DNA of 64,000 bases from a virus: IMG/VR virus record IMGVR_UViG_3300032102_000006. One strand, given 5' to 3'. The first letter of the stretch is position 1. Each line of letters starts with the position of its first letter. Under the pieces are notes generated by a model. That model saw only the letters and a program-made list of their open reading frames with translations, searched no databases and was not told where the DNA came from. The translations under genes and the position numbers were made by a program. This document shows positions 1 through 64,000 of the stretch, piece by piece.

Positions 1-84
1 GATTGCATCAATAATCGACGTCAACTGTTCGTTATTAAAATCACCAAACATAATCAAGGAATTGATTTCTTGAATAGTAGCCAT
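1..84 (-). CDS. Hypothetical protein, N-terminal part (runs off window)
   Basis: ATG at 84 after GGAG SD and promoter cassette; reads MATIQEINSLIMFGDFNNEQ, open to position 1. Confidence 0.7.
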   Translation of the reverse strand, partial: MATIQEINSLIMFGDFNNEQLTSIIDAI

Positions 85-143
85 TTTCTGCTCCGTTTTG
101 TTTACGATACAAGTATTATATTACCAAAACCAATTTGTGTCAA
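85..143 (-). promoter_or_regulatory. Early sigma70 promoter + leader cassette, copy 1
   Basis: TTGACA (143-138), 17 nt, TATAAT (120-115), leader CGTAAACAAAACGGAG. Confidence 0.85.
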
Positions 144-349
144 TTAACCTTATTAAAGGAATACAATGCATAGGCACTTGTAAATTCATTGGCAGGAATT
201 TTTGTAATAGACTCGTAGTCCGATGCTAATTTGTCTCTCAATTCGGCATATCTTTTAAAAGATCGATACAATGCCATTTGGATAATTGGCTGTTCCATAT
301 CCTTGCAAAATAAAGCAATGATTTGTTCTTTTGTTAATGCTTGTTTCAT
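140..349 (-). CDS. Hypothetical protein
   Basis: 69 aa ORF in the co-directional gene run. Confidence 0.6.
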   Translation of the reverse strand: MKQALTKEQIIALFCKDMEQPIIQMALYRSFKRYAELRDKLASDYESITKIPANEFTSAYALYSFNKVN

Positions 350-371
350 TTTAATACCAGTTAGTTAATAA

Positions 372-698
372 TCAGTTAAAGTGCGGTTCCAACAAGGGGG
401 CAAGGTCTGCCTTAACTGCGACCAAGGCGTTGCGTTTTTGTGACAACCTTGCCAAGCTCAACAGGTCTGCAATATCACGAGCCCATCGCCCGCCGGCGAT
501 CCGGATTATGCTCAATTCTTCTGAACAGAAGTCTTGGGCCTGCTCACGGGTCATGGGACGACTCCATCGCCAAAGTTTAGCGCCTGTCCATCGGACGATT
601 TCCTGTTCACATTCGCGCTGGATGCGAGCCTCGCGAGCTTGCAGGTAACCTTCACAGGCACGGATAACAACACTGGCGGGCAGATTAGAATAGCTCAT
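372..698 (-). CDS. Hypothetical protein
   Basis: Start MSYSNL after AGGAG SD. Confidence 0.7.
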   Translation of the reverse strand: MSYSNLPASVVIRACEGYLQAREARIQRECEQEIVRWTGAKLWRWSRPMTREQAQDFCSEELSIIRIAGGRWARDIADLLSLARLSQKRNALVAVKADLAPLLEPHFN

Positions 699-708
699 TC
701 TTGACTCC

Positions 709-1047
709 TTAAACGTATTGCAAATCAGACAAAATATCGGCGCAAGCTGCCAGTTCGTACTGTTCAATCAGGTTGCTCGTAGGGCTAGTGCTTTGTGCAG
801 GATACTTGCTCTTGTGCAGAACACGGTCCATCATAGTAGAACGAATGTTGTCTACTGTAGCAGTGCCGTCTTCTAGGGCGGCGACAATTTGCTTGAGCAC
901 TCGCAGACGAGCAGCCTTTTCAAATGCGCCAGTGCCCCAACTCAATGCATAAGCAGGATCCTTGGCAAATTCTGCGGCAAACTTATCCAAGCTGGCTTGG
1001 CAAGATTCCGCTTGGTTTTGGAAACGCTTGAGCAGTTTTGCAGTCAT
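709..1047 (-). CDS. Hypothetical protein
   Basis: Start MTAKLL directly after the cassette SD AGGAG. Confidence 0.75.
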   Translation of the reverse strand: MTAKLLKRFQNQAESCQASLDKFAAEFAKDPAYALSWGTGAFEKAARLRVLKQIVAALEDGTATVDNIRSTMMDRVLHKSKYPAQSTSPTSNLIEQYELAACADILSDLQYV

Positions 1048-1108
1048 CTTTAACTCCTGTTTGTTTACGCTATGTATCAATTATAGCACCAAAACCAATT
1101 TGTGCCAA
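1048..1108 (-). promoter_or_regulatory. Early promoter + leader cassette, copy 2
   Basis: TTGGCA-17-TATAAT, leader ACATAGCGTAAACAAACAGGAG. Confidence 0.85.
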
Positions 1109-1109
1109 T

Positions 1110-1280
1110 TTAAGAATTGACTGTTTCAAACGGGCTGTATTCTTCTGTAGCTTCCATATCTTCCAAGACATCGTAAACAATGCTAACAGGAATGTCCAGC
1201 AGGGTTGCAATCTTAATCGGCCGGTCGCCTGCGGCCAACATGTCAACGATATCCATGTGCAGTTCACTCATAACGCTCAT
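1110..1280 (-). CDS. Small hypothetical protein (56 aa, possible HTH), not in ORF track
   Basis: MSVMSELHMDIVDMLAAGDRPIKIATLLDIPVSIVYDVL...; ATGA overlap with upstream gene. Confidence 0.65.
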   Translation of the reverse strand: MSVMSELHMDIVDMLAAGDRPIKIATLLDIPVSIVYDVLEDMEATEEYSPFETVNS

Positions 1281-1525
1281 TTTAGATCCTCGGGGTTTTT
1301 AAGAATGTCAAAGAAGTTGTCTCGGTAATACAAAGGTTTTAAGATTTTAAAACGCCATTCACTAAAACGGTTTACAGTTGTTTCTGCCCAGCCGGCAAAA
1401 TCTTCCCTGAACCAAAACGGATTGATCATGACCATAATCACCAGTAGCACCGCAAACGGCACAACTGGCAAGGTAATAGTCCAAAAGGCAAGGTTAAATT
1501 GCCAACTGCGGTTTTCTTTAGACAT
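1277..1525 (-). CDS. Hypothetical membrane protein
   Basis: Hydrophobic segment LPVVPFAVLLVIMVMINPFWF. Confidence 0.65.
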   Translation of the reverse strand: MSKENRSWQFNLAFWTITLPVVPFAVLLVIMVMINPFWFREDFAGWAETTVNRFSEWRFKILKPLYYRDNFFDILKNPEDLK

Positions 1526-1715
1526 CGGACATCTTCATAATTACAGCCAGCTCATCGTTTTCGATGTAGAAGTCTGTAGTAGGATCGTAGTACTGACCTT
1601 CTTTTGGATCGTAGTAAAGAACGCGACCATCGTAGTTAAAAGGACCTTCGAGTCCTGCCCGTGCCCCAAAACGCTCACGCATATTGTCAACAGAATTCAT
1701 AACACGATAACCCAT
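1518..1715 (-). CDS. Hypothetical phage protein
   Basis: Motif LEGPF..GRVLYYDPKEGQYYDP. Confidence 0.7.
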   Translation of the reverse strand: MGYRVMNSVDNMRERFGARAGLEGPFNYDGRVLYYDPKEGQYYDPTTDFYIENDELAVIMKMSDV

Positions 1716-1716
1716 T

Positions 1717-1896
1717 TTAGTTTACCTCATTGACTACTAGTGTGACACAAGCTCGATCGCCATATTCTTTATCTTCGGGACAGAAAAATACGGCATCAAT
1801 GTCTTCGATAAAATTGCCATTGGCTTCGTCATTGACGCTGACAGGCAAGTTAGGATCACACTGCTGAAGTTTAGCAATCAATTCTGCTACAGTCAT
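1717..1896 (-). CDS. Small hypothetical protein (59 aa), not in ORF track
   Basis: MTVAELIAKLQQCDPNLPV... after cassette SD. Confidence 0.7.
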   Translation of the reverse strand: MTVAELIAKLQQCDPNLPVSVNDEANGNFIEDIDAVFFCPEDKEYGDRACVTLVVNEVN

Positions 1897-1957
1897 CGTC
1901 TGCTCCTGTTTGTTTACGCTATGTATCTATTATAACGTAGACGTCAATTTGTGTCAA
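1897..1957 (-). promoter_or_regulatory. Early promoter + leader cassette, copy 3
   Basis: TTGACA-17-TATAAT plus conserved leader. Confidence 0.85.
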
Positions 1958-2472
1958 AATATTTCGCCGACTGTTTTTTTCAGTCTGATCAACAGGGTGA
2001 TTCGTTGCGAACTGTTATTGTTTATAACTGCATGCGGCACATTTACTTTTATAATATGCGGACTTGTTAGTTCAAGTTTATCTTTTAGTGTGCAGGATTG
2101 TTGTTTATAATGATAATAAATTACACCAGTATATAATTGCAGCTTAATCGGCTCGCTAGTAGATTCATAAAACTCCACAAACGTATTTTCGCAGCCAACT
2201 ATAGGAATATTCAAACTATAATCATAAGCAGTATTATCTGTATGAATTGGATTGGGCTTTGTTGTCACATAAAAGCCAAAACCCATAACATGGTCTAATA
2301 ATCCTAATCTAATTAAGTTATCCTTTAACTCGGGAATAGAAAGAAAACTGTTTAAATTATCATCTATATAAAATAACTTATTCTTTTCAAAGTCATCTTT
2401 CGGAAAAAGATCAAATACCTTTTTCTGTATAATTTCTAAATTATCAAATTCTACTGCTTTATAATATTGCAT
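1954..2472 (-). CDS. Putative 2OG-Fe(II) oxygenase / cupin-like protein
   Basis: HxD (PIHTD), later H (PHAV) and R (RITL) spacing. Confidence 0.5.
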   Translation of the reverse strand: MQYYKAVEFDNLEIIQKKVFDLFPKDDFEKNKLFYIDDNLNSFLSIPELKDNLIRLGLLDHVMGFGFYVTTKPNPIHTDNTAYDYSLNIPIVGCENTFVEFYESTSEPIKLQLYTGVIYYHYKQQSCTLKDKLELTSPHIIKVNVPHAVINNNSSQRITLLIRLKKTVGEIF

Positions 2473-3230
2473 TACTTACTACCTATTTCATTCATTAAGT
2501 TGGCGATATTCTTCGATCGTTCTTGCACCGATAAATTCCCTAGACTAACCACAGCAAACAAACCGCCATCTTTTTCAACTAGCATAGCCAAACACCGACC
2601 TGCTGGATTAGTAAATCCCGTTTTAGTGAGAACAATATTATCATATGACCACATCTGCGGGTTGGTGTTTTTTAAATTTACTTTAACTATCTTTGCACCT
2701 CTGCGGTATTCTGTGCTATAAGTTTTCTCTACGCTTAACGCCTGTATCAACATATATTTACGTAAAGTGAACAAGAAATCACGAAGGTCGTCAACTGTAC
2801 TTTTATTGCCAGGTAGTAAACCAGTGCTGTCTACAATTACAGTATTCTTAAGTGCCATATCGCCGACTCGTGTATTGACGTCTTGTATAAACCGTTCAAA
2901 ACCACCAGGATGGGCATGAGCTAGCGTTTCTGCCGCCAAGTTGTCGCTGCTCATCAACATGGCGCGAAGTAGTTCATAACGAGATATTAAAGTGCCCCGG
3001 GCAAATCTGCCTGTAGCTTTACCCCTAACTTGAACCAATTCTCTTAAATCAACGCCGCTGTCTAATACTGTTTGCGCGGTGAATAGTTTTGTAATGCTAG
3101 CAATGCTACGAACTTCGTCTGTGTTCTTGCTGTGTTGGTATTCTACTGAGGCAAAATCAAATACCCCATAGCTGGCAGTAGCCCATGATAGTGCAGGCAA
3201 GAGCAAAAGAGCTATTAAAAGTTTTTTCAT
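2472..3230 (-). CDS. D-alanyl-D-alanine carboxy/endopeptidase (peptidase S11, PBP7-like)
   Basis: Signal peptide MKKLLIALLLLPALSWA; SxxK (SITK), SxN (SDN), KTG motifs. Confidence 0.9.
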   Translation of the reverse strand: MKKLLIALLLLPALSWATASYGVFDFASVEYQHSKNTDEVRSIASITKLFTAQTVLDSGVDLRELVQVRGKATGRFARGTLISRYELLRAMLMSSDNLAAETLAHAHPGGFERFIQDVNTRVGDMALKNTVIVDSTGLLPGNKSTVDDLRDFLFTLRKYMLIQALSVEKTYSTEYRRGAKIVKVNLKNTNPQMWSYDNIVLTKTGFTNPAGRCLAMLVEKDGGLFAVVSLGNLSVQERSKNIANLMNEIGSK

Positions 3231-3400
3231 GTGATTCCCCAAGTAAGTCGTGTTAGAAGTTCTTCTTCGCTGTTTTTCATTTCTAAATAATAAACGCCGT
3301 GAAGTGAATTTGATAACAAGGTATTGATAGTATATTTAAACTTTTTCTCATTGAGCCAGTTTAACACATCACTGACTTTTTTACGACCTACTACTGTCAT
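3227..3400 (-). CDS. Array member (57 aa), not in ORF track
   Basis: MTVVGRKK...EEELLTRLTWGIT; ATGA overlap with peptidase start. Confidence 0.7.
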   Translation of the reverse strand: MTVVGRKKVSDVLNWLNEKKFKYTINTLLSNSLHGVYYLEMKNSEEELLTRLTWGIT

Positions 3401-3401
3401 A

Positions 3402-3671
3402 TTATGACCACTTTAGCTTAAACATCATAGCATCTTCCTGTAATTGGAAGATATAGTCGGTATGACTTTTAATATGATACTTGCCACGAGGCATTGTAGT
3501 AAGCCATTCTTCTACTTGTTTTAGTAAGGCATGATTAAAACTGAGATTTCGACAATCCACAACGGGATGCCAGCCAAACGTCTTATACATACTAAACAAT
3601 ATTTCAGCATCAATTTCCTTGCGAATCTCTTCTGCAAGTATATCTTCGTATTCTTTTAACGCTTTATTCAT
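3402..3671 (-). CDS. Array member
   Basis: Ends QEDAMMFKLKWS. Confidence 0.8.
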   Translation of the reverse strand: MNKALKEYEDILAEEIRKEIDAEILFSMYKTFGWHPVVDCRNLSFNHALLKQVEEWLTTMPRGKYHIKSHTDYIFQLQEDAMMFKLKWS

Positions 3672-3964
3672 TGCGCACCCCACCGCAATTTTAACATCAA
3701 GTAAAATTCCTCATGCACATCAAATTGATCAAAATGCACATACCATTTGTTATCGATAAGATTATCCCATTGAGTGTGTTCACCTGGCTGTTGCCTAATC
3801 CATGCTGCAACAGGCTCGGTGCATTTAATAGTATACCACATGCAGCCATCAACTTCTGCACTGGTCAGTTCGCTGTATAATTTGTCTGTCATTTCATTTA
3901 TTTCTCGCCACATTTGAGACATAATGCTTTTGCCCACACGGCGACCTGCCATTACAATATCCAT
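3668..3964 (-). CDS. Array member
   Basis: Ends EEFYLMLKLRWGAQ. Confidence 0.8.
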   Translation of the reverse strand: MDIVMAGRRVGKSIMSQMWREINEMTDKLYSELTSAEVDGCMWYTIKCTEPVAAWIRQQPGEHTQWDNLIDNKWYVHFDQFDVHEEFYLMLKLRWGAQ

Positions 3965-4270
3965 TTATTCCCCAAATCTCAATTTATACATCATCAGCAT
4001 TTCTTCCGATTCAAACAATAACATCCAATCGTGTTTAAAGTCTAAAGTTTTTTTAAAAGCATCTTCCATTTTAACAAACATCCAGGAGCAGTTGTCAAAA
4101 TCCAAGCCCATGTACATAGGACGGTTAACGTTAGCAGGCGGTCCATACGTGTCTACTAACCATCCTACTCGTGTGCTAATCAAACTACTAAGTGGTATAA
4201 AATGATGCACCCAGCCCTTATCAAGTAAGCTACGTGCTCTTATCCAATCTTCGTTTACTAGTGCTGCCAT
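3965..4270 (-). CDS. Array member
   Basis: Ends FESEEMLMMYKLRFGE. Confidence 0.8.
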   Translation of the reverse strand: MAALVNEDWIRARSLLDKGWVHHFIPLSSLISTRVGWLVDTYGPPANVNRPMYMGLDFDNCSWMFVKMEDAFKKTLDFKHDWMLLFESEEMLMMYKLRFGE

Positions 4271-4557
4271 TATTTTTCCATATTAAAATAATCTTCGTCT
4301 TTGTAAGCTAACAGTTCAAATAAAGTTGCGTACTGCACTTCGGGCTCCGTATGAAATCCCGTTCCCCATACTACCCAAACTCTACGTTTAAATACTCGCT
4401 CCCACCAAATACGCTTTCCCGAAACAGTAGTGACCCAGGGAAACCAAACAAATACTTCACGCCAAGGATAGCAGTCTGCACCGTTTTCTATTACTTGTGA
4501 AATTTTCACTAGCTTTAATCCTGTTGGTCTAAATTTTGCTATGCCGTTATAACTCAA
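4270..4557 (-). CDS. Hypothetical protein inside the array (lacks the motif)
   Basis: Trp-rich WREVFVWFPW..SGKRIWW; probable TTG start overlapping upstream TGA. Confidence 0.6.
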   Translation of the reverse strand: MSYNGIAKFRPTGLKLVKISQVIENGADCYPWREVFVWFPWVTTVSGKRIWWERVFKRRVWVVWGTGFHTEPEVQYATLFELLAYKDEDYFNMEK

Positions 4558-4799
4558 AACAAATCCCAACGTAGTGCAAACAACATTCGCTGTTCTTGAT
4601 CTTTTACACGCCAAAGATGTACCTTAAATATGCTAGCAGCAGTGCTATGACTATAAGTACCTTGCGGCACAGTGACATCAATATGATTTATATTGCACCA
4701 TGCAACTACATCGTCAAAGAGTCGAGAAGGAACCATAATGTCGCGCTCATCGCTTATAAGTTTTAAGCCGTTAGTTTCGATGAATGTTTTTTGAGCCAT
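4554..4799 (-). CDS. Array member
   Basis: Ends EQRMLFALRWDLF. Confidence 0.8.
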   Translation of the reverse strand: MAQKTFIETNGLKLISDERDIMVPSRLFDDVVAWCNINHIDVTVPQGTYSHSTAASIFKVHLWRVKDQEQRMLFALRWDLF

Positions 4800-5209
4800 T
4801 AGGCCCACCTCAATATAAAATTAAACATATCGAGTTCATTTTTAAAAGCGGCAAAATAATAGTCGCCGCCGCCCAATTCGTTTGTACACCAATCTCCTTG
4901 GCTGTCTTTGACACAGCGAAAACCATCAAACCTAACTTTACTTTCGCAGTAGAATTTTGCCCAATCAACTATTTCGGCAGAACCGTCAAATCCCAAGTCC
5001 CACTGATATATTTGATGACTGCGATTTTCAAAACAATAAACATACGGGTAGCCGTGATAAAAATCTCGGATTCTTGTAGCAGGATAAAATACGTCAGGAT
5101 CTGTTTGACGGAGATATTGTTCCCAATTATTACAGCAGTGTTTCTTTAGGAAACGTTGATCTTGCCACGCTTGATATCGTTCTTTAATGACTTTGATAAA
5201 CTGCATCAT
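4799..5209 (-). CDS. Array member
   Basis: Ends FKNELDMFNFILRWA. Confidence 0.8.
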   Translation of the reverse strand: MMQFIKVIKERYQAWQDQRFLKKHCCNNWEQYLRQTDPDVFYPATRIRDFYHGYPYVYCFENRSHQIYQWDLGFDGSAEIVDWAKFYCESKVRFDGFRCVKDSQGDWCTNELGGGDYYFAAFKNELDMFNFILRWA

Positions 5210-5445
5210 TCGCCGCCCCAAGTTAGCTTAAACATTAGCGCAGCCTTATCCCATTCAAACTGAACAACTTCGTATTCTTTACCAGCATGTACGGTTTTCC
5301 ACTCAACATGAAAACGACGAAAGTACGCTCCTTCGTCGTCAAATGCTTCGCACCATTTATACATTTCTTCAGTGCATTTGGCTACCTTAACCCTATATCT
5401 AAAGTAAGGTCTATTATTGCCGCCATCACTCCAAAAGTATTCCAT
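5206..5445 (-). CDS. Array member
   Basis: Ends FEWDKAALMFKLTWGGE. Confidence 0.8.
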   Translation of the reverse strand: MEYFWSDGGNNRPYFRYRVKVAKCTEEMYKWCEAFDDEGAYFRRFHVEWKTVHAGKEYEVVQFEWDKAALMFKLTWGGE

Positions 5446-5684
5446 TAGTATCCGTACCTTAACTTATGAAATAAATACTCGTTTTCATTGACCCAGTATA
5501 TTTCAACAACATCGGATCCTGGGCCTTTAATAATCCTAACGCCTCGCATAGCAGGGCGCAGCCACATCCACGACTGAGATAACCAACACTTGCGAGGGAT
5601 AAAACAAAATCGGCGACTCCACGTTGCTATCTTAAAATAAAAGACATTGTGCTCGTACCAGTATTCATCATATTCTGGTTTCAT
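5445..5684 (-). CDS. Array member (divergent)
   Basis: Ends ENEYLFHKLRYGY. Confidence 0.7.
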   Translation of the reverse strand: MKPEYDEYWYEHNVFYFKIATWSRRFCFIPRKCWLSQSWMWLRPAMRGVRIIKGPGSDVVEIYWVNENEYLFHKLRYGY

Positions 5685-5980
5685 AGCGACCCCCAACGTA
5701 AGGCAAACATAGTAGCGTCTTCGGGAGTTTCGAACCAAAAGTTATTGCCCGACCATGCATAGTGTTCTCGACCAAAAGTTTGATTACACCATTCGTGCAG
5801 TTCTTGCCATTGCGAAATGCTTGCAGGGACGACACTATAATATCCTCCCTCTGCGAACACCGATCCCCAGTCTTTAATCTCTCGGTGAACCCAGCCCATT
5901 AAAACTTCAGCAGCAGACTGATTTCGATACCTACGATCGTGTTCTTCTTGTGTTTTATTGATAAACTCACGTATATTCAT
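5681..5980 (-). CDS. Array member
   Basis: Ends FETPEDATMFALRWGSL. Confidence 0.8.
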   Translation of the reverse strand: MNIREFINKTQEEHDRRYRNQSAAEVLMGWVHREIKDWGSVFAEGGYYSVVPASISQWQELHEWCNQTFGREHYAWSGNNFWFETPEDATMFALRWGSL

Positions 5981-5982
5981 AG

Positions 5983-6363
5983 CTATGACCATTTTAGTTT
6001 AGCTATTATAGCAGTATTTCGATATTTGTGTCTAATTTTAATTAGCAAAGTATCACTTTGGTGATCATCATATAATGTGACTTGCCCAACACGCCAATCC
6101 CAATCCCAGCCCTGCTTGCCGACATTCTGTTCCAGCCAAGGTCTATAATGGTCGTTTGGGTCTGAGGATTCCACGGCAGTCTGGCCGCCGTCTGGGTCTT
6201 CATCCAGCACAGCCCAACCTCTAGGCCATTTTACTTCTATGATAGTGCCGGGCATAAACTGCCACCATAAGGCTTGCTTTATACCAAATCGTTTGTGTAT
6301 TTCCCAACGTGCCATTTGTCTTTGTGTTTTTTCTGTTATCCAAGGTGCCTGATAAAACTTCAC
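5983..6363 (-). CDS. Array member
   Basis: GTG start; ends AIIAKLKWS then TAG. Confidence 0.8.
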   Translation of the reverse strand: MKFYQAPWITEKTQRQMARWEIHKRFGIKQALWWQFMPGTIIEVKWPRGWAVLDEDPDGGQTAVESSDPNDHYRPWLEQNVGKQGWDWDWRVGQVTLYDDHQSDTLLIKIRHKYRNTAIIAKLKWS

Positions 6364-6608
6364 GACCACCTCAATATAAACATCAAAAGGTCTTCTTCAT
6401 TACTAAAATATATTTCACCATAATGAATATCATCGGCCCACCTAGTTCTTTGCGTATTGTGAATAAATCCAGGTTCTCCGAATGTATTGTAGCACCACTT
6501 GGCAATATCATAATAGTTTTTCGGAGTAGTAAATGCTGCCACATACCATCTTGCTATTTCCGGCTCTTGTGCATCGTAGTTCTTTTGTGTATATGTATGA
6601 ATAAACAT
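6360..6608 (-). CDS. Array member
   Basis: Ends FSNEEDLLMFILRWS. Confidence 0.8.
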   Translation of the reverse strand: MFIHTYTQKNYDAQEPEIARWYVAAFTTPKNYYDIAKWCYNTFGEPGFIHNTQRTRWADDIHYGEIYFSNEEDLLMFILRWS

Positions 6609-6829
6609 TATGAATACTTTAACGCACAAAGCATGGCATGTTCTTCGTTTGCAAACCATGCATTACAATAGCGTCCCATGCCGTGAAACCGCAGCTCATA
6701 CATATCCGGTTGCCAATCTGTAATTTCGTCAAGCCATGCTCTCAGTTGGTTGATTTCAATTAAACGATTTTCCAAGTCCCACCAGTTTCTTACTTTAACA
6801 GGGACTTTGATTAGTTTATTGTCTATCAT
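6608..6829 (-). CDS. Array member
   Basis: Ends FANEEHAMLCALKYS. Confidence 0.8.
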   Translation of the reverse strand: MIDNKLIKVPVKVRNWWDLENRLIEINQLRAWLDEITDWQPDMYELRFHGMGRYCNAWFANEEHAMLCALKYS

Positions 6830-7098
6830 GCAAACCTCAGCGAAAACATCATAGCATCGTCCTTGGCGGCGAACCACCATGTATCCAAAAGAGTGTCGCC
6901 GGGCTGTCTATTATACTTGTTTGATCCGGCAACACAACACCATTTACCATCAGCTTCCCAGTCAAATCGTTTATAACTTGTTTCTTCATCGTCCCAAGGA
7001 TAGGGCTTACCGACATTAGACTGCAACCATTCAGTCATAGCGTCTAATGCATCTTCTTCGTATGTGTGAGGGACATCTACTTTATATTCTGGTCTCAT
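6826..7098 (-). CDS. Array member
   Basis: Ends FAAKDDAMMFSLRFA. Confidence 0.8.
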   Translation of the reverse strand: MRPEYKVDVPHTYEEDALDAMTEWLQSNVGKPYPWDDEETSYKRFDWEADGKWCCVAGSNKYNRQPGDTLLDTWWFAAKDDAMMFSLRFA

Positions 7099-7295
7099 TG
7101 CCCCCACCTTAAACTAAACATAACAGCGTCTTCGGGGTATTCAAACCACCAAGATGGAGCACCGTAAAACCGATAAAATCTACCTGTGCTGGGTTGCCTT
7201 TTACACCACAAAAATTTCTCTTTCTTGAGGTCGGTGCCGGCCACGCTAACCTTAGTCCAGGATCTGTGCTCTTTATTTTTGTTCCAGAACTTCAC
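7095..7295 (-). CDS. Array member
   Basis: Ends FEYPEDAVMFSLRWGQ. Confidence 0.8.
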   Translation of the reverse strand: MKFWNKNKEHRSWTKVSVAGTDLKKEKFLWCKRQPSTGRFYRFYGAPSWWFEYPEDAVMFSLRWGQ

Positions 7296-7456
7296 GACCA
7301 CCTCAACAAAAATAACATCTTTGCACCTTTAGTTAGAAATAAAATACTCTCCCAGCCGTGATAGACATACTCATCAGGGATCTGTTGCTCGCACCAGGCT
7401 ACGAGTTCTGTTATTGGTGCTACACCATTATACTGCCAGTACAACGGGTTTCTCAT
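7292..7456 (-). CDS. Array member (54 aa), not in ORF track
   Basis: MRNPLYWQY...ELVAWCEQQ...AKMLFLLRWS; overlaps both neighbours by 4 nt. Confidence 0.8.
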   Translation of the reverse strand: MRNPLYWQYNGVAPITELVAWCEQQIPDEYVYHGWESILFLTKGAKMLFLLRWS

Positions 7457-7704
7457 GACCACCTCAATGAGAATCTAAAAGCAACTTCTTGGTCTCTAAA
7501 AAAGTAAATTGTGCGATGATCAGGATCTGTTAGATTGTCGCCGGGATAGCACCAAGCGTCATAATCATAATTCCCGTCAGGACAGTTTTCACTTAACCAC
7601 TGGCCGCGGAGAATTTGATCCTGCATAAAGACGCCGGTGTTGCGTATAACAACCGGATGCCAATCTTCGCAAGTTTCGTATAAATGTCCGTCGTATGTTT
7701 TCAT
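7453..7704 (-). CDS. Array member
   Basis: Ends FRDQEVAFRFSLRWS. Confidence 0.8.
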   Translation of the reverse strand: MKTYDGHLYETCEDWHPVVIRNTGVFMQDQILRGQWLSENCPDGNYDYDAWCYPGDNLTDPDHRTIYFFRDQEVAFRFSLRWS

Positions 7705-7931
7705 GACCACCTTAATGCACACATAGTTGCTAACTCAGCATCGTTTATCCTAATAAGATACCTATATCTGCCAGGGTTTGATTCATTGACTAATGATCCA
7801 AAATGATTCATTGTCCAGCCTTGTCCCTTCCATTCAACGATAGGTCTACTCCAAAGTAAGTCGCCTACATTTTCCTGTAGCCATTCTACAACTTCGTCGT
7901 GAAATCCATTTGTTTTAACTTCGTAGGGCAT
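7701..7931 (-). CDS. Array member
   Basis: Ends DAELATMCALRWS. Confidence 0.8.
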   Translation of the reverse strand: MPYEVKTNGFHDEVVEWLQENVGDLLWSRPIVEWKGQGWTMNHFGSLVNESNPGRYRYLIRINDAELATMCALRWS

Positions 7932-8215
7932 TAGCTGTATTTTAACACAAACATGGTATATGCTTCAATATTGACTAACTCAAAACCTGCCAGCATCTGT
8001 TGATTTTCGCCAATATATTTTCTCCAAAAACACCTAACGCCGCTTGCTTGTTCTAGATCGTTTAGATCAATATATCGATATTGATCAGGAGTATAACCAA
8101 CATACTGACTAAATCTTTTTTGTTTAGACCAAGTGTCTACTTGCTTTAGAAAATCTTCTCTGATTCTGAATTGTTCGTAGATACTAATATCATTTGGTAT
8201 TAGACGTTTTTTCAT
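7931..8215 (-). CDS. Array member
   Basis: Ends EAYTMFVLKYS. Confidence 0.75.
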   Translation of the reverse strand: MKKRLIPNDISIYEQFRIREDFLKQVDTWSKQKRFSQYVGYTPDQYRYIDLNDLEQASGVRCFWRKYIGENQQMLAGFELVNIEAYTMFVLKYS

Positions 8216-8574
8216 TCTACTAACTTTTTCAAAAACTCATATTTCTTAACAGCTTCTTCTACATCTCGCCAAGCAGACTCTAGTGCAGGGTTGATAGATT
8301 TTAAGGACTTAATATGGATACTAGGGGGATCTTGATCAGTCCAGCCATCAGGATCCGCATCAGTCCAATAATAGACAATACAAGTTCTAGGAAATGATGA
8401 CCTCACTTCACTTTCATACTCATACCACTGATTGGTTTTCTTGTGGTAATACAAGTAGCCATTGTGATGATCGCCATCAGCCATACCGCCCATGCCGAAT
8501 CCACGATAAGTGAGATAAGACCCAGACTTATCAGGCTGACGTTCTTCTGTTCTAAACCAAATACTTGTTCTCAT
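8212..8574 (-). CDS. Hypothetical protein inside the array (DUF551-like N-terminus, lacks the motif)
   Basis: WFRTEERQP..SGSYL pattern. Confidence 0.55.
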   Translation of the reverse strand: MRTSIWFRTEERQPDKSGSYLTYRGFGMGGMADGDHHNGYLYYHKKTNQWYEYESEVRSSFPRTCIVYYWTDADPDGWTDQDPPSIHIKSLKSINPALESAWRDVEEAVKKYEFLKKLVE

Positions 8575-8783
8575 GACCACTTTAATTTAAACATCAATGC
8601 GTCGTCGCCCGACTTAAAATAAAAATCTGTGCGATTGTAATGATAGACAGCATTCCAATTAGATTTAAAGGCACCCAGTCTATCTGCTAACCAAATCTCG
8701 ACATCGTCTATTTTCAGCCTAGTATCGTCTACACCGTCTAATGTCACACAATGCGGCCATAACTCTTTCTTTAAAACTCTCAT
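8571..8783 (-). CDS. Array member
   Basis: Ends FKSGDDALMFKLKWS. Confidence 0.8.
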   Translation of the reverse strand: MRVLKKELWPHCVTLDGVDDTRLKIDDVEIWLADRLGAFKSNWNAVYHYNRTDFYFKSGDDALMFKLKWS

Positions 8784-9037
8784 ACTTGCCACCTAAGTTT
8801 AAACATCATACATTCTTCATCACTGGTAATTGACACAGTGTACATAGGATCACCGCTATTAAAACGATGGATACATTCTGCTGTTGGGCAGTTGGTTTCC
8901 ATCCATTGTTCAAACTCTCGATCGTCTTCAGGGTAGACCCAACAGGTCCAACTGCGCGGTGGCACCATAGGAAAATTGCTACCGGGATTGATAGAATCTA
9001 CGCCGTTGTGGAACGACCAATGGTAAACTCGTGTCAT
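8780..9037 (-). CDS. Array member
   Basis: Ends DEECMMFKLRWQV. Confidence 0.8.
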   Translation of the reverse strand: MTRVYHWSFHNGVDSINPGSNFPMVPPRSWTCWVYPEDDREFEQWMETNCPTAECIHRFNSGDPMYTVSITSDEECMMFKLRWQV

Positions 9038-9231
9038 GTGTGCTTTAATGTAAACATCAGATATTGTTCTTTGTTTGCAACTTTATATTCGCTACTAATA
9101 TGGCCTTCTGTATAACAAATTACAATACCCGTTTTTTCTAAAACGTAATCATCAAAATCATTGCCAGGCTTTTGACGCGACCATTCTGTCTTTAAATTTC
9201 TCAAGACAGTCCAGTATTCAATGCGTGTCAT
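9034..9231 (-). CDS. Array member
   Basis: Ends KEQYLMFTLKHT. Confidence 0.75.
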   Translation of the reverse strand: MTRIEYWTVLRNLKTEWSRQKPGNDFDDYVLEKTGIVICYTEGHISSEYKVANKEQYLMFTLKHT

Positions 9232-9545
9232 GACCACTTCAATGCAAACAATGCTGCCTCATCGGTGCCTGCAAGGTAAAGCCGTTGCCTATACTCATCG
9301 TTTAACCAAGACCAATGAGGGTTTTGATCCAGGACAAATGCCTGCGGTCGTGTATCGTATTGGTCTGCTTCTCTACTAGGACCCCAGGTAGCCCAGCACC
9401 ATACCCTAAGTTCAAAAAACTTTCCCGATAATAGTTCAGGGCTACTTATTCGTTGTCCAAATGTGTCGTAATCAACATCAATGTAATACTTAAACTTATC
9501 AGAGCACTTATGTCTTCGATCTGTTCGCTTTACGTTTATTTTCAT
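9228..9545 (-). CDS. Array member
   Basis: Ends TDEAALFALKWS. Confidence 0.8.
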   Translation of the reverse strand: MKINVKRTDRRHKCSDKFKYYIDVDYDTFGQRISSPELLSGKFFELRVWCWATWGPSREADQYDTRPQAFVLDQNPHWSWLNDEYRQRLYLAGTDEAALFALKWS

Positions 9546-9759
9546 AGTCAGCTAAATTATACATAAAAACAAACTTGTCTGCAACTTCTTGCGAGACAAA
9601 TTCCCACATGTTGTAAGACAAACGCCGGGCTGAAAAACTTTCTGCTAGTTGATTGATATCTCCAGCTAGTGCATCCGAGCTAGTTGTATAGAAAAAGAAT
9701 TCATCGAACTCAACTACTACACTAGTTCGTTTGGGATTCTTATTTGGCCGGATCTTCAT
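9508..9759 (-). CDS. Degenerate array member
   Basis: WEFVSQEVADKFVFMYNL. Confidence 0.6.
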   Translation of the reverse strand: MKIRPNKNPKRTSVVVEFDEFFFYTTSSDALAGDINQLAESFSARRLSYNMWEFVSQEVADKFVFMYNLADYENKRKANRSKT

Positions 9760-10201
9760 AGGCCAGTTTTGCAACAAACATAAAATGGTCGTAGGCTTCT
9801 TTAACTGCTGGATGCTTCATCAACTTTTCAGTTTCCGCTATTTGTGCTTGGATGCCTGCTTCAACAATGTCGCGAACACTAACACCATGCAGTGTATACA
9901 TGTCGTCACCAAATGTTTGTGCAAGATGTTGCCAAGCTGCTCGCTGTTCTTCGGTGATAGGTTTCTTGCTGGGCTTTAGCTCGCTGGCCTTGTTCATAGC
10001 TGTACACATAGCATCTTCTGCAAGACGCCCAGCGGCAATCATAGGTGCAAGAGCAGGTTCAATATTAAACCTACGACTAGTGCCCCCAGGATAACACATA
10101 ACGAGGTGATTACCCTTTGTAAAACTATCGAGAAAATCATTGTCGTACTCAGCGACAGGAACATATCGGCGGCCTTTTTTCTCATAGAAAATCTTTTTCA
10201 T
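9740..10201 (-). CDS. Hypothetical phage protein
   Basis: Start MKKIFYEKKGRRYVPV. Confidence 0.75.
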   Translation of the reverse strand: MKKIFYEKKGRRYVPVAEYDNDFLDSFTKGNHLVMCYPGGTSRRFNIEPALAPMIAAGRLAEDAMCTAMNKASELKPSKKPITEEQRAAWQHLAQTFGDDMYTLHGVSVRDIVEAGIQAQIAETEKLMKHPAVKEAYDHFMFVAKLAYEDPAK

Positions 10202-10472
10202 ATTCAGTCCATGTGTTAGAATCGTCATCCCAATGACGGCTATCATAAAACGTAAAGTCTGCACTATAGCCAAGAAGACCGAGGCCTAGACCAAAACCTG
10301 CGTGATCTGTTCTAAAGTTGCAGTTAAACTCGATATTTACAAGACAGGAGTCCTTCATAATTTGGAACTCGAAATACTTGTGCTTCCATGGAGTTTTGCC
10401 GGACCAATTTCGAATATTTGCCCAGCGATTATTCCATAAGGGGTTTGTGAGATTAAGTTTTAAAAAAATCAT
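10182..10472 (-). CDS. Hypothetical protein
   Basis: Coupled ORF; motifs DHAG and YDSRHWD. Confidence 0.7.
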   Translation of the reverse strand: MIFLKLNLTNPLWNNRWANIRNWSGKTPWKHKYFEFQIMKDSCLVNIEFNCNFRTDHAGFGLGLGLLGYSADFTFYDSRHWDDDSNTWTEYEKDFL

Positions 10473-10738
10473 TTGCCTAACAATTCAAAAAGTTTCTTTG
10501 GATCAATAACATCTGCTAGATGTTTGACTTCTTTGACGCGAACTTCGTACTCTACAATTTCCCAGTCTTGAACTTGCTTGCGAGTATAATCGTTGTAGCT
10601 GTTCATATTAAGAGTAATTGTGCTACGAAGTTTGCCCAGAGTGTCGTAGACTTTGCCAGAGCCGTTCCATGTGCCATCGGCCTTGCGGAACATTTCAGGA
10701 TTCTTTTTACTGCGAATTTTGTAATAAGTTAAGCTCAT
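10469..10738 (-). CDS. Hypothetical protein
   Basis: Start MSLTYYKIR by ATGA overlap. Confidence 0.7.
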   Translation of the reverse strand: MSLTYYKIRSKKNPEMFRKADGTWNGSGKVYDTLGKLRSTITLNMNSYNDYTRKQVQDWEIVEYEVRVKEVKHLADVIDPKKLFELLGK

Positions 10739-11100
10739 GGTGTAATTATAGCAACTAGGCCAATATATGTCAATACATGGAGAAATTGGTCCAAGCCCAA
10801 CAACCACCAAAACTGTTCATGTGTAGCAGGCGTCCAGCCCAATCGCTTGTTGATATTCATTTTGGCCCAGTCAATGTGGTAGTGTGCAAAATAGTCAATA
10901 GCAGCCAAATATGGCGCTGCCGCAGGAGCGAACCAAACAACACAAAAATAAGTGCCCAGGCCATGCAAAAAAGAGTGCAAGATGCCGCCTGGGTGTCCGT
11001 ATGTGCCTTTATTGCTCCATTGGTAGCGATGTTGCAAGGGAAAGTCTACAATAAAATGTTTTGTAAACAATAGCAAGATGAGCAGTAGTGTGTCGTTCAT
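10735..11100 (-). CDS. DUF3307-like membrane protein
   Basis: KHFIVDFPLQ, H..H, HYHIDW, GLDQFLH motifs. Confidence 0.8.
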   Translation of the reverse strand: MNDTLLLILLLFTKHFIVDFPLQHRYQWSNKGTYGHPGGILHSFLHGLGTYFCVVWFAPAAAPYLAAIDYFAHYHIDWAKMNINKRLGWTPATHEQFWWLLGLDQFLHVLTYIGLVAIITP

Positions 11101-11327
11101 ACATCAATTCCATTTTTAAGTGCGTAGGCAAATACTTCCTCACCTGATACTTTTACCAGTTGGTCAGGTGTTTGGAGGATGCTTGCCCACTCGCTTGTGC
11201 CCCATTTAACATGAACCTTCTTGGGCGTGAACTTAGTAATCTTTCCCATACCAAGTTCACGATAATGTTGTTTCATATACATAACATAGTCACCTACGTT
11301 AAGTTCTTGCCCGAGAAAGTCTTTCAT
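11097..11327 (-). CDS. Hypothetical SH3-like protein
   Basis: MKDFLGQELNVGDYV...GKITKFTPKKV. Confidence 0.65.
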   Translation of the reverse strand: MKDFLGQELNVGDYVMYMKQHYRELGMGKITKFTPKKVHVKWGTSEWASILQTPDQLVKVSGEEVFAYALKNGIDV

Positions 11328-12073
11328 GCCGGCTCCGGAGCATAATCAATGCTGGTCCGATTTCCTTTAAGGACTTCTGCAAGCTGGTCCCGAGCAACAA
11401 CGCGAGCCATACCCGGCCAGTCTGCGGCAAACATGCGGAAGTCATAGCCAAAGCTCTGAACATGGCAACCATGCTTTTCGCTATAACGCATACCTCCACC
11501 GCCACCTGTGCCGGTGTAAGCACGAGTGCGAGTGTTGTAGCCGTCGCGGAACAGATCACTGCCCAGATACCAGCCATCCCATTCTTTAGGCCACTTAACA
11601 ATCCATTCAACACGGCCACTCCAACCAGGGTAGCTAGTAGGTGCAGTTTTGTCTTCGTTCCAACTTGGAGACCAGTTAGTCACACCATTGTGTGGACAAC
11701 TGTGGCTATTGCTAACTCGAGGGTTCCAGCGAACATCAAAAGTGGTAAACTCTAGCAGTTCAGGGACAGGGCAAACAACACCATTCTTGCGACCAGACAA
11801 TTTACCAACACACTTCCAGTCATGCGGATCTGTCTTTGCGGCTTCTGCCCAGAACATGTTTTGATTGGCAATAACCATGTCGCGCCACTGCTCAATGGTT
11901 TGTTCGCACTCGTAGAGTTCATTCCACTTTTGATCAGCAACAGCTTCTGCGACCATGAGCTTACGCTTGGTATTACGTTCGCGAGCCAGCTTACTTAGGT
12001 GACCCTTGTACTTGTTTTTATCCTCAAACAGTTTACCCGTTTGATCACATTTCCAAACTAGAATTTGACTCAT
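11324..12073 (-). CDS. Hypothetical phage protein
   Basis: 249 aa; SNSHSCP..GVTNW, YPGWSG, TGTGGG motifs. Confidence 0.8.
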   Translation of the reverse strand: MSQILVWKCDQTGKLFEDKNKYKGHLSKLARERNTKRKLMVAEAVADQKWNELYECEQTIEQWRDMVIANQNMFWAEAAKTDPHDWKCVGKLSGRKNGVVCPVPELLEFTTFDVRWNPRVSNSHSCPHNGVTNWSPSWNEDKTAPTSYPGWSGRVEWIVKWPKEWDGWYLGSDLFRDGYNTRTRAYTGTGGGGGMRYSEKHGCHVQSFGYDFRMFAADWPGMARVVARDQLAEVLKGNRTSIDYAPEPA

Positions 12074-12074
12074 G

Positions 12075-12320
12075 TTATTCTACCTTAAAATAAATGTTAT
12101 CTTCAACGGCACTGATATTGACAATCTTTCGACCTTCGATCTTCATGCCCAATTCAATAAACGGTCCGCCGCTAGGGTCAACAAAGCCCAAGTCGGTAAA
12201 GTCCATACGCTCTTGACCTTCACGTCCGCCATATCGCCAGTACTCAAGCTCACCTACAATGGTGTAGGTATTTGCATCTACTGCGTCAAAACTGTATTCG
12301 TCACCATAACGATTTTTCAT
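12075..12320 (-). CDS. Hypothetical protein
   Basis: MKNRYGDEY...FVDPSGGPFI. Confidence 0.7.
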   Translation of the reverse strand: MKNRYGDEYSFDAVDANTYTIVGELEYWRYGGREGQERMDFTDLGFVDPSGGPFIELGMKIEGRKIVNISAVEDNIYFKVE

Positions 12321-12329
12321 TTTATTTCC

Positions 12330-12695
12330 TTAAAGGCTTAGTGCTTCTCGCTCTTCGGCAGTCAGCTTGGACAGTGCAGTCTTACGCAGGTTAGCAACAC
12401 GCTCACGTTCTGCTACGGATTCTTCTTTCCAAGAAACTTCTTGCTCCAGGCTGTACAAATCAACGTCTGCCATTTCACTCCACACGGGATTCACTGTAAA
12501 AGTCCCAGCACGGCGGTCGTCTCGGTCCTCTAGTACAAACAGGGCTTCTTTAACTTCCAGTTCGAAGTTCGACTTAGTAGCACGGGCCAGCACAGACATC
12601 ATACGCTCTGTATAGGTAGACTTGGCAACCGACAACTGAGCAAACTGCTCTGCTTGCTCGCGGGCTTGTCGTTGTGTTTTAGTTTCACGTGCCAT
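12330..12695 (-). CDS. Hypothetical protein
   Basis: First gene after promoter cassette 4. Confidence 0.75.
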   Translation of the reverse strand: MARETKTQRQAREQAEQFAQLSVAKSTYTERMMSVLARATKSNFELEVKEALFVLEDRDDRRAGTFTVNPVWSEMADVDLYSLEQEVSWKEESVAERERVANLRKTALSKLTAEEREALSL

Positions 12696-12756
12696 TTATT
12701 GCTCCTGTTTGTTTACGCTATGTATCAATTATAGCGCAGGAGCCAATTTGTGTCAA
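12696..12756 (-). promoter_or_regulatory. Early promoter + leader cassette, copy 4
   Basis: TTGACA-17-TATAAT plus conserved leader. Confidence 0.85.
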
Positions 12757-12777
12757 TTAAACGGTAATACTTGAGTA

Positions 12778-12996
12778 TTAGTCTTTGACAACGTGTTCTG
12801 CATAATTCCAGCCGGGTCCGCCTAGCTTTTCTATTAGCTTGTATTCCAGTGCTTTATCTTTACACTCGCGCGGTTGCCCTATACTACCTACAACAGCCAT
12901 GCAATCTTCGCAACGATACCCATAGCCCGAGCCTTCATCATAAGATGCAATGGCGCCGCATGGGATTTTAATTCGATGGAAAATCTGATAAGTCAT
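12778..12996 (-). CDS. Small Cys-containing hypothetical protein
   Basis: C..CEDC..C. Confidence 0.65.
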   Translation of the reverse strand: MTYQIFHRIKIPCGAIASYDEGSGYGYRCEDCMAVVGSIGQPRECKDKALEYKLIEKLGGPGWNYAEHVVKD

Positions 12997-13217
12997 TATA
13001 TAACTTTGCCAATAGCAAGATAAATCAGTTCGTCAAGTTCACGCTGGTAATCTTGCCCAAGTCTGCGCTTTTCGTGTATCGCCCTAACAATCTCAGTTCC
13101 GTTGCGACTAGCAATCTCAAAACCTTTACCTCGGCGTTCAAGTTCTTCGATTAGATCTTCTTCGTCAAACTCATCCAAGTCTACATCTACTTCAACTTCT
13201 GTATATATTCGCGGCAT
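12996..13217 (-). CDS. Hypothetical protein
   Basis: Coupled acidic ORF. Confidence 0.7.
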   Translation of the reverse strand: MPRIYTEVEVDVDLDEFDEEDLIEELERRGKGFEIASRNGTEIVRAIHEKRRLGQDYQRELDELIYLAIGKVI

Positions 13218-13543
13218 TATGCAATCACCTTTTTATTGCTAGGAGTATAGTCGCTGTAAATCTTATTACCCTTTTCTCTAATAAGCTCTGCAAAACCTTG
13301 CGGACTATTATTAAACATAGTTTTCATTTCATGCAGGTCGACTTGGTCTTCAGTTTCAAATGTGTAGATTTCATAACTGCGTTGACTATTATAACGGGCA
13401 CGAAGCATCATTGCAGTCAAGTTAAAAGGAGTCTTAAATGGCTCGTCTTTTATGCCTGCAATCATAGCATCGTGGTCGAGATCTGTAATGTCAAACATAC
13501 ATTCTAGACCCTGGCAGTCCCACATGGCAAGAAACCTACTCAT
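13217..13543 (-). CDS. Hypothetical protein
   Basis: Coupled ORF. Confidence 0.7.
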   Translation of the reverse strand: MSRFLAMWDCQGLECMFDITDLDHDAMIAGIKDEPFKTPFNLTAMMLRARYNSQRSYEIYTFETEDQVDLHEMKTMFNNSPQGFAELIREKGNKIYSDYTPSNKKVIA

Positions 13544-13833
13544 TGTAGTGACCGTGGCTTTTTAGCAATCGAGTCTGCAAGCTCTTCAGGAATACCTAGT
13601 TCCTCAAAATTCAAACCCATTGCCTGTGCAAGTGCAACGAGTTCTTCTTCGTCCATGTTGTCAAGGTCAACGGGACGACTCTTTTCGAAGATTTCGCCGC
13701 TAGTGACCATGCGGTTGATTTCTGCAATCATCTCGTCTAGTTCTTCCTGTGTGCCTTCGAAGTTGTCAAAGCAACCTTCAGCAAAAACAATTTTAAGGTC
13801 TTCGGGTTTTGTTGGGTTGTTGTCATCAGTCAT
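13540..13833 (-). CDS. Hypothetical acidic protein
   Basis: FAEGCFDNFEGTQEELD. Confidence 0.7.
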   Translation of the reverse strand: MTDDNNPTKPEDLKIVFAEGCFDNFEGTQEELDEMIAEINRMVTSGEIFEKSRPVDLDNMDEEELVALAQAMGLNFEELGIPEELADSIAKKPRSLQ

Positions 13834-14195
13834 TATTGGTCCTCTTTTACTTTAGTGTGGTCGTGTGCCAGACGGCGCAACATTTCGCGATGGCGATAAT
13901 CATCTTCTTTCTTTACTCGCTTCTTGTCGTCAGAGAGTCGTAGCATCATGTCATATTCACGTGCCCACTTAACACCAATCATCCAAGTACGAATCTGTTC
14001 TAGTGTGCCAGTAAACAATTCTGCATCACGACTGTAGATAGGCAGTGCATCTGCATCTTTAGGCTTTACTCCAGCACGGTCGCCATATGTTTCTTCGCTC
14101 CAGCTACCGTGCTTAGGGTTGCAAAGCATAAGACCCATAGCATCCAGATCTGCTTCAATGCGACGAAGTTCTAAAACTGCTTGATAGCCTGCCAT
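13833..14195 (-). CDS. Hypothetical protein
   Basis: Coupled ORF with SD. Confidence 0.7.
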   Translation of the reverse strand: MAGYQAVLELRRIEADLDAMGLMLCNPKHGSWSEETYGDRAGVKPKDADALPIYSRDAELFTGTLEQIRTWMIGVKWAREYDMMLRLSDDKKRVKKEDDYRHREMLRRLAHDHTKVKEDQ

Positions 14196-14204
14196 GTTTA
14201 ATCC

Positions 14205-14522
14205 TTATGCAATATAAGACAAATCTTCAAACGTTAGGATGCTTTCGCTTCCGTCATATTCTTCAATAACAAATCTAGTACCTGCATCTACCCAAATCAC
14301 TTCAACATCTTCGGCGCCGCCCATGTAGCTGTCGTAGCCTAATGATTGTGCGTATTCGCCCAAACCTATAGTATCGTTGAGCAAGACATAGTCAACCAAC
14401 CGGCTGTCGAAGATCATAGCTTCTGCATGCTCGCCAGACCAAGTGCTCCAACCAGCCCCGAAGCCCGGGCTGATTAGAACTGCAACTTGTCCTTGTTCGT
14501 TATAACGCTTTTCGTAGTCCAT
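14205..14522 (-). CDS. Hypothetical phage protein
   Basis: VAVLISPGFGAGWSTW...IEEYDGSE. Confidence 0.75.
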   Translation of the reverse strand: MDYEKRYNEQGQVAVLISPGFGAGWSTWSGEHAEAMIFDSRLVDYVLLNDTIGLGEYAQSLGYDSYMGGAEDVEVIWVDAGTRFVIEEYDGSESILTFEDLSYIA

Positions 14523-14974
14523 TAGATAGTAGCCATAGATTCTTCTTGGGCAATTGCTTCTGCCAAACTAGTCAACTTGTTAGCCAGAACGCCCGAGGCG
14601 TAAGTAGTACCGCAGTACCAAACACCGTCTTTCATAATATAGTAATACTCTGCGCCGCAACTATCAGCACGTTCCAGGAAGTCTTGGAAGGTGTGTGACA
14701 CACGAAACTCGGTGCCGGTCGCGCCACGGTCACGACCGTAGAACACTGTGATACCTTCTGCGGGCTTGTCAAAGGTGTGCTCAACTAAATCAGGCACTTC
14801 GATTTTGGCGGCAAGCGAGCTGATGTCGCCCAAAGCAACCAAGTGATTGGCTTTAGCACTGTCGTAGTTGTCCAGCAAGATTTTGCCGTTGTGAGCCAAA
14901 TAGCCATCCCAATGGCAATAAACGCTTTTGCAAACATCACCATGCATAACACCAATAATCGAACGTGTACCCAT
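14522..14974 (-). CDS. Hypothetical phage protein
   Basis: MGTRSIIG...YCHWDGY; start after cassette SD. Confidence 0.8.
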   Translation of the reverse strand: MGTRSIIGVMHGDVCKSVYCHWDGYLAHNGKILLDNYDSAKANHLVALGDISSLAAKIEVPDLVEHTFDKPAEGITVFYGRDRGATGTEFRVSHTFQDFLERADSCGAEYYYIMKDGVWYCGTTYASGVLANKLTSLAEAIAQEESMATI

Positions 14975-15035
14975 CTTTAACTCCTGTTTGTTTACGCTAT
15001 GTATCAATTATAACGCAGACATCAATTTGTGTCAA
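14975..15035 (-). promoter_or_regulatory. Early promoter + leader cassette, copy 5
   Basis: TTGACA-17-TATAAT plus conserved leader. Confidence 0.85.
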
Positions 15036-15047
15036 TTTATTTGCTAT

Positions 15048-15221
15048 TCACTCGCCAACATACTTTTCTTCGATTTCAAAAATCATATGATCAGAATATT
15101 GAGGAGCCTCTTTCTCAATGGTTATTTCAGCAGACTCTCGAGTCGAGTACAAGCCCAGGGAGCAGGTTTCGCTCGGGCAGTGCCCGTCAATCATAATCAC
15201 TTCATACATTGTTTTCATCAT
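15048..15221 (-). CDS. Small hypothetical protein (57 aa), not in ORF track
   Basis: MMKTMYEVIMIDG...; ATGA overlap. Confidence 0.6.
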   Translation of the reverse strand: MMKTMYEVIMIDGHCPSETCSLGLYSTRESAEITIEKEAPQYSDHMIFEIEEKYVGE

Positions 15222-15409
15222 TCAACTCCGAAATGTTTTTCAATTGATTTTCTTGCTTCCCAACCGGATCCTTGACTTGCCGCAAAATCAGCACACTCCC
15301 GAACAATCAACTCAGCAAAGTGTTCTAGAAATTTGTCAGTCACACACTCAAGTCCGTAATCGCTAGTGTCGCTGGCCTGTTCAGCGAGTTCTTGAATTCG
15401 TTCGTTCAT
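15218..15409 (-). CDS. MNERI...FAELIV.EC...HFGVE family protein, copy 1
   Basis: Shared termini with three other copies. Confidence 0.8.
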   Translation of the reverse strand: MNERIQELAEQASDTSDYGLECVTDKFLEHFAELIVRECADFAASQGSGWEARKSIEKHFGVE

Positions 15410-15615
15410 TCTTCAACTCCGAAATGTTCAGTAATCACATCATACATACACCGTATCTCGGTTTCAGTATTCTCAGCACGATTAGCAATTATAGCACATT
15501 CTCTGACAATCAACTCGGCGAACTTTTTAACCCATTTAGGATCGGCTAACGAATACCCGGGGCCAGCATCTTGAACTAACTTGAGTAGTTGTGGTGATAA
15601 AATTCGTTCGTTCAT
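15406..15615 (-). CDS. MNERI family protein, copy 2
   Basis: MNERI...KFAELIVRECA...EHFGVEE. Confidence 0.8.
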   Translation of the reverse strand: MNERILSPQLLKLVQDAGPGYSLADPKWVKKFAELIVRECAIIANRAENTETEIRCMYDVITEHFGVEE

Positions 15616-15710
15616 TTTAGAATCCATCCTTGACAATGATTGATAGGCCCATGATGATAACCGGCATGAGTACGATAATGAGATTAGTAATAGCGGTCAT
15701 TTTCTACTCC

Positions 15711-15923
15711 TTAAACCAACAGGAAGAACGCACCTTCGGGATCAGTGTCCAACACCTCGCCCATTTCTTCTTCAGTATTTGTACAAGTACCAAAGACAGG
15801 CATAGTTTCGTCGATGTCTCCTGCATAGACTACTACATTCTGTTGCAACTGCTCAGGTGTCATCTGCTCCAACATCTTCTTCAAGCCTGCATAAGTCATA
15901 AAAGCTCCTGGATTTGCCGACAT
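15711..15923 (-). CDS. Hypothetical protein
   Basis: Start after cassette SD. Confidence 0.7.
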   Translation of the reverse strand: MSANPGAFMTYAGLKKMLEQMTPEQLQQNVVVYAGDIDETMPVFGTCTNTEEEMGEVLDTDPEGAFFLLV

Positions 15924-15984
15924 CTTTAACTCCTGTTTTGTTACGCTATGTATGTATTATAGCGCCAAAACCAATTTGTGCCAA
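15924..15984 (-). promoter_or_regulatory. Early promoter + leader cassette, copy 6
   Basis: TTGGCA-17-TATAAT plus leader. Confidence 0.85.
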
Positions 15985-15985
15985 T

Positions 15986-16171
15986 TTATAAGTTTTCAAG
16001 AGCCTTTTTGCGAGTTTTGTAAGGACCTGACATGATAGCATAACCCTGATCTGCACAGTATTCAGGCAGGGTTTGGCGTCCGGGCATAGGGCTAGCGTTT
16101 TCAGCCCAGCGAATAGCTTCACGAACGCCGTCACGTTCAACAACAAACCAAATAAAACGCAAATAGCTCAT
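15986..16171 (-). CDS. Hypothetical protein
   Basis: 61 aa ORF filling the gap. Confidence 0.6.
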   Translation of the reverse strand: MSYLRFIWFVVERDGVREAIRWAENASPMPGRQTLPEYCADQGYAIMSGPYKTRKKALENL

Positions 16172-16185
16172 TGTAATACTTTCTT

Positions 16186-16500
16186 TTACAGTGTGTTCAA
16201 AACAGGAGCATGTACGCGAGTAAGCTCGCGCTCACGTGCGTGAGCTGCCGCTTTGCCGCGCACAGTTTCAACAACACCATACTCAAATGCTTCAACACCG
16301 TAGTCACGGATGTTGCGGCACAGTGCCCAGTCTTTGTTTTCTGTAAGTGCGCGGCGGATGTGCTTTTGCATGCGAACTTTTAGTGCTTTGCGAAGGTTGC
16401 CTGAGCAAACTGTAACACCAATGTATTGGTCTTTAGTAACTACGTTAGTAATAACGTAGATTGCATGCTTGCGGTCGGAACGTGTTTTGCGCTTCATCAT
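16186..16500 (-). CDS. GIY-YIG nuclease-domain protein
   Basis: AIYVITN...QYIG, later R and E. Confidence 0.8.
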   Translation of the reverse strand: MMKRKTRSDRKHAIYVITNVVTKDQYIGVTVCSGNLRKALKVRMQKHIRRALTENKDWALCRNIRDYGVEAFEYGVVETVRGKAAAHARERELTRVHAPVLNTL

Positions 16501-16535
16501 GTATGTATTATAACATGGAGCCCAATTTGTGCCAA
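16501..16535 (-). promoter_or_regulatory. Early promoter, copy 7 (no leader)
   Basis: TTGGCA-17-TATAAT then 6 nt to ATG, no SD. Confidence 0.8.
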
Positions 16536-16558
16536 TTTATTTAGATAATACTCGAGTA

Positions 16559-16987
16559 TTACTTTAGCTTATAATGCTTTATTCGATATTTTCTACTTAA
16601 TATAATACCGAATTTACTTAATTCTTCTCGCCATATAAAGAATCTCGGGCCATGTGTCATATTCTCATAGGTTAACCATTCCCATTGATGCACCATTTCA
16701 TGTGCTAATGTATAAACAAAAAGCCTCTTAGATAAGAAGCTTTTGTTCATTTTAATAGTGCATTTAGTTTGGTCATATTGATCGCCTGTGCATTCACCCC
16801 AAAATGCACTAGAATAAACTAATCTAAATGCTGGCATTTTTAATTCATTATTAAATACCTGCTTGTTTATCTGACGAAATACGCTACGACAATCCTGTAT
16901 AGTAGGTCTAAATTTGCAGTCAAATTCGTCGAACTGTTGCACCATTTTGAACAGTTTAGTTTGGGTTACGTTTGGTTTTCTTGGCAC
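16559..16987 (-). CDS. SprT-like zinc metalloprotease
   Basis: TLAHEMVH and downstream HG..F. Confidence 0.85.
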   Translation of the reverse strand: MPRKPNVTQTKLFKMVQQFDEFDCKFRPTIQDCRSVFRQINKQVFNNELKMPAFRLVYSSAFWGECTGDQYDQTKCTIKMNKSFLSKRLFVYTLAHEMVHQWEWLTYENMTHGPRFFIWREELSKFGIILSRKYRIKHYKLK

Positions 16988-17138
16988 TGCAAATACCCCC
17001 TATATAAAATATTTAGCAGTATCAGCAGAATATTAACTACGCATTAATACCAGTTTGCATAACCGCGGCGCTCAATTTGAGCTCGGCGATACTCTGCATA
17101 TTCTAATATAAATTCCCAAAAGATTTGTTTAATATGTT

Positions 17139-17309
17139 TCATGATAACCAACCTCCTACAGATTGTTTTTTATCATATTCTCGTTGCCAGTATTCTACTT
17201 CTGCTGTTGTAGTAGGCTGTTTGCTGGTTATATAACGATCTAAATCATTTTGTTGATTTTGCTGTTCGTTAATCAGCGGTTTGATTAAGTATGCAATAAG
17301 TGATAGCAT
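17139..17309 (-). CDS. Small hypothetical protein (56 aa), not in ORF track
   Basis: MLSLIAYL...LDRYITSKQPTTTAEVEYWQREYD. Confidence 0.6.
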   Translation of the reverse strand: MLSLIAYLIKPLINEQQNQQNDLDRYITSKQPTTTAEVEYWQREYDKKQSVGGWLS

Positions 17310-17397
17310 GTTGTGGTGCCTTTCTTAAATAAAAACTCAGTGTTTCTACTTATTTATCTGGCACCGCAACATTATATCATGGTTTCTACTGATATTA

Positions 17398-17676
17398 TCA
17401 ATTTTCGGAGTAGATATTACTCCACAGCTTTAGCTTGTCTTTTTTGGCGGCACGAGCTAGATTAACGCTATTAACGTCAATAACTTTATGTTCAATCATC
17501 AAGTCCACCATAGCTAACAAGTCACCTACTTCTTCTTCCAAGTGTTCCCTGTTTGTTTTAGGCTTACCGGGTTTAACGTTGTCTATGCCAAAGCGGCTAA
17601 TTTTGCTCACGGCTACTACTACTTCTGCACATTCCTCTTGGGTGATGTCCAGGATTTCTTTTGTTTTTGCGTCCAT
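17398..17676 (-). CDS. MazG-like NTP pyrophosphohydrolase
   Basis: EECAE...EEEVGDL. Confidence 0.85.
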   Translation of the reverse strand: MDAKTKEILDITQEECAEVVVAVSKISRFGIDNVKPGKPKTNREHLEEEVGDLLAMVDLMIEHKVIDVNSVNLARAAKKDKLKLWSNIYSEN

Positions 17677-17981
17677 TATTCAGACTCTAGGTTAATGTTA
17701 AGTGGATGCCCATTATTTCGGGCGATATACGTTGCTTCGCTGTGCTTTTGTTCTGCTACTTCAAAAGTATAAACACCTGCAATGCCACGACCTTTTTCGT
17801 GAATTTCCATTGTAGTTTGGGTAGCACGGTCTTCGTCTTGATGAAAAACTGCCTTGAGTAAATCAATAACAAAATCCATCGGAGTTGCATCGTCGTTATT
17901 AAACACGACTTTATACATGCTAGGTTGCTTGATAACAACGTCTTGTTTAGTTGATTGACTTGTTTCTGCCATTACGCTCAT
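17676..17981 (-). CDS. clpS: ClpS adaptor
   Basis: MYKVVFNNDDATPMDFVI...IHEKGRG..GVYTFEVAEQK...HPL. Confidence 0.95.
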   Translation of the reverse strand: MSVMAETSQSTKQDVVIKQPSMYKVVFNNDDATPMDFVIDLLKAVFHQDEDRATQTTMEIHEKGRGIAGVYTFEVAEQKHSEATYIARNNGHPLNINLESE

Positions 17982-18036
17982 TTTTAACTTTCAAAAGTAT
18001 TTATCAATTGGGGGCACAGTGCCCCCGTTTTAGTGC

Positions 18037-18474
18037 TTACTTGTCGTAGCTGATAACTTCAACCTTGCGGGGCTTTAGTGCTTCAGGAACGATCCTAGTA
18101 ATAGCAATTCGTAGAACGCCATCTTTAATACTTGCAGTTCCAACTTCCATATGCTCTGCAAGAGTTAGTGTCTTTTCAAAGCTACGATAAGCAAGACCGC
18201 GGTGTAGATATTCTACATCTGCTTCTTCTTCTTCTCTATCACGCTGTCCGGAAATTGTTAGCATGTTTTGATTCACTTCAACATCAATTTCTCCAAGTGT
18301 AAAGCCAGCAACTGCGATTTCAATTTCATAGTTGTTGTCATCTTTCTTGATGATGTTGTAGGGAGGGTAAGATTGGTTAGAATTGATTCGTTCATTAAAC
18401 ATGCGATCAAATCCAACCAGTGCTCTGTTTAATTGGTTAAGAGCTGTAGTGTCAAATCGTGTAAGTGCGTTCAT
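18037..18474 (-). CDS. Small heat-shock protein (IbpA/Hsp20)
   Basis: YPPYNI, EIAVAGF, YLHRGLA.RSF, DGVL. Confidence 0.95.
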   Translation of the reverse strand: MNALTRFDTTALNQLNRALVGFDRMFNERINSNQSYPPYNIIKKDDNNYEIEIAVAGFTLGEIDVEVNQNMLTISGQRDREEEEADVEYLHRGLAYRSFEKTLTLAEHMEVGTASIKDGVLRIAITRIVPEALKPRKVEVISYDK

Positions 18475-18546
18475 ATTTTCTCCTTTAATAAGCAAGAACG
18501 TTTTGGGCAATGTGCCCATTGTACAACCCTAATGGCGTTGTACAAG
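18475..18546 (-). promoter_or_regulatory. Structured hsp20 5' UTR, ROSE-like RNA thermometer
   Basis: Two hairpins then UCUUGCU-UAUUAA-AGGAG; TATAAATA just upstream. Confidence 0.55.
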
Positions 18547-18579
18547 TATATTTATACGCTGATTTCGTAAGCCTGTCAA

Positions 18580-18885
18580 TTATCCTTTTGCCAATTCAAG
18601 CAAAAGTCGGTATTCATCATAGGCCTGTTTGACTGCTGGACAGTTATCTCTAATGGCTTTTTCTTCTGCCAAAACCGATTCAACTGCTGCTAATCTCTTT
18701 TCAATTGCTTCGTATGGATCAGTGTAGCTAATAGAAGAATTCCAATTGTTAGCAGAAACAGTAATAGCAGACCCTACTCCTGCTATAGTAGAAATATCCT
18801 GTGCTACAACTCCAATTGTAGTAGCAGTGTCATCCCATTCAAATGCAACAGGTTCAATGCTAGACAAGTCTATGGTATTACTCAT
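18580..18885 (-). CDS. Hypothetical protein
   Basis: Coupled to rpsU. Confidence 0.65.
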   Translation of the reverse strand: MSNTIDLSSIEPVAFEWDDTATTIGVVAQDISTIAGVGSAITVSANNWNSSISYTDPYEAIEKRLAAVESVLAEEKAIRDNCPAVKQAYDEYRLLLELAKG

Positions 18886-19121
18886 TAGTAAAGTTTCTTT
18901 GGTAGTGCGTCAGCTTCACGCTTCTTCTGTGCTCTACGTGCCTGTTGATTTTTTGTCTTGCGCTTGGTCACGCTGGGCTTTTCGTAGAACTCTTTTTCTT
19001 TAAGTTCAATCAGTTTGCCGCTTTCTGTAATCTTCTTTTTAAAGATGCGCAGAGCTTTTTCCCAGTTATCATTTTGTACAATAACTGTACTACCCATCAA
19101 TGGTCCTTGTTTTTTACTCAT
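18885..19121 (-). CDS. rpsU: Ribosomal protein bS21
   Basis: EKALRIFKKK...KEFYEKPS..RK. Confidence 0.9.
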   Translation of the reverse strand: MSKKQGPLMGSTVIVQNDNWEKALRIFKKKITESGKLIELKEKEFYEKPSVTKRKTKNQQARRAQKKREADALPKKLY

Positions 19122-19657
19122 TTTGTTTTACCTTGAAATAATGTTGCTATCATTCTATTGCCTTGCAGTTCGCTAGTTCCTTCTAGTTTAGCTGCGGGCA
19201 CTTGTTCTAAAATATTATTTATAATTGTGGTACCTTGACCGGTATTAGCCATTTCGCGACCACGGAATTTAATAACAATCTTAACCTTGTCGCCTTCGGT
19301 TAGCCATTCCTTGATGTGTTTCATTTTAACTTCAAGGTCGTGCTCGCCGATACCAGGTCGTAGTTGCACTTCTTTTAGTTCAACTCGATTTTCTCTATTT
19401 TTACGATCCTGTTCTTTTTGGCGCTTTTGCATTTCGTATTTGTACTTGCCCACGTCACCTATTTTGCAAACAGGTGGATTTGTAGCACCGTTGATTAGGA
19501 TAAGGTCAAGCCCTTGGTCCTGTGCAGAGTTTAATGCTTTAAAGTAAGCAACAACTCCGACGTTGCTGCCATCGGCATCGATCAAGCGAACTTCGCGAGC
19601 GCGAATTTCTCTATTACTGAGAACTCTGTTCTCTTGTCTTTTTACGTTTGTTGCCAT
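19118..19657 (-). CDS. infC: Translation initiation factor IF-3
   Basis: NREIRAREVRLID, PPVCKI, KEVQLRPGIGEHD, GDKVK..FRGRE. Confidence 0.95.
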   Translation of the reverse strand: MATNVKRQENRVLSNREIRAREVRLIDADGSNVGVVAYFKALNSAQDQGLDLILINGATNPPVCKIGDVGKYKYEMQKRQKEQDRKNRENRVELKEVQLRPGIGEHDLEVKMKHIKEWLTEGDKVKIVIKFRGREMANTGQGTTIINNILEQVPAAKLEGTSELQGNRMIATLFQGKTK

Positions 19658-20852
19658 ATACTAGTAGTGGTTCCTTGCCTTGGTTGACTGTTTCCTCGGT
19701 TATTGTGACTTTAGCAACATTTTCGTTGGCTAAATCAGGCAAGACAAATTGTGTTTTTAAGAGTACAGATTCCAATTCTGCTCTAAGGCCACGGGCGCCT
19801 AATTTCATAGTCAAGCATTTTCTAGCAATAGCGCGGCATGCACTATCATCTATTATCAACTCAACCCCGTCCATGCGGAATAGCTCTTGATATTGACTTA
19901 TGATACTGTTTTTTGGTTCCTTCATAGAGCGAACCAATTGTTCTTCTGTTAGTTCTTCTAACACTGCGATCTTTGGCATGCGTCCAGCAAGCTCGGGAAT
20001 AATTCCCCATTTGATCACATCTTCGTGTATTACTTGATTTAGGTTAGGTTTCTTTCTAGAGTCTGCCGGTCCAAAGCCAATAGTAGAACCAGTGTTGATT
20101 CTCTTATTGATAACTTCTTCTAGACCAACAAATGCACCGCCTAATATAAACAAAATATTTTTTGTATTGATAGTCAGCATCTCGTGCCCTGGATGCTTTC
20201 GTCCGCCTGTTTGCGGAACGCGACATTCAGTACCTTCGATAATCTTTAGCAGGGCCTGTTGTACACCTTCACCGGATACATCGCGTGTAATGCTAGCACC
20301 TTCGCTTTTGCGACCCTTCTTGTCTATTTCGTCGATGTAGATAATGCCCTGCTCGCAACGTTCAATATTATTGTCTGCTGCTTGATAAAGTTTATGTATA
20401 ACGTTTTCAACATCTTCGCCAACATAGCCTGCTTCAGTTAAACTTGTAGCATCGGTGATAGCAAAAGGAACATTAAGAAACTTGGCAATTGTTTTTGCCA
20501 GCAGTGTTTTGCCGGATCCAGTGGGACCAATAAACAGCACGTTGCTTTTTTCAATTTCAATGTCGCTGGTATTTTGTAAACGTTTGTAATGATTGTAAAC
20601 TGCAACACTTAGTGACAGTTTAGGCATGTCCTGGCTGATAACATATTGATCTAAATGTTGATAAATTTCTCGAGGACTTGGCAGTTCGCCGGTAGTAGAA
20701 GTTTTTACAATATCATCTTTAATTGCCTCGTTGCATAAGACAATACACTCATCGCAGATATAACCTTTGCTACCTGCAACTAATTTTTTAACTTCGTTTT
20801 GATTTTTGTCGCAAAAACTGCAACACATTAAAGGTTTAGTCTTTTCAGTCAT
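19614..20852 (-). CDS. clpX: ClpX ATPase
   Basis: CSFC/CDEC zinc domain, GPTGSGKT, DEIDK, RDVSGEGVQQALLK, IGF loop. Confidence 0.97.
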   Translation of the reverse strand: MTEKTKPLMCCSFCDKNQNEVKKLVAGSKGYICDECIVLCNEAIKDDIVKTSTTGELPSPREIYQHLDQYVISQDMPKLSLSVAVYNHYKRLQNTSDIEIEKSNVLFIGPTGSGKTLLAKTIAKFLNVPFAITDATSLTEAGYVGEDVENVIHKLYQAADNNIERCEQGIIYIDEIDKKGRKSEGASITRDVSGEGVQQALLKIIEGTECRVPQTGGRKHPGHEMLTINTKNILFILGGAFVGLEEVINKRINTGSTIGFGPADSRKKPNLNQVIHEDVIKWGIIPELAGRMPKIAVLEELTEEQLVRSMKEPKNSIISQYQELFRMDGVELIIDDSACRAIARKCLTMKLGARGLRAELESVLLKTQFVLPDLANENVAKVTITEETVNQGKEPLLVYGNKRKKTREQSSQ

Positions 20853-21271
20853 TCGCCGACAAAATTTCTAAGCATTGCGTGAAGTTGTTCGCTGTTGTTA
20901 AACACATTTGCATTTATGCTATTTAACAATATTCTAAGGTCTTTGTCAACCAGCTCTTTGTCCACATAAAACCAAACTTTACTTCCGTTTGCTGTTAGCA
21001 AGGATAAGTTTACTTCCAACGGTGTGCAACGTCCCACATTTACCATGATCAAATCACTAGAGTCAACCATATGATAAAGCCATTGCCAATTGTCGCTTGT
21101 TCTGTCATCCAAATGATAAAAAGTCATTGGTACGGTTGGGAAGGTATTTTCCAAATCATCGCTTAACTGTTCTGTCCAATCTTCATCGGTACCTATTACA
21201 GTAATCCTAATGCCTTCTTCTGGTAAAAATATAGTAGGAGGCGTTATGTAGTAATTTTGAGTATCATCCAT
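20849..21271 (-). CDS. Hypothetical protein
   Basis: Coupled ORF. Confidence 0.7.
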   Translation of the reverse strand: MDDTQNYYITPPTIFLPEEGIRITVIGTDEDWTEQLSDDLENTFPTVPMTFYHLDDRTSDNWQWLYHMVDSSDLIMVNVGRCTPLEVNLSLLTANGSKVWFYVDKELVDKDLRILLNSINANVFNNSEQLHAMLRNFVGE

Positions 21272-22541
21272 TTTTGTTGTTCTTTAAAGGTCCCCAGTGG
21301 GTAGTTTTATTTCGTTTTGTCTTGGCAAGTTCTTTAACAATCTTTTTATAAACTTGCTCCAGGCCTTGTTCGTCTCCAGCTACAATCATTTTTTCAACTT
21401 CGCTGTCAACAGTAATCGGTTGGCCGATTAGGCCCTGACTAACTGATTTATCATCAGCAGTCTGTTCTTCAACTTTGACTAGTGCAATGGTCTGCTCAGC
21501 AGGTGTTATATAGTCTCCTGGGCGTTCGATTGCATCAATACCAAAGGTTAAGATTTCTGGTTTAATTTCTACTTCTGGTTCGTTTTTTGGTTTTACTTTC
21601 GCTGTCTTTTTTTTAGAAGGCTTTACTCCCACTGTTTCCACTGTGGCTGCGGGTTCAATAACGGGCTCAATTTCCGTTGCATCAATTGCAGGTGCTTCTG
21701 GCTGTTCTGGTGTTTGAGCAACCACTGGCAACTCAGTTTGGTTAGATATAACTTCAATCGGCTTATCATCGACTTGTTCTCCCTTGTTTTTTTCTTGCGT
21801 TTTTATCTGTGTTAAATTGGCTGCTATTAGCATTAAAACTGCTAAAGGATCAAATACGCAAATCAACAGAATAATCAACCAACGAACACTGCGTTCTAAA
21901 CTGTTTTCATCTGGATTATCGCCATAGATAAAAGCTGCAATATATTTTAACGGACCGACTTCTGCTTCCACCTTGCGGACTTCAGCGGCAATTGGTGCTC
22001 GTTCTTCATTGACTTGACTAATAGTTTTCTGTTCGGCTGCGATTTCGGATAGTAGTCGAGCTCGTTCTTTTTGCTGGGACCTGCGTATAGCAACTGCTTT
22101 GTCGGCACCTGTTTCTGTTGTAGAGCGGCCCATAACTTGATCCACTGCTTCATCCATTTGTTTGAGAGCCTTACGATTTGCATCAATATTGTCCTTTGCT
22201 GTTTTAATCTTATCGTCGTAAATTGCAATTTTACTTGCAACATCGCCGCTTACAAGACTTTGGTCGCTGTGAGCCTTACTTAAAAAGCCAAAGATACCCA
22301 TGCTGGTGATCAGCATTAAGATACCCAATGCAGAAACAAAGTATACTTTCATCAACAATGGAATATTTTTCCATTGACGATATAGCCAACTTGCTACTAC
22401 CAATTTAGCAGCTTCTAAACTGCCGCCCATAACTGCTACGGGAATTGCGGCTGCACTAAAAATCGCTACCAAACCGATAACGCTATAATAGGCTGCAATG
22501 CCGCTTAAAATTACTGCTGTGAAATATAATAAAAATGCCAT
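21264..22541 (-). CDS. Membrane-anchored coiled-coil protein
   Basis: N-terminal TM helices, GIFGFLSKAH, coiled coil, FDPLA TM. Confidence 0.8.
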   Translation of the reverse strand: MAFLLYFTAVILSGIAAYYSVIGLVAIFSAAAIPVAVMGGSLEAAKLVVASWLYRQWKNIPLLMKVYFVSALGILMLITSMGIFGFLSKAHSDQSLVSGDVASKIAIYDDKIKTAKDNIDANRKALKQMDEAVDQVMGRSTTETGADKAVAIRRSQQKERARLLSEIAAEQKTISQVNEERAPIAAEVRKVEAEVGPLKYIAAFIYGDNPDENSLERSVRWLIILLICVFDPLAVLMLIAANLTQIKTQEKNKGEQVDDKPIEVISNQTELPVVAQTPEQPEAPAIDATEIEPVIEPAATVETVGVKPSKKKTAKVKPKNEPEVEIKPEILTFGIDAIERPGDYITPAEQTIALVKVEEQTADDKSVSQGLIGQPITVDSEVEKMIVAGDEQGLEQVYKKIVKELAKTKRNKTTHWGPLKNNKNG

Positions 22542-22623
22542 CAACTTATTTATAACTGTACCCGGGTGGTATTATATAAGTATATATAGACAGCGAGGAT
22601 TTGTCAACTTTTATGGTGATATT

Positions 22624-23499
22624 ATGATTAAACAAGCAGAAGTGCATTGGAACCTAACCGATGTGTGCAACAAAGGATGCAGCTATTGTCCTAGTAAATA
22701 CAGCGGAAATACACTGACCCGGGGTATAGACGAATATCAAGCTGTTATTAGAAAACTACAAGCCAGTAGGTATCAACATGCAGAAACAATCAAATGGAAA
22801 CTAGGCGGTGGGGAACCATTGCAATTTCCCGGATTGGATATCATCCTTGCTGATATTAAAAAGAAACCCAGCCATGTTCGACTAGATACCAATGGCGGCG
22901 AAACTTGGTTCGACTTAATGCCCATTATCAATATGGTAGATCATATTAAATTTACTCAACACAGTTGGCAAAATCCCAGCGTGTTAGATTTTGTAGTAGA
23001 TTTATGCAAAGATAATAATGTTAAATTGGATATTGTTATTCCGTTGATGCCGGGGAAAATCCTAGAAGATCGAGCAAGAATAGAAGAACTAACCAGTCAA
23101 GGTTTTGCAGTTCACGAACAAATCTTAACAAGAGAAGCAGTAGGAGGACACGACTATTGGTCTGGCTACTCTAACAAAGATATAAATTTAATCAATGGAA
23201 GACCGGAGGATTGGACTCCGCCAGAGCCGGTGTTGAGCGAGTTTGATCAACCGCAGCCAGTGTGGATTGACCCAAGGATAATTCAAAACCCAGAATTTGT
23301 CTATACTGGTCGGCAATGTTTTGCTGGTGTTGATTATATCTTTATAAGTGGTCGAGGCTGGGCCAGCGCCAGTGCATGCGGTGGCAGGGATCTCGGAAAT
23401 GTATTTGTAGCTGATTGGGCTGTGCCTGCTTCTAGCTTTCCTTGCTCAATGTTCCAATGTTCTCACGAATCCGATCGAACACGTATCCGGGTGCTGTAA
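22624..23499 (+). CDS. Radical SAM protein
   Basis: CNKGCSYC, GGEP, C-terminal Cys cluster. Confidence 0.9.
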   Translation: MIKQAEVHWNLTDVCNKGCSYCPSKYSGNTLTRGIDEYQAVIRKLQASRYQHAETIKWKLGGGEPLQFPGLDIILADIKKKPSHVRLDTNGGETWFDLMPIINMVDHIKFTQHSWQNPSVLDFVVDLCKDNNVKLDIVIPLMPGKILEDRARIEELTSQGFAVHEQILTREAVGGHDYWSGYSNKDINLINGRPEDWTPPEPVLSEFDQPQPVWIDPRIIQNPEFVYTGRQCFAGVDYIFISGRGWASASACGGRDLGNVFVADWAVPASSFPCSMFQCSHESDRTRIRVL

Positions 23500-24073
23500 T
23501 CCGATTCATATATTCAACTTTATAGCCTAGAGCCGACAAACGGTCTACTCCTGATAAATTATCACAATACAAAACTGATGCTAACACTTGATTAGACGGC
23601 GGAATTTTCCAATGGGTTGATATTAAAGATGATGTCCCTTCAAGAGTAGCTCCTGAAACAATCGTATCATCGACTAGCATAACATTTCCGGTTGGTTTGA
23701 AATTTTTTGCAATGGTAGCAATATGCAGCCTAGACCTGGAGATAAATCGAGTTGAGACATTATCTCCAGGTATATTTATTACTTTCCTTGACAATAGCAG
23801 TGGCAACTTATTCCTAGATGCAACAATCGAGCCCCAAATTAAACCTCGAGTTTCTATTGCAACAATACACGAAATATTATGTTTGCTGACTAATAAATCA
23901 AACCAATCTGAAATCATTTCAATTGCACAAGGATCAGCATATAAACTTGTAAAATCTATCGATGCATTGCCGCTGCCGGACGGATCGTCGACAATGTTAA
24001 CTAAATGGCGTATATCATTGTTAGTTGTTATGATTTGTTTTAAGTCCATAGTGCTCATGAAAAAAGGACACAT
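23432..24073 (-). CDS. Type I phosphoribosyltransferase (APRT-like)
   Basis: AIETRG, VMLVDDTIVSGAT PRPP loop. Confidence 0.8.
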   Translation of the reverse strand: MCPFFMSTMDLKQIITTNNDIRHLVNIVDDPSGSGNASIDFTSLYADPCAIEMISDWFDLLVSKHNISCIVAIETRGLIWGSIVASRNKLPLLLSRKVINIPGDNVSTRFISRSRLHIATIAKNFKPTGNVMLVDDTIVSGATLEGTSSLISTHWKIPPSNQVLASVLYCDNLSGVDRLSALGYKVEYMNRITAPGYVFDRIRENIGTLSKES

Positions 24074-24085
24074 ACGTGTCCTTTT
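24060..24085. terminator. Intrinsic terminator
   Basis: AAAAAGGACAC-ATAC-GTGTCCTTTT. Confidence 0.75.
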
Positions 24086-24105
24086 ATTTACAAAGCGAAA
24101 CCTAA

Positions 24106-24363
24106 TTAGATCAAGCCAGCTGCAAGAGCTTTGTAACCTGCGGCGATTACTCGCTTGCTAGGATTGCCTAAACGATACTTGGTAGTTTCGCGACCTTTAG
24201 TATCCTTGTGCTGATTAGCATAAATGGCATAACCGCTAAAGCGTAGATCGCTAACAGTTGCACGTGGGTTCTTAATACCAAAACGTGCTGTGATTTGAGC
24301 TGCTGTTAGTTTTTCACCAGCTTGTAGCGCTGCCAATAGTTTGCTAGATTTTGTCATTTTCAT
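24106..24363 (-). CDS. Winged-HTH DNA-binding protein
   Basis: LTAAQITARFGIKNPRATVSDLR..GY. Confidence 0.75.
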   Translation of the reverse strand: MKMTKSSKLLAALQAGEKLTAAQITARFGIKNPRATVSDLRFSGYAIYANQHKDTKGRETTKYRLGNPSKRVIAAGYKALAAGLI

Positions 24364-24420
24364 AGTCCTTATGTTTTAAATGTCGTCATTGCGTTTGCAA
24401 TGTAGAACTATTATTACATA

Positions 24421-24457
24421 AAAAAACGGTAAGAGCAACAGTGCATCTTACCGTTTT
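24421..24457. terminator. Intrinsic terminator
   Basis: AAAACGGTAAGA...TCTTACCGTTTT. Confidence 0.7.
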
Positions 24458-24475
24458 ATGGGACAACTTTACCTT

Positions 24476-24709
24476 TTATTGTCGTTGAGTGACAAATTCA
24501 TTTAACGTTTTGGCCTTGGCGATAATGTCTGCTTCACCGGGGAAAGGTTTGAAGGTTGGTGTCGGTGGGAGATCTGTTGCATGATCTGCAAAACTAATTC
24601 TAGTGTTATAGTCACTCATAACTGCCTCACGCTGTGCATGCCAGTCTTGCTCTAGCATTTCTTTTGCCATCTTGAGTAGTTCAAGACGAATTTCAAATCC
24701 ATTTGACAT
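24476..24709 (-). CDS. Hypothetical phage protein
   Basis: FEIRLELLKMAK...IIAKAKTLNEFV. Confidence 0.75.
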   Translation of the reverse strand: MSNGFEIRLELLKMAKEMLEQDWHAQREAVMSDYNTRISFADHATDLPPTPTFKPFPGEADIIAKAKTLNEFVTQRQ

Positions 24710-24791
24710 AGTAATCTCTCTTTCTGTGTGTTATGCAAGAACTTGTGTTCTTACACTATTATATAGCACAACAAGTCTAGAACCTAGAGAA

Positions 24792-25211
24792 TTATCTAGA
24801 GTTGTTTGCCAAGCTCCGATATCCTTGTCCAGTGGGATGTATTCCGTCTTTACTTAAGCTGGTAATAGGCAAAACAGTATCGCCGTGTTGTTGGGCTATT
24901 TCTTTAACAATGTGCTGTATAGTTTCGATTGCAACACCACCGGCCTTAAGGTTACCTGCTGGCAATATCCAAAACACCCTGCTGCCTTTAACTTTTGAGC
25001 GCATTCGTTGCAGTTCGTCATAGGTCTTAACTCCTTTGTGGTCATTGCTACCCAAGCTGATAATAACAGTATCAGCCGTTAGATTATTGGCACCATACTG
25101 CTTATTCCATTGCCAGCTGTTTATGCCGCCACGGGCCAAGGCAACACATTCCAGTCTCTGCTGGTGCGTGCCTACTGCAATACTGTCGCCTAATATTAAA
25201 CAATCAATCAT
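24792..25211 (-). CDS. SGNH/GDSL hydrolase
   Basis: ILGDS, LGSND, DGIHP. Confidence 0.85.
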   Translation of the reverse strand: MIDCLILGDSIAVGTHQQRLECVALARGGINSWQWNKQYGANNLTADTVIISLGSNDHKGVKTYDELQRMRSKVKGSRVFWILPAGNLKAGGVAIETIQHIVKEIAQQHGDTVLPITSLSKDGIHPTGQGYRSLANNSR

Positions 25212-25767
25212 ATTCGTAGCTTTCTCTTTGTAATTTATCCCACAGTTTCTTATCATCATAGGCTTGATAATAAGTTTCGTTTGGCTGCAACACTCTAAAT
25301 CTACCCGGATACTTTAAACTTAAAATCATAGCATCATGTCGGTCTAGTATATCGCAAACTGTATACGTTGTATAACAAGCGCCTGTTACTCGCTTAAATG
25401 GACTAAACTTGATACCTTCTTCTTTAAGAACTTTCTCAAAGTCGTTGTCTCTAAAGATGACGCGAGTAATGCCCAAGCGTTGATTTCTCAATCGGACTCG
25501 GTCTATTAAGGTAAGTTTGGATAAAGTTGCACGGTTATCAGAATCAATTGTTAGCAAACAATCTTTTACCTTGATACTTCCTTTAGTATGCGGATTATCA
25601 CTAGTTTCTTTAGTGCTCCATGGAAGTGTGCAATCTACGTGATTTACGTAGTAAGTGTCGCCATGTGCTTTTAAGACCCACATGGGAATAGTTTGGTCTT
25701 CGAGATGTTTTTTGTTAAAATGGAACACCACATCCTTGCAAGCGATTTCGATCTATTGTTTTGTCAT
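25204..25767 (-). CDS. Hypothetical phage protein with in-frame TAG at codon 5 (or GTG start at 25731)
   Basis: AAAGGAAATCAAAA-ATG ACA AAA CAA TAG ATC GAA ATC GCT TGC AAG GAT GTG GTG TTC CAT, in frame with the 175 aa ORF. Confidence 0.7.
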
Positions 25768-25838
25768 TTTTGATTTCCTTTATTAAGAATATTTATTATA
25801 GCAAATCTAAAATTGATGTCAAGGATATAAATATCCAT

Positions 25839-27194
25839 ATGTTTAATAATGAAAGTTTTTGTGGCGAACTATGGAGCCAAATTGAAATAAACACCATGGG
25901 CGATTATAAGATTTGCTGCCTAGCAAATTATGACGACGATTACGGTCTTGCGTTTGATGAAAATGGTAATGTAATGAATGTTATGACGCATTCTATCAAC
26001 GAGGCCATGAATAGCGTTACACATAAAGAGCATCGGCTGCAATTGAAAGATAATATTAAAGTTAAACGCTGCAGAAATTGTTACGATAGCGAAGACAGTA
26101 TTAAGGGCGATGATGCATGGGGTAACGACGATATAAAAAAACGAGGAAGAAGTAAAAGGCAACGGGTGAATAACATCACAGCAAGTCTTATTCCTGAATA
26201 CGTTAGATGCGATACCGCAGATCGTTATACACTAGCGGATGGTTCAATTACTTCAAAAGTGGTCAATCTCGGATTGCGTATCAGTAACCTTTGCAATCAA
26301 AAATGCATAATGTGCAGCCCAGAGTTCAGTAGTCTTTGGTCTGACGATTGGGTACAATTGTACGGATATGACGCAAACGTGCTACCTCCCAGCGTTCAAT
26401 ACAAGACCTACAATATCGAAGTAAACTCAGTTGGTAAAAATAAAGTAAACTATTCCAAGTGGTGGGAAACGGATATTTGGTGGGAGCGATTTGAAGAAAT
26501 CGCTCCCGACCTTAGACACATATATTTCAGTGGAGGAGAACCACTAATTGCTCCTATATTAGAAGAAATACTTAAACGATTAGTAGAAAAAGATTTTGCA
26601 AAAAATATCATACTTAGATTTGATACAAACTTGTCTGCATTAAATAGCAGGGTTATAGATCAATTCAAGCATTTTAAAAACATAAATTTTTGTGTTAGCA
26701 TGGATGACGTAGAAGAACGTTACGAGCTAATACGATTCCCTGGCAAGTTCGATACGCTTGTTAAAAACATTGCTACCTTAAAAGATAATGGCATGGACAT
26801 TCATTACCTGTCTTGCTGTGTTGGAATAGCTAGTATATATTCTATGATACGATTAACCGAATTAGCAGAAAAGTTAGGAGTACCGTGCGAATTTAGATAT
26901 CTCGAAGGACCGAGTTGGTTAGATTTACGATCATTACCAGTATCTGCTAAAATGGAAATTATTAATGTTTATAAGGAGCTCGCTGATCACAGCGATAACA
27001 GAAAAAGATGGTATAACTCTATGATCAAGTTTTTAGAGAAGTATATGGATGAAAAGCATGTAAGAATCGATAGATTAGCAAAATTCGTTTCTACCATGGA
27101 TAAATTAGATAGACTTCGAGGGACTAACTGGAGGACTACCCTCCCTGACATTTGCGATTTACTACGCAGACATTGCCCAAACACAAAAGCATAA
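25839..27194 (+). CDS. Radical SAM protein with N-terminal SPASM/twitch-like Cys domain
   Basis: CNQKCIMC, GGEP, ICC..CRNC. Confidence 0.9.
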   Translation: MFNNESFCGELWSQIEINTMGDYKICCLANYDDDYGLAFDENGNVMNVMTHSINEAMNSVTHKEHRLQLKDNIKVKRCRNCYDSEDSIKGDDAWGNDDIKKRGRSKRQRVNNITASLIPEYVRCDTADRYTLADGSITSKVVNLGLRISNLCNQKCIMCSPEFSSLWSDDWVQLYGYDANVLPPSVQYKTYNIEVNSVGKNKVNYSKWWETDIWWERFEEIAPDLRHIYFSGGEPLIAPILEEILKRLVEKDFAKNIILRFDTNLSALNSRVIDQFKHFKNINFCVSMDDVEERYELIRFPGKFDTLVKNIATLKDNGMDIHYLSCCVGIASIYSMIRLTELAEKLGVPCEFRYLEGPSWLDLRSLPVSAKMEIINVYKELADHSDNRKRWYNSMIKFLEKYMDEKHVRIDRLAKFVSTMDKLDRLRGTNWRTTLPDICDLLRRHCPNTKA

Positions 27195-27217
27195 AAAGCC
27201 CCTTTAAGGGGCTTTTT
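27193..27217. terminator. Bidirectional intrinsic terminator
   Basis: AAAAAGCCCCTTTAAGGGGCTTTTT between convergent genes. Confidence 0.9.
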
Positions 27218-28576
27218 TTATAAAGATACAATATTATTCTTACAATTTTTTATCAAAAGATTGTACACGTCTGGCAATGTCGTTCTCCAGTTAGTTCCTC
27301 GAAGTTTATCTAATTTATCCATATTATTAACAAATTCATTTAGTTTTGTATAGTCAGTGTGTGAGCTATCTTTGTATTTTGTTAATAGCTTGATTACTGC
27401 GGTATTATATTTTATAAAATTTGGGTCGCTTTCGACTTCATTTTCTTTGTTATAAAATTCAATAATATCGTCTTTTGCACTGGGAGGCAAGCATCTAATA
27501 TCCAACCAGGGCGGATTTTCCAGGAATCTAAATGTGCTAGTCAACTTGTATTTTTTTGCAAACGAATTAACTCTCGGAACAGTAAATATAGTAGCAATGC
27601 CAATACAAGTGCTGATATATTCCACAGGAATATTACGTTCGATAACCGATTCTAGATTCGAAACAAATTTTTCAAATTTACCTGGATATCTAATAAACTC
27701 ATATCGAGTGTCTACTTCGTCTATACTAACGCAAAGTTTTATATCCTTAAATTTAGATAACCTGTTCAATATCTTATCGTTAATAACTGATAAATTAGTA
27801 TCGAACCGTAAAATAATATCTTTTGCAAGATCTGCTTCTATAAGAAGATCTAAACACTTATCCATAGCAGGGACTAAAAATGGTTCACCGCCAGTAAAAT
27901 AAATATACTTTAATTGTGGCATTATTTTTTTAAACTTTTCCCACCAAATATCAGTTTCCCACCAGTTGGGAAAATCTAATTTATTTCTGCCATGCTGATC
28001 AACAACTATCTTATATTCGGTTTTCCCTAATTTAAAAACAGGAGTATCAGTTCCAGTCGATTTGTTTAATGCCAACCAATCATCAGTCCAAAGGCTACTA
28101 CTTTGCGGATTACATTGCAAACATTTTAAATTGCAAAGATTACCAAACCGTATATGTAAATTTACTATATTGCTATTAACTAAACCGTCTGTGTTTGTTA
28201 CATCTGAAGCAGAGTACACGTTAACGTACCCAGGCATATTGGCTAATACCCGTTGCCGTTTGCTCATTCCCTTTTGTTCTTTTAAATTTCCACAAGGGTT
28301 TCGTGTGCTTTCTTCGCTGTCGTAACAATTTCTACAACGAAGCGGTTTTTCATTTCTGCTTAATTGTAAGCGATGTTCTTTGTGTATTGCACTATTAATT
28401 GCTTCTTCAAACGAGTGGGTCAGGATGTTCATTTGATTGCCATCAGTGTCTAGAGCCATTCCGAATTCTTTATCGTAATTTGCTAAACAGCAAAGACTGA
28501 AATCACCTGCCATGTTTATTTCAAGTTGATTCCATACCTCAGGGCAAAAACTTTCTTTATTAAATGTTAATGACAT
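27218..28576 (-). CDS. Radical SAM protein, paralog of 25839-27194
   Basis: CNLKCLQC, GGEP; shared WWETDIWW and RGTNWRTTLPD. Confidence 0.9.
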   Translation of the reverse strand: MSLTFNKESFCPEVWNQLEINMAGDFSLCCLANYDKEFGMALDTDGNQMNILTHSFEEAINSAIHKEHRLQLSRNEKPLRCRNCYDSEESTRNPCGNLKEQKGMSKRQRVLANMPGYVNVYSASDVTNTDGLVNSNIVNLHIRFGNLCNLKCLQCNPQSSSLWTDDWLALNKSTGTDTPVFKLGKTEYKIVVDQHGRNKLDFPNWWETDIWWEKFKKIMPQLKYIYFTGGEPFLVPAMDKCLDLLIEADLAKDIILRFDTNLSVINDKILNRLSKFKDIKLCVSIDEVDTRYEFIRYPGKFEKFVSNLESVIERNIPVEYISTCIGIATIFTVPRVNSFAKKYKLTSTFRFLENPPWLDIRCLPPSAKDDIIEFYNKENEVESDPNFIKYNTAVIKLLTKYKDSSHTDYTKLNEFVNNMDKLDKLRGTNWRTTLPDVYNLLIKNCKNNIVSL

Positions 28577-28586
28577 TACTATAATC

Positions 28587-28625
28587 TTAGAATATTACAC
28601 GGAATCTATCCGTGTAATATTCTAA
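28587..28625. repeat. Perfect 17-bp inverted repeat (hairpin)
   Basis: TTAGAATATTACACGGA-atcta-TCCGTGTAATATTCTAA. Confidence 0.85.
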
Positions 28626-28633
28626 TTTATTTA

Positions 28634-29749
28634 TTAAAACGCATCGTAATGGAAGGTTCGTTCCTTACTGCGAGTCAGCACCATGCGGTCTCCGTCTTCA
28701 TTGACAAAGATAAACTTGCTGTTAGCAGCGTCTACCTTTAGCAGGTTACGAGGTGTGAAGCAGGCGTAATCCCAGTTCCAGTCACGTGACTTGGAAGTAG
28801 TAGCCGCTGTTAGCACAGGAGCTTCGTCTTCACTATCTTCATCAGTGTAGTTCTTCCAGCTGATTTCGGACTCATCAGTCAGCGGGTTACCACTCCACTG
28901 TTTGGTACCCAGCTGCTCGAACTCAACGTCAATACCCTTGACCTGCAGGCTAACGTCGAACTTGACTTCACTGCTGAACTCAGGCTTGGCGTTCAGTAGC
29001 TTGATGACTTCTTGCGGAGTTTCACCGTAGCGGTTCATATCCTCAACCATGGCCTTGAGCATGTCAAAGTTAAATTGGTTAAAGATGCTACTGATGTTAC
29101 AGACCGATTGGATGTGGTCCTTGTTCTTCAGGTTGTCTTCACAGTATTCACGAACGAAGTCAACATCCAGACCTTTGAAGTCGATCATGTAGAAGATACG
29201 ACCAGGACGGTTACGCATGTGTTGGTCCACACGCCACTTGTCATTGCAAGTCAGCAGGAACAGTTTCTTGCTTGGGTACACACCGTCCAGCAGAGTCAGA
29301 ATTGCCTCTTGCTGTTCTTTGTCGTAGACCTTTTCAAACTCGTCAAACAGGATCACACAAGGCTGATCAATGTTCTGCATAAAGCTGTTGAAAGGATCAC
29401 CACACCAAGGGCTGTTGATAACAATGGTGGGGATACCTTGTTCGGCAGCATTGATACTGATCTGCTTGGTCAGCAGAGTCTTACCACTACCCTTTTCACC
29501 AGTCAGCATAACACCAGTGCTGGCGCCACGATCCTTGAAAGTGTTTAGGATACGATCTGCATGGCGGGTGGTGTTACCGTAGAGCTTACCCTTGATCTCA
29601 AAGCTGTCAATAACTTCGAGGTAGAACTGTTTGGTCATTGGATTTTGTTTGACCACATAGTTACCTGCGGGCAGGAAGTCATGCAGGTCCATTGCCTCTT
29701 TGCTGGAGACGCTGTAAGTATTGCCAGATTTCAGAAAGTAAGATGCCAT
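28634..29749 (-). CDS. AAA+ ATPase
   Basis: GEKGSGKT, ILFDEFEK, NRPGR. Confidence 0.9.
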   Translation of the reverse strand: MASYFLKSGNTYSVSSKEAMDLHDFLPAGNYVVKQNPMTKQFYLEVIDSFEIKGKLYGNTTRHADRILNTFKDRGASTGVMLTGEKGSGKTLLTKQISINAAEQGIPTIVINSPWCGDPFNSFMQNIDQPCVILFDEFEKVYDKEQQEAILTLLDGVYPSKKLFLLTCNDKWRVDQHMRNRPGRIFYMIDFKGLDVDFVREYCEDNLKNKDHIQSVCNISSIFNQFNFDMLKAMVEDMNRYGETPQEVIKLLNAKPEFSSEVKFDVSLQVKGIDVEFEQLGTKQWSGNPLTDESEISWKNYTDEDSEDEAPVLTAATTSKSRDWNWDYACFTPRNLLKVDAANSKFIFVNEDGDRMVLTRSKERTFHYDAF

Positions 29750-29827
29750 TTTGTTTGCCTTAATGTATTGTTGATTTGTTTATTATAGCAGGAGTAGGCA
29801 TTTCTGCCTACTCTCTTGTTTACCAAT

Positions 29828-31228
29828 TTACTTCATGCTGTTAGCACGAACAGTAGCGAAGTCAATTTCCTTGATCAACTTACCATCACAGTAAACAGTT
29901 TCCAGAACATCAACGAAATCGCCAATGCCCCGGTCAGTCCAACCAGTTGGTTTGTTAACTGCACTAACATACTCGCCACCTGACTTCCAAAGAGTCACGC
30001 AACCTGCTTTAGACTTTTTACCAGGATCGGTAATAGGATCTTTTTGCACATCAATCCAGTTGCCTGAACCGATTTCAACTGCGCTACACTTCATCGCAAA
30101 CTTCTGAGTATCGCGATCAATTGCTTGCAGTAGGGCTCCTCCCATACCAAAAGCAATATTGTCAGCACTCCAACCCATAGCCATAAAGCCACCAAGAATG
30201 CTACGGATAGTGAGTTCGTTTACACCGTCACCTTGGATAAGACGAACGTTGTTAAGAACTTTGAATCCTTTGCTGTTTTTTGTGTATCCAAACTTTTCTC
30301 CAAGGATCTCAATCAATTGTTGATTAACAGTGAGAGGATCGCCGCTATCAGGACGAATGACAACGGTAGCACCGCTGGCAACAACCTTTTCACGGAGTTC
30401 TTCACCCCAAAGTTTGCTGGCCGCATTGTAAATATCATAGCTGTCAGACACCACAGCGACAATAGCTCCAGGCTTAGCAAACTGAGCAAGCATATTTTCA
30501 TAGGCTTTTACTTCGTTTTCACGACCCCAACTTGTGATGGTGCTGTGTTCTGCGGCAGGGATTGAGAAACCGCTAATGCCAGCATTGTAATACTCACGAG
30601 CGTAAAGGATACCAGTAATAGTGTCAGTGCCCATAAAGTTGACCAGGTGCGCTGCTCCGCCGATACCAGCACTTTCCATACTCGATACGCCACGAGCGCC
30701 GAAGTCGTGCAACTTAAAATCGATAAGAGTAGGGTCACCAGTTTTCTCCAAATAATCAAGAATGACTCGTTTAATAGTCCAACTTTGTGTTGCGACTGTA
30801 GTAGGATACCACACTGCACGAAGCAAAGCAGTTTCCAAATAAGTAGTTAGCCAGTAGCACTCTGGGTCTGTATTTTCGATAGTTGCCAGAACGTTCTTTA
30901 CGGGAACAACAGTTCCTTCAGGAACGGCTCTAATGACAACTGGGAGGTATCCATTGTGCTTGTCAAGAATGTATTGCCATCCTGCTCGGTTGAAAGGCTC
31001 ACCGTGTGCGGTAAGGATTTCGTCAGCGATATCAATGTCTGCCTGAGTAATAGGTTCGAGTAGGTATTCCTTGATAAAGGCCTGTAGTCCGAAGAATACT
31101 GTGCGATCGTAACGCCCACCCCTGCTTTCGATGTAAGAATAAACACCTGTAGTTCCTTGTGGGTATTGTTTGAACATGCTAACTTTGTAGCTGTCTGTGT
31201 TCAGCAAAATGTTGCTTGCGAGTTTCAT
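29828..31228 (-). CDS. nadV: Nicotinamide phosphoribosyltransferase (NAMPT)
   Basis: TDSYK, LHDFGARG, PAAEHS, VSDSYD, IRPDSG, IQGDG, FGMGG. Confidence 0.95.
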   Translation of the reverse strand: MKLASNILLNTDSYKVSMFKQYPQGTTGVYSYIESRGGRYDRTVFFGLQAFIKEYLLEPITQADIDIADEILTAHGEPFNRAGWQYILDKHNGYLPVVIRAVPEGTVVPVKNVLATIENTDPECYWLTTYLETALLRAVWYPTTVATQSWTIKRVILDYLEKTGDPTLIDFKLHDFGARGVSSMESAGIGGAAHLVNFMGTDTITGILYAREYYNAGISGFSIPAAEHSTITSWGRENEVKAYENMLAQFAKPGAIVAVVSDSYDIYNAASKLWGEELREKVVASGATVVIRPDSGDPLTVNQQLIEILGEKFGYTKNSKGFKVLNNVRLIQGDGVNELTIRSILGGFMAMGWSADNIAFGMGGALLQAIDRDTQKFAMKCSAVEIGSGNWIDVQKDPITDPGKKSKAGCVTLWKSGGEYVSAVNKPTGWTDRGIGDFVDVLETVYCDGKLIKEIDFATVRANSMK

Positions 31229-31281
31229 AATAAAGTTCCTTTACTAAAATTGCCTTAGGTCTTTCCTTAGGACTTGCTTAC

Positions 31282-31310
31282 AGTATAACACAAACCTATT
31301 TTTGTGTCAA
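31282..31310 (-). promoter_or_regulatory. sigma70 promoter of NAMPT
   Basis: TTGACA-17-TATACT. Confidence 0.8.
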
Positions 31311-31507
31311 CTTTTTCCTCTAATAGCTCGTAGCTTTTGCTCTTGCTCATAGATTTCTCTGCACTCTGTAGAGCAAAATGCCCCGGGAGTTGGTTCTTCA
31401 CAGGTCAAACAGAATCCGGTTTTTTCCGGTACTGCGGCCTTGGTATTCAGTGCTCGCTGTAGCAACATTTCGGTTACTTCAGCTGCTTCGTCTAATGGAT
31501 CGGCCAT
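31307..31507 (-). CDS. TraR/DksA-like C4 zinc-finger protein
   Basis: MADPLDEA...CLTC...FCSTEC. Confidence 0.7.
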   Translation of the reverse strand: MADPLDEAAEVTEMLLQRALNTKAAVPEKTGFCLTCEEPTPGAFCSTECREIYEQEQKLRAIRGKS

Positions 31508-31764
31508 TATGCTCCTTCAAAATATACAGTTACGCCTTCGAAAACTGTTTCGGTGTATTCGCCCCGATATGAGCCTTTACTTACAGTTTTCATATTCATC
31601 TCTACCTTAGAGACTTTCTTGCCAGTTTGCTCCTCAACCACTCGGGTAATCATTTCTTTAACTACCCGTTCGCTAATAGTAGCACTTACTGCAAAATTAA
31701 AATTATATCCGTTCATATGTTGTCGTCCTTTTTCGACTGCATTGACTAAATCAGGGACTATCAT
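31507..31764 (-). CDS. Hypothetical protein (start uncertain)
   Basis: Coupled ORF. Confidence 0.6.
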   Translation of the reverse strand: MIVPDLVNAVEKGRQHMNGYNFNFAVSATISERVVKEMITRVVEEQTGKKVSKVEMNMKTVSKGSYRGEYTETVFEGVTVYFEGA

Positions 31765-31945
31765 AAATTGTTTCCATTTCATCAAGAATAGCTTCTGCTT
31801 CTTTTAGGCCTTGTTCCCAACGCTTGAGCATGCTACGAAAGTCGGCAATGTTTTCTCGATTGATAAACATATCGCCGCCCCAAACGGCTGCATCAACTTC
31901 GTCGATTGCACCTTCATTCAAACGGTCATATTCTTTGGTAGTCAT
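31751..31945 (-). CDS. Hypothetical protein
   Basis: ATGA overlap. Confidence 0.65.
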   Translation of the reverse strand: MTTKEYDRLNEGAIDEVDAAVWGGDMFINRENIADFRSMLKRWEQGLKEAEAILDEMETIYDSP

Positions 31946-32181
31946 TTTTCAACTCCGAAATGTTGTTTAATCTTACGATGGCACTCGTTAGCACCTCGCT
32001 GATAGCCTTCAAACCAAACACCTTCACCATCGCTGTTCAATACACCATCTTCAACAATCTCTAGACATTCCCGAACAATCAACTCGGCGAACTGTTCTTC
32101 GTCAAATACCCAAGAGGTGTATCCGTCTTTTTGGACAGGAACCATAGATTTTGCTCTGAGTTCTTTAATTCGTTCGTTCAT
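31942..32181 (-). CDS. MNERI family protein, copy 3
   Basis: MNERIKEL...QFAELIVREC...IKQHFGVEK. Confidence 0.8.
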   Translation of the reverse strand: MNERIKELRAKSMVPVQKDGYTSWVFDEEQFAELIVRECLEIVEDGVLNSDGEGVWFEGYQRGANECHRKIKQHFGVEK

Positions 32182-32417
32182 TCTTCGACTCCGAAATGTT
32201 CGTTCATGTCACTTACTAACACATCTAGAACCGTTTTCATTATAACATCATTTGGTGGTAGTGCTTGAATGTTTGGTGTAGTGATACACATAGCACATTC
32301 CTTCACTACCAATTCAGTGAATTTTTCAACAAACTCTGCTTGCCACTCACCACCTTCTTTCAATGGATTGACAAAACATGCGGCTTGTTGCCAAAGGTCT
32401 TTAATTCGTTCGTTCAT
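32178..32417 (-). CDS. MNERI family protein, copy 4
   Basis: MNERIKDL...KFTELVVKECA...EHFGVEE. Confidence 0.8.
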   Translation of the reverse strand: MNERIKDLWQQAACFVNPLKEGGEWQAEFVEKFTELVVKECAMCITTPNIQALPPNDVIMKTVLDVLVSDMNEHFGVEE

Positions 32418-32443
32418 ACAATACTTTCTTTGTTGATGTGTAT

Positions 32444-32472
32444 ATTATAGCACCGTTCGACCATTCTGTCAA
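32444..32472 (-). promoter_or_regulatory. Consensus sigma70 promoter
   Basis: TTGACA-17-TATAAT. Confidence 0.85.
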
Positions 32473-32534
32473 GCACCTTGTAAAGCCCACAGTTCTTAGC
32501 ATAAAATGATAAATAAACTGAAGGGACAAATACA

Positions 32535-33482
32535 ATGGCAACCGGTAAACGATTAACAACTGACGAATTTATAGCAAGAGCGAACATAATTCACAACTCC
32601 AAATACAGGTATACTAATGTAGTATACAAAAACTTTCAAACCAAAATACAAATTACCTGCCCAATCCACGGCGAATTTCAACAAAAGCCCGAATACCACT
32701 TAAACGGAAATGGCTGTGCTGAATGTGGCAAACAAAATAATTCTCTCCGTTTTAGAAAAGATTCGGCAATCTTTATCGCCGAGATTAATTCTATTCATAA
32801 CAACAAATACGACTATTCCAAAGTTGACTACATAAACTGGGCAACTAAGATTATTATCACTTGTCCAGAACACGGCGACTTCCTACAAACTCCTCATAGC
32901 CACAGAAGCGGGAACGGTTGTCCCAAATGTGCAGCTCACGCGACTCGTATTAGAAAACTCCATACCACCGAAATGTTTATAGAAAAAGCAAAACATAAGC
33001 ACAGTGATAACTATGACTATTCCAAAACTCAATACTTAGGTGATAACAAGAAATTAACCATTATATGTAAAACTCACGGCGAGTTTAATCAAGTTGCTGG
33101 TTATCATCTCAGCGGTCACGGATGTTCCAAATGTAATAGATCCAAGGGCGAAGATAGAGTTGCAACAGTCCTTAAAAGCCTTGACGTTGAATTTATTGAA
33201 CAACATAAGTTTGATGAATGTAGAAACAAGGCTCCACTTGAATTTGACTTTTACATCCCATCCCATAACTTGTGTATAGAATATGACGGAGTTCAACATT
33301 TTAAGATTGTTCCTCGTCACTCAGATCAACAAAAGAATGAAGCAGGATTCTTAACTGGACTTGCTAATGATAACATCAAGAACAAGTTCTGTGAAGATAA
33401 CAATATACTATTGTTAAGAATCCCTTATCATAAATTCAACGATATCGAAACAATAATTAAAACCCAACTAGGTCTTGTATGA
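32535..33482 (+). mobile_element. Putative homing endonuclease: three Cys/His zinc repeats plus C-terminal PD-(D/E)xK (Vsr/DUF559-like) domain
   Basis: Repeats I.C..HG.F.Q....H..G.GC..C; FDFYIP...IEYDG.QH; opposite strand to neighbours. Confidence 0.8.
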
Positions 33483-34476
33483 TCTCATAATGATCTTCGA
33501 AGGTCTCCTCACTCTTAATTTCGGCAATCGGAATCCATTTTGCTTTAAGGGCATCGTCAGATCCTTTTACTTTTGGCAACTCCCCATCAGGCAATTGGAT
33601 TAAGAATGCGTGAGTTATAATTCTGCCCCGCGGACTGCGATCAATAGCATCATATACTTTACTGCGAACAATTGAACCCCTAAGCACCGGCTCGGGCACT
33701 TTAATCATAGTTTCTTCACGAAGTTCGCGGATTGCGGCATCTTCTACACTTTTATCCGTTTGAGCATTTACATACCCACCTGGCAGGGCCATTAGATTTT
33801 TTCCGGGCTCGGCTCTGCGTTTAATCATCAGCACGTGGCCACTTTGGATTACCACAGCATCAGCAGTGCTGAAGATTGGAGGGTAAGGGAGACTTGCGTA
33901 TTGCTTTTTGTAGTTAGCTACGAACTCACGCTCACGAATGATTTGCTCGTAGTCAGCTGTAGTCTTGAACTGTTCAAGAAAATCAAAAGTAGTTTCAGGA
34001 ACAACGCCTTTAATGAAACGCATATTGCAATCGCTCTTGAAGTACAGGTCGCGAATGTTAACTGCGCTCAAGGGTTCGATTTCTTCCACATTGATGTACT
34101 CCCACTGTGGGAACATATCAAGGTAGAACGAGCTGTCGTCTTTCTTGTGACCAATGATAGCATCTTTAGTACCAAGGATGCGATACTTGCTGTGAATACC
34201 TTGAACACGAACTGCCCAGGCTTGGTCATTGTAGATTGTGTCAATGTTAGGCTCAACATAAACACGCATACTTAGTCCGGCTGTTGCGGCACGGATCATC
34301 TTTGCCCGTTCCTCGAAAGTAAACGGGTTCTTGTAAGTACGGGGTTGATTAGCACTGCCTGCCACTACAACCAGCTGGTCGGTAAGTGCAGTGCAACGCT
34401 TGATAATTTCGAGGTGTGCCGAGTGCAGGGGTTGGAAACGCCCGATCAGCATAATAGTTCCATATGGCTTAGTCAT
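33457..34476 (-). CDS. Bifunctional NMN adenylyltransferase / Nudix hydrolase (NadM-Nudix)
   Basis: GRFQPLHSAH, NPF..EER, Nudix box GG...AAIRELREET, GSDDA. Confidence 0.95.
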   Translation of the reverse strand: MTKPYGTIMLIGRFQPLHSAHLEIIKRCTALTDQLVVVAGSANQPRTYKNPFTFEERAKMIRAATAGLSMRVYVEPNIDTIYNDQAWAVRVQGIHSKYRILGTKDAIIGHKKDDSSFYLDMFPQWEYINVEEIEPLSAVNIRDLYFKSDCNMRFIKGVVPETTFDFLEQFKTTADYEQIIREREFVANYKKQYASLPYPPIFSTADAVVIQSGHVLMIKRRAEPGKNLMALPGGYVNAQTDKSVEDAAIRELREETMIKVPEPVLRGSIVRSKVYDAIDRSPRGRIITHAFLIQLPDGELPKVKGSDDALKAKWIPIAEIKSEETFEDHYEIIQDLVGF

Positions 34477-34835
34477 TTTACACCTTCCAGTCTTGCAATT
34501 TTTTGTGCCAGTTCTTTTTCGATTTTGGCGATTTCTGCCATAGCCTTTGCGCGGGCTTCACTAACGATTTCAGTAGTTTCTACTACTTTAGCCCGAGTAG
34601 TGACTTCCAGCACCTCGATGCTTGTCACATCACGGCGCATGTAATCTGTGCTAGAAAATGTAGGAATGTCGTCCAGTTTGGCGAACTTCTTGTTGCAAGC
34701 CATAGACGAAAAAGTGCTCCAGTACGGGTAGCCACCAGAGTGTGCGTCAGTGTCGTAATAGACACGCTCGCCTGTTTTGTTGATTGCTGACAAGATATAG
34801 AACTTGTCGACGGTGAATGTAGTTGCTTTTGACAT
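34473..34835 (-). CDS. Hypothetical protein
   Basis: First gene of the NadM-Nudix transcript. Confidence 0.7.
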   Translation of the reverse strand: MSKATTFTVDKFYILSAINKTGERVYYDTDAHSGGYPYWSTFSSMACNKKFAKLDDIPTFSSTDYMRRDVTSIEVLEVTTRAKVVETTEIVSEARAKAMAEIAKIEKELAQKIARLEGVK

Positions 34836-34897
34836 TGTAAAATCCTTACAATAGTTGTCCGAGTTGCGTCTATCGCTTCTCTTGTTTATTTAGTATT

Positions 34898-34926
34898 ATT
34901 ATATAGTTTTTGCTATTTTGTGTCAA
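34898..34926 (-). promoter_or_regulatory. Consensus sigma70 promoter
   Basis: TTGACA-17-TATAAT. Confidence 0.85.
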
Positions 34927-34928
34927 TT

Positions 34929-34952
34929 AAAAAGGGGCAATTGCCCCTTTTT
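34929..34952. terminator. Intrinsic terminator
   Basis: AAAAAGGGGCAATTGCCCCTTTTT. Confidence 0.85.
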
Positions 34953-34953
34953 G

Positions 34954-35895
34954 TTATGCGTAGATTACTAAACTCGTACCGCACTCTGTACAGAATTTGG
35001 CAGTGGCTTTGTTTGTGTGTCCGCAGGTATCGCATTTCTGCTTGGCCTTAACTGTAACAGGTTTTACTACAGGTTTGTTATCGGCGGTTTCTCCTAACAG
35101 TTTTAGAACAATGGTATGCTTTTCAGCTTCCATTGCACCCATGTAGGTGGTTTGGAACTTTTGTTCGCTCTTACTGCCAGGGACTGTGATACCAACATCG
35201 TTCGCCATCCAGTCCATTGTAGACATACCATCGTGCAGTTCAACTTGGTTGATAATACCGTTGTCGGCACAATACTTGTCTACTGCGGCACTTGCTGCCT
35301 GTGCTGTTACTTTGCCGTTCCTGCTGTAGTCAACACCACGCAATACTCCGCCTACATTTACTTGGCTGAATGTTACACCGTTAGTAGCAACCCAACCGGC
35401 GGTGGTACTCTTGCTGTACTTGTCAACGGCACCAGGGTACTCACTCGTATTACTACTTCCAACGATACCACCGTGGTTGCCGTACATGGGACCAAAGATA
35501 GATCGACGTTGCCATTCAGGTAAGTCTGCAACACGCACAGGTGGTTTTTCAAATTGAAATTCGATACGGACAAGTCCGTCCTCCAATTTTGCACCACGCG
35601 GACCGTTTTCAATTGCACTTGTGCGCTCAATGAATTTGAAGCGGTTGCCTTCGTTTAGGTTGCCGTTCTTTACATAACGCTCCAAGTCAACTTCTTGGCC
35701 TGCATTGAGAACCAAGCCGCCTTCAATGACATTTTTCCCATCAATAAAGATATTGACCAGTGCTCGTGTGGTGTTGAGGTTCTTGATTAGAAAGCTATAT
35801 TCGCTGCCAAATGGAATATAGACTGTGTCCTTGAATTCACGGAGGATCTTGCCGTTAGCTTTTAGACTCGCAACGAGTTTTGATTGAAACATCAT
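34954..35895 (-). CDS. Hypothetical protein with C-terminal zinc ribbon
   Basis: CDTCG...FCTECG. Confidence 0.8.
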   Translation of the reverse strand: MMFQSKLVASLKANGKILREFKDTVYIPFGSEYSFLIKNLNTTRALVNIFIDGKNVIEGGLVLNAGQEVDLERYVKNGNLNEGNRFKFIERTSAIENGPRGAKLEDGLVRIEFQFEKPPVRVADLPEWQRRSIFGPMYGNHGGIVGSSNTSEYPGAVDKYSKSTTAGWVATNGVTFSQVNVGGVLRGVDYSRNGKVTAQAASAAVDKYCADNGIINQVELHDGMSTMDWMANDVGITVPGSKSEQKFQTTYMGAMEAEKHTIVLKLLGETADNKPVVKPVTVKAKQKCDTCGHTNKATAKFCTECGTSLVIYA

Positions 35896-36100
35896 TTTTC
35901 TTCCTTTTACTGCGTACAGACTAAACGCATAATTCTTAAAGTCTGTTGGTTGTAACTGGTGTTACAATACTATTTAATAGTGCCAGTCTGTTCCCAGCTG
36001 TCATCTAAGTTACATTTTGATACTCTTGCCTGCCCACGGATTTATCTAGCTTACCGTGCAACTCATACTGGATTCAACTTAGAAAAGAAACCGCTGCTCT

Positions 36101-36229
36101 TTAGATAGCTTCGTAATCTTCTTTGCCAACGCCACATTCAGGGCAAAGAAAATCATCAGGAAGCTCATCCCATTTACCTTCAAGTTCTTCATCGTGGACA
36201 TGACCACATACTACGCAAACGTATTCCAT
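36101..36229 (-). CDS. Rubredoxin (42 aa), not in ORF track
   Basis: MEYVCVVCGHVHD...WDELPDDFLCPECGVGKEDY. Confidence 0.92.
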   Translation of the reverse strand: MEYVCVVCGHVHDEELEGKWDELPDDFLCPECGVGKEDYEAI

Positions 36230-36675
36230 TACATATTCTCCATAACTTGTTTATATGCTTCAGCATGTCGTTTTTCAACTTTTGCTAACGCTGCAAAACG
36301 CTTTTCTGCCTTGGCAAGAACTGCCTTAAACTGTTCAGCATGTTCTTTTGATTCGTCTATTTGCTCGATAAATTCTTGCTCTGCTATATGGCCTTCCTGC
36401 TGTGCGCCTGCAACCATACCTGGATACATAACGGTAAATTCGTATGTTTCGCCTTCGATGGCTCGTTCAAGACACTCTTTAGTAGAGGGCTTGCCGATCA
36501 ATAGTTCAAGGTGACCCCAGGCATGAAGTAACTCTTGGTCTGCGGTGTGTTCAAAGTGTTTTGCAACTTCCTCGAAACCTTCTTCACGAGCAATCTTAGC
36601 AAAATAACGATATTTGATATGTGCTTGGCTTTCACCCGCCAATGCCGCTTCTAAGTTTTTAATTGTTATAGACAT
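36229..36675 (-). CDS. Rubrerythrin (ferritin-like domain)
   Basis: NLEAALAGESQA..KY..FA, E..HA, GETYE...MYP. Confidence 0.9.
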   Translation of the reverse strand: MSITIKNLEAALAGESQAHIKYRYFAKIAREEGFEEVAKHFEHTADQELLHAWGHLELLIGKPSTKECLERAIEGETYEFTVMYPGMVAGAQQEGHIAEQEFIEQIDESKEHAEQFKAVLAKAEKRFAALAKVEKRHAEAYKQVMENM

Positions 36676-36684
36676 ATTGTATCC

Positions 36685-37068
36685 TTACATTGTTTTATAC
36701 AAACTTGCGCTGGCGATAAACTGGTTCTTCCATGCCCACTCATCTAGCACTAGTTGATTAAAGATATCTTCTTCAACTTCGATTTCTTTTTCAACACTTA
36801 GCTCGAGCATACGAATGGCACGTTCGTATTCCTTTTCATGGCTAGTAGGAGCCTGAGGAATTGATCTAATACGAGAAATTTTAGCTAAGTCAGCAGAGTT
36901 AGCTAGTTCAAGGTTTGCAGTTGTAATCTTAACTGCAAGGGCCTTAAAATCCTCAACGCTTTCATTAAAGTCCTTAATGTGCTTTTCCTTATTCTCGCGA
37001 ACAATACCCAATAACTTCTTCTTGTCAATCTTTACACTACGCATTACGTTTCTCCTAATGTTTTGCAT
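36685..37068 (-). CDS. Hypothetical protein
   Basis: ORF in gene run. Confidence 0.7.
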   Translation of the reverse strand: MQNIRRNVMRSVKIDKKKLLGIVRENKEKHIKDFNESVEDFKALAVKITTANLELANSADLAKISRIRSIPQAPTSHEKEYERAIRMLELSVEKEIEVEEDIFNQLVLDEWAWKNQFIASASLYKTM

Positions 37069-37070
37069 GA

Positions 37071-37682
37071 TTATTGCTTTACTGTTCCAACTACTTCGAT
37101 TTCAACACGGCGATTACGCTCACGGCCTTTGCTAGTCTTATTGTCTGCAACCGGTTGCTTTTCGCCTCGACTCTCTGTGTATACTCTTTTAGAGTCAATG
37201 CCTTTGCTCACAAGGTAAGCCTTAACTGCGTCTGCTCTGCGCTGACCAAGTTTCTGATTGTATGCGTCAGTTCCAACGCTGTCAGTATGACCAACTACAA
37301 TCACTACTTCGAGTGAAATACCATTGATGCGCTCGACTAGACCGTCTAGTGTCGCCTTACCAAGAGGTTTCAAAACAGACTTATCAAAGTCAAACAATGC
37401 ATCTGCGGCATAGCTAGTTTTAACTGCGTCGGGCTTGATAGGAGCACGAGCTGCAATAGTTGCAGAGGGCCTGGTGATATCAACTTTTTGTGCAGGTGCT
37501 TGGGCAACTTGTTTTAGCGCGCCATCACAATCAAGGTGTGCAGTTGCCGGAGTCCAGTTGGCGTCACGCCAACACAGACCTGTGCTATTGCGAACGGGCT
37601 GACCAGATGCCATCCAGTTGTCATTTGTTTGTGCGTTTGCAACAGAAGCAAACAGAGTTGCAGTTAACAGTAATTTTTTCAT
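37071..37682 (-). CDS. OmpA-family peptidoglycan-binding protein
   Basis: Signal peptide; FDFDKS, GHTD, YNQKL..RRA, NRRVEIEV. Confidence 0.92.
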   Translation of the reverse strand: MKKLLLTATLFASVANAQTNDNWMASGQPVRNSTGLCWRDANWTPATAHLDCDGALKQVAQAPAQKVDITRPSATIAARAPIKPDAVKTSYAADALFDFDKSVLKPLGKATLDGLVERINGISLEVVIVVGHTDSVGTDAYNQKLGQRRADAVKAYLVSKGIDSKRVYTESRGEKQPVADNKTSKGRERNRRVEIEVVGTVKQ

Positions 37683-37699
37683 TTTTATATCTCTATGTT

Positions 37700-37776
37700 T
37701 GGTGCGCTAGACAGGAATCGAACCTGCTACACTCTGGTTTAGAATCAGCTGCCCTTACCTTACGGGCTACTAGCGC
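37700..37776 (-). tRNA. tRNA with CUA anticodon (putative amber suppressor)
   Basis: Acceptor GCGCTAG/CTAGCGC-A-CCA, D stem GCCC/GGGC, anticodon loop TT-CTA-AA on CTG/CAG stem, T arm GCAGG-TTCGATT-CCTGT. Confidence 0.8.
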
Positions 37777-37837
37777 TATACGTGTATTTTACAATAGACT
37801 ATTATTAAAATCAAGTCTTTTGGCAAACCTGATAAGG

Positions 37838-37862
37838 AAAAAGGCTGCACAAGCAGCCTTTT
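37838..37862. terminator. Intrinsic terminator
   Basis: AAAAAGGCTGC-acaa-GCAGCCTTTT. Confidence 0.8.
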
Positions 37863-37880
37863 ATCATAGCCCTAGATTAA

Positions 37881-38333
37881 TTAGAACTTGTATTTCAAGC
37901 CAACTGAAACACGATTGCCGTCAAATTGAGCAACGCGGTCTTGACCGTATTGACGAGCAAAATCAACGCCCAAGCTAACCTGCTTAGTAACCGGCATAGT
38001 TGCGCCTAGACCGACTGTCATAGCATAACCATCAGCAGATGTTTGGTTATTCAAATAAGCAACACCTACTTTAGGTGTAATAGTTACTTGACCAAAACGA
38101 GCAACATCTTTACCTGCTACTAGACTATAACGATCTTGATCGTTAGAACCTGCTGTTGCTCGTTCAAAGCCTGCAGTGACGCCAAATTGGCCGACACTTT
38201 GGCCTAGCGTGATGCCTGCGCCATTGCGATTTTCTGCTCCGCTGTAATCACGAGTTGTTGTAACGCCAACTTCTGCTGCTCCGACTGCGGCCGCTGCTAG
38301 TGCGATAACGGATGCTAATGCAATTTTTTTCAT
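37881..38333 (-). CDS. Small outer-membrane beta-barrel protein
   Basis: Signal peptide, amphipathic strands, C-terminal YKF. Confidence 0.8.
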   Translation of the reverse strand: MKKIALASVIALAAAAVGAAEVGVTTTRDYSGAENRNGAGITLGQSVGQFGVTAGFERATAGSNDQDRYSLVAGKDVARFGQVTITPKVGVAYLNNQTSADGYAMTVGLGATMPVTKQVSLGVDFARQYGQDRVAQFDGNRVSVGLKYKF

Positions 38334-38428
38334 ATTTCAATTTCCTTTTTAAAATAGGACTTTCGCCCTAGCACCATTATACATATAAACTTACACAATA
38401 GTCAATGGGCTAGTTTGCCAAATATATT

Positions 38429-39112
38429 TTAATCTCCAACATAATTAGCAACAAGCAGTTGTGCAATGTATTGATGTCCAAGTTGATTAAAATGACAATC
38501 ATCCGTTGGTATAGGATAATTGTTAATCAGAGAAAGAAGTGAGACATCATAGACTTCCGGTCTAATTTTTTTTCCAAGTTTTTTTGAAAAATTCACTGCT
38601 AAATAAGGTATAGTAGAGCCGTCTAATAACGAAAACATACCTAAAATTAATAAGCGATCTTTGTCCGATAATAATCGAATATCTATATATTCTGCAATAT
38701 ATTCTGCAACTATACTGTCTACATTATCTTCATTTATCATGGTTGCAATAGGCATAGATAATATAGTGTTGCTTGCATTAAGTAACGGATGATCTGATGA
38801 TTGATTATATGTAATATCCCTCAACGTAGGTGCTGCTGCTAATCGTTTGTTTGAATGAGTCCAATCTAATCGTCCTGAGGTTGTAAGATTGACTATGATT
38901 AACTTTGGTTTTTGTGTTATAGCAAATTCAACCTGTTTAGTTATAGCATAGTTAGATGCACCAGGAAATGACAAATTAACAAATGTCAATTCTTTTATAC
39001 TGCAAAATATTTCAGGATAAGGGATGAATTGACCGGCAACAAACGGATTGCTTTCTTTTCGGTAAAATCCAGAAGAAAAGCTACAGCCACAAATATATAC
39101 ATCTGGTTTCAT
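38429..39112 (-). CDS. Hypothetical SGNH-like protein
   Basis: GCSFS, GASN, D.CH. Confidence 0.6.
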   Translation of the reverse strand: MKPDVYICGCSFSSGFYRKESNPFVAGQFIPYPEIFCSIKELTFVNLSFPGASNYAITKQVEFAITQKPKLIIVNLTTSGRLDWTHSNKRLAAAPTLRDITYNQSSDHPLLNASNTILSMPIATMINEDNVDSIVAEYIAEYIDIRLLSDKDRLLILGMFSLLDGSTIPYLAVNFSKKLGKKIRPEVYDVSLLSLINNYPIPTDDCHFNQLGHQYIAQLLVANYVGD

Positions 39113-39163
39113 AGTGTTATTTAGTTTGCCAAAATTTTGGTAAATACTAAAAAGGATACTATT

Positions 39164-40456
39164 ATGTCTAACTATCAACACCCCGACGACCCAAAATTAT
39201 TTAACTTGCACCAAACAATGCAGTATAACCCGCAGTCCCAGCCTGAGATTAGGGTCGCTGCTAGGTTTAGCACAGGAGGTAACCCTAGTGTAGGTGGTGG
39301 CGGCAACGTAAATGCCGCAACTGATGCGTTCGGAAGACTACGTGTCAGCAGCCCTTACACTATTTTCGACAGTCAGAACAGATATCGCCTAAATGACAAA
39401 TTCAGCTATGGTGCTAGCGGCGCAGGCGCCGCTACTTATTTGCCAAACGAAAGTAGCGTAAGATTAAGTTGCTCAGGTGAAGGCAGTGTCGTAGCCGAAT
39501 CTAAAAGAGTATTTGCCTATCAACCCGGCAAGAGTTTGTTAGTGTTTAATACTTTTGTTATGTCTGCTGGCACTGCCGGAGTTACTCAACGTGCAGGTTA
39601 TTTTAGCGCACAAAATGGGATTTATTTAGAAAAGTCAAATGGTCAGTTACGCATGTGCAAGCGAAGTTATATAACCGGGTCAGTCGTTGATACTGCTGTC
39701 GATCAATCACAATGGAATGTAGATAGATTAGATGGAACAGGACCAAGTGGTATAACACTAGACACTACTAAAGCACAGATTATGTTTGTTGATATCGAGT
39801 GGCTAGGTGTCGGCAGTGTTAGAACCGGGTTTGTTATAAATGGTAACTATTATATTGCACACATTTTTAATCATGCCAATTTAATAGACAGTGTTTATAT
39901 GACTACTGCTAGACTACCTATTAGGTACGAATTAATCAGCACAGGCGCTAGTGTTAGTATCAAACAGATTTGTAGCAGTGTTATTAGCGAAGGCGGCTAC
40001 GAGGGATTTAGCTGTACCGAAAGTGCCGGAACTGGAATCAATCAAAAGAGATTAGTAACTGCCGGTACTTATTACCCAATGGTCAGTATAAAATTAGATT
40101 CTAATAGACTAGACAGTATTGTTTTACCAAGACAAGTTGATATTTTAAGCCCAAGTGTCAATTACTATCGTTGGGTCTTATTGTTAAATCCTAGCTTAAC
40201 AGGAGCAACTTGGTCCGGTACTAGCACAACAGGAACAGTCAAATATGATACAGGTGCAACTGCTATAACCGGAGGTGTTGAGTTGCAAAGCGGTTATACT
40301 AGCAGTAGAGAAGTTGCAATGTTAAGTGCAGATGCTTTCCAGTGTCAATTAGGTCGCAGTGTTGCCGGTGTGAGTGATATAATCACTCTTGCTCTTACAT
40401 CAACTGCTAATAACGCTGATGTTATGGCACAGTTAGGCTGGCAGGAAATTGTATAA
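39164..40456 (+). CDS. Putative virion protein (beta-rich)
   Basis: 431 codons, Gly/Ser/Thr-rich, TAAATA promoter and SD upstream. Confidence 0.65.
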   Translation: MSNYQHPDDPKLFNLHQTMQYNPQSQPEIRVAARFSTGGNPSVGGGGNVNAATDAFGRLRVSSPYTIFDSQNRYRLNDKFSYGASGAGAATYLPNESSVRLSCSGEGSVVAESKRVFAYQPGKSLLVFNTFVMSAGTAGVTQRAGYFSAQNGIYLEKSNGQLRMCKRSYITGSVVDTAVDQSQWNVDRLDGTGPSGITLDTTKAQIMFVDIEWLGVGSVRTGFVINGNYYIAHIFNHANLIDSVYMTTARLPIRYELISTGASVSIKQICSSVISEGGYEGFSCTESAGTGINQKRLVTAGTYYPMVSIKLDSNRLDSIVLPRQVDILSPSVNYYRWVLLLNPSLTGATWSGTSTTGTVKYDTGATAITGGVELQSGYTSSREVAMLSADAFQCQLGRSVAGVSDIITLALTSTANNADVMAQLGWQEIV

Positions 40457-40481
40457 GAAAATAGGACCCGAAGGTCCTATT
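40457..40481. terminator. Terminator of tmRNA and convergent gene
   Basis: On - strand ATAGGAC-CTTCGG-GTCCTAT-TTTC. Confidence 0.85.
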
Positions 40482-40783
40482 GCTATTTTCTGTTTCGAGG
40501 TATAGTTACCCAAGTCAGCTTACGCTGCCAATTCGTATACGTCAGAGTTTGCGTTTACTTTGTTTTGCTTCTTCGACCGGGTTACCCCAATCCTAACGAG
40601 TTCTACATTCCCGAGCGATAAAATACTTACTTACGGCCCAATCGATTCCGGAGGTCCCCCATCAAAAGCATTATCTGGTCTATATCTGGCAACCAACCCT
40701 TAATTGTGATAATGCTTTTGGTGGAGGACAGGGGATTTGAACCCCTTTCTTGAACCACGTTCTTTATTTCACTTTACGCTGTT
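40482..40783 (-). ncRNA. ssrA: Circularly permuted (two-piece) tmRNA
   Basis: T arm and GTCCTCC-A-CCA (ends 40719) precede 5' strand GGGGGAC (starts 40660); G3-U70 pair; tag frame 40552-40520 ANSDVYELAA-stop. Confidence 0.92.
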
Positions 40784-40791
40784 AAAACTAT

Positions 40792-41217
40792 TTATGCTAA
40801 CTTTTGGCTCTTTACAATACGACGAGTTTCGTTTTCAATAGTGCGTTTCTTTTCAGTCTCGCGCTTGTCAAACTCTTTCTTACCCTTGGCAAGACCCATA
40901 GCTAACTTAAACTTTCCATTCTTATTATATACTCGCAAAGGCACAAGTGTCAAGCCTTTTTCTTGTGTTTGGCCAATCAAACGGCTGATTTCTCTACTGT
41001 GCAATAGCAGTTTGCGGCTACGCTGTTGTTCATTGTCACTTGATCCAATGCTGGCACCGATCAAGTAGATTGCTCCGTTCATAACCTTACAGTGCGAGCC
41101 AGCAATGTTGCAAGTCTTGGCTGCGATGGCTTTAACTTCCCAAGATTCTAGCACGAGCCCGCTCTCGTAGGTTTCGAGTATTTCGTAGTCGTAATGTGCC
41201 CGGCGATTTTCAATCAT
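40792..41217 (-). CDS. smpB: SsrA-binding protein SmpB
   Basis: NRRAHYDY, ESGLVL..WEVK, RKLLLH..EI, GLTLVPL, GKKEFDKR. Confidence 0.95.
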   Translation of the reverse strand: MIENRRAHYDYEILETYESGLVLESWEVKAIAAKTCNIAGSHCKVMNGAIYLIGASIGSSDNEQQRSRKLLLHSREISRLIGQTQEKGLTLVPLRVYNKNGKFKLAMGLAKGKKEFDKRETEKKRTIENETRRIVKSQKLA

Positions 41218-42053
41218 GTCCACAACTTATGTCGAATTTTGATCAAACGGATCATCATCTTTTCATCTTCTCGCTCATAGCCTTGCTCAATCTTACGAGA
41301 AAGGTCAAGTGCTTTAATACCGCGCTTTTTCATTTCTTTTGTTTCGTTCTTGCTGTTAAACAAGCTCACGGAGCCGGGATTTAGATTGCGCTTTTCGTCG
41401 CAGTAGGCGCTCCAGCCACTAGCTTCATGAGGATCAGGACGGTTGCGATAAACTTCTGTCCACCATTTGTAAAGGGCAAGAATTTCTGCGGCGTCTTTGG
41501 CTTGAGGACTTGGCTTATTATAGTCCGCGTGATCTTCGTTGAGATAACTGTTTGTTAAACTCTGTTGCCATTCGAGGTTAGCGATACCCGCTTCGGGACA
41601 ACGCCATGTGCGCCAGCGGAACCAACCGCGAGCCCAAAACGGTGCTTTGTACTTTTTCTTTGCAGCGTCATCCCAAGCGATGTGCCACCATGCAAGTTCT
41701 TGTTCAACGTAGTTTTGTAGCTCATTAAACAAACAAGGCAGGAAACGATAACCTACATCACACCAAGTGCCAGGACGAATATCACAAGGGCTTGCAGTCA
41801 GCGCATGAGTGCTAGTGACCCAGCGATTGTTGATATAGTACTTGGCGCTATAGATTTTATCTACAGGCCACCAGATAAAGTTTTGTACTGCATCAAGTGC
41901 TTCTTCTGCTAGCCAATAGCGAATTTTGTGAGTAGAACTAGCTAGGCTATGCCAATCATCCCATTGCTCGCCTGTGCCCATTTTAGGCTTGCTAGTTCCA
42001 CGTAGCCAGTCTGCAAATTTAGTGCAGCTCCAATATTTAGACCTTTGCGCCAT
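41214..42053 (-). CDS. Hypothetical phage protein (Trp-rich)
   Basis: 279 aa ORF coupled to smpB. Confidence 0.75.
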   Translation of the reverse strand: MAQRSKYWSCTKFADWLRGTSKPKMGTGEQWDDWHSLASSTHKIRYWLAEEALDAVQNFIWWPVDKIYSAKYYINNRWVTSTHALTASPCDIRPGTWCDVGYRFLPCLFNELQNYVEQELAWWHIAWDDAAKKKYKAPFWARGWFRWRTWRCPEAGIANLEWQQSLTNSYLNEDHADYNKPSPQAKDAAEILALYKWWTEVYRNRPDPHEASGWSAYCDEKRNLNPGSVSLFNSKNETKEMKKRGIKALDLSRKIEQGYEREDEKMMIRLIKIRHKLWT

Positions 42054-42342
42054 GTTTTAACCTATATATAAATTTTGCTTGATTGACTAATTCTCTTGCC
42101 TCAGTGTCGGCAAGTAAATCTTCGTATTCTTGTATTAGACTAATTATATGCTTTAAATTTTCTTCGGGCAACTTTAACTTTACCATATTCATTTGATAAG
42201 TTGTAAAATACTGCTCGATAGAATAAGACCGATCATACCAACTAACAGGCATAGAATCTACTGTTCGTTGCTGTTCGATTTCAACGTCTTTTATATTAAA
42301 TCTAATAATAAAATCTTTAAGAGCATTTGCTGCATCAGACAC
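42037..42342 (-). CDS. Hypothetical protein
   Basis: Probable GTG start overlapping upstream gene end. Confidence 0.6.
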   Translation of the reverse strand: MSDAANALKDFIIRFNIKDVEIEQQRTVDSMPVSWYDRSYSIEQYFTTYQMNMVKLKLPEENLKHIISLIQEYEDLLADTEARELVNQAKFIYRLKHGAKV

Positions 42343-42769
42343 TACATTCCTCCAGTGCTTGATAAATTTGATCAACATCAACCCCATGTTCTGCATAGCC
42401 TTCTAAAAGACAATCCACATACCAGTCTCCCGGGAACTCATTTCCAGTTTGATTAGTCATTTGGTAGGCCATTGCCGATAGATGCGTCATGTTTTTATAC
42501 ATGTTGTCAAGTTTTACAACGAACTCCTTCTTAATGTAATAAAACGGATAACCTTCCAGCATGTCTAAATTACATTCGCATTCAGGTGTAATTTGCCAAA
42601 CAACGCATTTGATTTCACTGCCCTCACAAGCTTCAATGTCAGCATGTGTTCTAAATGTCAGCTTATAGTCGGCAATGCTTCCAGCGCCAATGCAAACTGC
42701 ACCCGGGCAACGGTATGCCATTTCTCCCATGTTAGTATTCATGCCGTATGCCGCGTAGAACCTTTTCAT
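42335..42769 (-). CDS. Gamma-glutamylcyclotransferase (AIG2-like)
   Basis: YAAYGMN..M..RCP, LD..EGYP..Y. Confidence 0.85.
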   Translation of the reverse strand: MKRFYAAYGMNTNMGEMAYRCPGAVCIGAGSIADYKLTFRTHADIEACEGSEIKCVVWQITPECECNLDMLEGYPFYYIKKEFVVKLDNMYKNMTHLSAMAYQMTNQTGNEFPGDWYVDCLLEGYAEHGVDVDQIYQALEECSV

Positions 42770-42871
42770 AATCTTCCTTAAAGTTATATTATAACATCTT
42801 TATAATAACTTGCTTATATTGCAAAACAGAAACGTCAGTCAATGCTTTTGCTGCCTTCCATAAACATTAAA

Positions 42872-43174
42872 TCATAGCTCAAATTTAACTTGTTTAACGC
42901 TTTTAACTGTAAAGCTACGCCATTCTTTTTTATCTAAATCAAATACTCGTAGTGTGTCTGTATTTTCTTTACGTTCAACCGTGCCTTCTTTAAGTTCTAC
43001 TACTGGCAACACTTCGGGTTGCAGAGTGCAGTTCATCACTCGTTCGGTGCCGTCTTTTTTAGTAAAGGTAATAGTAACCGGGCCCATTTTAAGATGACCA
43101 GCAATCCATGCTCTAAACTCAACCCATTGCTCGTCTGTTAGGTTCGATTCAAATTTAAAGTCTTTATCAGTCAT
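42872..43174 (-). CDS. WYL_2/SH3-like phage protein
   Basis: FTKKDGTERVMNCTL...VFDLDKKEWRSF. Confidence 0.8.
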   Translation of the reverse strand: MTDKDFKFESNLTDEQWVEFRAWIAGHLKMGPVTITFTKKDGTERVMNCTLQPEVLPVVELKEGTVERKENTDTLRVFDLDKKEWRSFTVKSVKQVKFEL

Positions 43175-43371
43175 TTTACTTCCTTAAATAGTGGGGTACT
43201 TTCGGTCATCATTTTAACAAATTCTAAATTAGTAGGGAATGTATCTAGTGAGCCTTTGTGACGCATAATGCTAGCAACAATACTGCCATCTTGTTCAGTA
43301 CCTCTGTCTAGCCCGTAGAAAAATATCTCAGTGCCTGCTTCTATTTGTTTTTTAAAATGTTCTTGTATCAT
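43171..43371 (-). CDS. Hypothetical protein
   Basis: ATGA overlaps on both sides. Confidence 0.6.
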   Translation of the reverse strand: MIQEHFKKQIEAGTEIFFYGLDRGTEQDGSIVASIMRHKGSLDTFPTNLEFVKMMTESTPLFKEVK

Positions 43372-43829
43372 TTTACTGCCTTAGTTGTTAGATATTCATC
43401 GTTATGCACCCATTTATTCTTAACTAGAAAACCCCACTCACGCTTTTGTGGACCTGGCATAAACAAGGTCCAGCATTCAACGCTTGGGTCTAACTCAATC
43501 CTGTGATAACTATCAGCACGACAAAAACGGAAATGACCAGGAGCTCGCCACTTTGCAATCTCGCCAACTTTTTCGCCTTTGCTATTAAACTGCGGAATCC
43601 ATTCATAATAACCACCTTTTAAAATTAGAGTAGCGTAAGGCCATGGATGATCATGCACATCATCGGGATCTGACTTAAGAAATTTATGTAGGAACACATT
43701 AAAGGGAAAACGCTTTCTGTCCTTGAGAAATAGGTAATAGCGTTCGAGATATGGTTCATTGGCTTGCCTGTCCAAAACAACTCGTTTACGTCCGAGTTTG
43801 GTAAGAATTTTAGTTAATAGTTGTATCAC
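43368..43829 (-). CDS. Cupin-like protein
   Basis: HDHPW..GGY.E..HRI. Confidence 0.75.
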   Translation of the reverse strand: MIQLLTKILTKLGRKRVVLDRQANEPYLERYYLFLKDRKRFPFNVFLHKFLKSDPDDVHDHPWPYATLILKGGYYEWIPQFNSKGEKVGEIAKWRAPGHFRFCRADSYHRIELDPSVECWTLFMPGPQKREWGFLVKNKWVHNDEYLTTKAVK

Positions 43830-43851
43830 GGATATTCTCCTTAACTATACT

Positions 43852-43880
43852 AGTATACGAGAATATCCTTTTTGTGTCAA
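43852..43880 (-). promoter_or_regulatory. sigma70 promoter
   Basis: TTGACA-17-TATACT. Confidence 0.75.
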
Positions 43881-45979
43881 TTACTTAATACGATCACTTG
43901 TTCAAAACTAAAATTGGTGCCATTAAATTTGGCTGTGATGCTTTTTAATACAGGATTAGTAGAATGATAGCTACGATCAACATCTGTTGGGTCTACTGTA
44001 ATAACTATGTCAAAGATAAACTCACCTGCAGGCAACGGATCAGCACCAGAAGTCAACGACCACTTTAGTTCAGTCTCTGATAGTTTACTAACTGTTATAT
44101 CATCAGTGTTTACCAATTTAACGCCATCTGCTAGTGTTAGCATATATTCTTTAGAGTCTTTAAATGGCAAACGAGAATCGTTTGGCAAATCTACACTAGT
44201 ATCATAATGATACGTTGCCAATAGCTCTGCAGTGTCATCTGTAGATAAATCCTCAGTTAAGTAAGCAACATATTGTTTTATGTCCATACCGTTAGCTTCG
44301 TTAAGGTAAAGTTTAGTAACTAAAAACTTACTATCCACTGCTTGTATAAATTTTAATATCTTATTGCCTTCGATCGCTAGCCCAGAGTCATCAAGTGTTT
44401 CTGTATCTACTTCAACTGTGTATCCATTATTCCACGCGGCGGTGCTAGTAGCAGTAAACAAGTGTAGACCTGATGCTGTAGAGCTTACGCTATAAGTTCT
44501 TGATTCAACAGGCCTGTCGGTTAAAACATAACCATCGTCTAGAGCAAACGGAACAGTTTCTGTAAACAACAGGGCCTTGTTTGCAGCGTTGGTTAAATCA
44601 TAAGTTTTATCTGCATCAACTAATGCAGTTGTTCCTGATATTGTTATAGGAAGTTGTTGTCCATTACTTGCCGATATTGTTAAACTGTTAGGTGTTGTTG
44701 GATTTTCAATCTGCACTGCCCAATCAAGTTCTATAAACTTATTATCAAAGACCGTAGTAGAATCCGCTGTTATGACTTCTACTCCGGATCCAAATACGGG
44801 ATTAGCAACGGCTTTTATACCGGATGACCATACAGAAGTAGTGTCTAAAATATTAAAAGATAAGGAACTTAATTCTATTTTAATTCTATAGTGTTGACCG
44901 CGAGTTAGAATCAAGCTAGTCGCTGTGCCTGACGTGTCTAACACTTTAACTTGCCCTTGTTGCTCAATGATAGAATAATCATATTGTGCAATGCTGGCAC
45001 TTGGCAACGCACTGCCCGGACTAGTATTGTTGTCTGTAAAGACAGTATCCCAACCCATATAGTCGGCATCACCTGTAAGTATTTTTCGTTCATAGCCAAC
45101 TAGTTCACCGCAATAGTCATACACAGGAAATGTTTGATATTTTATAGGTGTCGAGAATAACGGATCAGTTCTTGCAATCACTGTGTCTATTTCACCTGTT
45201 AGCATAGAACGTAAGGGATTTTTATGCACTACTCCGTTTTTATCTTTGACGGGGAATCCGTCAGATATCGCTTTAGCACGTTGTATATTACTAGCAGTTG
45301 CTTTTTTATCATTAATGCCTAACGGATCAGTAATGTTTTTTTCTAATCGCTTAAGCTCTGCATTTAATCGTCTGCCCTGTGCTTTTAAGTTGGCTTCAAA
45401 TGCCTTGATTGTATTTTGATAGTTTGCCGGGTTTTGCTTAAATTGATTGATGGCATTTTTTAAGTTTTTTAAGTCGCCGGTAACCTTGCTCCAATCAATA
45501 CCGAAACCTTTCGGACCGCCTCCAAGGCAAACTTTAGGATTGCTAGCTTGTGCTAGTGCATTTAAAATTCCATTGGCTTGCCCGAATAAGTTTTGATTAA
45601 GTTGACCTAGTATATCGGGGATTTTTGGTGCAGTTACTGGACTAGGACATAATCCACCTAAACTAAAAACGTTGCTAACTTGGCCCAGGGCCTTATTAAC
45701 ACCGTTTAGTATCTTATCATAGCCGCTGGCCTGCTTAAACTTATCCAACGAGCCTTTAGCACCGATCAATGCAGAACGCAGTGTTTCTAGTCCCGATACC
45801 CCTGTTGTGCTTTTAATCAAATCATCCAGTGCCAATTGAGCACAGATCAACTTACCGTTCCACAAGTCTTTTAATCTGCCTGCAAGAAGCATACAGATAA
45901 GGTCTTTTTCGTTTCTGGGTAAATTTGCAGGGAACGTTACTTTTAACGCACCCATATTGATAGGAGGTATGGTTGCCAT
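43877..45979 (-). CDS. Putative baseplate/virion protein
   Basis: 700 aa, downstream of PAAR, TATAAATA promoter. Confidence 0.6.
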   Translation of the reverse strand: MATIPPINMGALKVTFPANLPRNEKDLICMLLAGRLKDLWNGKLICAQLALDDLIKSTTGVSGLETLRSALIGAKGSLDKFKQASGYDKILNGVNKALGQVSNVFSLGGLCPSPVTAPKIPDILGQLNQNLFGQANGILNALAQASNPKVCLGGGPKGFGIDWSKVTGDLKNLKNAINQFKQNPANYQNTIKAFEANLKAQGRRLNAELKRLEKNITDPLGINDKKATASNIQRAKAISDGFPVKDKNGVVHKNPLRSMLTGEIDTVIARTDPLFSTPIKYQTFPVYDYCGELVGYERKILTGDADYMGWDTVFTDNNTSPGSALPSASIAQYDYSIIEQQGQVKVLDTSGTATSLILTRGQHYRIKIELSSLSFNILDTTSVWSSGIKAVANPVFGSGVEVITADSTTVFDNKFIELDWAVQIENPTTPNSLTISASNGQQLPITISGTTALVDADKTYDLTNAANKALLFTETVPFALDDGYVLTDRPVESRTYSVSSTASGLHLFTATSTAAWNNGYTVEVDTETLDDSGLAIEGNKILKFIQAVDSKFLVTKLYLNEANGMDIKQYVAYLTEDLSTDDTAELLATYHYDTSVDLPNDSRLPFKDSKEYMLTLADGVKLVNTDDITVSKLSETELKWSLTSGADPLPAGEFIFDIVITVDPTDVDRSYHSTNPVLKSITAKFNGTNFSFEQVIVLSN

Positions 45980-45997
45980 AGTAATATTTATACTAGG

Positions 45998-46267
45998 TCA
46001 ATCTGCAAAAACATCCGGGCTTCCTGTAGCTCTAGTATGCCCGCAGGTATCTGCATCTCCGGATTTATTAACAGGGATACCGTTGATAAACACCGTGCTA
46101 CTACCATTGGCAGTAACCGGGGCATCGTGCTTTCTGCGCCCGTGATCAGCAACGGAACTGCCATCTACACTAACCAATGCATTGTTTGCAAATACCGTTT
46201 GTTGCAGTGTAGATGTAACAGGGGCTCCTGCTGTATTAGCATCGCCCTGTCTATGTATTTCAGGCAT
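45998..46267 (-). CDS. PAAR spike-tip protein (T4 gp5.4-like)
   Basis: R.GD, H..H, GSSTVFING, CGH, GSPDVF. Confidence 0.9.
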   Translation of the reverse strand: MPEIHRQGDANTAGAPVTSTLQQTVFANNALVSVDGSSVADHGRRKHDAPVTANGSSTVFINGIPVNKSGDADTCGHTRATGSPDVFAD

Positions 46268-46575
46268 TATGCTGTTATAATACCGGAATTTCTAACCGGT
46301 GTAATCCCTGTTACGCTTTGGAAATAAGCATCACTAACCTGTTGATTAGTGTTAGCCACGCACATAATATTGCCTTCCTTAAACATGTAGTCGCTATCAG
46401 GATCTGCTGTCATCATAAACGGCACCATTGCAAGACCATCTCTGCTAGCAGCTAGTATAACAGGCTTGCTCAATGTAAGACCTTCGGCAGTTTGGCCTGT
46501 TATCTTACCAACGACTTCATCGCCGCTGCTTAATTTCAAACTGATAATTTGATTGATTTTATTTTCTTTTAACAT
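46267..46575 (-). CDS. Hypothetical Sm-like protein
   Basis: SLKLSSGDEVVGK. Confidence 0.65.
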   Translation of the reverse strand: MLKENKINQIISLKLSSGDEVVGKITGQTAEGLTLSKPVILAASRDGLAMVPFMMTADPDSDYMFKEGNIMCVANTNQQVSDAYFQSVTGITPVRNSGIITA

Positions 46576-46576
46576 G

Positions 46577-46813
46577 TTATTCCTTTGTCCATTTTGTTAA
46601 TTCTGTGTAGCCGCCGATGCTAACATCGTCGATAAAAATTTGAGGTACTGTACGAGGTGCAACACCCAGGCGAGTAGTCAATTCTGCAATCATTGCTTCC
46701 CTGGTTTCCGGGCCAATGTAATGTTCTGTATATTCCCAGCCGCGAGATTCAAATAACTTTTTTGCCTGTACGCAATATGGGCAAGCATCTTTTGTGTAAA
46801 TTTCAACTTTCAT
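46577..46813 (-). CDS. Glutaredoxin
   Basis: CPYC, TVPQIF, IGG. Confidence 0.95.
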   Translation of the reverse strand: MKVEIYTKDACPYCVQAKKLFESRGWEYTEHYIGPETREAMIAELTTRLGVAPRTVPQIFIDDVSIGGYTELTKWTKE

Positions 46814-46969
46814 TTTTCTTCCTGTCTAATTGTTCTTTTAATTGTTGGCATTCGTGTCTTTTATTGCATTTGCCGCTTTTAACTCTAATAGTTGCAACAC
46901 TATCAAGACAAAATCCTTCATACCCTGTGCCGTCCATAGGGCACCAAGATTTTCTTTTTTGTTTAGTAG

Positions 46970-48070
46970 TCATAGTGCAGGCAATTCGTCGTAGTCAATA
47001 CTATCACTCATTACACCAATAACATAACTAGTGCTTTCGCTTTCCTGTAAAGCCGTTTGTTTTTTACTAGTATCACTGTGTTTATTAAACCACGGGATAG
47101 GAGTAGTTTTAGGTGCGTGAGCTTGATATTTAATACCAATGTCCTTTAATGCGCTGTGTGCTGTGTAATCAACGAAGTCTTTAAGAATGTTCGCGTTAAG
47201 TCCGATAACAGGTCCTTTCTTAAACAAGTAATCTGCCCAAGCCTTTTCCTCACGGATAACATCCATATAGATTTGATAGACTTCTTCTTTACATTGTTCT
47301 GCTATCCGGGCAAAACGACTATCTTCTTTAACGACTTGATTGATAAGGAAAGCAGTCCAGCCTTTGTGTAGCAGTTCGTCTTGCAGAATCAAGCTAATAA
47401 TGTTGCCATTGCCGATAAAGATTTTGTTCTCAACCATAGCAAGACTTGTAGCAAACGATACCATAAAGCGAAAAGCTTCTAGTGCATAACTTGCGTGTAA
47501 GGCTAGGTAAATTGCCTTAACGTGTTCGTCTTCTTTGACATCGCCGCCAATTTCTTTTAACGAGTTGATCCTGTGTAGTGCATCATAATACTTTCCTACA
47601 CTTGACGCCATATCAACAATTTCTCGAGTGTCGTGAATTGTGTTAAACACTTCTTTAGGCACGTTATAGATATTGCGGATAATATGGCTGTAACTACGGC
47701 TATGAATATTTGTTTCAAAGAAGCTCCAGTTATACATTAGTGCTTCCAATTCAGGCAAACTTACAACTGGTGTAAAGATTTGACTTGGACCGCGGCCTTG
47801 TAAGCTATCAAGAGCAGTTTGACGTAAAACGTTGCTGGTAAAGATATGCTTGATTGCATCACTAGCATCCTTAAAGTCTGCTGCATCTTTTGTTAAGCTA
47901 ACTTCTTCGGGGACCCAGAAGAATCCGCGAGCAGTTTTTTCGTAATCTGCAATCTTGTTATACTTAACTTCTTCAAACCTCTGAATAGTCACCGGACCGG
48001 CTGGGTCTAGAAACATCTTACGACTAGTATAGTCCGTTGGTGTTGTTAAATTATATTGTTCTTTACTCAT
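46970..48070 (-). CDS. nrdB: Ribonucleotide reductase class Ia beta subunit
   Basis: FFW.PEEV, ETNIHSRSY, LEAFRF, DELLH. Confidence 0.95.
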   Translation of the reverse strand: MSKEQYNLTTPTDYTSRKMFLDPAGPVTIQRFEEVKYNKIADYEKTARGFFWVPEEVSLTKDAADFKDASDAIKHIFTSNVLRQTALDSLQGRGPSQIFTPVVSLPELEALMYNWSFFETNIHSRSYSHIIRNIYNVPKEVFNTIHDTREIVDMASSVGKYYDALHRINSLKEIGGDVKEDEHVKAIYLALHASYALEAFRFMVSFATSLAMVENKIFIGNGNIISLILQDELLHKGWTAFLINQVVKEDSRFARIAEQCKEEVYQIYMDVIREEKAWADYLFKKGPVIGLNANILKDFVDYTAHSALKDIGIKYQAHAPKTTPIPWFNKHSDTSKKQTALQESESTSYVIGVMSDSIDYDELPAL

Positions 48071-48072
48071 TA

Positions 48073-48393
48073 TTAAACTCTAAAACTACTTCCACATCCG
48101 CAACGATCTCGCTCATTGGGATTCTTAAATTCAAACCCTTCGTTCAAGCCATTTCGAACAAAGTCTATTGTCATACCTTGTAAGTATGGACAACTTTTTG
48201 GATCTACATATATTTCACAACCGTTGCACAAGATTTTCTCATCTCCGGGTTGTGCAGCATCTACATATTCTAACACATAAGCCAAGCCCGAGCAACCTGT
48301 TGTTTTAACGCCAACCCGTATGCCAATACCCGAACCTCTTCGGGTTATCATTGCTCGAATTTTTTTAACAGCGGCTTCAGTTAGAGTGATCAT
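48073..48393 (-). CDS. iscA: Fe-S cluster carrier IscA
   Basis: GCSGLAY, CGCGSSF. Confidence 0.95.
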   Translation of the reverse strand: MITLTEAAVKKIRAMITRRGSGIGIRVGVKTTGCSGLAYVLEYVDAAQPGDEKILCNGCEIYVDPKSCPYLQGMTIDFVRNGLNEGFEFKNPNERDRCGCGSSFRV

Positions 48394-48779
48394 TTTTCTT
48401 TTTATAATCCTCTACTGCTGCTTTAATCGCATCTTCTGCTAAAATACTACAGTGAATCTTAACAGGAGGTAATGCAAGTTCTTCTGCTATGGCAGAATTT
48501 TTAATACTTGTTGCTTGATCCAATGTCATTCCCTTGACTAATTCAGTAACTAGGCTAGAGCTAGCAATAGCACTGCCGCAGCCGTAAGTTTTAAAACGTG
48601 CATCTTCGATTATGCCTGTTTCTGGATTTACTTTTATTTGCAACTTCATTACATCGCCTAGTCTAGCCGCATGCCGGTGCACCGACTATGCCGGTGCCGA
48701 CATGCGGCTCATCCTTGACAAAAGATCCTACGTTCCGAGGTTGCTCATAATGATCTATAACTTTTTCGCTGTAAGCCAT
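48377..48779 (-). CDS. iscU: Fe-S scaffold IscU interrupted by a 10-nt insert (48656-48665); 130 aa if the insert is skipped
   Basis: MAYSEKVIDHY...GAPACG, then TAGACTAGGC, then DVMKLQIKV...YGCGSA...LPPVKIHC. Confidence 0.9.
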
Positions 48780-48829
48780 TATTTTCCCTTTAGTAATTTA
48801 TTAATAACATCATCTGGTTGGAAGCGATC

Positions 48830-49369
48830 CTATTTTTGTCTGTTTTCTTCCCCCAGTATCCACCTTAGATTGCTCTTGCTACCTAATATATGCGGCGGTA
48901 TTCCTAACTCAAAACCCTGTTTATAAGGAACGATATGATCAAGCTGAAACTGATCTTTACGCTTTCCTGTGTTTAACGGTATCTCTCCATCTATTTTCAT
49001 TTGATAGCGAGAACGATACGTTGCTTTACGGACTTCTCTCTTGTATGCTGTAAATTCATCATCTACATAGGACTTTGGACGTAAATTATTTAATCTACCA
49101 TCTTTATTTGGATTATTTTCTTTCCATTTTTTGCTTTGTTTTTCATTTGGAAGACCTTTGTTCCATCCATGTCCTTTTAACAAGCCAGAAGTGTTTTGTT
49201 TAGATTTCTGTTCTTCAGTCAATTTTAACCCTTTATTCCAAGGATCAAACTCTCCCCTATTTAAAGGATTTTTACATTTCTGCGAACAAAAATCTATAAA
49301 TCTAGGCTTTGTAATAAAAGCCGAGCCGCAATAACTGCATTGTTTTGTCAGGCCATATTTTTCTTTCAT
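48830..49369 (-). mobile_element. HNH homing endonuclease with NUMOD3-like repeats (extends to 48779 if TAG is read through)
   Basis: PWNKG/GWNKG repeats, LDHIVP..SNL..EEN. Confidence 0.8.
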
Positions 49370-49411
49370 GCAGTTATTTATCATCTCGGCGCGCCTGCTT
49401 GTTAAAATCCT

Positions 49412-50443
49412 TTATAATACACAACTTTCGCAAACACCGTCATCTTCTTCTTGATCTTGTTTAACTGTGTTGAGATGGATGATATTTTCATCTTGTGCTA
49501 CTTTTGCACCTTGCTTGTTAATTAAACTATAGTAGAAAGTCTTTAATCCCCAGTGATGTGCTAGCATTAGGTTTTTAGCAATCAATGTTGTTGGTACTTT
49601 TTTATCTGCAAAATATGCAGGATTGTAAAATGTGTTAGTACTAATACTTTGATCTGTATATGCTGCAATAACTGCACTGGTCTTTAAGTACCCAATACAA
49701 TCACGCTGTTCCCACATTAGTTGGTAGTTTTTACGAACTCTGGCATTATTATACTCAGGAACGACTTGTGTAAAGCTACCGGCTTTTGATTCTTTTGTGC
49801 TAATCAAGCTCATTGGCATTTCAATACCGTTTGTGCTATTGATAACAACACTGCTAGACTCGACTGGTGCAACTGCCATTTGTGTAGCATTACGAACACC
49901 ATATTGTTTCATGTTGGCACGTAGTGTTTCCCAATCTAACTCCGGGGTAAAGTCTGTTAGCTCGTTGGCACCATCTGCACGTAACTCCCAGGGGAACACG
50001 CCTTGTCCATAACGTGTCTTACCACTATCAACACACGCGCCGCGTTCTTTAGCCAACTCAACCGACATTTCTGTTAGATAATATGCTTGGTGTTCCATCC
50101 ATGTCTTAACTTCTGCCAGTGCATCTCGTTCGCCGTACTGCATACCGCGTTTGGCGTGCCAGTAGGCCAAGTTAGTGACACCGATGCCAAGAGGGCGGAT
50201 TTCATCATTAGATAGTTTAGATTGAATACTTAAGAAATCTTGATAGTCAAGAATGTTATTAAGGCTACGATGCAGGATACGACAAGCACGGCGCATGTCC
50301 TCTGGATTGCGGAAAGCACCCCAGTTAATACTACCGAGAGTGCATAAACTAATCCTCGCGGCATCTTCATCTACCTCATAGTACTCATATTCATCATCCA
50401 GTTCTTCTGGAAGACGTTCTATTTCTTCATATAATTCATTCAT
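49412..50443 (-). CDS. nrdA: Ribonucleotide reductase alpha subunit, C-terminal piece
   Basis: ISLCTLG, RPLGIG, APVESSS, DQSIS, KTFYY, C-terminal CESC. Confidence 0.92.
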   Translation of the reverse strand: MNELYEEIERLPEELDDEYEYYEVDEDAARISLCTLGSINWGAFRNPEDMRRACRILHRSLNNILDYQDFLSIQSKLSNDEIRPLGIGVTNLAYWHAKRGMQYGERDALAEVKTWMEHQAYYLTEMSVELAKERGACVDSGKTRYGQGVFPWELRADGANELTDFTPELDWETLRANMKQYGVRNATQMAVAPVESSSVVINSTNGIEMPMSLISTKESKAGSFTQVVPEYNNARVRKNYQLMWEQRDCIGYLKTSAVIAAYTDQSISTNTFYNPAYFADKKVPTTLIAKNLMLAHHWGLKTFYYSLINKQGAKVAQDENIIHLNTVKQDQEEDDGVCESCVL

Positions 50444-50721
50444 TTGTAATCATCCTTAATCCATCCTAGTAAAGACCATTGCACCACATCGTATGTGTCT
50501 GGCCCAAGCCATTCGTTGTCGTGCGGTCCTGTAATTCTTAGTGGGTTATTTGGGTCATCCAATTTAACGCCGTGTTCCTTCAGAAATCCAATTAGTTCGT
50601 CTCGGTCATACAATACTTTTCGGTCAGCATATTCTTTTGCTTCTAATGTAATTGAATGTCTATCACTGAAATTAAATTCTTTTCTCCACATTCCTATATC
50701 ACGAGGATAAAATGTAATCAT
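50440..50721 (-). CDS. Hypothetical protein inside the nrdA split
   Basis: ATGA overlaps on both sides. Confidence 0.7.
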   Translation of the reverse strand: MITFYPRDIGMWRKEFNFSDRHSITLEAKEYADRKVLYDRDELIGFLKEHGVKLDDPNNPLRITGPHDNEWLGPDTYDVVQWSLLGWIKDDYK

Positions 50722-51488
50722 ATTCTTTTTCCATATTTCGTAATCAAAAAATAACTTTTTCCTGTTGCTTCTTTTGCTTCTGCGATACTACTATAAACAA
50801 CACCTTCGTATTCAATCTTTACTGCTTCGTGATGTTTTCCGCCCTTTATGGCCAAATCTTTTAGTTGTTGACTTCTTTCCTCTTTAGTCATAAACACATA
50901 TTCTTTGTGTTCATATTCAACATCTCTTTTATTGGTTAACTTTTTACATTTATAACCTTTATACATACTCTTCTTGCCACGGGCCACGGCGCTCATAGCA
51001 CTGGCATTTAGTTTATGTTGACGACAAAATTCAAGCATATTAGTGATAGTCAAAACTTCGTTAGCAGGGGTAATAACTTCCCACTCGTCGGCTAATTTAA
51101 GTTTTTGCTCATCCTTCATTGCCTTACCTTTGTTGTGTGTTACTAAGTCTCCGGAAGCAAATCTCTTTTTCTTAGTAGCAGATATTTTAGGACCATTGCC
51201 CGCTGCACCGCCGCCACCTGCGTTGGGTGAGATATTATAGTAGAGAGTACTTTTGGCACAATCTCTTTCGTCCAAATAATATTGCTCTCTAATCAAAATA
51301 TCTTCTTCCTTTTCAACATATTCTACTATTACTCTATCAAAATTTTCAATACCATATTTGTTCTTGGCATTTTCAAATCTTTTTCCGCTGCCAGTATAAC
51401 CATCATTTATAGTTCCTTTATGTGAACCCAAATACTTCATACCGTCTAACTTATTTGTCCATTCATATATAAAACCCGAGTAGTTCAT
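50718..51488 (-). mobile_element. GIY-YIG (Seg-like) homing endonuclease inserted in nrdA
   Basis: GFIY...KYLG, Y.GSG, YG..NF, RE, YYN; NUMOD-like C-terminal modules. Confidence 0.9.
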
Positions 51489-51544
51489 TTGTGCCTCCTG
51501 TACATCTATTTATCATTACTCTGTACTTTAGGCACATTTAATTA

Positions 51545-53023
51545 TTATAACTTCTTCAATTTTACAAACTGCTCCGGTTTGTTCATTAAGAAATCACTTG
51601 CTTTGTTTTTGCGGACTTTAATTAGTTTTTTCTTAGTTGTTCCCATTGCAACTGTCGGAAGCAAAATCTCCAGACACAAATTCGATTGATAAATTGTATG
51701 GTATTCAGGGTCGAACGGACCTTGATTCATCACGTTGTCAATGAATACTAGATATATGCGTCCAGTGTCTGTACGTTCTTTAAGTATGCCGCCTTTGAAT
51801 ACTTCTTCAGCTGACATTACTTTTTTACGTAGGTCTGTACGCTTTTCATACAGTTCATAAAGTTCGTTGAACTTGTCCGTATTTGAATAGAACGCTTCGT
51901 AGAGGTCGGGAACTTCATTAGGGTCAAAGAAGGTAATATTTTCTTTGTTCTTGAGTCTCCTCCAGAAAAACGCAGAAAGCACAACACCATAATCCATGTG
52001 GCGGACACGAGTTTCGTCTGTTCCTTGGTTGTTCTTGAGAACAATAAGGTCATCGAATTGATGATGCCAGATGGGATAGAAAACCGTAGCACTAGCATTA
52101 CGAATACCTCCTTGACTGCAACTGCGTAGATCACCAAACCATTTCTTTAAGAATGGTACCATACCAGTGTGCATAATTTCGCCGCCCCTAATAGGACTTC
52201 CTAGACTGCGCAAGCGACCAATCTCTAAGCCAATGCCAGCACGTTTGCTAGCATACTTGGCCATCATTTCGCCACTAGCAAATATACTATCCAAATCATC
52301 ATCGCTCCTGATAAGCACACAACTACTAAATTGTTTTGTCGGAGTGCCAAGACCAGCAAGAACAGGTGTAGCAAGAGTAAAGAGCCCATCACTAGAAGCA
52401 TTGTAGTATTCCTTAATCAATCTCATACGAGCGCTATTAGGCTCTTCTTTATGCATAACTGTTGCTGCCGCAACCATATAACGGATCTGCGGTGTTTCAT
52501 AAATTTCTTTTGTAGCACGATTGCGAACTAGATATTTTTCAATTAACTGTTCGATAGCTGCATAACTATACTGTTCATCTTTCTCATGATCCAGCATGTC
52601 ATTCATCTTATTCCAGTCTGCTTCTGTATACCATTCCAGTAGTTCAGGAGTGTATAAACCAACCGCTACGTTCTTTTTTACTATTTCAAAAATATGCGGT
52701 ACTTGGTAGTCACCGTACACATCTTTTCGTAGCATGCTTAATCGCTGCTTTCCTGCTACGTATTGATAATTTGTATGTCCTATTTCTGGATTAGATTCTA
52801 CGTCTATTAAATTTACAATTGCACGTAGAGTAATTTCGTCAATTTCTCTTGTAGTAATTCCATCAAAGAAATGAGGTTGAGCTTTGATTTCAATCATGCT
52901 TTGGCTAACATCTGCAATACCAGTGCATACTTTAGAAATCTGAGCTTGCCACTTTTCAATTTGCAATAATTCATGCTCTCCGCTACGTTTGAGCACTGTG
53001 ATAGGTTTCCCCGACATTATCAT
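51545..53023 (-). CDS. nrdA: Ribonucleotide reductase alpha subunit, N-terminal piece
   Basis: ATP cone, ATP..AG, FSSC, QGGIR, QSNLCLEI. Confidence 0.92.
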   Translation of the reverse strand: MIMSGKPITVLKRSGEHELLQIEKWQAQISKVCTGIADVSQSMIEIKAQPHFFDGITTREIDEITLRAIVNLIDVESNPEIGHTNYQYVAGKQRLSMLRKDVYGDYQVPHIFEIVKKNVAVGLYTPELLEWYTEADWNKMNDMLDHEKDEQYSYAAIEQLIEKYLVRNRATKEIYETPQIRYMVAAATVMHKEEPNSARMRLIKEYYNASSDGLFTLATPVLAGLGTPTKQFSSCVLIRSDDDLDSIFASGEMMAKYASKRAGIGLEIGRLRSLGSPIRGGEIMHTGMVPFLKKWFGDLRSCSQGGIRNASATVFYPIWHHQFDDLIVLKNNQGTDETRVRHMDYGVVLSAFFWRRLKNKENITFFDPNEVPDLYEAFYSNTDKFNELYELYEKRTDLRKKVMSAEEVFKGGILKERTDTGRIYLVFIDNVMNQGPFDPEYHTIYQSNLCLEILLPTVAMGTTKKKLIKVRKNKASDFLMNKPEQFVKLKKL

Positions 53024-53087
53024 GTATTTTGTCCTTTATTATTCATCTTTTTAGTAGTCTATTTAATCCTGTGTTTTAATAATTCTA

Positions 53088-53540
53088 TTATATTTTAATG
53101 TTAGGAATGCTGTCTTTGGTAAACTTGTCAATTACCTCAAAGTCGCAATCTTCTATAGCTAACACATGGCCCAGGGTGTAATTTAGCACAGTTTTCTCAT
53201 CAATAACTACTACTAGATGTACGTCTTTTTCGCTAAAATTATTAATCAACCAAAGCTCAACTGTTGAGCCGGGCAAACACATCCACAATGTATAGGCCTG
53301 ACCCAAGGCAATTGCACTGCGGCAAAATTCACCCTTGCTAATCATATCCCACGGACTAGGCCATGTTTCAGGTTTAAACGGGTCTATTGTTTTTTTGACC
53401 CACGGCGTATATGTCCACCACAAGTCTACTAGATTGATAACGTCATCTAGCGTTTTATCTTTAGCCTGCGTTCTAAACTCGCGCCAAGCTAATATCTTTT
53501 CTGTTGTATTTTTATACCAAAGACTTAAATCGTGATACAC
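53088..53540 (-). CDS. Hypothetical protein (possible transglutaminase-like)
   Basis: WPSPW..C...H..LN. Confidence 0.6.
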   Translation of the reverse strand: MYHDLSLWYKNTTEKILAWREFRTQAKDKTLDDVINLVDLWWTYTPWVKKTIDPFKPETWPSPWDMISKGEFCRSAIALGQAYTLWMCLPGSTVELWLINNFSEKDVHLVVVIDEKTVLNYTLGHVLAIEDCDFEVIDKFTKDSIPNIKI

Positions 53541-53560
53541 TATTATCCCTGCTTAAAAAG

Positions 53561-54223
53561 TTATTTATAGAATTGATCAACTCTTTTTGTCCATAGTTCT
53601 GCATAATGATCAAACTCCGAACCTTCTATTACAAAACTTTGTAGTGCAGCATTACGGTCAATAATGTTAATAGCGCAGGTATTAATGTCTGTTCCATGGA
53701 CTTCGTTATGTGCAAGTGCATAAGCACAGCACTGTAAAAAGTAGTCTTCGATCCATTCTTTCTTCTTGGGCTTGTTAGTTGTTTTATGATCGATAATAGC
53801 AGGCTTGCCTTTCCATACACCAATCATGTCGCTAGTGCCTGCATAAAGTCCGGGATAATACAACGGTGCTTCGATACCCCATACTTCGTCAACATGTACA
53901 AAGGCTTCGTTGATCATAGTATCAGCCATGTCCTTGGCCATTGTTTGTACTAGGTTAGATCCTGCGGGGCGTGGTTTACCTAGCACATAGTTTTCTAAGT
54001 GCAAGTGCATGAGCGTGCCAAGACCAGCAGCTTCTTTGCTAATACGATTGGCTTCTGCATCGCCTACTCGCTTGCGCCATTCCATGAGGAATGTTTTATC
54101 TTTAGTCTTGTCAAGGATTGTAGTAACACTAGCTACTGCACCAGCAGGGGTTTCGTATAGGCGAGTACCATTTGTCTCTACTCGTTTTAGAGTAGAATAT
54201 TGATATTTGGGATTGAATAGCAT
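53561..54223 (-). CDS. PD-(D/E)xK exonuclease (Cas4/lambda-exo-like)
   Basis: SVTTIL, GT..H, E..L, AGTSD, IIDHKT, Q..AY. Confidence 0.88.
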   Translation of the reverse strand: MLFNPKYQYSTLKRVETNGTRLYETPAGAVASVTTILDKTKDKTFLMEWRKRVGDAEANRISKEAAGLGTLMHLHLENYVLGKPRPAGSNLVQTMAKDMADTMINEAFVHVDEVWGIEAPLYYPGLYAGTSDMIGVWKGKPAIIDHKTTNKPKKKEWIEDYFLQCCAYALAHNEVHGTDINTCAINIIDRNAALQSFVIEGSEFDHYAELWTKRVDQFYK

Positions 54224-54265
54224 ATTGCTATTTTATAACAATTTGCAAGAAAAGTCTATAGCTTA

Positions 54266-54607
54266 TTACCAGCTAATGTGCCAATTAAAGGTATCACCGG
54301 TTGTACTATTGGTTCTACGCTCAATGGAATAGCCCAAGTCTGTAAAGTAAGTGATTACCTTATTCATTTGGATAAATTTGGCACGATCATCTACGCCGCC
54401 TTGCCACGTTGTAAAATATACTCTAGCTGCAATTACACCAACTGGATCAGTTGCAGTCATAGTAGTTTCGAATACATTTACATCATATAAGCCAGCAGCA
54501 ACAGAAGTTAAGATAGTATCTTCTATATCTCGTATTTCATTAAATATAACCGTGTCATTTTGTGTTTTTGCACGGGCTTCTGCGGCTGTTAGCATTACAT
54601 TATTCAT
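54266..54607 (-). CDS. Hypothetical protein
   Basis: Coupled ORF. Confidence 0.7.
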   Translation of the reverse strand: MNNVMLTAAEARAKTQNDTVIFNEIRDIEDTILTSVAAGLYDVNVFETTMTATDPVGVIAARVYFTTWQGGVDDRAKFIQMNKVITYFTDLGYSIERRTNSTTGDTFNWHISW

Positions 54608-54933
54608 TTTAATTGATCTTTGGCTTGATTTATTGCAGTTGTTTTCATTTTAGCAGTGTCTTGGTCAAACTTGCTAGTCATGGTCTTTGCAGGACCTTTG
54701 TTTAATACAACGCTGTCTATTGTAGCACTAGAAACGATGTCTTTTAAATCTTGACGATGTCTATTTAAAATATCAATCATCATTTCAGGACTAATGTTAT
54801 CATCATTGTCTAAATCGTTGAGTAATTGACTCATATCAATAGTTGTTGCACCTTCTGCTTTGGCGCGAAGAAGAATAGGCTTAAGCAAGCCTATTACTTC
54901 TATATCACTATCAACTAGTTCAAATAATCTCAT
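54604..54933 (-). CDS. Hypothetical (possible head) protein
   Basis: Starts MRLFEL. Confidence 0.65.
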   Translation of the reverse strand: MRLFELVDSDIEVIGLLKPILLRAKAEGATTIDMSQLLNDLDNDDNISPEMMIDILNRHRQDLKDIVSSATIDSVVLNKGPAKTMTSKFDQDTAKMKTTAINQAKDQLK

Positions 54934-55628
54934 TTTAGCTCACGGCCTGTTGGCAATTCTTCTTCACCGCTGGCAGCATCAGCTCCGCCAAATTCGTCGC
55001 CTCCTAGCCCTTGCTCTGCGCCTAATGCGTCTAGATCGCCGGTGGCGTCTGCACCCATCTCAGCACCTGGCATAGCTGCCGGGGCTTCGCCACTCAGGAT
55101 GCCTTGAGCATTGCTTAGTGCATCTTTTCCAGCTTTAACTGCATCCAATAGCGTAGTAAAAGCTGCGTCGGCTGCATCGTTAAACTGCTGTCCAACGTCT
55201 TGACCAAATTCAACTTTAATTTTTTCAACTAAAGGCATTAGATCGTCGGTTTGCATTTGTGCAACATCTTCGGCCATCTTTTGTAGCTCTTCAACCATGT
55301 TCTTAGCAACTAAAATAAGTTCTGCTTGAGCTAGGTTTTCGCCGTTAGATTCATTTACGCGGCGTGGGCTACGCATTGGTGCAATTTCTTTTAGAACGTG
55401 CTTAAGCGCTTCGATAATCATTGTGTTTTTAACAAAACGACTGTCGTTTTCATAACCGCGAACGCTAGAAGCCATTGACTGGTTTTCATTTACCAATTTA
55501 GCAATAAGCGATTGCACTTGAGCTGCGTCACCGCGAGCTTGTAATTTTAAGCCAAATTGGCTGTTTAAAAAGTTTTCAACTACACGCTTTTTGCGCTGAG
55601 CTGGATTAAAAATTTCAGAGGTGTTCAT
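54930..55628 (-). CDS. Putative prohead core/scaffold-like protein
   Basis: Helical, acidic Gly/Ala tail, late promoter. Confidence 0.55.
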   Translation of the reverse strand: MNTSEIFNPAQRKKRVVENFLNSQFGLKLQARGDAAQVQSLIAKLVNENQSMASSVRGYENDSRFVKNTMIIEALKHVLKEIAPMRSPRRVNESNGENLAQAELILVAKNMVEELQKMAEDVAQMQTDDLMPLVEKIKVEFGQDVGQQFNDAADAAFTTLLDAVKAGKDALSNAQGILSGEAPAAMPGAEMGADATGDLDALGAEQGLGGDEFGGADAASGEEELPTGRELK

Positions 55629-55651
55629 AACAGTATCCTTTATTTTATTTA

Positions 55652-56149
55652 TCAATATGTTTTAGATAATCGAGTTTTAATTTCTTCTAATCGAAAGATG
55701 CTATCCTGCAAACGTGCTGCTAGCAATATCTTTTTGTCTAGATCAGCAGTATTCAGCTTTGCTTTATAGAATTTTATATTTTCCAAGCAGCGATAGTATT
55801 CTTGGTCAGCACGATATATTTGTAGATCTTTACACGTTGTCTGCTTGTTTAGTTGGAAAACAATATGCAAAGCACTTATAAGTAAGGCAATTTTAGTATA
55901 AACTGGTTCATTAGATATCAAATCTACTACGCTGTAGTCATTTTTGTTATTGATAACCAATGCCCAGCGTTTATAAAATACCAAGCAATTTTCGCGATCT
56001 TCTGCTAACGATAACATACCTAATATAGTTTTTGGTATAGCATTATCAAGTAATGCACTTACTTTTTTGGTTAGCTTATCGGGATTTACATTACCTATCG
56101 AATAATTTGTAGGCAACTGTTTGCGTTTGTTCATCGTAAATTCTATCAA
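55652..56149 (-). CDS. Hypothetical protein (start uncertain)
   Basis: ORF in gene run. Confidence 0.6.
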   Translation of the reverse strand: MIEFTMNKRKQLPTNYSIGNVNPDKLTKKVSALLDNAIPKTILGMLSLAEDRENCLVFYKRWALVINNKNDYSVVDLISNEPVYTKIALLISALHIVFQLNKQTTCKDLQIYRADQEYYRCLENIKFYKAKLNTADLDKKILLAARLQDSIFRLEEIKTRLSKTY

Positions 56150-56306
56150 TAATTCCCAAGCCTGTCATTTGCTCTGCAAGGCGTTGATGTCGCTCGCTTA
56201 GTTCAGTGCGAGCGATGCTGGGCTGTTCTTTGATTATATCAACTACTTCTTTTTGCTCACGAGTAAGCATATAACGAAGTCCGTTAAATAGTTCCGCTAT
56301 TTTCAT
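56091..56306 (-). CDS. Hypothetical protein
   Basis: Starts MKIAELF by ATGA overlap. Confidence 0.65.
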   Translation of the reverse strand: MKIAELFNGLRYMLTREQKEVVDIIKEQPSIARTELSERHQRLAEQMTGLGIIDRIYDEQTQTVAYKLFDR

Positions 56307-56695
56307 TTGGAACTCTTTCTCCAATCTGTGCTGGCTACAGGGCTCTTACTGCCAATGTCTTTGCGTTCTTGGCTCTTTTTAGTTAATGCAATACTTTTAA
56401 CGCCCATTAGCTTATCGGCTTGTTTGATCATTTCTACTTCTTCGTCGCTATACGCTATCATGCCAAAGTTCTCGGCCCAAGTAGATTCTTGTTCGAAATT
56501 TTCATCTTGCATTGCTGCGGCTGCGGCTAATGCTTGCCCGTAGCGACATTGCATGTAAGTATCCGTGTTTCGTAGTTGCGGTTCTATTCTGGCATTAGGC
56601 AACGCTGGGTCTATTTCTCCGCGAGTAGTTCCCAAGTCTTTTGCCTTGCCGATAAATCCGTGATATGATTCAGACACAATGTCGCGAACCCTCAT
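56303..56695 (-). CDS. Hypothetical protein
   Basis: Starts MRVRDIVSE. Confidence 0.7.
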   Translation of the reverse strand: MRVRDIVSESYHGFIGKAKDLGTTRGEIDPALPNARIEPQLRNTDTYMQCRYGQALAAAAAMQDENFEQESTWAENFGMIAYSDEEVEMIKQADKLMGVKSIALTKKSQERKDIGSKSPVASTDWRKSSK

Positions 56696-57126
56696 CGCTT
56701 CATCCTTTGCAATAAACTTTGTATTTGTTTTACTTCTGGACGATTTTGATTTGCAGGATCGTTTAATAAATCATCTGCATCTTCTTCGCCCGAGGCTTGT
56801 TGTCCGTTGGGATTAGTAGGCTTGCCTGCGATACTAGGAGTAGGACCAATTGGTTTGATTGGTTTAAACCCAGAGGGTCGATTTGCAGTAGGAACATTAC
56901 TGTATTCGTTTGTAATAGATTCTTCTTGGGATGCTGCAAAACGGCTATCATACTTACCGAGTATATCTCTTGCCTTGTTTAGCTCATCCTTACCAACATA
57001 AGTGATAATATCCAACACCTCTGTAAATTTTAATTTACTACTGATAGCTGCAATATCGGCATCTGTCATATCCCCGCTAGGATCTACAAATCTTATTACA
57101 TCTTTTAAACTACGATCGTCTGCCAT
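56692..57126 (-). CDS. Hypothetical protein
   Basis: Coupled ORF. Confidence 0.7.
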   Translation of the reverse strand: MADDRSLKDVIRFVDPSGDMTDADIAAISSKLKFTEVLDIITYVGKDELNKARDILGKYDSRFAASQEESITNEYSNVPTANRPSGFKPIKPIGPTPSIAGKPTNPNGQQASGEEDADDLLNDPANQNRPEVKQIQSLLQRMKR

Positions 57127-57129
57127 ATA

Positions 57130-57429
57130 TTACCTCTTGTTTGCTGTTTTATTCATTGTCTTTAATCTCTTACTTAGCGGATTAAATTGTTTTGTTCTAC
57201 GTGCTTTTCTAACTATTTTAGCATTGAAGCGTTTTCTAATTCGCTTCATTTTAAATCTTTTCTTTACGTCGATTGCCTTGCTGCATGCACCAACGCTAGC
57301 AACAGTACGACCTTTTTTCTTACCGCTAGTGCATCGAATCATACGCTTGAGTTTTTTGCCGCGTTTAGCCCAGACACGCTTGGCCTCGGTAACTGTTTCT
57401 TCGCCTATGATTTCGAATTCTTCTGTCAT
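57130..57429 (-). CDS. Highly basic protein (possible prohead core)
   Basis: Acidic N-terminus then Lys/Arg-rich body. Confidence 0.65.
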   Translation of the reverse strand: MTEEFEIIGEETVTEAKRVWAKRGKKLKRMIRCTSGKKKGRTVASVGACSKAIDVKKRFKMKRIRKRFNAKIVRKARRTKQFNPLSKRLKTMNKTANKR

Positions 57430-57430
57430 A

Positions 57431-57730
57431 TCAGTGCAGTGGTAAGCGGCTAATTACATAAGCTAGTGCGCTAATTAAAGCAGCAACAATCGTAGCACTG
57501 CCAGCAACTATAGCTTTAAATCTATTATCACTTCCTTTTTGGATGAGCTCTTTAATCTCTTCCATATCTTCTTGTTGCTTAGTTTTCATAGAAGCAACTT
57601 CTTCGCTGAGTTTTTCCAGACGAACTTCTAATACATCAAATTTGTCTTCCAAACGACGGTACCTTTCAGAGCATAACGTTACATGAGCATCTAAGCTCGT
57701 TTTTTCTATATCATGAACAATATCAGACAC
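57431..57730 (-). CDS. Coiled-coil protein with C-terminal TM helix
   Basis: SLDAHVTLC.ERY; hydrophobic C-terminus. Confidence 0.7.
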   Translation of the reverse strand: MSDIVHDIEKTSLDAHVTLCSERYRRLEDKFDVLEVRLEKLSEEVASMKTKQQEDMEEIKELIQKGSDNRFKAIVAGSATIVAALISALAYVISRLPLH

Positions 57731-57818
57731 AACAAATTCCTCCTTTAATAAATGTTGTTGTTTTTATATGAGCCTTGTTGTGTGCCAAAATGTGAGCCAA
57801 AATAGTTTGTAGTATTTA

Positions 57819-58262
57819 TCAAAGGTTGTCGTTGCGGACAAAATACACGTTTAGTTGATCAGCTGCTGCTGTATCAAAAACGGTTGTATCAAATGTTGCT
57901 GTTTCTTCTAGATCGTCATAAACAGGTAATCCGTCTATGTCTCGAACTAGAGATTCAACTGTAATTGTTCCTGCTCGCTCGCTAGCAAAACGTAAAATCC
58001 AAAGATTATGATTGCCAGTAAAATCTGTACCAAATTCAAAGTCGGCTAGATCTGCTGCTGTTAGTTTTTCTACACTGGTTAAAATAGGCTGGCTACCTAA
58101 ACTGATTGCTTGCAATAGTGCATTTAGGTTCTGTGCTTGTTCGTAATTAGTGCCGGCGGCTGGATCATATACTCCTGTGTCAGAAATATCTACTAGAGTA
58201 TAACAAGTAAAATACTCTATATTACCGCCGATGTATTCACCTGTTCTTGCTGTTGCTTGCAT
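57819..58262 (-). CDS. Hypothetical (possible virion) protein
   Basis: SD and late promoter. Confidence 0.65.
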   Translation of the reverse strand: MQATARTGEYIGGNIEYFTCYTLVDISDTGVYDPAAGTNYEQAQNLNALLQAISLGSQPILTSVEKLTAADLADFEFGTDFTGNHNLWILRFASERAGTITVESLVRDIDGLPVYDDLEETATFDTTVFDTAAADQLNVYFVRNDNL

Positions 58263-58353
58263 AATTAAATTCCTTTGTTGTATTTATTATCAAAAGAAAA
58301 ACCGCAGGACAAAATGTCACTGCGGCTTCCCATCCCGTGTTAGGGCTTACTGA

Positions 58354-58665
58354 TTAGAATGCAAAATCAGCAACTTCAGTACCACTTAGGTCGTCGCCGT
58401 TAACAGTACCTAAAGCAACGATAGCTGCTTCTAGATCACCTGCTGTCCATGCGCTTGGCTCGCAAGCAACACGGAAACCACCAGCGGCAACTTCACCGAT
58501 AATGAAAGTAGTTGCTTTAGTTTGGACAACTTGGACAACTGCTTCTAACGCTGTGTTAGGTAAACCAACATCACCGCTTAGATCTACTGCTGTAGATACT
58601 GTAAAATATGCTAATGTAGGTGCTCCGAAAACACCTGGGCGTACGCCACCATTTACTCTTGCCAT
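58354..58665 (-). CDS. Putative virion/decoration protein
   Basis: Ala/Gly/Val-rich, AGGAG SD, late promoter, hairpin downstream. Confidence 0.6.
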   Translation of the reverse strand: MARVNGGVRPGVFGAPTLAYFTVSTAVDLSGDVGLPNTALEAVVQVVQTKATTFIIGEVAAGGFRVACEPSAWTAGDLEAAIVALGTVNGDDLSGTEVADFAF

Positions 58666-58707
58666 AATATGACTCCTTTGATCTTTCGAAACGTTTGTTT
58701 CTTACTT

Positions 58708-59472
58708 TTATTTATCTTCTTTAGGTCCAAATAGGCGTTTACCTAGGTGATATCCGCCAAATAATGCTGCTGCCGGAGCAACGCTTGATATAAATCCAGG
58801 CTTACTTGTACCTAAACCTAAATTTGCAAGTTCAGCATCAATCGGACCACGAAGTTCATAACCTTTTGTCTTTCCTAGATCTTCTAAGAAGACTGATAAT
58901 TCGCTACGTTTAGCAAATCTCTTATAAAACTGCAACATTCTTGTCACAGCTAAACTACGCTGCATTGTATTTAAGCCTTGCCAGTCTTGAATTAGGCGGC
59001 GCAAACTGCGTAATTTACTATCTGTTATATTCAATTGCTTTTCTAAACGTAATAGTAAAACTCCCGCGCCGGTGCTTGTTAAATCACCGTCTGCCAGTAA
59101 TTCTAAGTAGCGTTTAACTGTTGGCAAATTTACAGAAACTTTAGAACGAAGAATTGCATCTGCTTCTGGATTCTGCGCTATCTTTTTTGCAAATACACTA
59201 GCAGGATCACTCAAAATATTCAAACTTACATACAAATCAGTTCCACTCAACCTTGCTTTTGCAAAGTTTCTAAAGCTAATAGTCTTGTCAGCATAACGTG
59301 CAGCTATAGGCGCAGTTTCGTATTCATTGTGTAAAACAAATAATGTTAGCAAATCTAAAAAGGCAAAGTCACTAACACTACGTAAATTTAAGCTGCGAAT
59401 GCTGGCTAAATTTCTATACTGTCGACTTTCAATCATCAAGTCCCATGCTTCAGAGTCTTCAAATTGTTCCAT
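58708..59472 (-). CDS. Hypothetical protein
   Basis: 254 aa ORF. Confidence 0.7.
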   Translation of the reverse strand: MEQFEDSEAWDLMIESRQYRNLASIRSLNLRSVSDFAFLDLLTLFVLHNEYETAPIAARYADKTISFRNFAKARLSGTDLYVSLNILSDPASVFAKKIAQNPEADAILRSKVSVNLPTVKRYLELLADGDLTSTGAGVLLLRLEKQLNITDSKLRSLRRLIQDWQGLNTMQRSLAVTRMLQFYKRFAKRSELSVFLEDLGKTKGYELRGPIDAELANLGLGTSKPGFISSVAPAAALFGGYHLGKRLFGPKEDK

Positions 59473-59719
59473 GTTTTGCTTCTTTAATTTGCTTTATACC
59501 ACGACGGAATTTCATTTCATCCCCTGTTTTTAAGCTGTTAAACAATCTCTTGAGTAGATCGTCACTTTGCTCTTTGGTAAAGTTTTCTTGTATGTATTCT
59601 ACAAGATATCGTGTGCTGGCAATGACATTTACTGCTTTGTTTTCAACAAAACTTTCCTTGTCGCGCTGGGGCACAATGTTGGTAATTTCTTCTAAAAGTG
59701 ATCTAGTTTGCTTACGCAC
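59459..59719 (-). CDS. Hypothetical protein
   Basis: GTG start with AGGA SD. Confidence 0.7.
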   Translation of the reverse strand: MRKQTRSLLEEITNIVPQRDKESFVENKAVNVIASTRYLVEYIQENFTKEQSDDLLKRLFNSLKTGDEMKFRRGIKQIKEAKHGTI

Positions 59720-59722
59720 AGT

Positions 59723-60169
59723 CTAATTCCTTATAAGGTATTTATCGCTATTTGTTATTAACGTATTACCAAATCTAATCATTTCGTCTAGTTGAGCAAG
59801 ATCCATTTTATAACAAATATTAGCAAGGTCTCGAAATTTAATGTGAGAATCGAATGCCAAGGCATGCATCATATTTTCCTTAACTGTTGCCCATTCTAAA
59901 TTTTTTACATCGTTATCGTGTCTGATTTTATTCTTATGATTAACTACTAATTGATCAACACCAGGTTCGGGTAAAAAAACTTCTGCTACCAATCTATGAA
60001 CATAACTGGTGTACTTTTTATTACCGTCTGATAAGCAGACTAATAGATACCCGCCAGCTGTACACGACTGTTTTAACATCTTTATTTTATTATATCTCGT
60101 AGACCTAACTTTACCAGTATTGCTAATTTCATAATGCGGAATTCTTTTAAGTGTTTTCCACTCTTCCAT
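59723..60169 (-). mobile_element. NUMOD4-HNH homing endonuclease
   Basis: EEWK..YEISNTGKVRS, VHRLVA, VNHKN..DN..NLEW...EN. Confidence 0.9.
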
Positions 60170-60197
60170 AGTTTGCTCCTGTAATTATTTACACAAA

Positions 60198-60211
60198 TAT
60201 TTATATAAATA
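60198..60211. promoter_or_regulatory. Back-to-back late promoters
   Basis: Palindrome TATTTATATAAATA gives TATAAATA on both strands between divergent genes. Confidence 0.65.
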
Positions 60212-60261
60212 ATTTAAAAGAGTATCAAAAACGATAAATAACTTTAACATTGGAGCAAATT

Positions 60262-60735
60262 ATGCAAAGTACAAGATTTGATATGGGAGCGGTTATGAAC
60301 AAGCTCCGCAGTATCGCCGAAGCTGGTCCCGAAGACCATCAATCTACACCACATCACGATCCTGGTATGGAAGTGGGCGGAAACGAAATTGATAACGCTA
60401 GTTTCACTAGAACCATGCAGCGTCTTAGCGCTATTAAGGATGCTGTAGCAGAAGATCATTTTAATGCGTTAAGAGCAGGTGTTCGTGCATTATACATGAA
60501 CCGTCGTCCTAACCTACAACAAATGACAGCTCTTATGGATTTATTAGAAACTGTATTGAGTTATGTTGCAGAAGACAATGCGTTATTCCAGCGTTTAAAA
60601 GGCGATCTAGCTAAAGATAAGCAAGCTGCTGCTAACCCATCAAACACTGCTGCACCAGCAGGACCTGAAGTAGGAGCACCTAGCACTGCTGCACCAGTAG
60701 CCCCTACGGCTAGCATGAGAGACTTAAAGGCTTAA
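60262..60735 (+). CDS. Hypothetical protein
   Basis: GGAG SD, GATAAATA promoter. Confidence 0.7.
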   Translation: MQSTRFDMGAVMNKLRSIAEAGPEDHQSTPHHDPGMEVGGNEIDNASFTRTMQRLSAIKDAVAEDHFNALRAGVRALYMNRRPNLQQMTALMDLLETVLSYVAEDNALFQRLKGDLAKDKQAAANPSNTAAPAGPEVGAPSTAAPVAPTASMRDLKA

Positions 60736-62207
60736 ACCTTTTTCAAAATACTAGCAAGTTTGCTATTCGGAGAGTCCATGGTTCTAATCGTGGACTCTTT
60801 TTTGTCTCCTGTTTGTACAGGTTTATCCCATGCATGAGTCCCGCCTGTAGGCTTGGCCCATGGTGCTTTACTAACATCCAATGGACCTGAGTTATCCGAC
60901 TTTTCCATTTCTGCCTTGCGCTTTAGTTTATCGTGTAATACATCAACTGTAGTAGGTGCTTCGGGGGAATCTTCATCTAAGTCAGAGATACGCAAAGTTG
61001 CAGTGTCAAAGAATAACTCTACTTTAGTACCCACTGCACTAGAGCTACGAGTTTTCATAAACTGGACCTGGACCCGCTGGCGTTCGCGCATAGTAATACT
61101 GTTAAAGATACCAATCACGTTGTCGGCAGTTTGGATCTTTGATAAGCCGCCGCTAATGTGACTGTGATCGAACTCAACACTTTCCACAGCACCTCGGTTC
61201 AACTGGCTAGCTGTACAGAATAAGTACTGCCCTTGTGTCGCCATTGCTCTAAGTTCTTCAGATACTAGCTTATCTTTAATAAACAAGTCAGCAACACTAA
61301 TCTTTTGACCAGCAGGCATCATCAAGTCCAAGTAGTCTACAATAACAAAGTCAATTTTTTTACCAGACTGAATTTGAAATTCTTTTAACCAGCTTTTCAA
61401 GTCATTGACAGTTACACCTGCTGTTAGCTGAACGATTTGAATTTTGCCCGAGCTCTTGCCTTTCATGCCGACTTTCATTACAACTTCGTCGATGTTTTTG
61501 TAAATATCTTTAGACTCGACTCCAGTTACCATACTATCCATACGTTTAGCACAAAGCCCTTCTGCAAGTTCGAGACTAAAGTAAACGCCGTTAAGTCCTA
61601 GTTGACTCCAATTCAATGCTAGATTCTGCAAGAACAAGCTCTTGCCTGCACCCGAACCTCCGGCAAAGATATTAAGCTCGCCTCTATTAAATCCACCGTA
61701 AAGTGCATAGTCGATACTTTTCCAACCAGTACTTGTGCCACCGTTGGCGTTTTTCAAATCCATCAAACGTGCATAAGGGTCTGCGTAGTAGTCTGTACCA
61801 AAACTCTTTGGCAAACCCACACTGCTGGCTTCTTTGATTAAGCGTTCGACTTCTCCATAGCGTTGCTTATCTAATAAGTCTGCACTTTTGAGAATAGCTT
61901 TTTCCAGCGCCTTGTGTCTAGCAAACTGTTCAAACTCTGTTAAGAACCAATCCTTATGACTGCTTGTTTCGCCAGGTACCTTTTTTAACTCAGTGCCAGT
62001 AACTGCTGTTATTTGCTCTGTCGTAGGACAATCGCTATACTTGTTAGCATAGTCCTTGATAAACTTTGCAGTTTCCTGCAGGCTACGAGTAAAGTGACTA
62101 TCATCTAAAACGTTTTGACAACGACTTAATAGTTCTCTATCGCTAACTAAAAACTCTAAAAACAATTTTTGTAAATCTGCACTATACTCTTTTATTTCTT
62201 CACTCAT
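60732..62207 (-). CDS. Replicative DnaB-like helicase (T4 gp41-like)
   Basis: STGW, GGSGAGKS, SLEL, VDYLDL, TASQLNR. Confidence 0.93.
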   Translation of the reverse strand: MSEEIKEYSADLQKLFLEFLVSDRELLSRCQNVLDDSHFTRSLQETAKFIKDYANKYSDCPTTEQITAVTGTELKKVPGETSSHKDWFLTEFEQFARHKALEKAILKSADLLDKQRYGEVERLIKEASSVGLPKSFGTDYYADPYARLMDLKNANGGTSTGWKSIDYALYGGFNRGELNIFAGGSGAGKSLFLQNLALNWSQLGLNGVYFSLELAEGLCAKRMDSMVTGVESKDIYKNIDEVVMKVGMKGKSSGKIQIVQLTAGVTVNDLKSWLKEFQIQSGKKIDFVIVDYLDLMMPAGQKISVADLFIKDKLVSEELRAMATQGQYLFCTASQLNRGAVESVEFDHSHISGGLSKIQTADNVIGIFNSITMRERQRVQVQFMKTRSSSAVGTKVELFFDTATLRISDLDEDSPEAPTTVDVLHDKLKRKAEMEKSDNSGPLDVSKAPWAKPTGGTHAWDKPVQTGDKKESTIRTMDSPNSKLASILKKV

Positions 62208-63181
62208 TGACAATATTTCTTTCCTAACAATCTTATCTTAGTTGGACTATGCTCCGCCGCTTGCAATATGCTGTATACTGCAAAAAGTCTTCCATATTTC
62301 TTAACCGCATCTGTCATGTCTTTACAACCCTCCCATTCGGGAAAACTTGCACTCCACCCATAGTCAGCAGCTCGCTCTACTAAGTCCCGTCCCGATCTGT
62401 CAGCATCCGGCAACAGTATCGGTTCTATATTTAAATCTTCTATTAGCTGTACTTGGCGGTTGCTTATATTATTGCTACCTAAAGCCAATCCACCAGTTAG
62501 CAGGGCATCGAATTCTCCCTCTGTTATTATAACATACTGCCTAGATTCCTGTTGCCTGTCTAATCCAAATACATAGTCAGCTGGTGACTTTTTATAATAC
62601 TTGGCAAGGTTTTCCGGCACTGTGCCAACATACCTACTTTGATATCCAACAATTTTGTTATCATAGGTAAATGGCAATATCGCACGTTTATGCAGGCCTG
62701 CATAACGTTCATCTGTTTCTAGCCATGTTGCGAGTTCGTAAATACCCCGGTCTTGCAAATAGGCAATTTTATCAGGGCTAGTCAACTGCCTAACTTCAAA
62801 GCCAAAATCAAATTCAGGCCAAGTAGGTGTCCAAGCTGGCTCTGGTTCACGTTGTATTAAATTTTCAACGTCTGCTTGACTTAGAAGTTCTAATCCCAAA
62901 CGTTGTACTTCTGCTTCATCAAAACCCAGTTGTCGCAACAACTTACGCATTTTAAAGCTAAGTGTTCTCCCGGGACTCCAGCTGGTTTTGTAATCGCAGT
63001 TAAAACAATGATAACTAACTGCGCCGTCTGGATTAAACAATAATCCTCCGCGGCGCTTAGTATCGTTTCTGCTTTGGCCATTGACTGCACACATTGGGCA
63101 GTTAAAACTTACCCAACCCTTGGGACTAGGTTTGCCTGTTATTCTGCTGCGTAATAATGTTTGTAAGGCAAACATAGTCAT
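62204..63181 (-). CDS. DNA primase (zinc finger + TOPRIM)
   Basis: CPMC..YHCFNC, EGEFDA, DAD..G, KD. Confidence 0.88.
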   Translation of the reverse strand: MTMFALQTLLRSRITGKPSPKGWVSFNCPMCAVNGQSRNDTKRRGGLLFNPDGAVSYHCFNCDYKTSWSPGRTLSFKMRKLLRQLGFDEAEVQRLGLELLSQADVENLIQREPEPAWTPTWPEFDFGFEVRQLTSPDKIAYLQDRGIYELATWLETDERYAGLHKRAILPFTYDNKIVGYQSRYVGTVPENLAKYYKKSPADYVFGLDRQQESRQYVIITEGEFDALLTGGLALGSNNISNRQVQLIEDLNIEPILLPDADRSGRDLVERAADYGWSASFPEWEGCKDMTDAVKKYGRLFAVYSILQAAEHSPTKIRLLGKKYCQ

Positions 63182-63450
63182 TTAAGTTGTTCTTCTGTAA
63201 AGCCTAGTCGTAATAATACATCCTTAGCTTTTTTGTTTATTTTTGTCGAAGGATCGTATTTCGCTTTGTAATTGCATTCGAAGCAATTATATCTAAAAAC
63301 GCCTGCATCATCTACTGATACTCCAGCCTTTTTCTTTTTAAAAGACTTAGTACCATACCCCGGACACATGTGACAGTAAATGGTTAACCATTTACCAGGT
63401 TGCATGGTTGTATGTAGTTTTGTTTGTAATAATTGTAGTAAGGCTGACAT
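63178..63450 (-). CDS. Stand-alone primase-type zinc-binding domain
   Basis: W...CHMC...YNCFECNYK...LGF, parallels the primase N-terminus. Confidence 0.75.
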   Translation of the reverse strand: MSALLQLLQTKLHTTMQPGKWLTIYCHMCPGYGTKSFKKKKAGVSVDDAGVFRYNCFECNYKAKYDPSTKINKKAKDVLLRLGFTEEQLK

Positions 63451-63462
63451 AGCCTTTGTATT

Positions 63463-64000
63463 TTAACTTCTGTAAAGTACTTTGTCAACTGTGCCAGTGT
63501 TCGAACTATCAGGAGTATAGATGATTCTTATCCAACGAGCATCTACTGCGAAATTCCAGCCTTGTACGTCTGTTGCATTGTCAAACCTGATGCTAGTACT
63601 ACCGTCTAAAAATCGGCAAACGAAATAAGAATCACGGGCTTCGCTATATTCTAAACAAGCAATAGCTCTAAACGATCCGGTAAATCCAGTGACTTTGATC
63701 TGTATAGTGTGCAATAAGCTAGTATCGTTAAACTGCATATTACCTCTAAGTGGCTGACTAACCCACTGACCGTCTTGTTCAGTAAATACTACTTCTACAC
63801 TTGGAATGAATTTTGGATATGCGCCATCACATATTTCCAATTCCATTGTAGCCCGGCGATTGTGATCAGTGAACAAACTTCTGGCAATGCCGTCTGTTTC
63901 ATATATCACTGCACTAATTTGATAAAAGCCCGGGGCTAGTTGTTCGATATCACTGGCAAAGATTGTCACTTCGCAGTAGCCGTTTTCTGCTTGTATTTTC
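63463..64000 (-). CDS. Hypothetical (possible virion) protein, C-terminal part
   Basis: Frame is open to the window end. Confidence 0.65.
   Translation of the reverse strand, partial: KIQAENGYCEVTIFASDIEQLAPGFYQISAVIYETDGIARSLFTDHNRRATMELEICDGAYPKFIPSVEVVFTEQDGQWVSQPLRGNMQFNDTSLLHTIQIKVTGFTGSFRAIACLEYSEARDSYFVCRFLDGSTSIRFDNATDVQGWNFAVDARWIRIIYTPDSSNTGTVDKVLYRS

Follow-up and report, generated by a model that had tools for sequence, protein, structure and literature searches.

Introduction

Programmed translational bypassing so far rests on phage T4 gene 60 and its homologs, on inserts in yeast mitochondria and on a few candidate sites in Streptomyces phages. The T4 gene 60 bypass lies on the mobA HNH element (Bonocora et al. 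2011, as cited in bioRxiv 10.1101/2022.08.31.505936), and its mechanism has been addressed in PMC5462505 and bioRxiv 10.1101/2024.12.09.627546. For the signals of phage Hau3, a 10-nt bypass with a Gly take-off codon and UAA in the A site was detected by mass spectrometry in E. coli (PMC10732093). Short stop-hops function in synthetic constructs (PMC5009743); E. coli stop-hops in which 9 nt encode one residue go back to Weiss et al. 1987 and later work, as summarized in PMC5009743, and no natural in-frame stop-hop was known as of that 2016 review.

We analysed the 64,000-nt viral DNA of IMG/VR record IMGVR_UViG_3300032102_000006 (the window), in which the minus-strand iscU gene is broken after codon 38 by a 10-nt insert. 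According to the sequence comparisons presented here, ribosomes most likely skip this insert without translating it, in a short-range programmed bypass or "stop-hop". As in T4 gene 60, the take-off and landing codons both encode Gly, 5' mRNA pairing is proposed to drive forward movement and a Shine-Dalgarno (SD)-like element is involved; as in the gene 60 family, a stop codon (a rare codon in a few members) occupies the A site at take-off. The likeness to T4 mobA/gene 60 includes the genetic organization: bypass insert and HNH nuclease gene (a putative one beside iscU) form one mobile cassette, which brings its own copy of adjoining coding sequence and has an edge at or just after the landing codon, and the insert is thought to shield the carrier from its own nuclease.

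The differences from gene 60 are substantial. The gene is iscU and not a topoisomerase subunit gene, with no sequence homology to the gene 60 cassette, and the gap is 4-10 nt, compared to 50 nt in T4 (20 nt in Aeromonas phages). The take-off codon stands at the 3' base of the iscU hairpin, whereas it lies on the 5' side of the take-off stem-loop in gene 60, so that neither an A-site stem-loop nor a forward-slippage barrier is possible in iscU. Instead of standing 6 nt before landing, the SD-like motif is found outside the gap, about 45 nt 5' of take-off, and the iscU case has no known nascent-peptide signal. The codon pair of the gene 60 family is always readable by one tRNA (bioRxiv 10.1101/2022.08.31.505936), while 39% of the iscU pairs cross tRNA(Gly) boxes. 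With its different gene and a nuclease that matches proteins of T4-type phages only weakly and in part, the iscU cassette is an analogue and not a member of the T4 mobA/gene 60 element.

Gaps of the same lengths, 10 and 7 nt, occur in the terminase inserts (candidate bypass sites) of Streptomyces phage Hau3 and related prophages (PMC10732093; PMC5009743), which also share a Gly take-off codon, a slow-to-decode A-site codon and a stem-loop and internal SD proposed 5' of the gap. Hau3, however, belongs to a different gene and host phylum and uses the rare sense codon UUA as a host-state sensor, whereas the iscU genes use all three true stops; only three genes of the Hau3 type are known, compared to at least 66 distinct iscU versions, and the covariation evidence, putative homing nuclease and mobile cassette found for iscU have not been reported for Hau3. 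In synthetic stop-hops the peptidyl-tRNA likewise quits a stop-adjacent codon and re-pairs a few nucleotides downstream at a matching codon, and the 6- and 9-nt iscU classes would be in-frame stop-hops of exactly this form; the synthetic cases are engineered, of low efficiency and without dedicated signals, in contrast to the natural, conserved iscU cases with their selected mRNA elements. The Magnusiomyces mitochondrial "byp" elements are also many short inserts made harmless by bypassing (PMC5009743), but these are mobile inserts of 27-55 nt spread over many genes, largely context-independent, and they depend on an unassigned A-site codon and relaxed mitochondrial decoding. Searches of the literature for bypassing in iscU or NifU turned up no publication.

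Results

The minus-strand iscU mRNA of the window reads GCA UGC GGC / UAG ACUA GGC / GAU GUA AUG (the longer read is GCA CCG GCA TGC GGC TAG ACT AGG CGA TGT AAT GAA G). The layout given in the preliminary description, with matched GGC codons, an adjacent UAG and 10 nt to be skipped, was found to be exact to the base (Table 1). The N piece (38 aa) ends at position 35 of the Pfam NifU_N profile and the C piece (92 aa) starts at position 36, so the insert breaks the gene exactly between these two positions, and together the pieces cover positions 1-125 of 127. The joined product is 130 aa long, with Cys37, Cys63 (KTYGCGSA), Cys106 (IHCS), Asp39 and LPPVK all present; the profile matches and the sequence thus bear out the earlier claim that skipping 10 nt gives a complete IscU with three Cys ligands and LPPVK. 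The claims that iscA is intact and that amber read-through could not repair a 10-nt insert were also correct.

Table 1. Features of the interrupted iscU region, in window positions
Feature	Position	Strand	Basis
Putative HNH-type homing (possibly nicking) endonuclease, 184 aa; ends about 50 nt 5' of iscU start	48830..49384	-	ORF, profile matches, model
iscU codons 1-38 (MAYSEK...GAPACG), last codon is take-off Gly	48666..48779	-	NifU_N profile positions 1-35, E 2e-9
SD-like AAGGA just 5' of hairpin	48712..48716	-	family motif position and codon choice
RNA hairpin, 3' arm is Pro35-Ala36-Cys37 and take-off Gly codon	48666..48708	-	folding z, family MFE, covariation
Take-off codon GGC (Gly38)	48666..48668	-	sequence and family pattern
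UAG stop, A site at take-off	48663..48665	-	stop directly after take-off codon in 63/64 family members
Insert TAGACTAGGC of 10 nt, presumably untranslated (UAG, then 4 nt, then landing GGC)	48656..48665	-	sequence, profile match
Landing codon GGC, directly 5' of Asp39	48656..48658	-	GGN here in 64/64
Asp39 codon GAT	48653..48655	-	
iscU codons 39-130 and stop (DVMKLQ...KTYGCGSA...LPPVKIHCS...)	48377..48655	-	NifU_N profile positions 36-125, E 8e-37
iscA, 106 aa, intact, overlaps iscU end	48073..48393	-	Fe-S_biosyn, E 8e-22

The window encodes a tRNA with anticodon CUA. Despite this tRNA, nothing pointed to general TAG reassignment: TAG as a sense codon lengthens the ORFs no more than TGA as a sense codon does, and only two TAG-joined ORF pairs are present in the window. 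A near-identity DNA search of the phage collection with the window region gave no matches.

We detected 64 distinct interrupted iscU genes in viral contigs (the window counted), and all of them are broken at Gly38/Asp39, the recurrence at one codon in related genes that had been proposed as a check. Two further 10-nt cases, L308 and L385, come from metagenomes, and their gap sequences differ from that of the window. Insert lengths among the 64 genes are 4 nt (1 gene), 6 nt (1), 7 nt (32), 8 nt (15), 9 nt (14) and 10 nt (1, the window). The order is always Gly codon, stop, 0-4 nt, GGN and Asp39, with a GGN at take-off and a GGN directly before the GAY of Asp39 in 64/64. TGA, TAG and TAA are all used as the stop, and in the lone stop-less member (L270) the stop's place is taken by AGG, which many bacteria use rarely. 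The base after the stop is C in 38/63, the same context as in prfB (UGA C); a stop followed by C is a weak termination context. The spacers vary freely (C, G, A, CA, CT, CC, CG, TT, AAA, ATA, CCT, CTG, TTA, ACTA). Frame offsets of 0, +1 and +2 are all represented, so that only a Gly-to-Gly hop would yield the canonical ACG-DV in every class. The same layout was found in loci fetched via the nuclease protein, a junction-unbiased sample.

The flanking codons fit the expectation of a Gly pair in that every gene has GGN at both places. The pair is identical or GGT/GGC in 39/64 (GGC/GGC in the window), and in 25/64 it crosses tRNA(Gly) decoding boxes (GGT to GGA in 17; GGA to GGT or GGC in 8).

Both halves of the gene are intact across the family, supporting the earlier view that this is not a dead gene. 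None of the 64 N parts has a stop; the C parts are 86-104 aa long in 57/64, one more has 428 aa owing to an intein, and five run off the locus. Further damage was detected in 0/64 N parts and at most 2/64 C parts. Median dN/dS is 0.23 for the N part and 0.075 for the C part, where the signal of purifying selection may partly predate the invasion because the cassette is mobile. Asp39 (GAT/GAC) and Val40 (GTA/GTC/GTT/GTG) vary only synonymously. Residue 41 is Leu (CTT) in several interrupted members, which rules out a restart at Met41. From the IscU protein tree (142 rows, 126 columns), too poorly resolved for counting insert origins, only clustering statistics were used and no conclusion was drawn.

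A hairpin of roughly 20 bp ending at the UAG had been noticed before. According to the folding analysis, the 45 nt at 48709-48665, limits that add one A-U pair to the hairpin of Table 1, form a 20-bp hairpin of -35 kcal/mol, compared to a mean of -17.3 for shuffled sequences (z -6.7; 0/200 as stable), with z -5.1 in an 86-nt context. For the family, the minimum free energy (MFE) was computed on the 48 nt ending at take-off: the means are -24.8 (n=53) and -25.5 (n=11) for interrupted genes versus -9.8 for 15 nuclease-adjacent and -13.0 for 71 other uninterrupted genes, and the interrupted genes are fully separated in range from the uninterrupted ones beside a nuclease gene. Every interrupted gene has the hairpin, and close uninterrupted relatives lack it.

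The covariation that was to be expected of a selected hairpin was also detected. All positions of the 10-bp stem core are paired in 37/37 sequences, with compensatory pairs at one position (AU 19/CG 14/UA 4) and at another (UA 21/CG 8/UG 4/GC 2/GU 2). The covariation score is 0.211 versus 0.112 for shuffles, 0/500 of which reach it, and pairing is 86% in the true register versus 31-42% in slid registers. One U-G pair never varies on the sense strand, which suggests that selection acts on RNA and not on DNA. Apart from the residues fixed by the hairpin and the motif, the N-terminal peptide is ordinary IscU-like.

The AGGAG-like motif was found at -51/-50 (in four genes at -54) from the end of the take-off codon in 64/64 interrupted but only 8/86 uninterrupted genes, with an anti-SD duplex energy of about -9.6 versus -3.7 or -4.9 kcal/mol. 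The AAGGA of the window is weaker than the family consensus AAGGAG/AAAGGAG. Interrupted genes use GAG 50 times versus GAA 4 times in the motif, and GGA in 17/17, whereas uninterrupted genes use GAA 13 times versus GAG twice, and GGA in 0/8; by this codon comparison, synonymous choice maintains the motif. The motif position does not compensate for insert length, which leaves the idea that a split SD sets the landing site speculative. We found no 3' structure past the landing site that is specific to interrupted genes. The gap of the window pairs with sequence 5' of the motif, and this pairing is not conserved (probability above 0.5 in only 13/64).

The preliminary description does not mention the AGGAG-like motif, the putative HNH gene just 5' of iscU or the fact that the whole unit is a mobile cassette. 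The upstream gene product matches PHROG 5104 (E 1e-9) and PHROG 1271, "HNH endonuclease" (E 1.5e-4), and weak Pfam HNH matches, below the cut-off, occur in 13/19 of its homologs. D149-H150...N172...N181 are invariant in the nuclease family. The C-terminal domain was modelled at pLDDT >90, and the top structural matches of the model were 4h9d, an HNH nicking endonuclease (Gme), with Z 4.9 and 5h0o, the HNH protein of phage GVE2, with Z 4.1, while Foldseek against the PDB gave no significant match (E ~1). Similarity to hypothetical proteins of T4-type phages is weak and partial (best 37% identity over 41% of the length). A nuclease homolog lies upstream of 53/64 interrupted iscU genes, and the nuclease proteins of the family cassettes are 54-74% identical to that of the window. 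Since 15 nuclease-adjacent iscU genes lack an insert, the nuclease can do without one.

Sequence alignments reveal a mosaic cassette of about 770 bp that moves as one unit and comprises the nuclease gene, iscU codons 1-38 and the insert. Between -743 and -23, L190 and L220 share 93-100% identity, compared to 45-80% on both flanks, and the right edge of the identity block lies just after the insert; L089/L153, L164/L181 and L086/L244 have the same pattern, and no pair shows the reverse one. The empty site of L070 consists of nrdA, 18 nt and an uninterrupted iscU, without nuclease, hairpin or motif, so that presence/absence polymorphism (L070 empty, the window filled) accompanies the co-conversion-like identity blocks. 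The insert most likely destroys the nuclease target in the highly conserved DNA encoding ACGDVM, which would provide self-immunity.

Discussion

A compact programmed bypass element had been proposed from the window alone, and the recurrence of the insert, the covariation, the MFE separation and the intact halves support this proposal. We infer the following course of the hop. Having translated codons 1-38, the ribosome would pause, its P site holding peptidyl-tRNA(Gly) on GGC and its A site UAG; the tRNA would unpair, the mRNA would slide by 10 nt, and the same tRNA would re-pair with the second GGC, so that decoding restarts at Asp39 and a normal 130-aa IscU is made. Two upstream mRNA elements, the stem and the AGGAG-like motif, are co-selected with the insert. 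The stem is 10 bp long or longer, reaching 20 bp in the window, and its 3' arm is formed by the last ~10 nt up to and including the start of the take-off codon. At take-off this arm would be kept unpaired inside the ribosome with the 5' arm outside, and the stem may drag the mRNA along as it refolds, a mechanism also suggested for the 5' stem-loop of T4 gene 60. Pairing with the anti-SD may fix the 5' arm at the exit or contribute to defining where landing occurs. The homing cassette insert would break the nuclease target while the hop preserves IscU production.

Several observations weigh against the hop. In 25/64 genes no single tRNA(Gly) box covers both the take-off and the landing codon, and the 7- and 10-nt classes, taken alone, could also regain the frame by a +1 frameshift with 2-3 extra residues. 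The weak AGGAG-like motif of the window, the lack of an interrupted-gene-specific structure past the landing site and the nuclease-adjacent genes that have no insert count in the same direction. Unstimulated stop-hops are inefficient, and the tRNA(CUA) of the window would compete at the UAG, lowering the hop yield.

The insert could instead be a mere immunity scar in the nuclease target, with iscU inactive or expressed as two polypeptides (a 38-aa peptide and a restarted C fragment) and no hop. We consider this unlikely, even though the insert travels with a homing-type nuclease, GGN-GAY creates an SD-like GGAGA beside Met41 in many members, and C-part conservation could partly be older than the cassette invasion. 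There would be no selection in a mere scar for a covarying hairpin, for AGGAG at synonymous sites, for a zero-frame stop and for a landing GGN, and these elements are kept across cassettes whose nucleases have diverged as far as described above. The purely synonymous changes at Asp39 and Val40 and the near absence of further damage also argue against it. The members with Leu41 have no in-frame start nearby, and the two-polypeptide form would place Cys37 on a different chain from Cys63 and Cys106.

Conventional recoding that differs by class, giving an IscU with 1-3 extra loop residues, is quite improbable. Inserts of 4, 7 and 10 nt would need a +1 frameshift at the Gly-stop, which in the window would produce ACG-RLG-DVMK; those of 8 nt would need a shift by +2 or -1, and in those of 6 and 9 nt the stop would have to be read through. 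The frame is indeed regained by shifting +1 at GGC-U (10 = 9+1, 7 = 6+1), the stop-then-C of 38/63 genes resembles the prfB UGA-C context, and the tRNA(CUA) of the window could read UAG in the in-frame classes. However, three unrelated mechanisms would be needed in one family that shares one hairpin and one motif, the TGA and TAA in-frame classes would require other suppressors, and the extra residues would sit between the cluster ligand Cys37 and Asp39. The invariant GGN before Asp39 is unexplained by recoding unless every insertion peptide must end in Gly. The prfB SD lies 6 nt 5' of the UGA (PMC10732093), while the iscU motif is about 44-48 nt upstream of the shift site and no SD has prfB-like spacing; a tRNA leaving GGN also finds no matching codon after a +1 or -1 shift (GGC-U yields GCU), and a prfB-type +1 frameshift is incompatible with the 6-, 8- and 9-nt classes.

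Removal of the 10 nt from the RNA before translation (by a tiny intron, editing or hairpin-guided processing) would agree with a conserved hairpin that ends exactly at the insert, but it is very improbable: no known mechanism cuts out 4-10 nt, Rfam has no match in the iscU insert region, the spacer itself is not conserved, and the conserved features (matched codons, zero-frame stop, SD-like motif) are translational. A sequencing or assembly artefact in the window, for which the missing match of its exact junction in IMG/VR might speak, is hardly credible because L308, L385 and 63 other distinct interrupted versions exist, with the same architecture in many independent metagenomes and with 10 nt in two, and because the window has all the co-selected elements.

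The proposed signal is much simpler than that of gene 60, with only a stop, a matched codon, an SD-like motif and a hairpin on the 5' side, and mRNA refolding behind the ribosome as the driver of forward sliding can be tested directly with a 60-nt element. The dozens of diverged natural variants provide a ready-made mutational series in gap length (4-10 nt), stop codon (all three), codon pairing (five kinds) and compensatory changes of the stem. We regard as evenly balanced the broader hypothesis that this is a natural and efficient minimal bypass module, in which the anti-SD-anchored 5' hairpin acts as a spring pulling the mRNA by 4-10 nt at a stop stall, and that homing cassettes carry the module to disrupt their own target in an essential, highly conserved coding sequence while the gene stays functional. 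If this hypothesis is true, the iscU genes would be the first natural family of stop-hops, and the strategy would be a general one that may exist in other genes.

Gene callers split or discard genes of this kind, and phage genes of Fe-S metabolism, perhaps also others, are consequently under-annotated. Taken together with T4 mobA/gene 60, the iscU cassette would be a second, independent case of a homing nuclease combined with a bypass insert as self-immunity.

Interrupted iscU genes

We detected exactly 10 surplus nt in the window iscU, because the Pfam NifU_N matches of its two pieces abut around them: the first 38 codons (N part) correspond to NifU_N positions 1-35 and the 92 codons from GAT (48655; C part) to positions 36-125. 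The minus-strand sequence at the junction is GCA CCG GCA TGC GGC TAG ACT AGG CGA TGT AAT GAA G, in agreement with the preliminary description of an insert behind Gly38 with UAG and a second GGC. The Pfam matches also bear out its claim that skipping the 10 nt gives a 130-aa IscU with three Cys ligands and LPPVK (Cys37, Asp39, Cys63, LPPVK and Cys106 are present). The minus-strand gene order is nrdA (two parts), the 184-aa ORF, iscU, iscA, nrdB and a glutaredoxin gene. The split nrdA resembles the mobE-split nrdA of phage Aeh1 (bioRxiv 10.1101/2022.08.31.505936). According to ARAGORN, the tag peptide of the window tmRNA is ANSDVYELAA.

Coordinates of features in the window
Feature	Position	Strand	Remarks
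nrdA, split in two	49412-53023	-	
nrdA N part	53023-51545	-	ATP-cone and barrel-domain profile positions 1-219
GIY-YIG homing endonuclease gene	51488-50718	-	between nrdA parts
93-aa ORF	50721-50440	-	between nrdA parts
nrdA C part	50443-49412	-	barrel positions 220-522
184-aa ORF	49384-48830	-	directly precedes iscU
AGGAG-like motif copy, AAGGA	48716-48712	-	weak end of family range
Extra 10 nt in iscU, TAGACTAGGC	48665-48656	-	NifU_N match on both sides
iscA	48393-48073	-	downstream of iscU
nrdB	48070-46970	-	downstream of iscA
Permuted tmRNA, phage-encoded	40429-40811	-	Rfam tmRNA_permuted 74.6 bits at 40520-40780
tRNA gene, anticodon CUA (amber suppressor)	37700-37776	-	CCA end encoded; ARAGORN label tRNA-Pyl; Rfam tRNA 50.9 bits

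Close relatives of the window region were not found among deposited phages. Five of the 80 best IMG/VR iscU loci carry 7- or 9-nt inserts at the same Gly38|Asp39 junction, and a pattern scan requiring GGN GAY GTN ATGA detected at least about 45 further interrupted loci. Because this pattern fixed the junction, a second sample left it unconstrained and took its loci through proteins homologous to the product of the upstream 184-aa ORF (alignment A1). With duplicates removed, the distinct interrupted genes number at least 64, counting the one in the window, with inserts of 4 nt (1 gene), 6 nt (1), 7 nt (32), 8 nt (15), 9 nt (14) and 10 nt (1, the window). At least two more 10-nt cases occur in metagenomes, L308 (GGC TGAATTA GGT) and L385 (GGC TGACCCA GGT); L numbers denote comparison loci from viral contigs and metagenomes. 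The window insert is not a one-off: all 64 genes have an insert of 4-10 nt at this iscU codon.

Junction layout and proposed restoration of the frame

A Gly codon (take-off) precedes the insert throughout the 64 genes, every insert ends in GGN (landing codon), and GAY (Asp39) and GTN (Val40) follow with synonymous variation only; residue 41 is Met or Leu. A stop directly follows the take-off codon in 63 genes, with TGA, TAG and TAA all represented. The spacers vary (none, C, G, A, CA, CT, CC, CG, TT, AAA, ATA, CCT, CTG, TTA, ACTA), and the frame offsets are 0, +1 and +2. In 38 of the 63 the stop is followed by C, matching the prfB context (UGA C); a stop followed by C is a weak termination context. 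The take-off/landing pair crosses tRNA(Gly) decoding boxes in 25/64 genes, unlike in the gene 60 family, which counts against the hop.

The sole stop-less case (L270:3216-3222, also L271) has the 4-nt arrangement GGT A GGC with AGG, a rare codon in many bacteria, in the A site. It is either a "hungry codon" form of the proposed hop or a copy broken recently. We liken it to the few gene 60 homologs with a rare codon in place of the stop (bioRxiv 10.1101/2022.08.31.505936). In L270 a TAG overlaps in another frame, and hairpin and motif are both present.

A Gly-to-Gly hop would, as a single mechanism, restore the canonical ...APACG-DVM... in every insert class: peptidyl-tRNA(Gly) would leave the first GGN and re-pair at the second. 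As a common explanation, frameshifting could serve the 4-, 7- and 10-nt classes only, read-through the 6- and 9-nt classes only, and a +2 or -1 shift the 8-nt class only; restart at Met41 is ruled out where residue 41 is Leu. Plain amber read-through cannot restore the frame of the 10-nt window insert, as already stated in the preliminary description. The window tRNA(CUA) would compete at UAG, diverting ribosomes into a dead frame, and could reduce the hop yield; we saw no sign of general TAG reassignment in the window.

Hairpin and AGGAG-like motif

The predicted hairpin of the 45 nt up to the U of UAG was confirmed for the window (20 bp, -35 kcal/mol, z -6.7; none of 200 shuffles equally stable). 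Over the 48 nt ending at the take-off codon, the mean MFE is -24.8 kcal/mol in interrupted genes with the nuclease upstream (n=53) and -25.5 in those where no nuclease was found (n=11), versus -9.8 in uninterrupted genes with the nuclease upstream (n=15) and -13.0 in other uninterrupted genes (n=71). Even the weakest hairpin of the interrupted genes (-19.7) is more stable than the strongest of the nuclease-adjacent uninterrupted ones (-15.4 kcal/mol). Among 37 distinct sequences (alignment A2), a 10-bp core stem linking codons 25-28 with Pro35, Ala36, Cys37 and the first G of Gly38 is paired in all. Compensatory pairs join the third bases of His/Gln26 and Ala36 (AU 19, CG 14, UA 4) and of Val27 and Pro35 (UA 21, CG 8, UG 4, GC 2, GU 2), giving the covariation looked for across relatives (score 0.211 vs 0.112 for shuffles, reached by 0/500). 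The proposed register pairs 86% of cells and slid registers 31-42%. An invariant sense-strand U-G pair points to an RNA structure, because the opposite strand would have A-C mismatched there. Downstream of the landing site, interrupted genes share no structure that sets them apart. The window alone offers pairing of gap plus landing codon (ACUAGGCGA) with UUGUC..AG, which lies 5' of the motif (48656-48722, minus strand); the hairpin so lengthened has an MFE of -42 kcal/mol over 86 nt, and the family does not conserve this addition.

Directly 5' of the stem lies an AGGAG-like, Shine-Dalgarno (SD)-like motif, starting 50, 51 or 54 nt before the take-off codon end, in 64/64 interrupted versus 8/86 uninterrupted genes (anti-SD duplex about -9.6 vs -3.7 or -4.9 kcal/mol). 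Codon choice maintains it across differing peptides (Lys-Glu as AAG GAG, Lys-Gly as AAA GGA, Glu-Glu as GAG GAG): at the motif, interrupted genes use GAG 50 times versus GAA 4 and GGA for 17/17 Gly, and uninterrupted genes GAA 13 versus GAG 2 and GGA for 0/8.

Gene integrity

The absence of decay claimed for the window gene extends to its relatives: none of the 64 N parts has a stop and 57 C parts extend 86-104 codons to a normal stop, the others being one of 428 codons (intein), five cut by the locus end and one short. Pairwise dN/dS has a median of 0.23 in the N part and 0.075 in the C part (dS saturated), the latter to be read with caution because the element is mobile and the C parts may have diverged in part before it arrived. 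Hairpin, motif, stop and landing codon were kept while the cassettes diverged (their nuclease proteins share 54-74% identity with that of the window); this joint upkeep would make sense only if ribosomes have to go on into the C part, and we regard it as a stronger argument for live genes than dN/dS.

An intein of about 338 aa lies in iscU at the Fe-S ligand Cys63 (L258:3224-4510, L262, L280-L284), with junctions KTYG|CLTSNAPV...VGSHN|CGSAIASS. As L258 and L262 carry both intein and an 8-nt insert, three selfish elements meet in a single small gene: nuclease upstream, putative bypass insert and intein.

The putative upstream nuclease and its cassette

The 184-aa ORF, a putative HNH-type homing endonuclease, has an N-terminal conserved Cys4, WNKG repeats, a C-terminal DH...N...N motif and weak HNH matches in Pfam and PHROGs. 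Its C-terminal domain was modelled confidently; the closest structures, weak matches, are the HNH nicking endonucleases 4h9d (Z 4.9) and 5h0o (Z 4.1), and Foldseek alone found nothing significant for the model. A homolog lies upstream at a fixed distance in 53/64 interrupted genes, and in the iscU-based sample adjoins 3/5 interrupted versus about 1/75 uninterrupted genes.

Locus pairs share a near-identical block from just before the nuclease gene to just after the insert, with both flanks diverged. L190 and L220 have identity 0.93-1.0 from -743 to -23, 0.8 at +17 and 0.45-0.75 beyond; L089/L153, L164/L181 and L086/L244 are alike, and no locus pair has the reverse pattern. An empty site occurs in phages whose NrdB shares 80-86% identity with that of the window; in L070, nrdA, 18 nt and an uninterrupted iscU follow each other without nuclease, hairpin or motif. 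Shared blocks and empty site together indicate a mobile cassette of about 770 bp, in which the nuclease gene is joined to the insert by the cassette's own iscU codons 1-38. The T4 mobA/gene 60 element is described as built in this way, with an edge at or just past the landing codon and an insert that gives protection from the element's own nuclease (bioRxiv 10.1101/2022.08.31.505936). The iscU insert probably destroys the nuclease target. Fifteen nuclease-adjacent iscU genes lack the insert. Nuclease homologs lie upstream of uninterrupted iscU without hairpin or motif in L211, L214, L217, L218 and L223-L227, and further such loci are L238-L243, L245, L247-L251 and L274-L276. Many of these genes carry junction-adjacent substitutions (Ala36Ser, Val40Leu, Met41Leu), which may be another way to escape the nuclease or gain immunity.

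Discussion

Layout, conservation, covariation, mosaicism and intact gene halves are seen directly in the sequences, and from them we infer the hop mechanism. While GGC occupies the P site and UAG the A site, the ribosome would keep the stem 3' arm (about -9 to +1) unpaired in its interior, the 5' arm and apical stem-loop being already outside. Slow termination would give the codon-anticodon pair time to open, and zipping of the lower stem would pull the mRNA along until the following GGN pairs. A driving role of this kind has been proposed for the gene 60 5' stem-loop (bioRxiv 10.1101/2024.12.09.627546; PMC5462505). By anti-SD pairing the AGGAG-like motif may tether the 5' arm where the mRNA leaves the ribosome, or it may help to place the ribosome; we make no choice between these roles because the motif position is independent of insert length.

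A stem-loop together with an internal SD ahead of a short gap has also been proposed for the 10-nt terminase inserts of Streptomyces phage Hau3; for its signals, with Gly take-off and UAA in the A site, mass spectrometry confirmed bypassing in E. coli (PMC10732093). A 2016 review knew of no natural occurrence of stop-hop (PMC5009743), and our full-text search found no literature on iscU or NifU with bypassing. Taken together, we class the iscU finding as putative programmed bypassing coupled to a putative homing nuclease.
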